Positions 1-64,000 are shown, counted from the stretch's first letter. The stretch: 64,000 nt of DNA from Sulfuricurvum sp. (GCA_036170115.1 JAVHOQ010000095.1:8042-72041), one strand, 5' to 3'. The notes: generated by a model from the sequence alone, not told the origin. Program-made: numbers and translations.

Positions 1-285
1 CCCCTCTTGGGCATGATAAATTACCATCCCCCCCTCAGCTGCGATGAGGGCTAATGCTTTGTGAAGCTGATTGTTGCAGTCACATTTGATACTTCCAAAG
101 GTATCGCCGGTGAGGCATTGTGAGTGGATACGTACCAGTGGCGCATCCACTTGCTCGAAATGGTCGGTAAAAATCGCCAAATGTTCTTGACACCCCTCTT
201 TGTAAGCACGGATCTTAAAGTGACCATACTCAGTGGGGAGATTGGCGATGGAGGATTTTTCAAAAGTGGGTGAGAAGGTTTTCAT
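1..285 (-). CDS. ribA: GTP cyclohydrolase II (5' part; runs off the window edge, absent from the ORF track)
   Basis: Manual translation from ATG at 285: MKTFSPTFEKSSIANLPTEYGHFKI...PLVRIHSQCLTGDTFGSIKCDCNNQL...VIYHAQEG. Contains the Zn-binding CLTGD..S.KCDC motif; divergent from hemB. Confidence 0.92.
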   Translation of the reverse strand, partial: MKTFSPTFEKSSIANLPTEYGHFKIRAYKEGCQEHLAIFTDHFEQVDAPLVRIHSQCLTGDTFGSIKCDCNNQLHKALALIAAEGGMVIYHAQEG

Positions 286-369
286 GGTGGGTATTATAAT
301 CGTTGTTTTTTAAAAATGGATTATTAATTAAACCCTTGATACAATTTCACCCTTATTTTTTCCACTGGG

Positions 370-1344
370 ATGGTACCAATGAACCGTTTTCGCCGTACTC
401 GACTCAATCCTCATTTACGTCACCTTGTCCGTGAAACGCATGTGAGCGTGAATGATTTTATCTATCCGTTGTTTGTTCGTCCGGGAGAGGGGATCAAAAC
501 CGAAGTCGCCTCGATGCCCGGTGTCTATCAGATGTCGTTGGATGAGATTTTAAAAGAGTGCGACGTGCTTCAAGCCTTGGGACTAAATTCCATTCTCCTT
601 TTTGGTATCCCTGAAGTCAAAGATTCCATTGGAAGCGATGCCTTATGCGACCATGGGATTATTGCCACAGCAGTACGGGCGATTAAACGGGCGTATCCCA
701 AAATGTTTGTCGTTACGGATCTGTGTTTTTGTGAATATACCGACCATGGTCACTGTGGCATTTTGGATCATGTGCATGAAACGGTAGATAATGATCTGAC
801 GCTTGGAATCTCAGCACAGCAAGCACTGGTACATGCTAGGGCGGGTGTGGATATGATTGCTCCTTCGGGGATGATGGATGGGATTATTACGACATTACGG
901 GATGCGCTGGATGGGGGTGGGTATGAAAATCTCCCCATTATGAGCTATTCGACCAAATTTGCCAGTGGCTATTATGGTCCTTTTCGAGATGTAGCAGAAT
1001 CGGTTCCCAGTTTTGGTGATCGTTCCACCTACCAAATGGATCCTGCAAATCGTCGTGAAGCGATTCGTGAAAGCCTTACCGATGAAGCGCAAGGGGCGGA
1101 TATTTTGATGGTAAAACCCGCGTTGGCGTATTTGGATATTATCCGTGATATTCGCGAAGCCTCAAATCTCCCCTTAGCGGTTTACAATGTGAGTGGTGAA
1201 TATGCGATGCTTAAATTCGCAGGAGCAGCGGGATTGATCGATTATAATCGGGTGATGATGGAGACCATGGTGGGCTTTAAGCGTGCGGGTGCGGATATTA
1301 TCATTAGTTATCATGCCAAAGAAGTGGCGCAACGGTTATCCTAA
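370..1344 (+). CDS. hemB: Porphobilinogen synthase (start may be ATG 379)
   Basis: [14 protein letters not shown]n motif, [35 protein letters not shown]. Confidence 0.97.
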
Positions 1345-1390
1345 TAAAATAACTTTATGCTATGATTACTTTTTGCAGGGAAGGACAAAC

Positions 1391-2311
1391 GTGAGACATT
1401 TTTTAACGTTAAAAGAGTACACCAAAGAAGAGATCTTGGAGATTATCGATTTATCTTTGGAGATTAAACAAGCCCAAAAGGCCAAACGACCTCACCCCTA
1501 TTTGGCGGGACAAACCTTGGCGATGATTTTTGAAAAAAGTTCTACCCGTACGCGGGTCAGCTTTGAGACAGGGATGTTTCAATTGGGGGGTCATGCGCTG
1601 TTTTTATCCAACCGTGACATCCATTTGGGGCGTGGCGAGGCAGTCAAAGATACCGCACGGGTGATCTCTTCGATGAGCGATATGGTCATGATTCGCACGT
1701 ACGAGCATACTAAGCTTGAAGAGTTTGCTGCCTATTCTCACGTCCCTGTTATTAATGGTCTCAGTGATAGTTACCATCCCGTTCAATTATTGGCAGATTA
1801 TATGACAATGGTGGAGTGTGGTCGCCATGAAAATCCCATCGTCGCGTACATCGGAGATGGTAACAATATGACCCATTCGTGGTTGATGTTAGCCGCAAAA
1901 TTGGGCTTTAAATTGCGCGTTGCCACCCCCGTGGGATACGAATGCGATCCTGTGATTGTTCATGAGGCGTTGGAAATTGCAGCCCAAAGCGGTGCGACCC
2001 TTACCTTTACGCATGATCCGCAAGTTGCCATCGCAGGGGCAACGGTGGTAACCACCGATACGTGGATTTCGATGGGTCAAGAAGAGGAAAAAGCACAGCG
2101 GTTAGAGGATTTTAAAGGCTACATGGTCGATGAAACCCTCATGCAATTGGCGCATCCGTATGCGATCTTTTTGCATTGTTTGCCGGCGTATCGAGGAATA
2201 GAGGTGAGTGAAGCGGTATTAGAAGGGGATCAAAGTGTTATTTTCCAAGAGGCAGAAAACCGCCTCCATGGACAAAAAGGGCTTATGGTGTGGCTGGATC
2301 GACACCGTTAG
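1391..2311 (+). CDS. argF: Ornithine carbamoyltransferase (GTG start 1391 after AAGGA)
   Basis: [42 protein letters not shown]. Confidence 0.96.
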
Positions 2312-2317
2312 GGTGTC

Positions 2318-2521
2318 TTAGTTCATTGCTACTTTAAGGACGAGATCATCTCCCTCTTCGATCACTGAAAAGTTGTGTTTTTTACAAAAAGTTTCATTCA
2401 TCTCTTCTGCCCAAGTCTGTGCTTCGGTAAGGGCTTCATCTTTGTTCTCAAATGCTTTGATTGATGGCATTCCACTTCGTTTGAAACAACCACACTCTTT
2501 TTCGATACGTACATTAACCAT
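2318..2521 (-). CDS. Small hypothetical protein with ECGCF and FCKKH motifs
   Basis: 67-aa ORF preceded by GGAG-like RBS (GGAGCGTTGAGTC on minus strand), convergent with argF. Confidence 0.75.
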   Translation of the reverse strand: MVNVRIEKECGCFKRSGMPSIKAFENKDEALTEAQTWAEEMNETFCKKHNFSVIEEGDDLVLKVAMN

Positions 2522-2679
2522 GACTCAACGCTCCAAATAATAATTTTGAAAAGTATAATCGGTAAAGTTTAAAAAAAATAGTCCGAAAACTAAACAATTT
2601 TAAATCAAAGAATCCCTTTATTTTTGAGTATTGTAATGTTATCAGGAGTAATTATGTTTGTGTAAGCTATAATTCGCTC

Positions 2680-2903
2680 GAAATTTTTGGGTGCCTTCGT
2701 AAAGCTTTAAATAATCTAAAACTTTACTAAGGTACCTTCCATGGTAAGAGAATAACTCTCTGAAAATTTGTCGTCCAAGAGGACACACACTTCAACGTCA
2801 TCGTCATACAGCATAGCAACATGGGCTTTTTAGGAAATATTTTCATTCGTGAAAAACGGATTCCTTTTTTGGTTGGCGCGACGTACACACACAAAGGTAT
2901 AGA
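2680..2903 (+). promoter_or_regulatory. Long structured 5' leader of the DEAD-box helicase gene
   Basis: TATAAT at 2668-2673; 47-nt hairpin 2690-2736; small hairpins GAGA-ataac-TCTC and GTCC-aaga-GGAC; TTTTCA-TTCG-TGAAAA UUCG tetraloop. Confidence 0.6.
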
Positions 2904-4529
2904 ATGAACAACGTAGAAACAGAATTAGAAGTGGTCGATCAAAATCTTCCAACCTTTGCCGCTTTTGGGCTTCGTAAAGAGATTATGCAAAGTATTGATT
3001 ATGCGGGCTTTAAAGTTCCAAGCCCGATCCAAGCGATGGTTATCCCTGTTATTATGGAAGGTCGTGACGTTGTGGGTCAAGCCCAAACGGGTACGGGTAA
3101 AACCGCTGCTTTTGGACTTCCTGCATTGAATAAAATGCACCTCAAAGGGGGGATTGAGATCCTTATCATCACCCCAACCCGTGAACTTGCTAATCAAGTC
3201 AGTGATGAAATTTTCAAATACGGTAAACATTTGGGTGCGCGAACGGTCACGATTTATGGGGGAAGTTCGTACAATCGTCAATTGGATCTTATTGACCGTG
3301 GTGCGCAAGTCATTATCGCGACTCCGGGACGATTGCTTGATATGTTAAGTCGTGATATGCTCAAAGGATTCTCCCCTTCAATGGTTATTTTGGATGAAGC
3401 TGATGAGATGTTGGATATGGGCTTTTTGGACGATATTAACGAAATTTTCACCTATCTTCCCACAGAACGTCAAACCTTGTTGTTCTCAGCAACCATGCCT
3501 CAACCGATTAAAAATCTTGCTGAGCGTATTTTGGTGAACCCATTTTTTGCTTCTATTACCAAATCAGAGACGACCAATATCGATATTGCTCAACAATATT
3601 ATGTGATCGAAGAATCAGAGCGTGATGATGCGATTATCCGTTTGATGGATGCGGAAGATGCGAAAAAAACGGTGGTATTTTGTCGTACCAAAAAAGAGGT
3701 TGATCGTCTCTCCAATGTTCTCTCTGCCGCAGGGTATTCGGCAAAAGGGCTTCATGGTGATATGGAACAACGTCAACGGGAGAGCGTTATCAAAGGGATT
3801 AAATCCGATGCGTTTGATGTATTGATCGCAACCGACGTAGCCGCGCGCGGATTGCACATCGATGGCATTACCCACGTATTTAACTACCATATCCCGTTTG
3901 ATTCTGAAAGTTACGTTCACCGTATCGGTCGTACCGGACGCGCAGGTAAAAAAGGGGTAGCTATTACCCTTGTGACCCCTTTGGAATTCAAGGAGCTTCA
4001 ACGTATCCGTGCGAAAGTGGGTACCAAAATGGAGCACGCGTATATCCCAAGTAAAATTGATGTTAAAAATTCTCAAGTCAATCGTCTTTTGGCAGAAATT
4101 GAAAAACAACATATTTATGATGAAGCGCATAAAATTTTGGATGCCCTCAAAGAAGATTTCGACCAAGAGCAAATTGCGTATAAATTGATTTCGGTTTTGA
4201 TGGAGCGTAACACCGTTGCAGGCCCTAACCAAATTGGGATTGCCGCAGAGCGTTTGGATAAAATCTTGAGTAATCTTGAGAGTCGTGGGGGAAGTTCCAA
4301 TGGTCGTCGCCCAAGTGGTGGTGGATACCGTGGTAACAATAACCGTGGCGGAAGCGGTGGCGGATACCGTGGTAACAATGACCGTAATGCTGCTGGTGGT
4401 GAGCGTAGTGGTGGTGGTTACCGTGGTAATAACGACCGTAATGCCGCAGGTGCTGGATCATCTGATCGCGGAGAGCGTTCACGTAGTTTTAGCGGTGGAA
4501 GCCGTTCGGATAGTCGACCTCGTAGCTAA
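2904..4529 (+). CDS. deaD: DEAD-box RNA helicase (DeaD/CshA-like) with RGG-rich tail
   Basis: Q motif, AQTGTGKT, PTRELA, TPGR, DEAD, SAT, ARGLHI, YVHRIGRTGRAG. Confidence 0.93.
   Translation: MNNVETELEVVDQNLPTFAAFGLRKEIMQSIDYAGFKVPSPIQAMVIPVIMEGRDVVGQAQTGTGKTAAFGLPALNKMHLKGGIEILIITPTRELANQVSDEIFKYGKHLGARTVTIYGGSSYNRQLDLIDRGAQVIIATPGRLLDMLSRDMLKGFSPSMVILDEADEMLDMGFLDDINEIFTYLPTERQTLLFSATMPQPIKNLAERILVNPFFASITKSETTNIDIAQQYYVIEESERDDAIIRLMDAEDAKKTVVFCRTKKEVDRLSNVLSAAGYSAKGLHGDMEQRQRESVIKGIKSDAFDVLIATDVAARGLHIDGITHVFNYHIPFDSESYVHRIGRTGRAGKKGVAITLVTPLEFKELQRIRAKVGTKMEHAYIPSKIDVKNSQVNRLLAEIEKQHIYDEAHKILDALKEDFDQEQIAYKLISVLMERNTVAGPNQIGIAAERLDKILSNLESRGGSSNGRRPSGGGYRGNNNRGGSGGGYRGNNDRNAAGGERSGGGYRGNNDRNAAGAGSSDRGERSRSFSGGSRSDSRPRS
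4314..4447 (+). repeat. Three imperfect tandem coding repeats (SGGGYRGNN[N/D]R) in the helicase tail
   Basis: AGYGGTGGYGGWTACCGTGGTAAYAAYRACCGT at 4314, 4353 and 4407. Confidence 0.9.
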
Positions 4530-4535
4530 TGATGT

Positions 4536-4567
4536 AATCCACCTATCCAAAAAAAGGTAGGTGGGTT
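4536..4567. terminator. Hairpin between convergent deaD and glyQ
   Basis: AATCCACCTATC-caaaaaaa-GGTAGGTGGGTT, 12-bp stem with G-U pairs. Confidence 0.7.
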
Positions 4568-4580
4568 AAAGGCCGTACTC

Positions 4581-5462
4581 TTACCCTTTTACCCGCGCGA
4601 TACGTGCTTCTTCTTGCGATTTGTACAGTTCCGCACACCCTTTTGCTAATTCACGAATTTTCAAAATATAGTTCGCCCGTTCGGTGACCGAAATGGCTTT
4701 GCGGGCATCGAGGGTATTAAACGTATGGGATGCCATCATGCACAAATCGTAGGCGGGAAGCGGTAGCTCTGCATCAAGACATCGTTTACATTCAGTGGCT
4801 TTGGATTCAAATTCGGCAAAGAGCATGGCAGTATCGGCGATTTCAAAATTATATTTACTAAACTCAATCTCCCCCTCTTTGTGGATGTCACGGTAGAGGG
4901 TTTTGCCGTAGTGGTTTTCGCTCCATACGATGTCAAAGACCGTATCGACCCCTTGGAGATACATGGCTAGACGTTCCGTTCCGTAGGTGATTTCGACTGC
5001 AACGGGATCACACGCGATACCGCCTACTTGTTGGAAATAGGTAAACTGCGTCACCTCCATCCCATTAAGCCACACTTCCCATCCAAGTCCCCATGCACCC
5101 AAGGTAGGTGATTCCCAGTTATCCTCCACAAAACGAATGTCGTGATCTTTGAGGTTCAGCCCCAAATACTCCAAACTTTTGAGATACAGCTCTTGGATAT
5201 TTTCCGGAGAGGGTTTGATCAACGCTTGAAACTGATAGTAACTCCCCAAACGGTTGGGGTTCTCACCGTAGCGTCCATCGGTCGGGCGACGTGAGGGGGC
5301 AACATACGCCACTGACCATGGTTGAGAGTCCAGTGAGCGTAAAAACGTAGCAGGGTGAAACGTCCCCGCACCCGCAGGAATATCGTAAGGTTGGACGATA
5401 GCACACCCTTGATCATTCCAAAATTGTTGTAGTTTTAAAAGCATATCACCAAAGGTTAGCAT
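4581..5462 (-). CDS. glyQ: Glycine-tRNA ligase alpha subunit (ATG 5462)
   Basis: [55 protein letters not shown]. Confidence 0.98.
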
Positions 5463-5868
5463 ACTAAAATCCCTGTAAAAAAGTGGGGTATTATAGCCAA
5501 AGTGAGCTTGGGTGGAGATGATATAAAGGGGGGGGGAATGCGACCCATAACGAATACGCAATTTCTTTCAAGTAGATCTTGTGTTGTTGAAAGAGCGTAA
5601 ACCACTTTGGTCATTTCTGTTTCTTTTTTACCGTGCTAAAAAAAGAGTTGTTTCAAAATCTACTATTTTAAGGAATATTTTAGATAGGTTTAGTAAAATT
5701 TCTTATATTTAGTGTGATTTTTTGTGATAAAATAATTTTATTAAAAACATCGAAAAACTCGGCTTGTATGCGTTTTTTTTAACTTCCAAAAACTTTTTTA
5801 CTACACTGAAATGAAGTTTTAACGTTTGAACAGTATCATAAAAAAACTACCACTCAATCTACACATAT

Positions 5869-8800
5869 ATGGAGCAGGTGTCGATGTCAATAATGAAACA
5901 ACACACAGAACAATCAACATATCACCCTTATTGCAATGAAATTTTTGACAACAGTAACGACATTATTTATTTGGTTGAAGTAACTGACGATCGTCGTTTT
6001 ATCCATTTGGATATCAATACGGCTTTTTATAAAGGTATGGGGCTTCCCAAAGAAGCGATTGTCGGGCAGTATGTCGATGAACTGGAAAACCAAGCGTTTA
6101 GACAAACCCTCATCCAAAAATATACCTCTTGTCTCAATGCGGGGGCTAAAACCCATTTTATCGGTGAATATTCTGAACCATCAGGGGTGAGAACATTGCA
6201 TTCGGTTCTCTCCCCTATTCGGGATAAAAATGGACGGATACATCGTATTGCAGGGATCGCAAGAGACATTAGTGATGGTACTGAGAACATAGAGATACAA
6301 AAAGCGTTATTAAAACGGGAACAACTGTTTCGCTCTTTAGCCGAAAACTTCCCTGATAATATCATGAAGTTGGACACTAAGGGGCGATTTCTTTATATCA
6401 ATCCCGCGCTTGAACGGACATTAGGTAAAACTGCGTCTGAAGTGATCGGTACCCTTATCCCTGAAGATAATACCCACCTCACCGAAGCAATAACTCAGGT
6501 CGTAGCAACCAAAAAAAACGTATACATACAGCAAAAGATGTCAGGTGAAAATGGTGTTACGGAGATACACGATGTTATTTTGATACCTGAATACGATGAA
6601 ACTAAAAAACTGGTTAGTATACTGGGAATTGGACGAAATAACACGTTACGCTATCGGATGGAAGATGAGATTGCCCTTCAAGAAGAGCAATACCGTACCC
6701 TCGTTGACAGTTTGCCGGATAGTATTTTACGCTACGATCGTGACTGTCGTGTGACGTATGTCTCACCCGTATTAGAGCGTGTTGGGGGCAAAGAGGCAGT
6801 ATCCATTCTCATGGGTAAGACACCCATGGAAGCCAGTTTTTTGAAGATGCTCATCAGGCACAACGTTTTCAAGACACGCTAGCACACACCATCGCAACCG
6901 ACACAATAAACGAGATGGACATAACAACTTTAGCAGCACCTGACCTACCTGCCCAAATACATCACATCCGATTCATCCCTGAGCGAAATCAAAATGGCGA
7001 GATATTTGGAGCATTAATCATTGGTCATGATATTACCCAGCAAAAACGAATGGAATTTGAATTGGTATCACGTGAACGTGCTTTTCACTCTCTAGCGGAA
7101 AATCTCCCTGATAATATCGGACGATGGGATTGCGAGGGACGACATCTTTATATTAATCCCGTCTATGAGCGGACATTGGGTAAATCAGCTGCTGAAGTGA
7201 TCGGAACGTTGATCCCCGACGCGCATGGTGCGGTAAAAGCCGCCATATTGCAAGTAGCTGTAACTGGAGAAATAATAACCGTAGCACAAACAGTTACGAC
7301 AAAAGAGGGAAATACCGAATATCATGAAGTAAATCTTGCGCCTGAACGTGATTTATCGGGAAAGATTATCAGCGTGTTGGGGATAGGTCGCGATGTCACG
7401 GAAAGAAAGCACATAGAAATGGTTCTTGAAAAGAGTGAGCAAAGCCTCAAAGAGGCTCAGCGTATCGCCCATGTTGGTAACTGGGATGTGGATATGGTGA
7501 ATGATATGCTCACGTGGTCGGATGAAACGTACCGTATTTGGGAAATTGATAAAGAATATTTTCCAGCGACTTTTGAAGCATTCATTGAAACGGTACATCC
7601 TGAAGATAGAGAACTAGTCATTAAAATGTATAACGACTCCCTACTCAACCGCTCGGTTTATGATGTAGAGCATCGGTTATTGTTTCCTGATGGACGGATT
7701 AAGTACATACATGAACGGGGGGAACCACATTATGATGCAACTGGGAAACCCATACGCTTTATAGGGGTATCCTTAGACATCACCGAGCGTAAAGCCAGTG
7801 AGGAAAAAATTAAACATATGGCACATCACGATGGACTCACGCAACTGCCCAATCGTGTTTTGGCTAAAGAGAGAGCGCAACAAATTATCGCTCAAACAAA
7901 ACGGGTAGGAGCTAAAGCCGCATTTTTATTCATCGATTTGGATGGATTTAAAGATATAAATGATTCACTTGGACACTCTGCTAGGGATCTTCTTCTTATA
8001 ACGATTGCCTCACGGCTACAACTATGTACCCAAGAAAATGATACTATCAGCCGTCAGGGGGGAGATGAGTTTTTGATTATTCTTTCAGAGATATATGATG
8101 AAACAGCGATAACAGTAACAGCCGAAAAAATATTGAAAGAACTGGCTAAACCGGTTGAAATCACTACGCATACCCTCTCTGTCTCTGGGTCTATTGGTAT
8201 AGCCATTTATCCCGATCATGGCGATATTTTTGAAGTGCTTCTAAAAAATGCCGATACGGCAATGTACAGAGCAAAAGAGCTGGGTAAAAATACCCATTGC
8301 TTATATACACAACAAATGAATTATAATCAAATCGGAGTGTTTCAGCTTCAAAATGATCTGAAATCTGCTACGAAAAATAACGAATTTGTCCTTTTTTATC
8401 AACCGCAGATTGATTTGGCGAAAAATAAAATTACCGGAGCTGAAGCATTGATACGATGGCAACATCCACAACGTGGAATGATACCGCCGATGAGCTTTAT
8501 TCCGATTGCCGAAAGTAGCGGGATGATCGTCCAAATCGGTCAATGGGTCATCGAAGAGGCGTGTCGTCAAGCTGCCCTTTGGCATGAACAAGGGATCAAG
8601 ATTTGTGTTGCGGTCAATATTTCGGCGATGCAGTTTAAACGAGGCAATCTCGAAGACGTGGTTAAAAATGCCCTCATCTCCTCCCAACTTGATCCAAAAT
8701 GGCTCGAACTTGAACTGACCGAATCGGTTATGATGCACGATGCTGAAAAAACCCTCCAATCCATCCGAAATCTCAAAGCACTGGGTGTGCAACTCTCAAT

Positions 8801-9101
8801 CGATGATTTTGGTACAGGGTATTCCTCACTTGCCTATCTCAAACGGTTCGCCGTTGATAAACTCAAAATTGACCAATCCTTTATTCGTGATATTTTAAAC
8901 AATCCAGAGGATGCTATCATTGTTCAAACCATCATACAAATGTCTAAAAATCTCAACCTTTTAACCATCGCCGAAGGGGTTGAAAATCAAGAAATCCTAG
9001 AAGTTGTAAAAAATTTCGGATGCGATGAAGTCCAAGGATACCATTTCGCCAAACCAATGGAAGCTTCAGCATTGGAAGAGTTTTTCATCTCCTACACGTA
9101 A
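5869..9101 (+). pseudogene. Multi-PAS GGDEF-EAL c-di-GMP enzyme split by a single frameshift (ORFs 5869-6882 and 6915-9101; fused about 1077 aa)
   Basis: Repeated PAS/PAC units, FIDLDGFKDIND, RQGGDEF, YQPQ..GAEALIRW, ELELTES, DDFGTGYSSL, AEGVE. The downstream frame is open from 6819, and the third PAS domain is complete only across the T6 run at 6837-6842. Confidence 0.85.
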
Positions 9102-9139
9102 AATTATTGTACGGAAGATATTTTTCGTATCGCCATATA

Positions 9140-9994
9140 TCACATCTTACAAATAATCGCCCCAATCTCTTGTCCTAGGGATTGGGAAACGACGGCGCAT
9201 TTGACTTTGAGTAAAAAACAAATATCCTGACGCATCACAGGGGTCATACACTCATAATTACCCATCCCTTTGGCAATAATTACCTCTGCGGTATCAAAAA
9301 GGTGTTGCGCTTGGGGTGTGGCACGATCGTAGACAAATCCCGGCGTGGGGACACCACTGTTCATTACATCGCACACCGTTTCGATCTGTGCGTCACGTGC
9401 TTCGACCATCGTTACGTCATTAATGATGAAATGACCCCGTACCATATAGGTGATCTTTAATTGAGGAAACAATGTTGTGAGGTGTTGGATAGCGAGTTTA
9501 TCAAAGAGATGTTCCCCCGTATTATCCCCGATATACAACAGGGTGGTTGCTTGGGAGAGGCGAATTTTGAGTCTATTTGTATCATCATGGGCAAAAGGGG
9601 TATGATACACCGAAGTGATCGCTTCATGCAGATCAAAATGTACTTCAGCGGCTAAATCGATCACATTGCCCACCACCGCCGTTTTGAGTATCGCGACAAA
9701 AGGATCATCACTGTGGGAAATAGCGGTGTCACACAAGGGGAGGTAATGGCGTGCTTGTTGCGTGGCATGGGCTTTTTGCGCATCATAGAGGTCGATTTTT
9801 CCCGCAAGCTGCCCCATTTTTTCGTATAAAGGTGCTGCGATTACGGGTGGTGAGAGGGTAAAATCGGCGTGTTGCAGGGCATCATCAATCGCAGTAGTGA
9901 TAGTATGGGTAAGCGGTGCATCCGCACCGATCGCTTCACACACACGACGTGCTTGAGACGCGATACACCCGATGCACGCTGGTTGAATGGTCAT
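9140..9994 (-). CDS. DUF89/ARMT1-like metal-dependent phosphatase
   Basis: N-terminal CxxC, AVVGNVID, YIGDNTGE..FD, INDVT, IAKGMGNYE, FLLKVKC. Confidence 0.85.
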   Translation of the reverse strand: MTIQPACIGCIASQARRVCEAIGADAPLTHTITTAIDDALQHADFTLSPPVIAAPLYEKMGQLAGKIDLYDAQKAHATQQARHYLPLCDTAISHSDDPFVAILKTAVVGNVIDLAAEVHFDLHEAITSVYHTPFAHDDTNRLKIRLSQATTLLYIGDNTGEHLFDKLAIQHLTTLFPQLKITYMVRGHFIINDVTMVEARDAQIETVCDVMNSGVPTPGFVYDRATPQAQHLFDTAEVIIAKGMGNYECMTPVMRQDICFLLKVKCAVVSQSLGQEIGAIICKM

Positions 9995-10489
9995 TTAGAG
10001 GATGGTTTCGATCTCTAAGGAATCCATTTCCACTTGTTTGGCTTTGGCGATACGGTCTTCTTGGAGTTTCATCCGCAAGTCATCGTTTTCCAATGCCAAA
10101 ATTTGCATAGCAAGGTACGCGGAGTTAATCGCCCCTGCTTTGCCGATGGCGACCGTAGCAACCGGCATCCCTGCAGGCATTTGGACGGTGGAGAGCATCG
10201 CATCCATTCCATCCATTGCGCCCCCTTTCATGGGGACACCGATGATGGGTTTGGTCGTTTTAGATGCCAATACGCCCGCCAAATGGGCAGCCATTCCCGC
10301 TGCAGCGATGAAGACTTGCGCCCCTTTGGCTTCAGCGGTGGTAATGTACTCTTTGGTACGTTCAGGGCTTCGATGTGCGGAGGAGATGATCAGTTCGTAC
10401 GACACGCCAAACGCTTCGAGGGTATCCGAACACGATTTCATCACCTCATAATCACTTTTACTTCCCATAATGATGGAGACAAATTTCAT
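9995..10489 (-). CDS. purE: N5-CAIR mutase (ATG 10489)
   Basis: IIMGSKSD, SAHRSP, AAAGMAAHLAG, STVQMPAG.PVATV. Confidence 0.97.
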   Translation of the reverse strand: MKFVSIIMGSKSDYEVMKSCSDTLEAFGVSYELIISSAHRSPERTKEYITTAEAKGAQVFIAAAGMAAHLAGVLASKTTKPIIGVPMKGGAMDGMDAMLSTVQMPAGMPVATVAIGKAGAINSAYLAMQILALENDDLRMKLQEDRIAKAKQVEMDSLEIETIL

Positions 10490-10566
10490 TTTTTTCCTTT
10501 TTTGTAAAATTAACATTACTGACATTACGTCTGAATCTACGATTGACAGCTATAAGACTATCATCA

Positions 10567-10610
10567 CTTCCCCAAGAGTGGGATATTCGCTGGATTCGCG
10601 GGAATGACGG
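10567..10610 (-). repeat. Degenerate CGTC-type REP, internally deleted, plus a TTCCC..GTGGGA remnant
   Basis: CTGGATTCGCGGGAATGACGG is the reverse complement of CGTCATTCCCGCG...AATCCAG lacking about 8 nt. Confidence 0.7.
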
Positions 10611-10612
10611 TA

Positions 10613-11905
10613 TTAACACCTCGTCCCTATCCCCATCGCTTCGGTCGCAGGGATCCGAAAAAAGGTAAAGGGGGGTAGTTTACCAGGGAGGGTAAAACGG
10701 TTTAGATTCCCACTGTGAATTTGATCCCATACTTTACCATTTTCCGCAAGGAGTTGTTTGAAACGGATAATCCACTGACCCTCATGGTATTCAATTGTAC
10801 CGATTGCGTTGTCAATGGCTTCAATCAGCGCATCACGAGGGGCGACGATCTCCATGGTATCATTGGGAAACGTTTTGTATTTGCACTCAAAAAACTCTCC
10901 TGAACCATCGACCATCCCTGACACTTGGTGCGTTCCCATCATCATAGTGTAATCAAGATTTTGGGTATCGTGTTTTTCAAAAGGGCGATTGACCAAATAG
11001 GCATCGGTAAATCCCCGATTTTGCATGGTTCCTAACTCTTTTTGGTAACTTTGGGCATCGGAGGTATGGTCATAATAGTCATCGATGGCACGACGATACG
11101 TTTTGGCCGTAATTGCCGCATAATACGGAGCTTTGGTGCGCCCCTCAATTTTAACCGAGTCAATGCACCCTGCATCCAAAATCTCTTGGATATGGCTGGC
11201 TAAATTGAGGTCTTTGGAATTCATGATATAGGTTCCGACCCCTTCATCTTCCACCAGTTTAAACAGCGTCCCCGTATCGGGATTAGCAGCGTACATTTCG
11301 TAAGGAAAGCGGCAATCGTTGGCGCAACTGCCTCGATTGGGAACCCGACCGCTTTGGAGCGTAGAGATGAGACAGCGTCCGCTGTAGGCAAAACACATCG
11401 AACCATGGACAAACACTTCAATCTCCAATTCAGGGAGTTCTTGCTTGATTTGTTTGAGGTCTTTGAGGGAAATTTCGCGTGCAGCGATGATACGACGCGC
11501 CCCCATGTCGTAGTAGACTTGAGCATCCAAAATATTCATCACATTGGCTTGAGTAGAGAGATGCAATGGGATATGAGGGGCGATTTGGTGTGCAAGTTTT
11601 AGCACTCCGGGAGTAGCCACAATAAACGCATCGGGTTCTAAGGCAGCCATGGTGGCGATATGTTCTTTAAGAAGTTTGAGTTGGGAGTTAAAAGGGAAAC
11701 CGTTGATGGTCACATAGACCTTTTTTCCCCGTGCATGGGCATAATCAATCCCCTCTTTAAAGCTTTCCAAATCGAACTCTTTGCCCGAACGGATACGAAG
11801 GGAGAAGTGACTCACCCCCCCATACACCGCATCAGCACCATAATCAATAGCGATTTTTAATTTTTCTAAATTCCCCGCAGGGGAGAGGAGTTCTACTTTT
11901 TTCAA
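10613..11905 (-). CDS. trhP: U32 family protein, TrhP/YegQ-like tRNA hydroxylase (TTG start)
   Basis: ELLSPAG, HLSTQAN, VHGSMCFAYSGRC, CANDCR, KIEGR. Confidence 0.8.
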   Translation of the reverse strand: MKKVELLSPAGNLEKLKIAIDYGADAVYGGVSHFSLRIRSGKEFDLESFKEGIDYAHARGKKVYVTINGFPFNSQLKLLKEHIATMAALEPDAFIVATPGVLKLAHQIAPHIPLHLSTQANVMNILDAQVYYDMGARRIIAAREISLKDLKQIKQELPELEIEVFVHGSMCFAYSGRCLISTLQSGRVPNRGSCANDCRFPYEMYAANPDTGTLFKLVEDEGVGTYIMNSKDLNLASHIQEILDAGCIDSVKIEGRTKAPYYAAITAKTYRRAIDDYYDHTSDAQSYQKELGTMQNRGFTDAYLVNRPFEKHDTQNLDYTMMMGTHQVSGMVDGSGEFFECKYKTFPNDTMEIVAPRDALIEAIDNAIGTIEYHEGQWIIRFKQLLAENGKVWDQIHSGNLNRFTLPGKLPPFTFFRIPATEAMGIGTRC

Positions 11906-11964
11906 ACGCTTTTTACCCGTTTCGTATTAATTTTTATCCCTAATTTTACCGTATGCACGTGTAG

Positions 11965-12276
11965 TTATAATTGAAGTGCAATCTCTTTAAGGGTAAGGGT
12001 CAAAAGACCAACACTTTTTTTGGCATCACGATTGGCAGCAAGTTGTGTTTCAAAACTTTCAACATTGGGAAATTTTAGGGTTAATGTAGTCAAAAGGGCG
12101 ATATTCGCATCAATAATAGTGGCAATATCAGCAATATAATGCTCACTTAAAGAGACTTCTTCACTTATGGTCTCGATAAGATCGACCATTCTAACCCTAT
12201 TGGGTTCATTTTCTTGAATGGTAACAAGGGTCTCATTCTCTTCGTTCATAAACGCATCCAGTTCTTCTTGGGTCAT
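11965..12276 (-). CDS. Truncated epsilon-type CheZ-like protein lacking the phosphatase motif
   Basis: MTQEELDAFMN start and KFPNVESFETQL segment resemble H. pylori CheZ; stops before any QDIHRQ-like motif. Confidence 0.65.
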   Translation of the reverse strand: MTQEELDAFMNEENETLVTIQENEPNRVRMVDLIETISEEVSLSEHYIADIATIIDANIALLTTLTLKFPNVESFETQLAANRDAKKSVGLLTLTLKEIALQL

Positions 12277-12343
12277 TGTTAGCTACCTTAATGGAAAAGA
12301 TGGCACTATAATAACATGAAAATGATTATTTTTTGAATAGGAA

Positions 12344-13129
12344 ATGACAATGACAATTGACCTCCATAATCATACGGTATTATGTAACCACGCCACAGGA
12401 ACGGTAGATGAATATGTTGAAGCTGCTATTGCGGTGGGAACGAAGTATTTTGGCTTTTCGGATCATGCTCCCATACGGTTTGACCCTGAATATCGGATGA
12501 GCATTTCCCAAATGGGGGTGTATGAACGGTGGATTCGTGAAGCCCAAGAGAAGTATCGTGATCGCATAACGATTTTGTTGGGATATGAAGTCGATTTTTT
12601 ACCCAATTATATGGAGCCAAGTGTCTTAAATCGACCCTGTGATTACCGTATTGGAAGTGTCCATTTTATCGATCAGTGGGGGTTTGATAACCCTGAGTAT
12701 TTTCATCGTTATCAAGAAGTAGAGAGCGATGAGATGTACATTCGCTATTTTAAATTGATTGAGGAGATGGCAAAAAGTGGCCGTTTCGATATTGTAGGGC
12801 ATTTGGATTTGCTCAAGGTATTTAAATTTTTCCCCAAAACCGATGTACGAATCTTGGCAAAAAATGCCCTTTTAGCGATTAAAAAAGCCAATATGACCAT
12901 AGAGATTAATGTTGCAGGCTTGCGAAAACCCGTAGAAGAGATCTATCCCTCTCCCTCCTTATTGGAGGTCATTGCTGAACTTGAAATCCCCATTACTTTT
13001 GGTTCGGATGCCCATCGTCCCGATCAAGTGGGGCTGTTTACGCACGAAGCGCAGGCTCTTGCACGCAGTGTTGGATATGAGTACGGTGCCACTTATTGCA
13101 ACAGAGATCGAGCCATGGTTAAATTTTAG
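12344..13129 (+). CDS. PHP-family histidinol-phosphate phosphatase (HisJ family)
   Basis: IDLHNHT, FSDHAP, GYEVDF, IGSVH, GHLD, FGSDAH. Confidence 0.88.
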   Translation: MTMTIDLHNHTVLCNHATGTVDEYVEAAIAVGTKYFGFSDHAPIRFDPEYRMSISQMGVYERWIREAQEKYRDRITILLGYEVDFLPNYMEPSVLNRPCDYRIGSVHFIDQWGFDNPEYFHRYQEVESDEMYIRYFKLIEEMAKSGRFDIVGHLDLLKVFKFFPKTDVRILAKNALLAIKKANMTIEINVAGLRKPVEEIYPSPSLLEVIAELEIPITFGSDAHRPDQVGLFTHEAQALARSVGYEYGATYCNRDRAMVKF

Positions 13130-13133
13130 GCAC
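13115..13133 (+). promoter_or_regulatory. Putative nitrogen-regulon box upstream of glnA
   Basis: ATGGTTAAATTTTAGGCAC, 31 nt upstream of TATACT (13165-13170); matches both amt boxes. Confidence 0.65.
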
Positions 13134-13201
13134 TTTACTTTTTTAGAATTAACATTTAATTTGCTATACTGCTTGAACTTTATTTTTTAGAGGTGAGATG
13201 T

Positions 13202-14632
13202 ATGGGAAAATTTGTAAACAGTGTCGATGAGTTCTTTACCTTTTGTAAAGAAAATGATGTTCAATTTGTAGATTTTAGATTTACAGACATTAAAGGTGCA
13301 TGGCACCATGTTTCTTACCGAATGAGCGCGGTTAATGCAGGTCATTTCGAGGGTGGTTTACCTTTTGATGGTTCATCCATCGACGCATGGCAACCAATCA
13401 ATAAATCAGATATGTTGCTTATCCCTGATGCTGGTTCAGCCTTTATGGATCCTTTTACGGCTGATCCAACCGTTATTGTTTTCTGTGATGTATTTGATAT
13501 TTACAAAAAACAACCGTATGAGCGTTGCCCACGTTCCATTGCAAAAGCTGCCCTTAAACACGCGGAGTCTTTAGGGATTGCCGATGCAGCGTATTTTGGC
13601 CCTGAAAATGAATTTTTTATGTTTGATTCTGTCACTTTTGTGGATAATATCAATGAAGCGGGTTATAAAATCGATACCGAAGAGGGTGGCTGGAACTCCA
13701 ATAATCCTTATCCCGATAATTACAATTCCGGTCACCGTCCGGGGACAAAAGGGGGTTACTTCCCCGTAGCGCCAACCGATTCGGGTGTTGATATCCGTGC
13801 GGAAATGATGCAAGTGATGGAACAAGTGGGTCTTGAAGTGGTGTTGGGTCACCACGAAGTAGCGCAAGGACAACACGAAATTGGTGTGGTCTTCTCCGAC
13901 ATCATTGGTGCAGCCGATAACGTCCAAAAATACAAATACGTGGTCAAAATGGTGGCACACCTTAATGGTAAAACGGCTACATTTATGCCTAAGCCAATGT
14001 TTGGGGACAATGGGAATGGTATGCACGTTCACCAATCACTTTGGAAAGAGGGCAAAAACCTTTTCTACAAAGAGGGGAACTACGCCAATATCTCTGAAAT
14101 GGGTCTCAACTACGTAGGTGGTATCTTTAAGCACGCGCGTTCAGTGGCAGCTTTTACCAACCCAACGACCAACTCGTACAAACGATTGCTTCCGGGATTT
14201 GAAGCACCAAGCGTTTTGACCTACTCTTCTCAAAACCGTTCAGCATCATGCCGTATCCCTTATGGTGCAGGTGAAAAAGCAACACGTATTGAGATGCGTT
14301 TCCCTGATTCTACGGCGTGTCCTTATCTTGCCTTTGCCGTTATGATGATGGCAGGTCTTGATGGCATCCAAAACAAAGAGATCCCTATCGGTCCAATGGA
14401 TGAAGATTTGTACGAGCTTTCATTGGATGAAATCCGTGAAAAAGGGATCCCTCAAATGCCGCATACCCTTCGTGGTTCATTAGAGTCACTTATTCGTGAT
14501 AACGATTTCTTAAAACCTGTCTTTACCGATGAGTTCCTAGAAGCGTATCGTCATTACCGATTTGAGCGTGATGTATGGCCAGATGAAGGTCGTCCAACCG
14601 CGTACGAGTTTAAAACTACCTACTCTTGCTAA
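13202..14632 (+). CDS. glnA: Glutamine synthetase type I (ATG 13202)
   Basis: [52 protein letters not shown]. Confidence 0.98.
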
Positions 14633-14636
14633 TATC

Positions 14637-14797
14637 TGTCATTCCCGCATAGGTGGGAATTCAGTCTCTTTATAAAACTTCACTCTCTTATTTATTTCAT
14701 AGATGATACTTCTTAAATGGTTCAGAAAACTGTAGTTGTTTGCAATTTGGAAGGGTGTGCATAAGAAAGTTAGACTCCCGCCTGCGCGGGAATGACG
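14637..14797. repeat. Inverted pair of CGTC-type REPs (14637-14664 +, 14771-14797 -) flanking about 105 bp between convergent glnA and pckA
   Basis: TGTCATTCCCGCATAGGTGGGAATTCAG and TAGACTCCCGCCTGCGCGGGAATGACG. Confidence 0.85.
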
Positions 14798-14821
14798 AAG
14801 AGGTGAAAAGTGATAAAAAGA

Positions 14822-16411
14822 TTATTCAGTAGGAAGTTGTGGCCCTGCCGCGGAATAGTCAAAATCGCTTTGACCTTCGGTGTATTTTTGAAAGTTTTTG
14901 ATAAACAGTGCAGCTAAACTATCGCGTTGAATGAGATACGCTTCACGATCTGCCCACGCATTGCGGGGATTGAGGATAATAGGATTTATATCTCCCAACG
15001 TTTTGGGGATATGGAACCCAAAGGTATTGGTAATGTCAAATTCACTCTCTCGGATAGAACCATCCAAAATAGCGTTGATGCACGCACGAGTATCTTTGAT
15101 ACTCATCCGTTTTCCCACACCATAACCACCCCCTGTCCAGCCTGTATTGACCAAATAGACATTTACCCCATGCTCATCAATTTTTTCACCCAACAATTTC
15201 GCGTATACTGTAGGATGAAGGGGGAGAAAGGCTTCTCCAAAACAGGAGCTAAACGTTGCCACAGGCTCCGTGATTCCCCGCTCGGTACCCGCAACCTTAG
15301 CCGTATAGCCACTGAGGAAATAGTACATCGCTTGCTCTTTGGAGAGTTTACTCACCAGAGGCAATACCCCAAAGGCATCGGCAGAGAGGAAGATGATATT
15401 TTTAGGATGCGCCGCCATAAGGGAGGGTTGAAAGTTATCAATGTGTTCTATTGGGTACGAAACGCGGGTATTTTCAGTTTTAGAGCCATCGGCGTAGTTG
15501 ACGACACCATTCTCATCCACGACCACGTTTTCAAGGAGTGCGCCACGTCGTATTGCCCCATAAATTTCAGGCTCACTGCTAGGATCAAGGTTAATGACTT
15601 TGGCATAACATCCCCCCTCGAAATTAAAGACCCCCTCATCGTCCCATCCATGCTCATCATCACCGATCAATGCCCGTTGCGGATCGGTAGAGAGGGTGGT
15701 TTTCCCCGTACCACTTAGACCGAAGAAGAGACACGTATCGCCCTCTTTCCCGACATTCGCCGAGCAGTGCATGGAGAGTTTCCCCTCCAGTGGCAACCAG
15801 TAGTTCATCATAGAGAAGATCCCTTTTTTCATCTCTCCCCCATACCATGTGCCACCGATGATCGCCAGATTTTCTTCTACATCAAAAACGACAAAGACAT
15901 CCGAGTTTAACCCTTGCTCTTTGTACGAAGGGTTCACCGTTTTGCACGCATTTAACACCGTAAACGCGGGTTTAAAGGTTTCTAGCTCTTCTGAGCTGGG
16001 ACGGATAAACATATTGGTGACAAAATGGGCTTGCCATGCAATCTCAGAGACAAAACGGATCGAACGCTTACTTGCGGGGCTTGAACCACAATAGGCATCG
16101 GTAAGGTAAAGGTCTTTGTTCGAGAGTTGGTGTTGTGCCAGCGATAAAAGCTCCTCAAAAATGGCTTTATCCACTTTTTTGTTCACATCTCCCCATGCGA
16201 TATAACGATTAGAAGGGTCTTGATTAACGAAATATTTATCTTTGGGACTGCGACCCGTAAAAATGCCCGTATCCACAGCCGTTGCACCACTTTTGGTCAT
16301 AACACATTCGCCATTGCGAAGTTCATGCTCTATTAATTCATCAAAACTCAAATTACGAAAAATCGTCTGAGCATTTTTTATCCCAATTTCGCTAATTTCT
16401 GCCTTATTCAT
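14822..16411 (-). CDS. pckA: Phosphoenolpyruvate carboxykinase (ATP)
   Basis: [51 protein letters not shown]. Confidence 0.98.
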
Positions 16412-16583
16412 AATCGCTTACCCTTTGTATTCGCCCATCATAGGCGATAATTGTGAGCTGAATTATACGCCCCCAATGTTTAATCGTAATTAAAAGCTAT
16501 TTTAAGTACTTTGTAAGAGTAAGAGGATCATAATACTCATCAGAGTTGCTAGTGCAACTATTTTTTTTCTACAGGAGCTTTCT

Positions 16584-17069
16584 ATGAAACGTTCAGGTTT
16601 TACAATGATCGAGTTGATCTTTGTTATCGTTATTCTTGGTATTTTGGCAGCAGTCGCTATTCCAAAATTGGCAGCAACACGTGATGATGCGAAAATTTCA
16701 AAAGTGCAATCGGATGCAGCAACATTGATTGGTGATTTGGGTACCAGTTATACTTCAAAAGGGACATGGACGAATGCTAAACTTTCGGATATTACGAATG
16801 TAACGGTTACTAATTCAACAGGTGCTACTCCTCAACCGCTAAATACTCTTATTTCTGGTAAAACATTTGCTCTTACCGATGGTTCAGGGAGTAATGGTGC
16901 AGGGACTCCATGTGTTACTTTTACTCTTGGAACAGGTGGTACTGCAAGTGATGGTAACGTAACCGTTGCTGCTGGTTCTTCTACTTCTAACATTTGTGTC
17001 GCTGCTCGTGCGAAATTGACTACTATGTTTAAAACCACTCAATTCGGTGGATCAGGCGTAGTTCAATAA
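16584..17069 (+). CDS. Type IV pilin/pseudopilin-like protein (candidate major pilin)
   Basis: MKRSG|FTMIELIFVIVILGILAA class III signal (G-1, F+1, E+5); Thr/Ser/Gly-rich body with two Cys. Confidence 0.9.
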   Translation: MKRSGFTMIELIFVIVILGILAAVAIPKLAATRDDAKISKVQSDAATLIGDLGTSYTSKGTWTNAKLSDITNVTVTNSTGATPQPLNTLISGKTFALTDGSGSNGAGTPCVTFTLGTGGTASDGNVTVAAGSSTSNICVAARAKLTTMFKTTQFGGSGVVQ

Positions 17070-17171
17070 GTTTTTTCTTTCTTTTTTTCTCAAGCTTTTG
17101 GGCTTGGGAATTGGATTGATTTTTAGAGATTATCAAATAATCGTAAAACTCAGTGCAATAGGGATTCATAG

Positions 17172-17624
17172 ATGAAGCGTTCGGGTGTAAGTATGTTGGA
17201 ATTAGTGTTTGTTATCGTGATTATGGGGATTTTAGCAGCCGTTGCCCTCCCAAAACTCAGTGCTACCCGCGATGATGCCCAAATTGCCAAAGGGCGTGGT
17301 GATGTTTCCGCAATTCGTGCGGCGATTGTCAATGAGCGTCAAGGACGGCTTATGAAAGGGCAATCTGGTTATATTACTAAACTTCATAATAATACGACTA
17401 CCTTATTTGATACTAATGGAACATCGACAAGTACTTTATTACAATATGGAATTGTCACTAAAGCCAATTCCAATGGTCATTGGCAAAATGTAGCTACGTT
17501 AAGTGGTAGCAATTGGTTGTATAAATACCGTATTAAAAATATTGATAATATCTTTACTTATAATCCAAGTGATGGTACCTTTAAGTGTACCAGTGGAACG
17601 TACTGCAGTCAATTAACGGATTGA
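17172..17624 (+). CDS. Second pilin/pseudopilin-like protein
   Basis: MKRSG|VSMLELVFVIVIMGILAA; C-terminal CTSGTYC. Confidence 0.88.
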   Translation: MKRSGVSMLELVFVIVIMGILAAVALPKLSATRDDAQIAKGRGDVSAIRAAIVNERQGRLMKGQSGYITKLHNNTTTLFDTNGTSTSTLLQYGIVTKANSNGHWQNVATLSGSNWLYKYRIKNIDNIFTYNPSDGTFKCTSGTYCSQLTD

Positions 17625-17643
17625 TGTTATAATTTCTCTTTCG

Positions 17644-19596
17644 GTGCGGTATTATACCATTGCCCTTTTGGGCAATCCCCTTGATCCTCTCACTTATTCA
17701 TCGACACGGCAACTTCCTATTGGGATTAAGGTTGGTGTAACGTTATCGAATCGATCATGCGAGGGCGTTGTCCTCTCTGACGTGGAAAAACCCTCTTTTC
17801 AAACACAACCTATACTTGAAGTTCTATCGTTTAGGTATAGTGATTTTCAACGCCAAAGTGCCCATTTTATGGCAACGTATTATGGGTGTTCGATGGGGGA
17901 AGCGTTAACGCTTTTTGTGCCGTTTCCCAATGATGTTGTGAATAATGAAATCCGTCATTCCCGCGAAGGCGGGAATCCAGCTAAACTTGTTCTTGCTGAG
18001 GAGAATGGGAACGGTGATGCTAATGAACAGGAGCATTCCCACTCAGGAGAGTGGGAACGAGAAAACGGGGGGATGACCATCGATATTACCCTCTCCCCCA
18101 CCCAAAACGAGGCGTTACATTTTCTCCGAGGTCATCCCCTCGCACTTCTTTTTGGGGATACGGGTGCGGGAAAAAGTGAAATTTACATGAAACGGATGGA
18201 AGAAATTCTTTGTGTGGGGAAACGTGCGGTATTGTTGTTACCCGAAATTGCCCTCACTCCCCAAATGGAGTCCCGTTTTAAAGCCCATTTTGGAGAAGCG
18301 TTTGTGTTGTGGCACTCCAAAATGACCCCAAAGCAAAAAACCCTCACCCTTGAAAAAATTCACACGGGGTTTGCACGTATCATCGCAGGACCTCGCTCGG
18401 CACTTTTTTTACCAATTCAGGATTTGGGATTGATTATTGTCGATGAAGAACACGATGAGAGTTACAAATCTTCCTCCCGTCCCCGCTATCATGCTCGTGA
18501 TATGGCGATCTACATGGGAAAACTCCTCTCAATCCCTGTCATCTTGGGGAGTGCAACACCCAGCGTAACCAGTTATGCTAAAGTCCCTTTTTTCCGTTTA
18601 CGGGGGGGATATTATCCCACCCATCGAACGTTTCTTTTTGAACCTTCCCTCGAGACATTGAGTCCACTAATGGATGAGACAGTAGCGCGAAATTATCACG
18701 CGGGTCATCAAGGGATCGTGTTTATTCCCACCCGTGCCAATTTTAAAACCATGGTGTGCGATGGGTGTGGAACAACCCTTGAATGTCCCTTTTGCAGTGT
18801 GGGGATGTCGTTACATAAAAATGCACGTGCGTTAAAATGCCACTATTGTAACTATACGGAGATGATTCCCTCGGTATGTCCCAAATGCCACAGTGGTCAC
18901 CTAAGCTCCCTACGGTTGGGAACCGCAGAAGCGGTAGCGCATTTTGAAACCACCCTTCCTGCCCTAAAAGTTCAACAATTTGATCGAGATGTCATCACGA
19001 CCCAAAAGAAACTCATTGACGTACTCAAACGCTTTAATCATCGAGAGATTGCTCTCTTGGTCGGGACACAAATGCTCTCCAAAGGGCATGATTATCACGA
19101 TATTGCCCTTGCGGTCGTGATGGGGATTGACCATCTTTTGGGGCAAACCGATTATCGCGCGCGGGAAAAAGCGTTGTCATTATTGCTCCAAATTGCGGGG
19201 CGAAGTGGTCGAAAACACGATTCGACCGTAATGGTTCAAAGTTTTAATGAATCTTTTTTTCGTCCCTATTTGGACGATTACGAACGTTTTTTGCAGGAAG
19301 AATTACTCCATCGACACGGGCGTTATCCCCCCTATACCAAACTTGCCCGTTTGCTCTTTGCCCATACCAATGGCACCAAAGCCAAAGCCCAAATGGACAG
19401 TGCTTTAGCGCATCTAAGAACCATCGTCTCGGTGGAGATAGTGGGCTATGGGGCTTCGCCGATTGAAAAAATCGGTTCTAAATATCGGTTCCAAATTCTT
19501 TTGCGTAGCCTTAAAAGCACCGATGTGATTCGCGCCATTAAGTCCATCAAATCTCCTATCATGGAAATCGATATGGACCCCATCGAGTTTACGTAA
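17644..19596 (+). CDS. priA: Primosomal protein N' (replication-restart helicase) with a REP-derived in-frame linker
   Basis: GDTGAGKSE, LPEIALTPQ, DEEHD.SYK, GSATPS, two Cys-pair Zn clusters, VGTQMLSKGHD, QIAGRSGR. Confidence 0.95.
   Translation: MRYYTIALLGNPLDPLTYSSTRQLPIGIKVGVTLSNRSCEGVVLSDVEKPSFQTQPILEVLSFRYSDFQRQSAHFMATYYGCSMGEALTLFVPFPNDVVNNEIRHSREGGNPAKLVLAEENGNGDANEQEHSHSGEWERENGGMTIDITLSPTQNEALHFLRGHPLALLFGDTGAGKSEIYMKRMEEILCVGKRAVLLLPEIALTPQMESRFKAHFGEAFVLWHSKMTPKQKTLTLEKIHTGFARIIAGPRSALFLPIQDLGLIIVDEEHDESYKSSSRPRYHARDMAIYMGKLLSIPVILGSATPSVTSYAKVPFFRLRGGYYPTHRTFLFEPSLETLSPLMDETVARNYHAGHQGIVFIPTRANFKTMVCDGCGTTLECPFCSVGMSLHKNARALKCHYCNYTEMIPSVCPKCHSGHLSSLRLGTAEAVAHFETTLPALKVQQFDRDVITTQKKLIDVLKRFNHREIALLVGTQMLSKGHDYHDIALAVVMGIDHLLGQTDYRAREKALSLLLQIAGRSGRKHDSTVMVQSFNESFFRPYLDDYERFLQEELLHRHGRYPPYTKLARLLFAHTNGTKAKAQMDSALAHLRTIVSVEIVGYGASPIEKIGSKYRFQILLRSLKSTDVIRAIKSIKSPIMEIDMDPIEFT
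17953..18061 (+). repeat. REP elements inside the priA coding sequence
   Basis: CGTCATTCCCGCGAAGGCGGGAATCCAG (17953-17980) and GCATTCCCACTCAGGAGAGTGGGAACGAG (18033-18061), with a degenerate copy of the latter between them. Confidence 0.88.
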
Positions 19597-19626
19597 AATT
19601 AACATCGCTCACGCTACAATCCCCCC

Positions 19627-20682
19627 ATGATTACACGTTACCCTACCCAAAAAATTTACGTTGGCTCTGTGGCTATTGGTGGAGATGCCCCCATCTCGGT
19701 ACAATCGATGACCTATTCGCGTACTTCCGATGTGGCTGCTACGGTGGAACAGATCAATCGACTCCATTTTGCCGGAGCCGATATTGTCCGTGTGGCAGTT
19801 CCTGATATCGAGGATGCATACGCCCTCAAATCGATCAAAGAGCAAGTATCGCTTCCGTTGGTCGCCGACATCCATTTTAATTACAAACTGGCATTGATTG
19901 CTGCTGAAGTGGTCGATTGTATCCGTTTTAATCCGGGAAATATCGGAGAAAAATCACGCATTCGTGAGATTGTCAAAGCGTGTCAAGAGCGTCATATCCC
20001 CGTACGCATTGGGGTCAATGCGGGAAGTTTGGAAAAAGAGTTTGAACAGCGTTACGGTCAGACCGCTCAAGGGATGGTCGCTTCCGCGGAATACAACATC
20101 AAATTTTTGGAAGATTTAGGATTTACCGACATCAAAGTCTCGCTCAAAGCCAGTGATGTTCAACGTACCGTAGAGGCGTATCGACTGTTGCGTCCCAAAA
20201 ATCATTACCCTTTTCATCTGGGGGTCACCGAAGCGGGAACCATTTTTCATGCGACGGTCAAAAGTGCTATTGGGTTGGGATCATTGTTGCTTGATGGGAT
20301 TGGGGATACCATGCGCGTCTCCATCACAGGGGAACTGGAAGAGGAGATCAACGTAGGTCTCGCCATTCTCAAAGACAGTGGGGTTGCCAAAGAGGGGCTT
20401 AATATCATCTCCTGTCCCACGTGTGGACGGATTGAAGCCGATTTGGTCAGTGCCGTCGCCCTTATCGAACAGCGTACCCGTCATATCAAAAAACCACTCA
20501 ATGTCTCGGTGATGGGATGCGTGGTCAATGCCATTGGGGAAGCCAAACACGCCGATGTTGCCATCGCGTACGGCAAAGAATCAGGGCTTGTGATGGTGCA
20601 AGGAGAAGTGGTCGCCCGACTCAAAGAAGGAGAATTGGTCGATCGGTTTATCCAAGAAGTGGAAAAAATGGCGGCGCAATAA
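19627..20682 (+). CDS. ispG: HMBPP synthase
   Basis: [52 protein letters not shown]. Confidence 0.97.
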
Positions 20683-22130
20683 TGGAAGCCTCTTTGTATA
20701 ATTTGGCGTTTGAGCGGGCGATTCTTAGCTCCATTATTTTTGATCCTGCCCAATTTGATGACTTTGAATCCCGACTTAATCCTGAAGATTTTTACCTTGC
20801 CGCCCATCAAGAGGTGTTTAAGGCGATGCTTTCGTTAGCCCATCGTGATCTCCCCATCGATGAAGAGTTTCTCCAAAAAGAGCTGAGTGGGAAGAAAAAA
20901 CTTGATGAGCGGGTATTGGTTGATATTCTTACCGCCAATCCCATTGCTAATACCACCGCCTACATTGAAGAGATTAAAGACAAAGCGATTAAACGTCACC
21001 TTCTTACCCTCACCACCGAAATCAAGCGGGTGACGTTAGAGGAGAATCTCAATGGGCATGATGTGGTCGATTTGGTCGAACAAAAACTCTATGAAATTAC
21101 CCAAGATGCCCAATCGGTCGATTTTAAAGATGCACCCGAAATTGCCGATAAGACCATGGCGTATATCGAAGAGATGAAAGCGCGGGGTGATGCGATTTTG
21201 GTCGGAGTCGATACGGGGTATGCAGAACTCAACAAAATGACGACAGGATTTGGTAAAGGGGATCTGGTCATTATCGCTGCCCGTCCTGCAATGGGGAAAA
21301 CCTCTTTTGCCCTTAACATGGTGCAAAATCTCATTGATAAAGGTAAAGGGGTCGCGTTTTTTTCTCTGGAAATGCCATCAGAACAGTTAATGTTGCGATT
21401 GCTGAGTGTCCAAACCTCCATCCAATTGCAACGCCTTCGGGTGGGAGACATGAACCCCCAAGAGTACCAACAGCTTAACGATGCGGTGGATAAAATGCGC
21501 CATGCTAAGCTCTTTGTCGATGATCATGGGTCGATTAATATCCATCAGCTCCGCTCCAAATTGCGTAAACTCAAAAGCCGTCACCCTGAAATCGAACTGG
21601 CGGTGATCGATTACCTCCAAATCATGAACGGTACGGGGGGAAAAGATCGCCACCTTGAGGTGAGTGAAATTTCACGTGGGCTTAAAATGCTTGCCCGTGA
21701 ACTTGAAATCCCCATCGTCGCCCTCTCACAACTTAATCGGGGACTTGAATCGCGTTCTGATAAGCGTCCGATGCTCAGTGATATTCGCGAATCGGGATCG
21801 ATTGAGCAAGATGCCGATATTATTTTATTCGTCTACCGTAATGATGTTTATCTGTACAAAGAGGAAAAAGAGCGGGAAAAAGAGGCGATAGCAGCAGGCA
21901 AAGAGTTCATCTCCAAATACGTGGAAAAAGAGGATGAAGAGGCAGAAATCATCATTGGAAAACAGCGTAATGGTCCCACGGGTCATGTAAAACTTCTGTT
22001 CCAAAAAAAGTTCACCCGTTTTATCGATAAACCCGCGTTTGGGGGGATGCAAATTGTGTATGAAAATGTCGATATGAAATCCGCGTCGATGAATATTGAT
22101 ACCCCTACGGTCTCAATGCCGATTATTTAA
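20682..22130 (+). CDS. dnaB: Replicative DNA helicase (ATG 20682, overlapping the ispG stop)
   Basis: AARPAMGKTSF, FSLEMP, IDYLQIM, LSQLNR, DIRESGSIEQDAD, KQRNGPTG; no intein seen. Confidence 0.97.
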   Translation: MEASLYNLAFERAILSSIIFDPAQFDDFESRLNPEDFYLAAHQEVFKAMLSLAHRDLPIDEEFLQKELSGKKKLDERVLVDILTANPIANTTAYIEEIKDKAIKRHLLTLTTEIKRVTLEENLNGHDVVDLVEQKLYEITQDAQSVDFKDAPEIADKTMAYIEEMKARGDAILVGVDTGYAELNKMTTGFGKGDLVIIAARPAMGKTSFALNMVQNLIDKGKGVAFFSLEMPSEQLMLRLLSVQTSIQLQRLRVGDMNPQEYQQLNDAVDKMRHAKLFVDDHGSINIHQLRSKLRKLKSRHPEIELAVIDYLQIMNGTGGKDRHLEVSEISRGLKMLARELEIPIVALSQLNRGLESRSDKRPMLSDIRESGSIEQDADIILFVYRNDVYLYKEEKEREKEAIAAGKEFISKYVEKEDEEAEIIIGKQRNGPTGHVKLLFQKKFTRFIDKPAFGGMQIVYENVDMKSASMNIDTPTVSMPII

Positions 22131-22151
22131 GAGAAGTGATTTAAGGGATTT

Positions 22152-22216
22152 TGTCACCCCGAAGGTGATTCGGGGTCTAGGGAGAGAGAAGATACTGAAT
22201 CGTATTCAGTATGACA
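22152..22216. repeat. Inverted pair of TGTC/CGTC-type palindromic repeats between convergent dnaB and glnK
   Basis: TGTCA-CCCCGAA-ggtga-TTCGGGG-TCTA and AGA-TACTGAAT-cgt-ATTCAGTA-TGACA. Confidence 0.8.
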
Positions 22217-22227
22217 AAGCGAGGCGA

Positions 22228-22569
<342 letters not shown>

Positions 22570-22579
22570 CTATTCCTTC

Positions 22580-23902
22580 TTATAAATTAAATCCACGTTC
22601 ACCGTGTACTGATTCGTCAAGACCCATGCTCTCTTCTTCTTCATTCACACGTGATCCGCCCGTTAAAGCCATAGCGATATAATACACTACAACCGTACCA
22701 ATCAAGGTAAATGCACCAACAATTGCAACTGATTGGAATTGAACAACGACTTGTCCCATACGATCGCCTGCATCTTTAAGAGGACCTGCCCAAAGAAGTG
22801 CTTTATCACTCACCGCGAAGATACCCGTTGCAATCGCACCCCAAAGACCTGCAAGGAAGTGAACCCCAAACGCATCCAAAGAGTCATCGTAACCCAATTT
22901 TTTCTTCATTACCATTACACCAAAGAACGCGATCATCGCACCCATGATACCGATGATAAAGGCACCCTCAACCAAAACAAACCCAGCAGCAGGGGTAATA
23001 GCAACCAATCCTGCAATCGCACCGGAAGCAGCACCCAACAAGGTCGCTTTTTTGAAGACCATATACTCTAAGGCAATCCACGTAATCGTCGCAACCGCTG
23101 CAGCAATCGTAGTCGATAACATCGCAACACCCGCAATTGCATTAGCACCAAACGCGGAACCCGCATTAAAGCCATACCAACCAAACCAAAGCATACCTGC
23201 ACCTACGGCAGTCAACACAACACTTGCAGGTTTCATCGCTGTTTTTGGGTAACCCGCACGTTTACCGACCAATAGCGCAAGGATAAGACCCGCCAAACCG
23301 CCGTTCATATGAACAACTGTACCACCCGCAAAATCAAGCGCACCGAGGTTAAAGAGGTATCCACCACCCCATACCATATGGGCAATTGGAGCATAAACAA
23401 CGACCGTCCAAAGGGCAACGAAAACCATCCATGTCGAAAATTTCAAACGCTCAATCACTGAACCAGACGCGATGGCTACGGTAATAGCGGCAAACGTCCC
23501 TTGGAACACAACAAAGACGTATTTAGGATAGAGTTGTCCCAATTCAACACTGGTGAAATCATCCCATTTGATACCATTAAGCATTACATTGCCAAAACCA
23601 CCAATAATTTGGTTCATTGACCCATCCGCGGTTCCAAACGCAATGGAAAACCCTACGATAATCCAAACGATAAATCCAACCGCAAATGCACCAAAGACCA
23701 TCGCATACGTATTAAGGATATTTTTAGCACGGGTCATCCCGCCATAAAACAGTGCCAAACCAATCGGTGTCATCAACATAACAAGGGCTGTTGAGATCAA
23801 CATCCACGCCGTATCTCCTGAGTTAAGCACGGGTGCTGCAGCTGCGGCTGTACCATCTGCCAATGCCAACAGTGGCAAAAGCAATAACATGAATTTCTTC
23901 AT
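22580..23902 (-). CDS. amtB: Ammonium transporter AmtB (ATG 23902 after AAGGAG)
   Basis: FQGTFA, DFAGGTVVH, LWFGWYGFNAGS, DDSLDAFGVH (both conserved His). Confidence 0.95.
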   Translation of the reverse strand: MKKFMLLLLPLLALADGTAAAAAPVLNSGDTAWMLISTALVMLMTPIGLALFYGGMTRAKNILNTYAMVFGAFAVGFIVWIIVGFSIAFGTADGSMNQIIGGFGNVMLNGIKWDDFTSVELGQLYPKYVFVVFQGTFAAITVAIASGSVIERLKFSTWMVFVALWTVVVYAPIAHMVWGGGYLFNLGALDFAGGTVVHMNGGLAGLILALLVGKRAGYPKTAMKPASVVLTAVGAGMLWFGWYGFNAGSAFGANAIAGVAMLSTTIAAAVATITWIALEYMVFKKATLLGAASGAIAGLVAITPAAGFVLVEGAFIIGIMGAMIAFFGVMVMKKKLGYDDSLDAFGVHFLAGLWGAIATGIFAVSDKALLWAGPLKDAGDRMGQVVVQFQSVAIVGAFTLIGTVVVYYIAMALTGGSRVNEEEESMGLDESVHGERGFNL

Positions 23903-23975
23903 CGTCGTTTCTCCTTTTTTTTGTCTAACTTCAAACACAATTCTACAAAAATAATAAAGATTAATAATCATATCT

Positions 23976-23994
23976 ATGCCTAAATTTTAATCAC
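23976..23994 (-). promoter_or_regulatory. Putative nitrogen-regulon box upstream of amtB-glnK
   Basis: GTGATTAAAATTTAGGCAT (minus strand), 30 nt upstream of TAGAAT (23940-23945). Confidence 0.7.
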
Positions 23995-24067
23995 AATGGT
24001 GCTTCATTGATTATAGTCATTTATGACCGTACTATGCGTTAAGGTGTCCCAGTCAATTGTGTGTTAT

Positions 24068-24985
24068 TTACGAAAACCACCCAAAGAGGGTGGGGATCAT
24101 GCACGCTACCGCAAAAAAAAGTACCGAAGTGACCAGTACCCCCACCGTGACATGACGCACCGAGCATCCATACAAAGAAGCAAGATTGACATTTGCCACC
24201 GCTAAGGGGACAAGAAATGCCAAAAAGACCATCTCTTTGATCACCAAAGGGAGGGTCATGGGGTATAACACCCCAAAAGCGATGAGGGGTACAAGTATAA
24301 ATTTGGCAAACGTTATCCACAGAGTCAAACGAAGCTTGAGATGGGTAATTTTGATTCCATACAGATAAATCCCCAACAACACCAGCTGAATGGTCATCGA
24401 GGCATACGCCCCCATCATGAGGGTCTTATCGACCGTAGCACTGGGGTGATAGCCGTTTAGATTCAACGCAATTGCCACAGAAGCTGCCCATAAAACAGGG
24501 AGTTTAAGAATATTCATCAGCGAATCGCGAACGCTAAATTCCCCTCGGGAATAGTAAAAAACCCCAAAGGTATAGACCACGAAGACATTGACCAAATTGA
24601 TCAACGTCAAATACGCCACACTCCCCTCACCAAACAACGTAATCCCCAAAGGGATACCCAAATTTCCCGTATTCCCAATGAGTGCGGCAACCGTAGCAAT
24701 CGAACGCTCTTTTATGTCATCGGCAAACAATCCTCGGGCAAGGGGGATCATGATAAGTAATGCGATAAGGGTAATGACACAATACAGCGCGGGGGCAAGG
24801 AGGAGTTGGGTATCGATGGGGCGTTTTAAGAGTCCCCAAAAGGTAAGAAAAATTTGGAGAAAATAGACACTCAATAGCACTAAGGTTTTGTCGTCTATTT
24901 TTTCTTTGAACGCCCACTTGGCACCAAATCCCACCCCAATAAAGAGGTAAATCCCCGCAAGGGAGAGAAAGGTTTCAAGGTTCAT
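24068..24985 (-). CDS. AEC (auxin efflux carrier) family transporter
   Basis: About 10 hydrophobic segments, GNTGNLGIPL motif, KFILVP. Confidence 0.85.
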   Translation of the reverse strand: MNLETFLSLAGIYLFIGVGFGAKWAFKEKIDDKTLVLLSVYFLQIFLTFWGLLKRPIDTQLLLAPALYCVITLIALLIMIPLARGLFADDIKERSIATVAALIGNTGNLGIPLGITLFGEGSVAYLTLINLVNVFVVYTFGVFYYSRGEFSVRDSLMNILKLPVLWAASVAIALNLNGYHPSATVDKTLMMGAYASMTIQLVLLGIYLYGIKITHLKLRLTLWITFAKFILVPLIAFGVLYPMTLPLVIKEMVFLAFLVPLAVANVNLASLYGCSVRHVTVGVLVTSVLFFAVACMIPTLFGWFS

Positions 24986-24991
24986 GTGAGG

Positions 24992-26170
24992 TTAAATGGC
25001 ACGTTTGAATTCTGGGTAGGCTTCCAATCCGCATTCGCTCACATCCAGCCCTTGCATCTGATCTTCATCACTGGCACGGAAAGGGAAAACTTTATTGATC
25101 AGATAAATAATGACATAGGAGATCGTAAATACAAAGACCGCGATTTCCGCTACCCCTTTGAGCTGATTCATAAAAGTGACATTATGTGCAGGATCACTCG
25201 CAAAAATACCTACTGCTAACGTCCCCCAAATACCATTAATAAGATGCACTGACAATGCCCCAACCGGATCATCAATACGCACTTTATCAAACAAAGGAAC
25301 CGCAAAAACGACCAATGCCCCGCCAATAAGACCGACCATAATGGAATCGTACAGTGTAAACAAATGTGCCCCTGCGGTAATGGCGACCAATCCCCCTAAT
25401 GCCCCATTGAGAATCATCGTAATATCAAACAGTTTATACCGAATATAGATGATAATCCCTGCGATAATTGCCCCTGATAACCCTGCGACGTTGGTATTAA
25501 AGATGGTCAAGGCAACGCTATCAGCAGCCTCTTTGGTCGCGATGCTTCCGACCGATCCGCCATTGAATCCAAACCATCCAATCCACAATAACATGGCACC
25601 CAGTACTACCAATGGGATATTTGAGGCGGGAATAACCCGAATGTGATTCCCTGCATAACGCCCTTTTCGGGATCCAATAATCAAAATAGCGGCCAGCAAG
25701 GCCCATCCTCCTGTGGAGTGGATCACCGTCGAGCCTGCTAAATCGACCATATTAATATCCAATAGGGTATCTTTGAGCCAATCACTTCCCCACGTAATAT
25801 TGACCGCTGTAGGATAGATAAAGCTCCCCATGACAATGGTAAAAAGGCTCAAGGGGAGAAGACGCGCCCGTTCACCAACCCCTCCACTCATAATGTTGAT
25901 CGCTTTGCCCACAAATGCCATTTGGAACATAAAAAATGCCCATTTACTCATGGTCTCATTGTGCAACTCCCCAAACGCAAGGGTATACCCAATAAGAATG
26001 AATGCCATAGAGGCGACCGCATAAATCATTACATTGACCGTTAAAACACTCGAAACATTCTTGGTGCGTACCAAGCCCGCTTCCAACATAGCAAACCCTG
26101 GTACCATAAGAATAATTAACGTAATGGCAAAGAGGGTAAACAGGGTATTAATCACATAAGCCGTATCCAT
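24992..26170 (-). CDS. amt: Second ammonium transporter (Amt1-type)
   Basis: PGFAMLEAGLVRTKN, DLAGSTVIH, LWIGWFGFNGGS, DDPVGALSVH. Confidence 0.93.
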   Translation of the reverse strand: MDTAYVINTLFTLFAITLIILMVPGFAMLEAGLVRTKNVSSVLTVNVMIYAVASMAFILIGYTLAFGELHNETMSKWAFFMFQMAFVGKAINIMSGGVGERARLLPLSLFTIVMGSFIYPTAVNITWGSDWLKDTLLDINMVDLAGSTVIHSTGGWALLAAILIIGSRKGRYAGNHIRVIPASNIPLVVLGAMLLWIGWFGFNGGSVGSIATKEAADSVALTIFNTNVAGLSGAIIAGIIIYIRYKLFDITMILNGALGGLVAITAGAHLFTLYDSIMVGLIGGALVVFAVPLFDKVRIDDPVGALSVHLINGIWGTLAVGIFASDPAHNVTFMNQLKGVAEIAVFVFTISYVIIYLINKVFPFRASDEDQMQGLDVSECGLEAYPEFKRAI

Positions 26171-26240
26171 AACACTACACCTTTGATGGGGGATAAAGGT
26201 GTCTATTATAATAGCAATTTTGTGAAATGAAGCGGAAAGC

Positions 26241-26259
26241 GTGATTAAATTTTAATCAC
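26241..26259 (-). promoter_or_regulatory. Putative nitrogen-regulon box upstream of amt2 (perfect palindrome)
   Basis: GTGATTAAA-W-TTTAATCAC, 30 nt upstream of TATAAT (26205-26210, minus strand). Confidence 0.75.
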
Positions 26260-26286
26260 TAAGCGTTATTTTTTGCACTCTCTTAT

Positions 26287-26610
26287 TTAATGTTTGAACA
26301 AAAACCCAAATTTAAGCAGCAATTCTTTGACTTTGGGGGAAATATCCCCTTGAAATTCCATCCACCCCTCTTTGTAGGTTCCGCCGCACGCCAAGGATTT
26401 TTTTAAAGAGGAGAGGGTTTTTTGGGCATCTTCTTCGCTGAGGCTAAATGAACCTACTAACGTAACGATCTTCCCTCGTCGTTTTTCTTTTTTGAGGGTT
26501 AAGCAGTGGGCGGAAGGATCCAATAGGGTAGGGGAGAGGGCGGTTTTGTCGGTTTGGAGTGTCCATCCCTCCCCCCATGATGCGCCAAAATCGAGGGTCA
26601 TTTTAGCCAC
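26287..26610 (-). CDS. SUI1/YciH family translation factor
   Basis: KEKRRGKIVTLV, LKKSLACGGT.KEG.MEFQGD. Confidence 0.88.
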   Translation of the reverse strand: MAKMTLDFGASWGEGWTLQTDKTALSPTLLDPSAHCLTLKKEKRRGKIVTLVGSFSLSEEDAQKTLSSLKKSLACGGTYKEGWMEFQGDISPKVKELLLKFGFLFKH

Positions 26611-27436
26611 GAACGACCTTTTGGCGTAAGTAACTCATCCCGTCGGTGGTGAAATTACCCTCTTGTGCCATTGTGACCATAGCATCGGGTGCATAGAGGG
26701 TACCATCGTAGACAACGACGATAATCTCATCCCCTTCGTGGACAAAGTGCGTTTCCCCAAAGGGGGTATAGCGGGTTGCCCCGATGCTAATAATTACATT
26801 TTGAGGGGAGTGAGCATCACGGATATACGCTCCTATGGCTTCAAGAGGGCCTTGGTCGATTTGGGTATTTATTTGATTTTTGATCCACGCTAGTAATTGA
26901 GTATAAAAATAGCTGTAGCCCAAAAGTTCTACATCCTCACCATACGCAACCACTTCCCCCTCACGTCGCACAAACGAGGCGATACGGTAAGTGTCCATGA
27001 TGCCACCGTTTTCAAAACGATCGATAGGGATGAGACTTTGGCTAATCCCTTTGGAAGAAGCACCCCAATTTTTTTTATGACTGATCTTCGCTGCCCCCTC
27101 TTTACGGAGGGAACAGTCATTATAGGCACCAAAAAAGGTGGGTTGGATATGGGTTACTTTCCCCTCTTCATCATACGTAAGGGTACATACAAGGGCAACT
27201 TCAGGCTCAGGCTGAACATTGCACGATTCAAGGGGGAGGATAATGGTCGTATGACTGAGGGGATAAACACCCAATTTCCCCGCGCGTTGGGGGATATAAA
27301 AAGGGAACATCCCCTTAGGGCCATTGGGGTCTTGGGTAATTACGTCTTTGAAATCGGCACTTTCACCTGCTTGCTCAAGATGGAGGGCAAAATTACCCGC
27401 GATCCCAAGACCTATATACGATGTGTAATCATTCAT
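26603..27436 (-). CDS. Hypothetical protein, DUF5718-like
   Basis: GLGIAGNFALHLEQAGE, QPEPEVAL, AYNDCSLR, KISHKKNWG. Confidence 0.65.
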   Translation of the reverse strand: MNDYTSYIGLGIAGNFALHLEQAGESADFKDVITQDPNGPKGMFPFYIPQRAGKLGVYPLSHTTIILPLESCNVQPEPEVALVCTLTYDEEGKVTHIQPTFFGAYNDCSLRKEGAAKISHKKNWGASSKGISQSLIPIDRFENGGIMDTYRIASFVRREGEVVAYGEDVELLGYSYFYTQLLAWIKNQINTQIDQGPLEAIGAYIRDAHSPQNVIISIGATRYTPFGETHFVHEGDEIIVVVYDGTLYAPDAMVTMAQEGNFTTDGMSYLRQKVVRG

Positions 27437-27467
27437 GTTGTGTCCCTTTCTCGTCGTTCCCTTATTC

Positions 27468-27557
27468 CGTTATCCTGAATGTAATTCAGGATCTTGAGAT
27501 TGCGGATCAAGTCCGCAATGACAAAAATTCGTCATTCCCGCGCAGGCGGGAATCCAG
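27468..27557. repeat. Cluster of three CGTC-type REP palindromes
   Basis: CGTTATCCTGAATGTAATTCAGGATCT; AGATTGCGGATCAAGTCCGCAATGACA; CGTCATTCCCGCGCAGGCGGGAATCCAG. Confidence 0.88.
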
Positions 27558-27588
27558 TGTTAGTAAAGAATGGAGGTGATTTTTTGAC

Positions 27589-29193
27589 TTATAATGTACC
27601 GCTCGCTTTTGCCTCGGCAAACTCTTCATACGTTCCTGTAAAGTCGGTGTAGCTTCCATCAGCGTGTAATTCGATGACACGACTGGCAAACGCATCAAGT
27701 AGCTCACGGTCATGACTCACGCAAATAACATTGCCCTCAAAATTGTACAAGGCTTCACTCAGTGCCACAATCGCTTCAAGGTCAAGGTGATTGGTTGGTT
27801 CATCGAGAACGAGGAAATTCCCCCCCTCCAACATCATCTTGGAAAGCATCATCCGGTGTTTTTCTCCTCCGCTGATTTTTTCAACACTTTTTTCTTGTTG
27901 TTCTCCATTAAAAAGCATTCGTCCCAAACAGTTCCGAATCTCTGAAATTTCCCGTTTAGGATCATAGCCTCGTAACCAATCGTAGAGGGTTCCTGTCCCT
28001 TTGATTTTGTCAGCGGTATCTTGAGGGAAATAACTGGATTCGATGGTTGCACCCCATTTGACACTCCCCTCGGTGGGTTTAATCTCTTCCATAAGGATTT
28101 TGCAAAGGGTTGTTTTACCCACCCCATTGGCACCAATGACGGCAATTTTTTCGCCCGGTGCAATTTTAAGATTGATGTTATGCAACACATTCAAATCATC
28201 GTAACGGTGTGAGATATTCACCACTTCGAGAGCTTCATCCCCCATTTGGCGTTTGGCTTTAAAAACGATACTGGGGTCACGACGCGATGAGGGTTTAATG
28301 TCTTCAATGGTCAATTTATCCAATTGTTTTTGACGAGAAGTCGCTTGTTTTGCTTTGGACGCATTGGCAGAGAATCGGCGGACGAACGCTTCGAGTTGCT
28401 CTTTTTCTTTTACTTTTTTATCGCGATCCAGTTGCGCTTGGTTTGCCATAACGGTTGAAGCAAGGTACCAATCGTCATACGTCCCTGTGAATTCACGAAT
28501 TTTTTGGAAATCGACATCCAAAATATTGGTTACAACGGCGTTGATAAAGTGACGGTCATGGGAGATGATGACCAAGGTTCCCTCGTGACGTTGCAGTTCG
28601 CGCTCCAACCATCCGATTGTTTCGATATCAAGGTTATTGGTCGGCTCATCGAGGAACAGGACATCGGGTTTTGGGTACAACACTTGTGCCAATAACACTT
28701 TAAATTTTTCCGAAGAGGGGAGGCTTGACATCAAGTCATTATGATTTTCAGCACTGATTCCGACATTTTCTAAAATTTTAGCGATTTGAACGTCATACTC
28801 ATAAGTTGGATCTTCTTCGACTGAAATCATCTCCAACTCAGCCAAACGGTCGTTCACTTTGTCATCTTCAAAATCACCCGTAGCGTAGAGAATCTCTTTT
28901 TCTTTGATTGCATCAAAAAGGCGTTTATTTCCCCACAATACCGCATCGGCAATGGTGAAGTCTTCAAACGCAAACTGATTTTGTCCCAAAATTCCTACCT
29001 TGAGACCCGGTTCGATGGAGATGTCTCCCTCGTACTCTTTAATCTCTCCACTAAGGATTTTTAAAAAGGTGGTTTTTCCCGCACCATTGGCTCCGATGAG
29101 GCCGTAACGCTTATGACGGTCAAGTTTGAGATTGATCCCCTCAAATAAAATTCGACTTCCAAAACGCATTGTTAATTTTGTGACTTGTACCAT
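27589..29193 (-). CDS. ABC-F family ATPase (YbiT-like)
   Basis: Two NBDs (GANGAGKT, GANGVGKT), LDEPTNNL/LDEPTNHL, ISGGEK; no transmembrane segments. Confidence 0.92.
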   Translation of the reverse strand: MVQVTKLTMRFGSRILFEGINLKLDRHKRYGLIGANGAGKTTFLKILSGEIKEYEGDISIEPGLKVGILGQNQFAFEDFTIADAVLWGNKRLFDAIKEKEILYATGDFEDDKVNDRLAELEMISVEEDPTYEYDVQIAKILENVGISAENHNDLMSSLPSSEKFKVLLAQVLYPKPDVLFLDEPTNNLDIETIGWLERELQRHEGTLVIISHDRHFINAVVTNILDVDFQKIREFTGTYDDWYLASTVMANQAQLDRDKKVKEKEQLEAFVRRFSANASKAKQATSRQKQLDKLTIEDIKPSSRRDPSIVFKAKRQMGDEALEVVNISHRYDDLNVLHNINLKIAPGEKIAVIGANGVGKTTLCKILMEEIKPTEGSVKWGATIESSYFPQDTADKIKGTGTLYDWLRGYDPKREISEIRNCLGRMLFNGEQQEKSVEKISGGEKHRMMLSKMMLEGGNFLVLDEPTNHLDLEAIVALSEALYNFEGNVICVSHDRELLDAFASRVIELHADGSYTDFTGTYEEFAEAKASGTL

Positions 29194-29375
29194 GATAAAA
29201 AATTCTGCCTTATCTTATATAATGGCGCGATTATAGCCAAGCACAGATAAGAAGATGCTTTTAGATTCTCCCCCTCCTCTCGCCCCATTTTTTAACATTA
29301 GCCTAAGATTTTAGCAGATAAAATAACCTTAAGGATTATGCTGGTTATAGTTCGATTTTTCTCACGGAGCACAAT

Positions 29376-29657
29376 GTGACACAAATTTATGTCGGGAATA
29401 TTCCCTACGGAAAAAATGAAAATGATCTTAAAGATCTTTTCGGACAATACGGAGCGGTTAATTCAGTTAAGTTCGTTAACGATAAAGAGACAGGACGTTT
29501 CCGTGGTTTCGGTTTCGTTGAAATGGTAAACAAAGACGAAGCGGATAAAGCGATTACTGCACTAGAAAATAGTGATTTCGGTGGACGAACCCTTCGTGTT
29601 AACGAAGCGCGTGAACGTGCTCCACGACCTCCACGTGAGCGTAACAATAACTGGTAA
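29376..29657 (+). CDS. RRM-domain RNA-binding protein (GTG start)
   Basis: IYVGNI (RNP2), RGFGFVEM (RNP1), GRTLRVNEA. Confidence 0.95.
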   Translation: MTQIYVGNIPYGKNENDLKDLFGQYGAVNSVKFVNDKETGRFRGFGFVEMVNKDEADKAITALENSDFGGRTLRVNEARERAPRPPRERNNNW

Positions 29658-29748
29658 ATACCACTAACTACCCTTTACTTGGGGTGGTTTCCCTTCTTTA
29701 TACTTTACTACTTTTTTACCCATTTTATTTATTTAGGAAACAATTACC

Positions 29749-29952
29749 ATGACTTTTACCTTAACTGATGACCATATCGAACTTTTTAAATTATTAAAAG
29801 TATTAGATCTTGTAGACTCCGGCGGACAAGCAAAACTCTTGATTCAAGAGGGTCATGTGCAGCGTAATGGGGAAATCGAAACTCGAAAACGGGCTAAAAT
29901 ACGTGTCGGAGACACCATCCAAATCGCCGATGTGACCATTACGATCCTCTAA
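29749..29952 (+). CDS. S4-domain RNA-binding protein (YbcJ/YaaA-like)
   Basis: IELFKLLK, SGGQAK, VQRNGEIETRKRAKI. Confidence 0.9.
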   Translation: MTFTLTDDHIELFKLLKVLDLVDSGGQAKLLIQEGHVQRNGEIETRKRAKIRVGDTIQIADVTITIL

Positions 29953-30003
29953 CTCTTTAAAACGCCTCTTGATGTACGTCTAACACCCCTCTTCCTCTTT
30001 TTT

Positions 30004-30017
30004 TTGACTTAGGTCAA
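30004..30017 (+). promoter_or_regulatory. Crp/Fnr-family (Nss/DNR) box of the nap operon
   Basis: TTGACTTAGGTCAA, 22 nt upstream of TACAAT (30040-30045). Confidence 0.8.
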
Positions 30018-30143
30018 ATACTTTTTTTTTGAATTACTTTACAATGTTTGAAGTGCATGAGTTATTTCATAGCATACGGAAATCTTAAGGAGTCCGCCCG
30101 TTTAACGGAATGGATTAAACGTGATTTCATTAAGGAGGCTTCA

Positions 30144-32933
30144 ATGTCATTGGATAGAAGAGAATTTTTAAAAAGCGCTGCTGCTGCATCGGCTGCAACG
30201 GCTATTGGAATGGCGGTTCCTTCAAGCGTAGAAGCTGCATCGAACCAAGCACAAGCGGGATGGCGTTGGGATAAAGCGGCGTGCCGTTTTTGTGGAACAG
30301 GGTGTGGCATCATGATGGCGACCAAAGATGACCGTATCGTCGCGGTTAAAGGGGATCCACTCGCCCCTGTAAATCGGGGTCTTAACTGCATTAAAGGGTA
30401 TTTTAATGCCAAAATCATGTACGGTGCTGACCGTTTAACGCAGCCCCTTTTGCGTATGAATGATCAAGGTCACTTTGATAAACACGGTAAATTTAAACCC
30501 GTTAGTTGGAAACGTGCGTTTGATGAGATGGAAATTCACATCAAATCGGCACTTAAAGAAAAAGGGCCTACGGGGATTGCCATGTTTAGCTCCGGTCAGC
30601 AAACCGTTATGGAGGGGGTTGCTGCCCTTAAACTCATGAAAGCGGGTTTTCGTACCAACAATATTGATCCCAATGCCCGTTTGTGTATGGCATCGGCGGT
30701 TACGGGATTTATGAACGTTTTTGGTGCGGATGAGCCATCGGGCTGTTACGATGATATTGAACTCGCCGAGACCATTGTGGCATTTGGTTCCAATATGGCG
30801 GAGATGCACCCTATTTTGTGGTCACGCGTTTCGGATCGAAAACTCAGCAATCCCACTAAAGTACAAGTGGTTGTCCTCTCCACGTATAAACACCGAACGA
30901 TGGATCTTGCGGATGTCGAAATCATCTTTAAACCCAACACCGATTTGGCAATTTTTAATTACATCGCCCGTGAGATTGTGTACAACCATCCCGAAGCAAT
31001 TGATTGGGAGTTTGTCAATAAATACATCGTATTTGCGACCGGTCCTGTCGATATTGGGTATGGATTGCGGGATGATATTCATCACCCGAAATACAAAAAA
31101 AGTGAACTTGATACCGCTGCTAAACAAAAATCCAAAGTACTGACCGCCGATGAGGGGGTTAGCTTAGGGTATTTGGGCTACAAAGCAGGCGATACGCTGG
31201 AGATGAAAAATGCCAATGATGCCAATAAACATTGGAAAATCACTTATAAAGAATTCAAAAAAGGGCTTGCCCCCTACACCCTTGAGTATACAGCACACGT
31301 TTCAAAAGGGGATCCGGATGAAAAGGTTGAGGAATACAAAGCAAAACTTCAAAAAATGGCCGATTTGTACATTGAGAAAAAACGTAAATGTCTCACTTTT
31401 TGGACGATGGGATTCAATCAACATACCCGTGGGACATGGGTCAATGAACAAGCGTATATGATCCATTTTCTCCTTGGTAAACAAGCAAAACCTGGTAGCG
31501 GAGCGTTCTCTTTGACCGGTCAACCTTCCGCGTGTGGTACAGCACGTGAAGTAGGAACGTTTAGTCATCGACTTCCAGCAGATATGGTCGTTACCAACCC
31601 TGACCATCGAAAAAGAGCCGAAGAGATCTGGCGCATTCCCGCAGGGACGATTAACCCCAAAGCGGGATCCCATTTCACCCAAATTCATCGTGATTTGGAA
31701 GATGGAAAAGTGAAGTTTGCGTGGGTAAGTGTCTGTAATCCCTATCAAGATACAGGAAATGCGGAACATTGGATCAAAGCAGCGCGTGAAATGGACAATT
31801 TTATTGTTACGTCTGATGGCTATCCGGGTATTTCAGCAAAAGTGTCGGATTTGATTTTACCCAGTGCTATGATGTACGAAAAATGGGGAGCGTATGGTAA
31901 TGCCGAACGCCGAACCCAGCACTGGCGACAGCAAGTAACCCCCATAGGGGATGCGATGTCGGATACGTGGCAGTTTGTCGAACTTTCCAAACGCTTCACT
32001 CTCAAAGAGGTATGGGGTGCTCAAAAAATCCCGGGGCTTGAGGGGGGATTACCCGATATTATGGGGTCTGCCAAAGCGATGGGATACAAAGAGACCGATA
32101 CGCTCTATGACATTTTATTTGCTAGTCCAACGGCGAAAACCTACCATTGGCCTGATCCCGTGGGCAAAGGGTACCAAAACTCCGAAGTTGAGGGGGATAA
32201 ACGTAACGTTATCGGAAGTGATGGTAAACCCTTTAAAGGGTATGGCTTTTTCTTGCAAAAATATTTGTGGGAAGAGTACCGTAAATTTGGGGGTGGTCAT
32301 GGACATGACTACGCCGATTTTGATACCTATCACCGTGTTCGTGGATTGAAATGGCCGGTTGTGGATGGCAAAGAGACGCTATGGCGTTACAACGCCAAAT
32401 ACGATCCGTATGCGAAAAAAGCCAACAGCGGTCCTTTTTCTTTTTACGGTCATGCGTTTAAAGAGATCCCCTCAGGTAATCTCAAAGGGGTGACCGATCC
32501 TGTAAAAGTTCATTTGGAGGGGAAAGCGAAAATCTTCTTCCGACCGTACATGGAACCCACCGAAGTCCCCGATAGCAATTATGATATTTGGCTTTGTACG
32601 GGTCGCGTGTTAGAACACTGGCACAGCGGAACAATGACGATGCGGGTACCAGAACTCTATCGTGCCGTCCCTGAAGCCCTGTGCTATATCCATCCCAAAG
32701 ATGCCGAAAAACGGGGCGTGAAACAAGGGGATATGGTATGGGTCGAATCGCGTCGTGGTAAAGTCAAAGCGCACGTCGAAACACGGGGTCGTAACCGTCC
32801 GCCACGGGGATTGGTCTTTGTCCCATGGTTTGATGAAAAAGTCTTTATTAACAAAGTGTGTTTGGATCACACCTGTCCTATTTCCAAACAAATCGACCAT
32901 AAAAAATGTGCCGTCAAAATCTATAAAGCGTAA
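30144..32933 (+). CDS. napA: Periplasmic nitrate reductase catalytic subunit (ATG 30144)
   Basis: Tat signal [22 protein letters not shown] [4Fe-4S], [11 protein letters not shown]o ligand, TGRVLEHWH. Confidence 0.98.
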
Positions 32934-32944
32934 CGGAAAAAAGG

Positions 32945-33742
32945 ATGAAAAATTCTCCCTCAAACGATCGTCGTCGTTTTCTCCTCTCCCTTGCACGAGG
33001 GATTGGATTGAGTGCGATGGGTGCGTTGGTCTGGAGTGCGTATGTGGGAGAGGTAAGAGCAGCTCCCCTTGTTTTACGTCCTCCGGGTGCTTTGCGCGAA
33101 GAGGAGTTCATTAAAAATTGTATTAAATGTGGATTGTGTGTTGAAGCGTGTCCTTATGATACTCTCAAATTGGCAAGACCGGGGGATAACCTACCCATAG
33201 GAACACCGTACTTTACCCCGCGCACGATCCCCTGTTATATGTGTAGTGATGTCCCTTGTGTCCCTGTTTGTCCCAGTGGTGCGCTCAATGAACCCTCCGT
33301 GAGCAGTTATGTAAAAGGGTACAGCACGCTTACGATCAATAAGGCCCGTATGGGATTGGCGGTTATTGATCAAGAATCGTGTATCGCATCATGGGGTATT
33401 CAATGTGATGCGTGTTATCGAGCGTGTCCTTTATTGGGGTACGCCATTACCATTGAATACTCCAAAAATGAACGGACAGGGAAACACGCGTTTCTTAAAC
33501 CCATTGTTCATGGGGATTTTTGTACCGGATGCGGACTCTGTGAACACGCGTGTGTGACCCAAAAGGCGGCAATTTATGTCTTACCCCGAGCTTTGGCAAT
33601 GGGAGAAGTGGGCAATCATTACATCAAAGGGTGGGATCCTAACGATGAAAAACGGCTTGAAGGGGTCAAACAAGAGACCACCCATACCACCCTCAGTGAA
33701 AAAAGTGCGGTTGATTCCCTCAATGATGAAGGTGGATTGTGA
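32945..33742 (+). CDS. napG: Ferredoxin-type protein NapG
   Basis: DRRRFL, LRPPGA, four Cys clusters. Confidence 0.95.
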   Translation: MKNSPSNDRRRFLLSLARGIGLSAMGALVWSAYVGEVRAAPLVLRPPGALREEEFIKNCIKCGLCVEACPYDTLKLARPGDNLPIGTPYFTPRTIPCYMCSDVPCVPVCPSGALNEPSVSSYVKGYSTLTINKARMGLAVIDQESCIASWGIQCDACYRACPLLGYAITIEYSKNERTGKHAFLKPIVHGDFCTGCGLCEHACVTQKAAIYVLPRALAMGEVGNHYIKGWDPNDEKRLEGVKQETTHTTLSEKSAVDSLNDEGGL

Positions 33743-34557
33743 TGAAACACGTTAAATATCTCGTGATGCGACGGTTGAGTCAACTCTCTATTTTATGTCT
33801 TTACTTCGGAGCCAATGTTTGGGGCTGGAAGGTGTTGCAAGGGGATTTGAGTGCTTCGTTGTTTATGGGAAAAATTCCCTTGGCAGATCCGTACGCGGTG
33901 GCACAAATTGCTCTTACGGGTGCGACGATGGGGATGGATATTCTCCTTGGCGCACTCATTGTCGCACTCTTTTATGGAATTATTGGTGGACGGGGCTTTT
34001 GCAGTTGGGTGTGTCCCATCAATATTATTACCGATATGGCGGCATGGCTTCGCCGTAAAATGAAGTTTGCAGAAATCCAAAAACGGTTTTATCTAAGCCG
34101 TTTGCTTCGGTATTGGATTTTAGGGCTTAGTTTCGTGTTGTCAGCGGTGATGGGAGTAGCGGTTTTTGAACTCATTAGCCCCATTTCCATGGCACATCGT
34201 GGCGTTATATTTGGTATGGGTATGGGTGGCGGTGCATTGATGGTCATCTTTTTGTTTGATCTGTTGGTGCATGAACATGGATGGTGTGGCTATATTTGTC
34301 CCTTGGGTGCATCGTATGCGCTAATGAGTCAATTTTCCCTCATTCGTGTCCACCATGATGCCAATAAATGTACCGATTGTCGAGACTGTATCACCGTATG
34401 CCCTGAAAAAGAGGTACTGTTTATGATCAATCGTAGCAGTGAAAGTGTTTTGATGGGGGAGTGTACCAATTGTGGCAGATGCGTCGATGTTTGCTGTGAA
34501 GAGGCACTTGAATTTTCGATTAGAAGTCACTTAAAACAACCAAAGGATGAAAAATGA
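33739..34557 (+). CDS. napH: Quinol dehydrogenase membrane subunit NapH
   Basis: FCSWVCP, WCGYICPLG, two ferredoxin motifs. Confidence 0.95.
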   Translation: MMKHVKYLVMRRLSQLSILCLYFGANVWGWKVLQGDLSASLFMGKIPLADPYAVAQIALTGATMGMDILLGALIVALFYGIIGGRGFCSWVCPINIITDMAAWLRRKMKFAEIQKRFYLSRLLRYWILGLSFVLSAVMGVAVFELISPISMAHRGVIFGMGMGGGALMVIFLFDLLVHEHGWCGYICPLGASYALMSQFSLIRVHHDANKCTDCRDCITVCPEKEVLFMINRSSESVLMGECTNCGRCVDVCCEEALEFSIRSHLKQPKDEK

Positions 34558-35171
34558 AAGCAAATCGAATCATTGGCAGTTTGGTAGCTGCGTGTATCGT
34601 AATGAGTGGTGTTTATGCTGCAGGGAGTGTAAATGCGGGTATAGATGAAAAAGACGTGGGGATGCGTAAGGGGGAACTTTATACCGAAGATACCGCCATC
34701 CCCGATGGAACCCATTATCATAAAGAAGCACCGGGAAGTTCTAAAAAAATTCAACGTGCCTTCACCGACGCACCCCCTATGATCCCCCATGATATTAGTG
34801 ATTTAGGGGAAATTGATAAAAACAATAATGCGTGTCTTGGATGTCATATGCCCGATGTTGCCAAAACGGTAGGGGCAACCCCCCTGCCTAAAACCCATTT
34901 TACCAATTTTCGTCCTGCGGTAGAATCGGATAGTGAGGATAATTTTAAATCCGAAAGTAATGATCAAATTATCAAAAAAGATTTGAGAGATCAAATTTAT
35001 CAGGGGCGTTACAACTGTACCCAATGTCACGCGCCGCAAACAGAGGGAAAACTACGGGTTGAGAGTAAATTTAAACCCGATTTTGCCGATAACAAAGGGC
35101 AAAAGCATAAAAATCGATCGTATTTGATGGATGAGCTGGATGTGGGTGTCAAAGTCGGAAACGGGTTATAG
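34554..35171 (+). CDS. napB: Diheme cytochrome NapB
   Basis: APPMIPH, CLGCH, PKTHF, CTQCH. Confidence 0.95.
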   Translation: MKANRIIGSLVAACIVMSGVYAAGSVNAGIDEKDVGMRKGELYTEDTAIPDGTHYHKEAPGSSKKIQRAFTDAPPMIPHDISDLGEIDKNNNACLGCHMPDVAKTVGATPLPKTHFTNFRPAVESDSEDNFKSESNDQIIKKDLRDQIYQGRYNCTQCHAPQTEGKLRVESKFKPDFADNKGQKHKNRSYLMDELDVGVKVGNGL

Positions 35172-35172
35172 C

Positions 35173-35649
35173 GTGTCTACCTCCTCACGACGAGATTTTT
35201 TCGGGGTTTTAGGGTCACTGTTTAAAGAGACCAACAACGTTATCCGCCCCCCTTATGCGCCTATGACAGCAACGTTTAGCGAATGCCGTAGTTGCGAGGG
35301 GATGTGTGTTAGCGCGTGCGAAGAAAAAATTATTCATCGTGATGCAAAAGGGATCCCTTTTTTGGATTTTAAAACCAACGGATGCAGTGATTGTCACCGT
35401 TGTCTGGAGGTGTGTACGCCCCATGTTTTGAGTGATCCTGATCGTTTTATTCAAGGGCGCGCGCGTATTACGTCGATGATGTGTATGTCGCATCATGAGA
35501 CGATCTGTTTTGCGTGCAAAGATCCTTGTTTGGAAGAGGCAATTGTCTTTCAGGGGATGTTGCGCCCTGTTATTATCCCCGAAAAATGTACGGCGTGTGG
35601 GTATTGTGTTGCGGTATGCCCTACTGGGGCGATCACGGTGATAGCATGA
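35173..35649 (+). CDS. napF: Ferredoxin-type protein NapF (GTG 35173)
   Basis: SRRDFF, IRPPY, multiple CxxCxxCxxxC motifs. Confidence 0.9.
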   Translation: MSTSSRRDFFGVLGSLFKETNNVIRPPYAPMTATFSECRSCEGMCVSACEEKIIHRDAKGIPFLDFKTNGCSDCHRCLEVCTPHVLSDPDRFIQGRARITSMMCMSHHETICFACKDPCLEEAIVFQGMLRPVIIPEKCTACGYCVAVCPTGAITVIA

Positions 35650-36584
35650 AACTTTTCCTTTGTTTGATCGGATTAAGCGTTCTCCTTCAGGGTGCAATCT
35701 CTTTTTCAAGGGTGATTCAAACCTCTGCTTCCATTAGTGATATGGTAGTACGTGAGGGGAAAATCTATGTTGCAACGGATGGTGCGGGGGTTGAAATCCT
35801 TGAGACACACTTGTTTAAAAAAGTGGGACGTATTGTACTGCCCCTGATTACCAAGGGTGAGGGAAAATCCTTTTTTCCTAAAGTCTATTCGGTAGATCAC
35901 TACCAAAAATCAACCGTTATGGTCACCGAAAGTGGGGGCGATTTTCGCAATGTGTATGTAGCACGAGAGGGTAAAATACGCAAAATCATTGACACTACAT
36001 GGGGATTTTTGATCAAAAAAGTCCGTTTTATTGATCAAGATCATGTACTCTTGGGTCTTTCAGGTGATACTATGGTCTTGATGGATATTACCAAAAACAC
36101 CCTTGTGTATCATAGCCAAGCAGGGGGTGGGGTGTTGAGAGATATGGCGTTAAGCCCTTCCAAATCACTGGTCGCCATTGCCGATGAAGGGGGAGAAATT
36201 ACCATGCTTGATGTTCACACGGGTCGTCACGTTAAAACCCTGCGCGGTATCAATGTTGATAATATTAACCGAATTGATTACCAAAAAAATACGATTATCA
36301 GTGCAGGGCAAGATCGTCGTGTGGGGCTTTACCGCGCGCAGGGGAGTTATTACCTTGAACGTGATTTTTTTGTGTATGCCGTTGGTCTTAGCCCCTCAAG
36401 CCTGAGAGGTGTTTATACCAATGGAACTGAAAACGATTTAGAAGTTTTTGACACCATGACCAAACGACCTATTGCTGCTCTTCACGGAGGAGGGGTGATT
36501 TTGGATACGCTGATTTTTTTGGATGAACATCGTTTGATTGGTGCGGGTGAAGAGAATAAAATTTACTATTGGAGATTACCATGA
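35646..36584 (+). CDS. napL: WD40-like periplasmic protein NapL (ATG 35646)
   Basis: Signal peptide, beta-propeller-like repeats, position between napF and napD as in epsilon nap operons. Confidence 0.85.
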   Translation: MKLFLCLIGLSVLLQGAISFSRVIQTSASISDMVVREGKIYVATDGAGVEILETHLFKKVGRIVLPLITKGEGKSFFPKVYSVDHYQKSTVMVTESGGDFRNVYVAREGKIRKIIDTTWGFLIKKVRFIDQDHVLLGLSGDTMVLMDITKNTLVYHSQAGGGVLRDMALSPSKSLVAIADEGGEITMLDVHTGRHVKTLRGINVDNINRIDYQKNTIISAGQDRRVGLYRAQGSYYLERDFFVYAVGLSPSSLRGVYTNGTENDLEVFDTMTKRPIAALHGGGVILDTLIFLDEHRLIGAGEENKIYYWRLP

Positions 36585-36931
36585 ATATTTCAAGCATTGT
36601 GGTGCAAACCAACCCCAACTATACGGATGAAGTCGTAGCCGTGTTAAAAGTAGCCGATTTTTGTGATTACCATTTTCATGATGAAAAAGGGCGCATCATT
36701 GTCACCATAGAGGGGGAGGGGGTCGAAGAAGAGATCCCTAAGCTGGTCAAAATTCAAGAGATGGAACACGTCATTTCTGCTGATATGTCGTTTGCGTACA
36801 GCGAAGATGAACTCAATGCAGAACGGGACAAATTGGAAGTAATAGGCAACGATATCCCCCAGTGGCTCAATGATGAAAACGCCACTAAAAGAGATATTCA
36901 GTACAACGGCGATCTCAAAGATCGATTTTAA
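36581..36931 (+). CDS. napD: NapA signal-peptide chaperone (ATG 36581)
   Basis: MNISSIVV, GRIIVTIEG. Confidence 0.92.
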   Translation: MNISSIVVQTNPNYTDEVVAVLKVADFCDYHFHDEKGRIIVTIEGEGVEEEIPKLVKIQEMEHVISADMSFAYSEDELNAERDKLEVIGNDIPQWLNDENATKRDIQYNGDLKDRF

Positions 36932-36949
36932 GCGTTTAAGGAACCCAAA

Positions 36950-38179
36950 ATGAGAAAAACCACCCTATCCCTTGTTGCCGTAGTGGCACTGGTCACAACG
37001 CTAAGCGCAGAGGATTTTAGCCTCTTAAGCCATCCAACGTTCAATGGCGAAGTACGCGCCCGTTACGAAAACGTCGATGACCAAAGTAATACCAAAAGTC
37101 AAGCCAATGCCTATACGGTACGCGCAACTCTTGGACTTAACGCCAATGTGTTTGGTCTGGATGCCCTTACGATGAAAGTGGAGGGAACCACCGTACAAGC
37201 CATAGGACCACAATACTACTTTGATGGTACCTACAATGGGATGACCACCTACGATACGGTCGTAGATCCCGTTCAAACCCGATTTGACCAAGCCTATCTC
37301 CAGTACAAAGTGGGCAAAACCACCATCAAAGCGGGTCGTCAAGTGATCAATTTGGATAACCAACGGTTTATTGGATCGGTGGATTGGCGACAAATGATGC
37401 AAAGCTTTGATGCCGTACTGCTCACCGATACCACCGTCGATAATCTCACCTTAACGGGGGGGTATATCCGCAGTATCGCAGGGATTACCAATGCTCCAGT
37501 GACATTGAGAAATCGTGGTAATTCGATTGTGTTAAATGGATCGTATAAATTCAATGATATGCTCAAAGTGACCGCGTATGACTATAGGCTCGCTTCAACA
37601 CACGACACAGCAGGAGTGGCAATGACAGGAGATGTCCCCCTTGGTATCGCTAAAATTGGGTATCGTGCGGAATACGCCCGACAAGGGGATGCTTCACAAG
37701 AGAGTCTAGGGGGGATTAAAAATGCCCAAGCCGATGCCCACTATTATAACCTTGATGCCCTTGCCAATGTCAGTGGGGTCTTGGTGGGTGCAGGATACGA
37801 AGTGCTAAGTGGTTCCACCGGAAGTGATGGTAAAACCGCCTTCCAAACCCCGCTAGCGACCCTCCATGCGTTTAATGGATGGGCGGATAAATTTCTCACG
37901 ACCCCAACAGGGGGATTATGCGATGCCAGTGCAACGTTTGGGTACACCTCTCCTGCATTGGGAAAAGCAGTGATCGTCTATCACGATTTTAAAACCGATC
38001 ACGTCATGGCAACCAAAAGTGACCTTGGGCATGAGTGGGATATGCTCTACACCAATGCTATCCCCAGTATCAAAGGGTTAAGTGGTCTTATCAAAGCGGG
38101 CTATTATAAAGCAGGGGATGTTGCAACTTTTACCAAAGATGTCTCTAAAGTGTGGCTTCAACTCGATTATAAATTTTAG
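36950..38179 (+). CDS. Outer-membrane beta-barrel, alginate-export family-like
   Basis: Signal peptide, RARYE, GRQVINLDNQRFIGSVDWRQ, FQTPLATLHAFNGWADKFL, C-terminal LDYKF. Confidence 0.8.
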   Translation: MRKTTLSLVAVVALVTTLSAEDFSLLSHPTFNGEVRARYENVDDQSNTKSQANAYTVRATLGLNANVFGLDALTMKVEGTTVQAIGPQYYFDGTYNGMTTYDTVVDPVQTRFDQAYLQYKVGKTTIKAGRQVINLDNQRFIGSVDWRQMMQSFDAVLLTDTTVDNLTLTGGYIRSIAGITNAPVTLRNRGNSIVLNGSYKFNDMLKVTAYDYRLASTHDTAGVAMTGDVPLGIAKIGYRAEYARQGDASQESLGGIKNAQADAHYYNLDALANVSGVLVGAGYEVLSGSTGSDGKTAFQTPLATLHAFNGWADKFLTTPTGGLCDASATFGYTSPALGKAVIVYHDFKTDHVMATKSDLGHEWDMLYTNAIPSIKGLSGLIKAGYYKAGDVATFTKDVSKVWLQLDYKF

Positions 38180-38194
38180 AGTAAGGAAAATTCA

Positions 38195-40285
38195 ATGGAT
38201 GTTTGTAAACGTGATGGATCAATTGAAACGTTTCATCTGTATAAGATTGTGGATGCACTCAAAAAAGCGTTTGAAAGTGTTGAGCGACCCTACCATCACG
38301 TTGCGTTAAAAGCTCTATTGGATCGACTGGAATCAAAATCGTTTTGGAGTGTTGAAGAGATTCAAGACATCATCGAAGAAGAGCTGCACCATTTAGGGGA
38401 ATTTTCGGTGATGAAATCGTTTATTACCTACCGATTTTTGCATAAAATGCAGCGAGACCATATTTTGGGTTTGAGTGCTGAGACCACCTACGTTAACTCG
38501 ACCCAAAGTGTTCACGAGTATATTCATCAATCCGACTGGCGCGTGAATGCCAATGCCAATACGGGCTACTCCCATGCTGGATTGGTCAATAACCTCGCGG
38601 GTAAAGTAATCGCTAACTTTTGGCTTGATACGGTGTATGCCCCGCATGAGGGAACCGCGCACCGTAATGGTGACATTCATATTCATGATCTTGATTGTCT
38701 TAGTGGCTATTGCGCTGGATGGAGCTTGAGAGCATTGCTCAATGAAGGGTTCAATGGGGTACGGGGGCGTGTAGAGAGTACCCCTCCTCGCCATTTTCGA
38801 GAAGCGTTGGGTCAAATGGCCAATTTTTTAGGAATTTTACAATCCGAATGGGCGGGAGCGCAAGCCTTTAGCTCCTTTGATACGTACTTGGCTCCGTACG
38901 TTTTTGCCGATGAACTCTCTTTTTCTGAGATCAAAAAAGCAATTCGAGGGTTTGTCTATAACCTCAATGTCCCCGCCCGATGGGGGCAATCCCCTTTTAC
39001 GAATATTACGTTGGATTGGAGTGTCCCTGATGATTTGGCATTGCAATTTCCGACGTGTAATGACCTGCATTTGTTTCATAATTTTCCTTTTACCGCCCAT
39101 CATCAGCGTAAGCTTTTTGAGCGAAACAAACGCACCACAACCGATTTGACGTATGACGATTTTCAATACGAAATGGATCAAATTAACCGTGCTTTTTATG
39201 AAGTTATGAGTGAGGGCGATGCCCATGGATCGCCGTTTACGTTTCCCATTCCGACGGTCAATATCACCGAAGATTTCGACTGGTATGGGGAGAATACCGA
39301 TGTTTTGTTTGAAAATACGGCCAAAATTGGGTCAAGCTATTTTCAAAATTTTATTGGAAGCCAGTACCTTAAGGATGAGGATGGTCTCCAAGTAGACAAT
39401 CCCAATGCGTATAAGCCAGGTGCCGTACGGAGTATGTGCTGTCGATTGCAGCTGGATTTACGCGAGTTGCTTAAACGGGGCAATGGATTGTTTGGGAGTG
39501 CAGAGATGACGGGGAGTATTGGGGTTGTGACCATCAATATGGCACGATTGGGTTATTTGTATCCCCATGATGAGAAGAGGTTATACGAAGCGTTGGATCT
39601 TCTTATGGAGATTGCGTATGCAACGTTAGAGAAAAAACGGGTTTTTGTCAACGAGATGTTTGCGCGTGGACTTTATCCCTATACGGCACGTTATTTGAAA
39701 CATTTTAACAACCACTTTTCTACGATTGGGGTCAATGGAATGAATGAGATGGTACGTAATTTTACAGGTGATAGGGAAACTATAGCTACCCCATTTGGGG
39801 TGGAGTTTTCGCTAAAAATGTTAGAAAAAATGCGCAATGTGATTCGTGGTTATCAAGAACGCAGTGGTAATTTGTACAATCTTGAAGCAACGCCTGCGGA
39901 GGGGACGACGTATCGTTTTGCCAAAGAGGATAAAAAACGGTATCCCGCTATTCTCCAAGCAGGTGAGGGGGAGAATGTCTACTATACCAACAGTTCGCAA
40001 CTTCCCGTTATGCACACCGACGATCCGTTTGAGGCACTGGAACTGCAAGATGAGCTTCAGTGTAAATACACCGGAGGGACGGTACTGCATCTGTATATGA
40101 GTGAACGTATTGGGAGTATTGAGGCGTGTCGGCGGATGATTAAAAATGTATTAACCCATCATCGACTCCCTTATATCACGATCACACCGTTATTCTCGGT
40201 GTGTCCTATTCATGGTTATTTGCACGGCGAACACGAGTTTTGTCCCAAATGTGACGAAACCATTTTATCTAAGGAAGTTGCATGA
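38195..40285 (+). CDS. nrdD: Class III ribonucleotide reductase large polypeptide lacking the glycyl-radical loop
   Basis: ATP cone (KRDGS), HIHDLD, YCAGWS, FTFPIPT, MCCRL, LEATPAEG, terminal CPIH..CPKC then stop. Confidence 0.92.
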   Translation: MDVCKRDGSIETFHLYKIVDALKKAFESVERPYHHVALKALLDRLESKSFWSVEEIQDIIEEELHHLGEFSVMKSFITYRFLHKMQRDHILGLSAETTYVNSTQSVHEYIHQSDWRVNANANTGYSHAGLVNNLAGKVIANFWLDTVYAPHEGTAHRNGDIHIHDLDCLSGYCAGWSLRALLNEGFNGVRGRVESTPPRHFREALGQMANFLGILQSEWAGAQAFSSFDTYLAPYVFADELSFSEIKKAIRGFVYNLNVPARWGQSPFTNITLDWSVPDDLALQFPTCNDLHLFHNFPFTAHHQRKLFERNKRTTTDLTYDDFQYEMDQINRAFYEVMSEGDAHGSPFTFPIPTVNITEDFDWYGENTDVLFENTAKIGSSYFQNFIGSQYLKDEDGLQVDNPNAYKPGAVRSMCCRLQLDLRELLKRGNGLFGSAEMTGSIGVVTINMARLGYLYPHDEKRLYEALDLLMEIAYATLEKKRVFVNEMFARGLYPYTARYLKHFNNHFSTIGVNGMNEMVRNFTGDRETIATPFGVEFSLKMLEKMRNVIRGYQERSGNLYNLEATPAEGTTYRFAKEDKKRYPAILQAGEGENVYYTNSSQLPVMHTDDPFEALELQDELQCKYTGGTVLHLYMSERIGSIEACRRMIKNVLTHHRLPYITITPLFSVCPIHGYLHGEHEFCPKCDETILSKEVA

Positions 40286-40458
40286 AAACATCGATACCCT
40301 CCCCACATTCTGCGTTAAAACGGACACGCTGTATGGTCTATACCCGAGTAATGGGGTACTATCGCCCTGTGGAGAGCTTTAATATTGGTAAAAAACAAGA
40401 GCATAAAGAGCGTACCCATTTTAAAGAAGATGCGCATCGCGATGCGTGCATTGTATGA
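40282..40458 (+). CDS. Stand-alone 58-aa NrdD glycyl-radical domain (not in the ORF track)
   Basis: MKTSIPSPHSALKRTRCMVYTRVMGYYRPVESFNIGKKQEHKERTHFKEDAHRDACIV; ATGA overlap with the nrdD stop; AAGGA RBS. Confidence 0.9.
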   Translation: MKTSIPSPHSALKRTRCMVYTRVMGYYRPVESFNIGKKQEHKERTHFKEDAHRDACIV

Positions 40459-48560: not shown

Positions 48561-49986
48561 TATCCAAACCAATGCTTTACAGGATGACTCTAAGCGATTA
48601 GGGATGATGTATTTTCGCGTAGCGATTATCCTTTTTGGGGCGCAACTGCTCATGGGGATGATTGCGGCGATACAATTTTTGGTTCCTAGCTTTTTATTTG
48701 AAATTTTTGATTTCTCAGTAGCTCGTATGGTGCATATCAATGCGCTGGTTGTCTGGATGCTGTATGCCATGATTGGTTCAGTGTATTATATGTTGCCCGA
48801 TGAAGCGGGGATTGAGACGGTCAATATTGGGTTAGGTAAGCTTGCTTTTTGGGTACTTACCCTTGCGGTTACCATTGTAGTGGGGGTCTATATCCTTGTC
48901 CAAATTGGACCGGGTACGGAAGCTACCATTTGGTTTATCAATGAAGGGCGCGAATATATTGAAGCACCACGATGGGCTGATATTGGTATTGTGGTCGTGG
49001 TTTTGACGTTTTACTGGAACGTTTTTGCTACCTTTCTTAAAGGGGCAAAAACAGGTGTTATGACCGTTATGACCGCTAATCTCATGGCATTGGCAGGGTT
49101 GTATCTTGCTGGGATGTTCTTTACGGATAATATCTCTATGGATCAATACTGGTGGTGGTGGGTTATTCACCTTTGGGTAGAAGCGACATGGGAAGTCTTT
49201 GTCGGGACGCTTGCAGCGTACGCATTGATCAAAATCATTGGTGCCAAACGTGAAATCGTTGAAATGTGGTTATGGATCGAAGTATTGATGCTCTTTGGTT
49301 CAGGAATTTTAGGTATGGGTCACCACTATTTTTGGATTGGGACCCCTGAATATTGGTGGGAGATTGGGGCGCTGTTCTCAGCACTTGAACCCGTACCGTT
49401 GGTGGCGATGTTTGTCCACGTCTTGTATGACTGGGGCAGAGAACAAGGTCATGCTGAACATACGGGTGTTGCGCATGCGATTAATAATGGTCCGGCTATG
49501 GCATGGATCGCTGCCAATGCGTTTGGAAATTTCTTGGGAGCAGGGGTATGGGGATTCTTTCATACGTTGCCACAAGTAAATATTTATACGCATGGAACTC
49601 AGTTTACCGCAGCACACGGTCACTTGGCATTTTTTGGGGCATACGCTACTATTTTGATTGGGATGATGTATCTTGGAATCCAAGGGGCGAATGGGGTAAA
49701 AACCCTCAAAGCGACCTTTAGCTCCAAAATGGGGATCTTTTTGATTGTCTTTGGCGTTTTGGGGATGACGGTTGCGTTGACCATCGCAGGCTATGAGCAA
49801 GTATTGGTTGAACGCGCAGAACTGGGTGCGGGATGGAGTGCATTTTTTACCGCACAAGAACTTCCATGGTATGTACAAGCACAAATGTGGAGAGGCATCA
49901 TGGGTGGTGTCACTTTTGTCGGATTTATTTTCTTGGTTTGGGATTTGCTTACGATTGGTAAGCGTGCCAAACAACTTGAAGCATAA
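48550..49986 (+). CDS. norB: Nitric oxide reductase large subunit (ATG 48550)
   Basis: ARMVHINAL, GREYIE, WVIHLWVEATWE, MGHHYFWIG, HGHLAFFG. Confidence 0.96.
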   Translation: MLTNIQTNALQDDSKRLGMMYFRVAIILFGAQLLMGMIAAIQFLVPSFLFEIFDFSVARMVHINALVVWMLYAMIGSVYYMLPDEAGIETVNIGLGKLAFWVLTLAVTIVVGVYILVQIGPGTEATIWFINEGREYIEAPRWADIGIVVVVLTFYWNVFATFLKGAKTGVMTVMTANLMALAGLYLAGMFFTDNISMDQYWWWWVIHLWVEATWEVFVGTLAAYALIKIIGAKREIVEMWLWIEVLMLFGSGILGMGHHYFWIGTPEYWWEIGALFSALEPVPLVAMFVHVLYDWGREQGHAEHTGVAHAINNGPAMAWIAANAFGNFLGAGVWGFFHTLPQVNIYTHGTQFTAAHGHLAFFGAYATILIGMMYLGIQGANGVKTLKATFSSKMGIFLIVFGVLGMTVALTIAGYEQVLVERAELGAGWSAFFTAQELPWYVQAQMWRGIMGGVTFVGFIFLVWDLLTIGKRAKQLEA

Positions 49987-49998
49987 AAGGAGAGTAGT

Positions 49999-50148
49999 AT
50001 GTTATTTGAAACATTTACCGATGTGGTACCGAGTTTTTTCGGTTGGTTGAATCAAGGTCCTTTGACATTGACCATTTTTTTGCATACGGTTATTATTTTA
50101 CCGATGTTTTGGATTTATGCTCAAGAGAAAAAGAAGTTACAAAAATAG
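49999..50148 (+). CDS. 49-aa single-TM protein after norB (not in the ORF track)
   Basis: AAGGAGAG RBS; MLFETFTDVVPSFFGWLNQGPLTLTIFLHTVIILPMFWIYAQEKKKLQK. Confidence 0.75.
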   Translation: MLFETFTDVVPSFFGWLNQGPLTLTIFLHTVIILPMFWIYAQEKKKLQK

Positions 50149-50174
50149 GCTTTTTCTCTGAGCACGGTTCTCTT

Positions 50175-50197
50175 ATCCTCAGGGGTATCCTGAGGAT
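50175..50197. terminator. Hairpin after the nor operon
   Basis: ATCCTCAGG-ggtat-CCTGAGGAT; no clear U tract. Confidence 0.5.
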
Positions 50198-50202
50198 GTA
50201 GA

Positions 50203-50216
50203 TTGATTTTAATCAA
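50203..50216 (+). promoter_or_regulatory. Nss/DNR box of nnrS
   Basis: TTGATTTTAATCAA, 22 nt upstream of TATACT (50239-50244). Confidence 0.8.
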
Positions 50217-50263
50217 GGGGGTGTTTCCCTCCTCTGGCTATACTCCTGAATCTTGTTACAGGA

Positions 50264-51469
50264 TTGTTCATGAACACATTTACCGCTTCTCCCCCAAAGC
50301 AAAACTATTTTCTCTCTCAACCCCATCAGCCATTTTTTCTTTTCGGACTTTTGTGGGCAATTGTCTCCATGATCATTTTTACCCTCTCGCATAAAGGGGT
50401 TATGACACTGACGCTTGCTGAAAATGAGTTTCATCTTTATTCGTTGGCATTTATCGTTTTTGCCCAATTTTTCCACGGTTTTTTGTTTACTACTTTTCCC
50501 CGTTTTTGCAGTGCTATGGTAATCCCCAAAGCGGTGTATGTTCGGATCGTTTGGCTCTATCAAATAGGATCTTCGCTGTTTTTTATCGGTTTATTTGTGA
50601 GCCAATGGATGGTGTTATGGGCGATGTTCATTGTGTTGTTTGCGCATGCTATGGCAATTTTTACCCTCCATTGGGTGTATACCCTTGGTCAATCCCCCTT
50701 AAAACAAGATCCTTATTGGATACTCATCGCCCATGGTATTGCCCTTGTAACCCATCTTTTGTGGATTATTGCGTATGGCATAAGTGTGATTTGGGATTTT
50801 CAAGGGTGGTTTTCCCTGCTCATACCCGTCGTGGTCAATTTCTTTCTCGTGTTTCTTACGTTTGTTGTGGCACAACGGATGATCCCCTTTTTTAGCCATT
50901 CGCAAGAACCTAAAAGTAGCCACTTGGTTCCTTTGGTATTGGGTGCATTGATCGTTAAAACCGTATTAGCCATGTTGGCATTTACGGTTGCTGAAGCGGT
51001 GATTAGTACCCTTCTTGCCCTTTATCTAACCCGCGAATTTTTACGGTGGAAACTGCATCCTTTTGGTTCACCTGCCATCGTTTGGATCCTCCATTTGGCA
51101 CTGTTTTGGCTTCCGATAGGATTGTTTGTAGGCGCACTTGTACAAATGATCGAAATACTTTATGGTGTCAATGTGTTATTGGCTGAAATTCATCTGTTGG
51201 TATTGGGTTTTTTGACCACGGTATTGATTGGATTTGGAACACGTGTAACACTGGGACACTCTGGACAACCACCGCATGCGGACAAGGTAGCGGTAACCCT
51301 TTTTTGGTGGACACAGATTCTGATTCTTGTCCGTTTTGCCCTCTCAGTAGATGTGGCATTGGGATCTACGCATGAATGGCTCTTTAAAGTAGCAGCTTTG
51401 GGATGGATTGTGTTGTTTGTCGTATGGGGTGGACGGTATGGAAAAACATTGATCTACGGAAAAGATTAG
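50264..51469 (+). CDS. nnrS: NnrS family membrane protein
   Basis: QPHQPFFLFG, HGFLFTTFPRF, RMIPFFS, WILHLALFW, HLLVLGF, TRVTLGHSG. Confidence 0.88.
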   Translation: MFMNTFTASPPKQNYFLSQPHQPFFLFGLLWAIVSMIIFTLSHKGVMTLTLAENEFHLYSLAFIVFAQFFHGFLFTTFPRFCSAMVIPKAVYVRIVWLYQIGSSLFFIGLFVSQWMVLWAMFIVLFAHAMAIFTLHWVYTLGQSPLKQDPYWILIAHGIALVTHLLWIIAYGISVIWDFQGWFSLLIPVVVNFFLVFLTFVVAQRMIPFFSHSQEPKSSHLVPLVLGALIVKTVLAMLAFTVAEAVISTLLALYLTREFLRWKLHPFGSPAIVWILHLALFWLPIGLFVGALVQMIEILYGVNVLLAEIHLLVLGFLTTVLIGFGTRVTLGHSGQPPHADKVAVTLFWWTQILILVRFALSVDVALGSTHEWLFKVAALGWIVLFVVWGGRYGKTLIYGKD

Positions 51470-51550
51470 ACAGGGGTTGAATTGATTATTAATAGAGTTT
51501 TAACTATAATTCTTAAAATATAGATAGAGGTAAAAAAGGTTTAATAACGT

Positions 51551-52864
51551 ATGAAAAATAAAAAAATGATGGTAATGGGCTTTGTAAGCGCACTCATGCT
51601 CAGCGTTTTCCTCTCTCCCTCTCTTGTTGCTAAAAGTGATACTCCGCCTGAAGAAGAATCTTCTCGCTTACAATCGCTGGCTAAATTTACCAAAGTACTT
51701 GGTATTGTGGAAGAATATAATGTTGATGGTTTAGGTGTAGATAAACTAATCGATAAATCATTACAAGGGCTTTTGTCTAATTTGGATGCCCACTCCAATT
51801 TTTTGGATAAAAAAAGTTTTGATTCCCTTAAAAGTCAAACCGATGGGGAGTTTGGGGGATTAGGCATTACTGTAGGGATGCGAGACAATGCGTTAACCGT
51901 TATTTCCCCCATTGAGGGGACCCCTGCGGATAAAGCGGGGATAAAAGCGGGAGATATTATTCTTAAAGTGAATGATAAATCAACGTTGAACATGAGCATT
52001 GACGATGCTGTTGGTCTTATGCGTGGTGCCCCTAAAACCCCCATTGATGTCACCATCGTCCGAAAAGGGGAGGCTGAACCCCTAAAATTTCATATTATTC
52101 GTGAGATCATTACCGTTGAATCGGTCTATGCTCGTACGATTGATGACACTATTCTTTATATCCGTGTAACCAGTTTTGATAAAAAAGTAGCCAGTGATGT
52201 GAAAGCAGCGTTAAAAAAATATGCTTCTAAAAGAAAAGGGATCATCCTTGATCTTCGTAATAATCCTGGTGGATTACTCGAACAAGCGGTTGAGTTAACC
52301 GATTTGTTTGTGGATGAGGGGATTATTGTCTCTCAAAAAGGGCGCAATAAAAGTGATGATACGGTATACCGTGCTACTAAAGCCGCAACGATGACCAATT
52401 TACCATTGGTTGTTTTAGTAAACGAAGGATCTGCCAGTGCCTCTGAAATTGTCAGTGGTGCGATGCAAGATCTTAAGCGTGGCGTGATTGTGGGGACGAA
52501 AACGTTTGGTAAAGGATCGGTTCAAGTCGTGATGCCCATTAGCGATACTGAGGGGATTAAGCTTACCATTGCCCGCTATTATCTCCCCAGTGGTCGTACC
52601 ATCCAAGCCGTAGGGGTCATTCCCGATGTTGAAGTGGATGCGGGAGAAATTAAAAAGCATGAAAATAAATTTAACATCAAAGAAGCCGATTTAAAGAAAC
52701 ATCTTGAAAATGAGCTTGAAAAAACCAGTGGAATGGTCGATGTGACTGAAGTAAATGCTACAAATAAAACCATTATCACCAAAGAACAACTTAGTAAAGA
52801 TAGTCAACTCAAAAGTGGTGTGGATATTCTTAAAGCACTTATTATTACAGGTAAAGGAAAATAG
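51551..52864 (+). CDS. ctpA: S41 carboxy-terminal processing protease
   Basis: [38 protein letters not shown]. Confidence 0.93.
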
Positions 52865-52866
52865 TC

Positions 52867-53577
52867 ATGGAAAAACGGGAATTAATTTATGAGGGGAAGG
52901 CTAAACGCCTTTTTAATACCGATGATACTCATTTGGTGATTGCTGAGTTTAAAGATGATTTGACAGCGTTTAATGGTGCCAAAAAAGACACTGAAGCGGG
53001 TAAAGGGGCGTTGAATAATAAAATTTCAACGGAACTTTTTAAGATGTTAGCAAACGAAGGGGTAGAATCCCATTTTGTGGCAATGCTGGATGATACCAAT
53101 ATGTTATGCAAAAAAGTGGATATTATTATGATCGAAGTAATTGTTCGTAATGTTGCCACAGGAAGTTTGAGCAAAAATTTGGGGATCCCTGATGGAAAAG
53201 TACTCCCTTTTACGTTGGTTGAGTTTGATTATAAAAATGATGCTCTTGGAGATCCAAAGCTTAATGATCAACATTGTCTTATTTTAGAATTGGTCAAAAA
53301 TGAAGCCGAATTGGATCAGCTTCGAGCAATGGCACGTCACGTAAATGATATTTTACGCCCTTATTTCCATGCACGAGGATTGAATTTGGTCGATTTTAAA
53401 CTCGAATTTGGACGCGATAGTGAGGGAAAAATTATCCTTGCCGATGAGATTAGCCCTGATAATTGTCGTTTTTGGGATTTAGAGACCGGTGAAAAGATGG
53501 ATAAAGACCGTTTTCGTCAAGGGATGGGGGGGCTTAAAGTCGCCTATGAAGAAGTATTGAAAAGAATTTTGAACTAA
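52867..53577 (+). CDS. purC: SAICAR synthetase
   Basis: [38 protein letters not shown]. Confidence 0.97.
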
Positions 53578-53591
53578 TTTCAAGGAAGAAC

Positions 53592-53834
53592 ATGAAAGCA
53601 ATCGTCAATATATTTTTAAAAAATGGTGTCCTTGACTCTCAGGGAAAAGCAGTACAACACGCCCTCTCCAGTCATGGGTTTGAAAGCGTGAGAGATGTCC
53701 GTGTGGGTAAACAGATCATTATCGAAATGACAGGTAATGATCCTGTTGTCGCGCACGAGAGTGTGGCGCATATGTGCGAAGAGTTATTGGCCAATATGGT
53801 TATTGAAGAGTATGTAATAGAGATTGTGGCATGA
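53592..53834 (+). CDS. purS: FGAM synthase subunit PurS
   Basis: LKNGVLDSQGKA, VRVGK, LLANMVIEEY. Confidence 0.95.
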   Translation: MKAIVNIFLKNGVLDSQGKAVQHALSSHGFESVRDVRVGKQIIIEMTGNDPVVAHESVAHMCEELLANMVIEEYVIEIVA

Positions 53835-54517
53835 ATACACCCAAAAAAGTAGGGATTGTCCAATTTCCTGGAACCAATTGTGAATATGATACCCAACACG
53901 CTTTTGAGCATTTGGGGTGTGAAACGGTCATTTTGTGGCACAAAGAAGAGGTGATTCCTGCGGGGATTGATTTGCTTGTGGTCGCTGGGGGATTTAGTTA
54001 TGGGGATTATCTCCGTAGCGGTGCCATTGCCAAGATGTCTCCCATCATGAAAGCCCTCAAAGTGTATGCAAATGAGGGGGGAAAGGTATTGGGTATTTGT
54101 AACGGATTTCAAGTTCTGACCGAAATTGGACTCCTTCCAGGGGCGTTGAAACGAAATGAGGGACTTCACTTTATCTCTCGTCATCACCATCTTACCATCG
54201 TTTCCAATGACAATGTTTTTTTACAGCATTGCAAAGCGGGTGAGGTGGTTCATATCCCCATCGCGCACCATGATGGAAATTATTATATTGATGATACTGG
54301 CTTGGAAGCACTTCGTGCGAACGATCAGATACTGCTTCGCTATACCGATGCCAGTGGGACAATAGATAATCCTAATGGATCGATTGAGAGCATTGCTGGG
54401 GTTTGTAACCAAAGTAAAACCGTCTTTGGATTGATGCCTCACCCTGAACGGGCGATGGAATCATTATTGGGAAGCAACGACGGTCGTCGAATGCTTGAGG
54501 GCTTTTTATCCGCTTGA
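53831..54517 (+). CDS. purQ: FGAM synthase glutaminase subunit
   Basis: FPGTNC, GGFSYGDYLR, GICNGFQ, PIAHHDG, MPHPER. Confidence 0.96.
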   Translation: MNTPKKVGIVQFPGTNCEYDTQHAFEHLGCETVILWHKEEVIPAGIDLLVVAGGFSYGDYLRSGAIAKMSPIMKALKVYANEGGKVLGICNGFQVLTEIGLLPGALKRNEGLHFISRHHHLTIVSNDNVFLQHCKAGEVVHIPIAHHDGNYYIDDTGLEALRANDQILLRYTDASGTIDNPNGSIESIAGVCNQSKTVFGLMPHPERAMESLLGSNDGRRMLEGFLSA

Positions 54518-55683
54518 AAAAATTACTTTTTATCTTATTATCACTGTGTACGCTCATTTGGGCGGAGCCTTCTGGGACAACGGATGCCGCTTCACCCCTC
54601 TCTGCACCTCAAGAGGAGACGACCCCTGCTGTTGCTGATCCTGTCTTACCGGTAGCATCTGATAGTGTTCCTAGTATCTCTCAAGGTGCCAGAGGCGGGA
54701 TAGCCTTAAAGCTCTCTTCAATCCCCAATCGTCTTCATATTGGTGAAATTTTTCCGGTGACGTTGAAAGTGACCCCCATTGATGTCGCTTCGGGAAACAT
54801 TGAGTACTCCTTACAAGGGGAAGAGGGGATTCGTATCTTTAGCCAAACTCCCGTGCGTAGCGTACGAGAGGATGGGGTATACGATACGTTTTATTTCTTG
54901 GTTCAATCCGATACCGTACGTATTCCTGATATGGCAGCGATGGTCACCTCTACGGGGGAAGTTTCTCCTACGTTAGAGGGGATGGTGCTTAGTGCTTCAC
55001 CCTTAAGTCCCCCTGCTACCTATGCGAATGTGTTAGCAGATTCGTTTAAGGTGATCGACTATAAAACAACCGCATACAATCAAACCAGTAACATTGTGGT
55101 CTTTACGGTCAAAGCAAAACGGTGTAATATTGCCACGTTTTCATTGGCAAATGTCCTTAGTCAGGGATTTGAATCCAAGCTTCCCAATGTTGATGAATCG
55201 GTTATGACCTATTATGCCATTATCCCTAATAATGTTAAAAGCCTTGATTTTACCATCTTTAATCTCAGTAAAAATCGGCATGAAGCCATTAGTATCCCCA
55301 TCGTCGTCGATGATGATGCGGTCTCTACCCAAAGTGATCTCTCTCCCACCGATTTTCGTCATACGGAACTCAAAGTAGGGGCAGCTCTTTTGCTCGCTGC
55401 AATAAGCATTGGGATCTATTTTTGGAGACGATCTCGATGGTATTTGTATTTTGCCGTTTTACCGCTTTTGTATGTGGTAATGGTATTTCTCCCTAATTCT
55501 ACGGTGTGTGTGAGAAAAGGAGTCCCTGTGTATCTTTTACCTATTACGCATGGAACGGTGTTTGAAACGACGCAAAAAGAGGAAAAACTTGAAATCGAAA
55601 ATACGGTAGGGGACTTTGTGAAAGTTCGTCTTGAGAATGAAAAAGTAGGCTGGGTGAATGAACACGATCGTTGCTCGAATTAG
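54514..55683 (+). CDS. Conserved exported/membrane protein with C-terminal SH3-like domain (TTG start)
   Basis: Signal peptide, late TM helices, KVRLENEKVGWV; lies between purQ and plsC. Confidence 0.7.
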   Translation: MKKLLFILLSLCTLIWAEPSGTTDAASPLSAPQEETTPAVADPVLPVASDSVPSISQGARGGIALKLSSIPNRLHIGEIFPVTLKVTPIDVASGNIEYSLQGEEGIRIFSQTPVRSVREDGVYDTFYFLVQSDTVRIPDMAAMVTSTGEVSPTLEGMVLSASPLSPPATYANVLADSFKVIDYKTTAYNQTSNIVVFTVKAKRCNIATFSLANVLSQGFESKLPNVDESVMTYYAIIPNNVKSLDFTIFNLSKNRHEAISIPIVVDDDAVSTQSDLSPTDFRHTELKVGAALLLAAISIGIYFWRRSRWYLYFAVLPLLYVVMVFLPNSTVCVRKGVPVYLLPITHGTVFETTQKEEKLEIENTVGDFVKVRLENEKVGWVNEHDRCSN

Positions 55684-56359
55684 ATGGTTGTATGCCATCG
55701 TTGTTATCCTTTTGGGGATGACGATGATGATTGGCACGTTCTATCTCCTCCCGAAACCCTATTCAGTCAAATTTTCTTCGTGGTTTATTCGCTTGTTTAT
55801 TTTTTCCCCCGTCCGTGTTCGTGGAAAAAGTGATCCTGAGACCCAAATGTTTTTGATTAATCACCAAAGCGATATGGATATTGGGGTGATGGAGACCATC
55901 ACGACGCATGATTTGGCATGGGTAGCTAAAAAAGAGCTTTTTGATGTCCCCTTTTTTGGATTAGTTTTACGTCTTCCCAACGATATTGCTTTGGAGCGGG
56001 AGAGTAAAACTTCCCTTATCGGGTTACTTAAAGATACCAAGCGAGAGTTGGATAAAGGACGAACCATCACTATATTTCCAGAGGGGACGCGGAGTGAAAG
56101 TGGAATCATGAAGCCCTTTAAAGTGGGGGCAAAAATGGTTGCGGACAAATATTCTCTCAAAGTACAACCCGTAGTATTGATTGCGACATCAACCTATTTT
56201 AGTAATAAGAAAAAAGATTTTCGCCCTGGAACCGTCACGGCGATCTTTTTAGATCCTTTTGTTGCCGATAAAAAAGACCCTGAGTGGCTTAAAAATACCC
56301 AAATTCAGATGCAAAAGGTCTATGATGATGAGTGGGCAAACCATCTTCGCAATCGGTAG
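55658..56359 (+). CDS. plsC: 1-acyl-sn-glycerol-3-phosphate acyltransferase
   Basis: NHQSDMD, WVAKKEL, IFPEGTRS. Confidence 0.93.
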   Translation: MNTIVARIRWLYAIVVILLGMTMMIGTFYLLPKPYSVKFSSWFIRLFIFSPVRVRGKSDPETQMFLINHQSDMDIGVMETITTHDLAWVAKKELFDVPFFGLVLRLPNDIALERESKTSLIGLLKDTKRELDKGRTITIFPEGTRSESGIMKPFKVGAKMVADKYSLKVQPVVLIATSTYFSNKKKDFRPGTVTAIFLDPFVADKKDPEWLKNTQIQMQKVYDDEWANHLRNR

Positions 56360-56714
56360 TGGAGCATTTTTAGGGGCAGTTTTTCGTGCTTATCTCAATG
56401 GTGTTGTCAATCATCATCTCCCCCATACTCTCCCTTTTGGAACCTTGTCGGTCAATCTTTTGGGCAGTTTTATGATCGGATCGCTTTTAGCCTATTTTAC
56501 CCACACCACGTTATTTAGTGTTCCCATGAAATCGTTTTTAACCACCGGTTTTTTGGGGGGATTAACGACGTATTCCACCTTTGCGATGGAGACTTTTTTA
56601 TTACTAAGTGGAGGGCATCTTTTGATGGCAATGGTCAATATGGCACTTAATACCTTTGGCACCGTTGCCATGGCGGCTTCCGGATATTATCTTTTTAGCC
56701 GTCATTTAGCCTGA
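56328..56714 (+). CDS. crcB: Fluoride efflux channel Fluc (start among the ATGs at 56322-56328)
   Basis: GAFLGAVFR, PFGTLSVNLLGS, TGFLGGLTTYSTF. Confidence 0.93.
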   Translation: MSGQTIFAIGSGAFLGAVFRAYLNGVVNHHLPHTLPFGTLSVNLLGSFMIGSLLAYFTHTTLFSVPMKSFLTTGFLGGLTTYSTFAMETFLLLSGGHLLMAMVNMALNTFGTVAMAASGYYLFSRHLA

Positions 56715-58093
56715 TGGGTACGAAAGTAGTAATAAAACGGAACGCCCATAAGCATCAATCCCAGACCGCTGAGTGATTCAAGGGGTCGGGTATAGATTGC
56801 ATTGCCCACAATAATCGTACAGCTCAGTAAAAACAAAATTGGGACAAAGGGGTACCCAAACGTGAGGGTGATCTTACCCATTTGTTTGAGCCGTATCACC
56901 GCGATGGCTCCCAACCCATAAAAAATAAATGCCGCAAAAATAAGCATATCGGTGAGTTGATCAAACGTACCACTGATAATGAGCAAACACGCCCAGATCA
57001 TTTGTCCCACTAACGAGATATGAGGGGTGCGAAAACGGCTATGAATAGCGGAAAAGGGTTTAAAAAAATAGCCCTCTTTGGACATTTGGTAGTACACCCG
57101 TGCTGCAGACATGGTACTAGCTTGGGTCGCTCCAAAGGTTGAAATCATGATTAACAACGAGATGATGGTCACCCCCAAAGAACCCATAGCGACTTTTGCC
57201 ACTTCTACAGCAGCAATTTTTCCTTCTTGGGTACTAAGTTGGGCAAAATCGTTGGGGCTTAAGACATGGAGATAGGCATTATTGACCAATAAATAGAGCG
57301 TCATGGTTAAGGCGGTTCCGATGATGATGGCACGGGGGACATTTTGGGTGGGATTTTTAAATTCACTGGCCATATTGGTGATATTTACCCACCCATCGTA
57401 CGCCCAAAATGCCCCCAGCATAGCGGTAAAAAAGGCACTGATGCGGAGCATATCTCCCATATCCGAGGGAGATACTGAGGTAACCGTTGGGCTTTGGGTG
57501 TCACCACTGTAGCTTAATCCCACGACGACGAGCAGTATGATCCCCAAAATTTTGGCACTGGTGACCAGATTACTTAGCCATCCTCCCCCCTCGACTCCCC
57601 GAATATTAAAGAGGGTCAAAAAGATCAAAGTAGTTAAGGCAATGAGTTTAATGGACGCGTTTTGAAACGGAAAAATCACCCCAAAAAGGGCATAGTGACG
57701 GTACCCTTCTAAAATCGGGGGGATGGGGATCAGCGCATTGAGCGATTCGGCAAAAACGTACGCGATGGAAGCAATCGAAGCGGTACTGATGACCGTAAAA
57801 AAACTCCATCCATACATAAATCCAAAAAAGCCCCCAAAAACATTTTTGAAGTATTGAAATTGTCCCCCTGCTTCTTTAGTAGTGCTTGCCAGTGAGGCAA
57901 AACTAAACGCTCCTAGCATTGTAATGAGACCCGCTACCGCCCACGCCCAGAGGATGAGGGAACCATTGTGAAGTTCCGAGGACATGGGGGTGATTTTTTT
58001 GAAGACCCCTGATCCGATCATGTTTCCAGCGACCAATAAAATGGCGGTACCCAGTCCGAGGACTTGGCGGAGGGAGGGGGTGTTTTTGCTCAT
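56702..58093 (-). CDS. APC family amino-acid permease
   Basis: GNMIGSGVF, FWAYDGW, EFKNP..NVPRAI, 12 TM. Confidence 0.92.
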   Translation of the reverse strand: MSKNTPSLRQVLGLGTAILLVAGNMIGSGVFKKITPMSSELHNGSLILWAWAVAGLITMLGAFSFASLASTTKEAGGQFQYFKNVFGGFFGFMYGWSFFTVISTASIASIAYVFAESLNALIPIPPILEGYRHYALFGVIFPFQNASIKLIALTTLIFLTLFNIRGVEGGGWLSNLVTSAKILGIILLVVVGLSYSGDTQSPTVTSVSPSDMGDMLRISAFFTAMLGAFWAYDGWVNITNMASEFKNPTQNVPRAIIIGTALTMTLYLLVNNAYLHVLSPNDFAQLSTQEGKIAAVEVAKVAMGSLGVTIISLLIMISTFGATQASTMSAARVYYQMSKEGYFFKPFSAIHSRFRTPHISLVGQMIWACLLIISGTFDQLTDMLIFAAFIFYGLGAIAVIRLKQMGKITLTFGYPFVPILFLLSCTIIVGNAIYTRPLESLSGLGLMLMGVPFYYYFRTHQAK

Positions 58094-58140
58094 AAACGTA
58101 GGGTTTCCTAGTGGATAGATGGGGTAGGGTGTAAATAATG

Positions 58141-58764
58141 TTAAAGGATAATTTGCAATCGCATCAATCCTGAGCGTCCAAACTGTTCTTCATAATAGTC
58201 ACTGCGTTTTTCATCGATGAACGAAAAACCCAATTTTTTGTAGAGAAGCTCACTCTCTGTTGAGCCGATTTCCAGCATGGTTTGCACTTTTCGATACCCT
58301 TTGAGACGGGCGGTGAGGAGGCTTTTGGCAATGAGTTCTTTAAAAAGTTCAAAACTCTTGTGTTCAGGTTCTGCGACCATCACATCACAGACCCAAGTTT
58401 TATTATCAATTTCCGGTTCACACAGCAAATAGCCCGCGATACGTTCATGATAGCTCTCATCAATCCCCACCTCTTCTAAGGCAGCAGCAAAAATATCATG
58501 GGTGGCGATACGGGGTTCATAGCCACAAATGGTACCGACGAGATTTTCCTCTGACTGAGCAATAAGAAAATTGGAAAAGTGACAATAACTTTTGGTCGCC
58601 GTGAGGGTGAGTTTGCGAAGCGATTCCACCAATGCCGTCTCATCGGAGGTATTAAAAATATAATCAAAAACCCCCACTTTTTTATCCGCACGAGAGTTCT
58701 TTAGCAGTGACTGCGCAATAAATAACGCGTCACTTTCCAAAGCTTTCCGAATAGTGATACTCAT
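58141..58764 (-). CDS. GNAT family N-acetyltransferase
   Basis: ITIRKA, LVGTICGY, LYKKLGF. Confidence 0.75.
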   Translation of the reverse strand: MSITIRKALESDALFIAQSLLKNSRADKKVGVFDYIFNTSDETALVESLRKLTLTATKSYCHFSNFLIAQSEENLVGTICGYEPRIATHDIFAAALEEVGIDESYHERIAGYLLCEPEIDNKTWVCDVMVAEPEHKSFELFKELIAKSLLTARLKGYRKVQTMLEIGSTESELLYKKLGFSFIDEKRSDYYEEQFGRSGLMRLQIIL

Positions 58765-58841
58765 AACTCCCTACCCCCTCATGATTTTCATTATGCTATA
58801 CTACCTCACTTTAAAACAAACTAAGTTAGGGGGAAAATAGG

Positions 58842-64000: not shown

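Follow-up and report, generated by a model that had tools for sequence, protein, structure and literature searches.

The window, a 64,000 nt stretch of Sulfuricurvum sp. DNA, carries three near-identical dyads sharing the core TGATTAA-N3-TTAATCA, one ahead of glnA, one ahead of amtB-glnK, and one ahead of a second amt gene, the downstream genes being named by NCBIfam. The features are:

13115–13133, plus strand: box 1 (glnA), ATGGTTAAATTTTAGGCAC, 17 bp core at 13116–13132, PWM score 19.2
13142–13170, plus strand: glnA σ70-type promoter, -35-like TTTAGA at 13142–13147 and -10 TATACT at 13165–13170
13202–14632, plus strand: glnA, type I glutamine synthetase (TIGR00653, E 1e-184)
22228–22566, minus strand: glnK/PII, in one operon with amtB (22228–23902)
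22580–23902, minus strand: amtB (TIGR00836; PRK10858/PRK10665 for the amtB-glnK unit), the start being the ATG behind AAGGAG
23940–23945, minus strand: -10 hexamer TAGAAT of the amtB-glnK promoter, read directly
23976–23994, minus strand: box 2 (amtB-glnK), GTGATTAAAATTTAGGCAT, PWM score 22.3
24068–24985, minus strand: AEC-like permease of 305 aa (weak TIGR00946 match)
24992–26170, minus strand: amt2 (TIGR03644/TIGR00836)
26205–26210, minus strand: -10 hexamer TATAAT of the amt2 promoter, read directly
26241–26259, minus strand: box 3 (amt2), GTGATTAAAATTTAATCAC, PWM score 23.5

The three 19-mers read in the window have the coordinates and sequences given in the initial annotation, and the distances from box to -10 hexamer also hold, at 31 nt for TATACT, 30 nt for TAGAAT, and 30 nt for TATAAT. 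The glnA promoter (9/12 matches) has a 17 nt spacer carrying TGn, with the TG preceding the -10. No GG-N10-GC σ54 element was found by direct reading between any of the three boxes and the ATG, which upholds the absence of a -24/-12 element reported previously; the conserved TATACT or TATAAT stands where the -24 GG/-12 GC type would be expected for targets of NtrC. Box 3 is a perfect palindrome about one central base and the top-scoring site of the genome, while box 2 is also found in the closest relative. The TAG stop codon of the hisJ-like gene upstream of glnA falls within box 1. As the gap between them is only 6 nt, amt2 and the AEC-like permease gene are probably co-transcribed (24068–26170).

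With up to three mismatches allowed, the originally proposed consensus matches the 64 kb window three times, at the three boxes and nowhere else, a count that was equalled in 1 of 100 shuffles of the window. In the whole 1.86 Mb genome there are 14 matches to TGNNTRWWWWWYANNCA, 10 of them intergenic, against 2 in a reversed-sequence control. A PWM score of at least 18 is reached by seven sites, all of them outside ORFs or at the extreme end of one, compared with 0–3 (mean 0.85) in 20 block-shuffled genomes. Being A/T-rich, the PWM does yield background matches, the reversed control reaching 19.2, and for this reason rpoN, cobA, and other weaker members of the regulon are uncertain. Positions 1 and 19 of the 19-mer are nearly uninformative (0.13 bits); the true unit is the 17-mer TGATTAA-N3-TTAATCA, in which TG...CA is invariant.

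The box is present 60–100 nt ahead of glnA in all 76 Sulfurimonadaceae loci, although the spacer diverges. It is also there in 38 of the 39 genomes of a test set that spans eleven Campylobacterota families and, save for six genomes of the same family, was independent of the sequences used to train the PWM. The exception is genome G185, where a good glnA box was not found although the candidate regulator discussed below is present. TATACT or TATAAT is kept 30–31 nt past the box in the glnA promoters of relatives. Across 38 promoters the distance from box to -10 is 30–31 nt in 31 and 20–21 nt in three, so that there are two spacing classes 10 bp, or one helical turn, apart, with site centres near -52 and -42. 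This spacing points to a face-of-helix requirement, which is typical of activators. The conservation that had been expected at orthologous promoters is seen at nitrogen genes in eleven families, where the -10 is likewise conserved and its distance from the box is fixed. Chance resemblance among A/T-rich intergenic stretches, as the origin of the boxes, has almost nothing to recommend it: some high PWM scores do occur in reversed or shuffled sequence, but position and the invariant TG/CA are kept across the eleven families while the flanks diverge, and the sites are confined to nitrogen genes; the higher-GC genome G012 has two pattern matches, its control none. On these comparative data the idea is refuted.

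The highest-scoring sites in the genome are at nitrogen genes. Besides glnA, amtB-glnK, and amt2, the predicted regulon in this strain would include an nrtABC-like operon, an outer-membrane channel, a CZB-domain protein, and a conserved membrane protein, X, of no assigned function, with weaker boxes at the nifA-like gene and probably at rpoN. The weaker box is kept at nifA-like genes in 26 genomes. Both matches in G012 lie in one island, arranged as nasA-nirA, box, narK and box, amtB-glnK, where one box is common to the divergent nirA and narK promoters. The extension of the regulon foreseen in the initial annotation is thus borne out in part, here by the nrtABC-like operon and by the nifA-like gene, and in another family by nirA/narK, but not for gltBD or the urea genes, at which the genome scan found no box.

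The symmetry and base preferences of the box are those of a Fis site. Fis recognizes GNTYAAAWTTTRANC (PMC6907758), a 15 bp core that has G-7 and C+7 as its limits (PMC4784862); Arg85 contacts G±7, while T/A is preferred at ±8 and a Y-R step at ±3–4 (PMC6907758; PMC4784862). In the PWM, G at -7 and C at +7 both have a frequency of 0.98, T-8 is 0.99, A-3 is 0.95, and T-4 is 0.88, with T-8, G-7, and A-3 the most conserved; positions -2 to +2 are exclusively A/T. The T/A, Y-R, and A/T-rich centre preferences of Fis are all present and the consensus agrees with the published site. As judged from its sequence, the box resembles in all its features a site for a Fis/NtrC-type HTH dimer.

The absence of a regulator gene from the window, as previously noted, stands, with the likely regulator encoded elsewhere, on another contig (C8:4565–5374), flanked by slyD-like and fabD-like genes. 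There are only three HTH_8 proteins in the genome: a NifA-like protein, an HP1021/CemR-like protein, and this candidate of 270 aa, which matches PF02954 at 28.3 bits (cut-off 22). The Asn-Arg that opens the HTH_8 recognition helix is present as N250-R251, followed by TLRKK, and all 22 orthologues share N250, R251, T253, L254, R255, K256, and K257. Walker A is kept in 21 of the 22 and GAFTGA is found in none. The protein begins about 20 residues ahead of Walker A, has about 54 residues from Walker A to sensor I compared with about 100 in PspF, and has no match to Response_reg or, despite its AAA+ fold, to Pfam Sigma54_activat. Its AF2 model (pLDDT 86) contains no extra domain and matches NtrX, PspF, FlrC, NtrC1, and NtrC4, the best match being NtrX of Brucella abortus (E 8e-8).

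The glnA box is present in 38 of 39 genomes with this regulator and in 0 of 40 without it (Fisher p = 8e-22), or, counted by genus, in 27/27 and 0/12. PII is found in 40/40 genomes with the regulator, yet the distribution of the box follows the regulator more closely than it follows PII: in family f12, the genus that has lost the regulator has likewise lost the box, of which there are just decayed relics, yet has kept PII. The regulator gene adjoins amtB-glnK in at least six families, in three of which the two are divergent with the box between them, while in family f10 it is on the same strand, 3' of a box-preceded glnK-amtB operon. The split in the presence of box and regulator mostly tracks free-living against host-associated species, with about three independent losses visible, and because of this many genes share the distribution of the regulator.

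The preferred interpretation, with a probability of roughly 0.75, is that this small NtrC-derived regulator binds the boxes and activates nitrogen genes at σ70 promoters. A dimer would bind TGATTAA-N3-TTAATCA through the Fis-type helix-turn-helix. By analogy with Fis, the invariant G/C at ±7 would be contacted by the Arg, and the narrow minor groove would come from the A/T centre. From about -52, or one turn nearer at about -42, it would activate σ70 RNA polymerase at promoters whose -10 is good but whose -35 is poor, although the poor -35 carries less weight because Campylobacterota promoters are generally without one. The earlier proposal of a σ70-dependent nitrogen activator gains support from the conservation of box and -10, the phased spacing classes, and the lack of -24/-12 elements, but it is solely from geometry that activation is argued.

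It is improbable, if conceivable, that the box is a genuine nitrogen operator bound by another, non-Fis-type protein and that the 270 aa protein merely shares its ecological distribution. The phyletic pattern is confounded with lifestyle, and in this genome the regulator gene neither adjoins a target nor carries a box itself, which leaves no local evidence here. Yet the box fits the Fis-type recognition rules position by position, the regulator tracks it better than PII does, several families have the regulator gene beside amtB-glnK and the box in the intergenic region common to both, and no other HTH_8 protein, HP1021-like and NifA included, has a fitting distribution. Far more doubtful still is a TnrA/GlnR-like MerR protein, a Crp/Fnr protein resembling NtcA, or the Rrf2 protein encoded beside the nrt operon. 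The box has the 17 bp length and TG/CA ends of a TnrA box, but that box is TGTNA-N7-TNACA, whereas here core position 3 is A/C (T in 7% of sites), with T at position 5; the sole MerR protein in this 92% complete genome, from a single PF13411 match directly after cbpA, is HspR by its context. Although the half-sites read TTGAT/ATCAA as for FNR, the Crp/Fnr core is TGA-N6-TCA in a site of 14–16 bp, and with TGA-N11-TCA the box is 5 bp too wide; homologues of the Crp/Fnr candidate, C54, occur in 22 of 40 box-less genomes and are missing from one that has the box (G023). The Rrf2 gene ends 37 nt ahead of the nrtA box, but has a close orthologue in two genomes only, and Rrf2 matches are absent from eight genomes that carry the box. 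On distribution, these three families of binder are largely refuted.

That the 270 aa protein does bind, but mainly represses or anti-activates under nitrogen excess, or only bends DNA in the manner of Fis, also appears unlikely. Its closest structural match, Brucella NtrX, has chiefly been described as repressing its own promoter, one box can serve divergent promoters, and the candidate site at cobA is just 12 nt from a -10. The sites in general, though, are upstream of the -35 position and not over the -10 or the start, and the fixed 30–31 nt spacing, with a minority class exactly one turn nearer, disfavours repression since activators typically show such phasing and a repressor has no need of it.

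An activator of this kind would share with NtrB/NtrC (NRII/NRI) of the Proteobacteria its targets glnA, amtB-glnK, and nifA, a 17 bp 7-3-7 dyad with TG...CA ends, and a bEBP-type AAA+ fold with a C-terminal Fis-type HTH. The box was originally set apart from that of NtrC, and its inner bases do differ from TGCACC-N5-GGTGCA, but its geometry is NtrC/Fis-type and the probable binder is NtrC-derived. Features of an NtrC-type bEBP that are absent are GAFTGA, the receiver domain, and -24/-12 targets, while a Fis-type HTH acting on a 17 bp dyad is predicted; in place of remote enhancers there are single promoter-proximal sites (-52/-42) at promoters that are not σ54-dependent. B. abortus NtrX (PDB 5m7p/5m7n/5m7o) likewise combines an AAA+ domain lacking GAFTGA with a Fis-type HTH, is σ54-independent, and is tied to nitrogen metabolism, but retains both a receiver domain that can be phosphorylated and its partner kinase, NtrY. 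Other relatives without GAFTGA that work with σ70 are TyrR, HupR, and NtrC of Rhodobacter capsulatus. TyrR has ACT/PAS sensor domains, whereas the candidate lacks any sensor or receiver at its N-terminus and, unlike NtrX and TyrR, would recognize this box.

The recognition helix of the candidate, NRNTLRKK, is nearly identical to that of Fis, NRGTLRKK, and Fis of E. coli is able to activate σ70 promoters from near -41 and -71. Fis, however, is an abundant nucleoid protein of 98 aa with loose specificity and no AAA+ domain, whereas here there are few sites, all specific to nitrogen genes, and the protein includes a domain derived from bEBPs. The placement of the box ahead of glnA, amt, and nitrate genes recalls TnrA/GlnR of Bacillus, the MerR-family proteins weighed above; TnrA activates from about -50, and one TnrA box is common to divergent nitrate genes, much like the nirA/narK arrangement.

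In seven families the regulator gene is followed or adjoined by the gene for a protein, Y, although not in this genome, and in Sulfurimonas Y is coupled to rpoD instead. In the model of Y (pLDDT 87.6) a PAS domain is joined to one that is CA-like, and among single domains the C-terminal domain of NtrB (1r62) matches best. Y has no DHp helices or His domain and its ATP-binding boxes are degenerate, N and G not being conserved, and phosphotransfer would therefore be impossible. NifL-NifA of Azotobacter and Klebsiella is similar in composition, being a receiver-less bEBP under stoichiometric control by a PAS and GHKL pseudokinase with PII input, and a PAS plus GHKL-type protein predicted to lack phosphotransfer is what is encoded beside the regulator. 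NifA differs in having a GAF domain and GAFTGA and in acting at σ54 promoters, and the likeness is drawn from gene pairing and predicted fold, and for PII from co-occurrence.

No publication on the box or the regulator was found in the literature, and on the sequence comparisons the binder is most likely an undescribed, shortened relative of NtrC that is independent of both phosphorylation and σ54. A nitrogen signal may reach it through PII, through the pseudokinase Y, or through both. As judged from their conservation, the three palindromes are real operators of a nitrogen-assimilation regulon in the free-living Campylobacterota.

The three 19-mers that the initial annotation had placed upstream of glnA, amtB-glnK and amt2 are present exactly as described, in position and in sequence, and a search of the 64 kb window with its consensus, allowing up to 3 mismatches, matches these three sites alone. 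The claimed spacing was likewise read at all three promoters, where each box ends 30-31 nt ahead of a -10 hexamer.

-10 hexamers of the three promoters
13165-13170, + strand: TATACT, glnA promoter, downstream of the glnA box
23940-23945, - strand: TAGAAT, amtB-glnK promoter, downstream of the amtB-glnK box
26205-26210, - strand: TATAAT, amt2 promoter, downstream of the amt2 box

By consensus scan, the glnA promoter is of the σ70 type, with TTTAGA, a 17 nt spacer carrying TGn, and TATACT. The reported absence of a σ54 element also holds, GG-N10-GC not being found between the box and the start codon in any of the three cases. The glnA box overlaps coding DNA, with the TAG stop codon of a hisJ-like histidinol-phosphatase gene (12344-13129, + strand) inside it. 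An AEC-like permease gene (305 aa; 24068-24985, - strand) follows amt2 and, because the gap is just 6 nt, is probably part of the box-controlled amt2 transcript.

Conservation in orthologous promoters, on which the initial annotation had made its proposed operator depend, is complete for glnA: a box-like dyad lies 60-100 nt ahead of the ATG in 76 of the 76 orthologous loci with sufficient upstream DNA, and chance resemblance of the boxes is ruled out by conservation. In these loci the dyad is about 30 nt ahead of a conserved (g)aTATACT, across a spacer that has freely diverged. In a position weight matrix (PWM) built from the glnA-upstream sites, the information is concentrated in the 17-mer TGATTAA-N3-TTAATCA, with an invariant terminal TG and CA, a strongly conserved T-A at -4/-3, and a centre of A/T only; of the proposed 19 bp unit the inner 17-mer is thus retained and the outermost bases, which carry nearly no information, are not. 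Two boxes exactly 64 bp apart, about six helical turns, are found upstream of glnA at L027 (2851/2915), L028 (2852/2916) and L075 (2851/2915), and in one genome of family f10 two boxes lie 22 bp apart upstream of glnK (L209, 5211/5233), an arrangement that suggests cooperative or higher-order binding.

The box has the 17 bp, 7-3-7 architecture of NtrC sites. Sites for Fis-type helix-turn-helix (HTH) proteins have a 15 bp core bounded by G/C at ±7, which is read by the Arg at the start of the recognition helix, with T/A preferred at ±8, a Y-R step at ±(3-4), and an A/T-rich centre with a compressed minor groove (PMC4784862). The invariant positions of the box coincide with those that define such sites, and its consensus GATTAAAWTTTAATC fits the Fis-site rule GNTYAAAWTTTRANC (PMC6907758) at each specified position.

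Across the host genome, a 1.86 Mb MAG that is about 92% complete, there are 14 matches to the pattern TGNNTRWWWWWYANNCA, 10 of them intergenic, compared with 2 in the reversed control. Seven sites reach a PWM score of 18 or more, where block-shuffled genomes have 0-3, and the four of these beyond the window precede an NrtA-like gene, the gene for an uncharacterized protein referred to as X, the gene for a CZB-domain protein, and an outer-membrane channel gene.

Box-preceded genes elsewhere in the genome (contig:coordinates)
C64:10212-13147: NrtA-like binding protein gene heading an ABC operon, strong box upstream
C15:9163-10029: X, an unannotated 288-aa membrane protein, with one of the strongest boxes upstream at 21 nt spacing

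Lower-scoring sites are present upstream of a GAF/σ54 NifA-like gene, rpoN and the siroheme genes, and such weak members of the regulon are uncertain, given the A/T-rich motif. The nifA-like site is real; in 26 Sulfurimonadaceae genomes the nifA box is weaker and asymmetric, about WTGCCTATTTTTTATACAW, and in most of these it is at the usual distance from a -10. In this genome the NifA-like gene (GAF and σ54 AAA+ domains; C45:14360-15439 and C45:15926-16048) is preceded, at 79 nt, by a weak box. The ORF ends at 331 aa, where a 98% identical orthologue in genome G002 has 539 aa, and the HTH is in a different frame; the break is a frameshift or an assembly error. Upstream of rpoN, which encodes σ54, there is a box-like TGCCTACTTTTTAACCA at C81:5723-5739, 21 nt ahead of TATACT. 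Together, the rpoN and nifA sites would put the σ54 branch under the same candidate regulator.

In G012, a complete genome of higher GC content from another family, the pattern occurs twice and the control has no match. Both are within one nitrogen island, between the divergent nirA and narK and upstream of amtB-glnK; a gene for a fused PP2C phosphatase-Ser/Thr kinase (L084, 9103-10770) is located between narK and amtB. Of the hits that had been expected from scanning this genome and its relatives, those at nifA and at nitrate genes, the latter being the nrtA-like operon and nirA/narK of G012, were recovered.

Between the 17-mer and the -10 lie 31-32 nt at glnA, amtB, amt2, nrtA, the CZB gene and nifA, and 21-22 nt at X, rpoN and narK of G012. 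In a set of 38 glnA promoters from eleven families, 31 have 30-31 nt between the 19-mer and the -10, and three have 20-21 nt. The two classes are one helical turn apart and place the centre of the dyad near -52 or -42. A less probable alternative is that the effect of the box is repression rather than activation, against which stands this two-class helical phasing, which would be required by an activator dependent on the face of the helix and not by a repressor.

Three HTH_8 proteins are encoded in the genome, these being the NifA-like protein, a 299-aa REC-HTH protein encoded after ispDF, the gene context of HP1021/CemR, and a 270-aa protein, which is the candidate regulator.

Candidate regulator gene
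C8:4565-5374: 270-aa protein, between slyD-like and fabD-like genes

The 270-aa protein scores above the Pfam cut-off for HTH_8 and resembles PspF weakly at Walker A and at the LPPLxER lid; a domain search found no receiver domain. The Walker A glycines, LPPLxER and the helix LG(L/I)NRNTLRKK are conserved or invariant across 22 orthologues, none of which has GAFTGA. The AlphaFold model (pLDDT 86) has a compact AAA+ domain and an HTH, its best structural match being Brucella NtrX, followed by PspF, FlrC, NtrC4, NtrC1, VpsR and FleQ. Database labels are limited to 'sigma 54-interacting transcriptional regulator', 'NtrC family response regulator' and 'Fis'. The surroundings of the regulator gene in this genome contain no box, and autoregulation is rejected here.

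The regulator is present as a single copy in 49 of 201 Campylobacterota genomes, from eleven families, and is absent from all examined genomes of families f8 and f9. Upstream regions were compared for the 79 genomes, of the 80 in which glnA was located, where the glnA start is inside the contig. A box (score at least 11, usually 17-27) is upstream of glnA in 38 of 39 regulator-bearing genomes, in 36 cases at the expected promoter position and in two f12 genomes 139 nt ahead of the ATG, and in none of the 40 regulator-less genomes, where the top score is 9.9 at an unrelated position. This co-occurrence (Fisher p = 8e-22; by genus, 27/27 versus 0/12) is a phyletic signal that depends on few independent losses. 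In family f12 four genera have both regulator and box, and genus g18 has lost both and kept amt-PII, with decayed relics at glnA and amt. Decayed half-boxes, with one half-site intact and the other without the terminal CA, are seen in regulator-less genomes at former sites ahead of amt, glnA or glnK (L237 5665 and 5759; L131, the glnA upstream region of G048; L239 3018).

In about 14 genomes, spread over six families, 1.4-3.1 kb separates the regulator gene from a PII gene. Families f14, f13 and f7 have it divergent from amtB-glnK or a porin gene, with a box in the common intergenic region; in f10 it is on the same strand, downstream of a box-preceded glnK-amtB-X, and in f5, f12 and f13 amt genes lie a short way downstream of it.

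A census of 22 complete or near-complete genomes found no second HTH_8 protein that matches the distribution of the box. The HP1021/CemR-like protein (REC and HTH_8, after ispDF) occurs in box-less genomes too, and the NifA-like protein is in just 26 of 61 genomes of the family and is itself a target. That the box is bound by some other, non-HTH_8 protein is improbable. A TnrA/GlnR-like MerR regulator was attractive given the 17 bp length and the position near -50, and is rejected since the sole MerR protein is HspR. For a second Crp/Fnr protein (C54; ExxSR helix, FNR-like half-sites) the site geometry and distribution are both wrong. The Rrf2-family regulator (three Cys; C64:9659-10084) whose gene immediately precedes the box-bearing nrtABC-like operon is ruled out by distribution and is probably a local regulator. 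PII is not the best correlate of the box, being kept in the f12 genus that lost box and regulator. Neighbour clustering at 80 loci returned just leuA, pst/phoU and a Pho-type two-component system next to glnA, and the two-component system beside the nitrogen island of G012 is an OmpR-type pair adjoining exbBD with no link to the box.

Besides the 270-aa candidate, two proteins, X and Y, recur near regulator or nitrogen genes; neither has a significant Pfam or NCBIfam match.

Second recurring protein
C64:5336-6022: Y, 228 aa, translationally coupled to rpoD by an overlapping TAATG

X combines a soluble N-terminal region with about five transmembrane helices, and in f10 and f12 its homologues are encoded between amtB and the regulator gene; it may serve the nitrogen regulon as a sensor or transporter component. 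Homologues of Y (about 230 aa) are directly after the regulator gene in seven other families. In the model of Y (pLDDT 87.6) a PAS domain leads directly into a histidine-kinase CA-like domain, and the single domain it matches best is the NtrB C-terminal domain (1r62; TM 0.72 normalized to the target). DHp helices are absent from this model, and the N and G boxes of Y are not conserved. Since Y combines an NtrB-like CA domain with the lack of these features, the regulator and Y look, as modelled, like an NtrB/NtrC pair stripped of any phosphotransfer parts, reminiscent of NifL-NifA. PII is present in 40 of 40 regulator-bearing genomes, and the signal to the regulator may come through PII, Y or X.

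A tentative reading, given a probability of about 0.3, is that a fossil NtrB/NtrC without phosphotransfer runs the whole nitrogen regulon of free-living Campylobacterota. Bound to a single dyad at -52 or -42, the NtrC remnant, an AAA+ domain without GAFTGA and a Fis-type HTH, would activate σ70 promoters, with the PAS-pseudokinase Y as its stoichiometric gate and PII docked on the NtrB-like CA domain of Y. Given that Y is translationally coupled to rpoD in this genome, it may also tie the switch directly to σ70. X would act as an additional sensor component, its gene being under box control in this genome and fused into the amtB-regulator operon in others.

Literature searches returned nothing that describes the operator, the regulator or the module, nor any account of nitrogen sensing or response in Sulfurimonas, Sulfurovum, Arcobacter-like and related Campylobacterota. 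Judged from sequence, this is an NtrC/Fis-type operator with an NtrBC-derived candidate regulator that would act at σ70 promoters without receiver, GAFTGA or kinase. If true, this would illustrate the reduction of a phosphorylation-driven σ54 enhancer system to a simple σ70 activator that retains its DNA-reading head and its targets. The operator sequence, promoter geometry, first regulon, candidate regulator and candidate signalling partner supply a testable model, and the box can be used to predict nitrogen-regulated genes in MAGs, including those for X-like unknowns. These Campylobacterota dominate sulfidic, vent and redoxcline habitats, where they drive carbon, sulfur and nitrogen turnover. 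In their predicted regulon are genes for ammonium uptake, nitrate/nitrite assimilation, glutamine synthetase and a porin, together with the nifA-like gene, through which nitrogen fixation would come under the same control.
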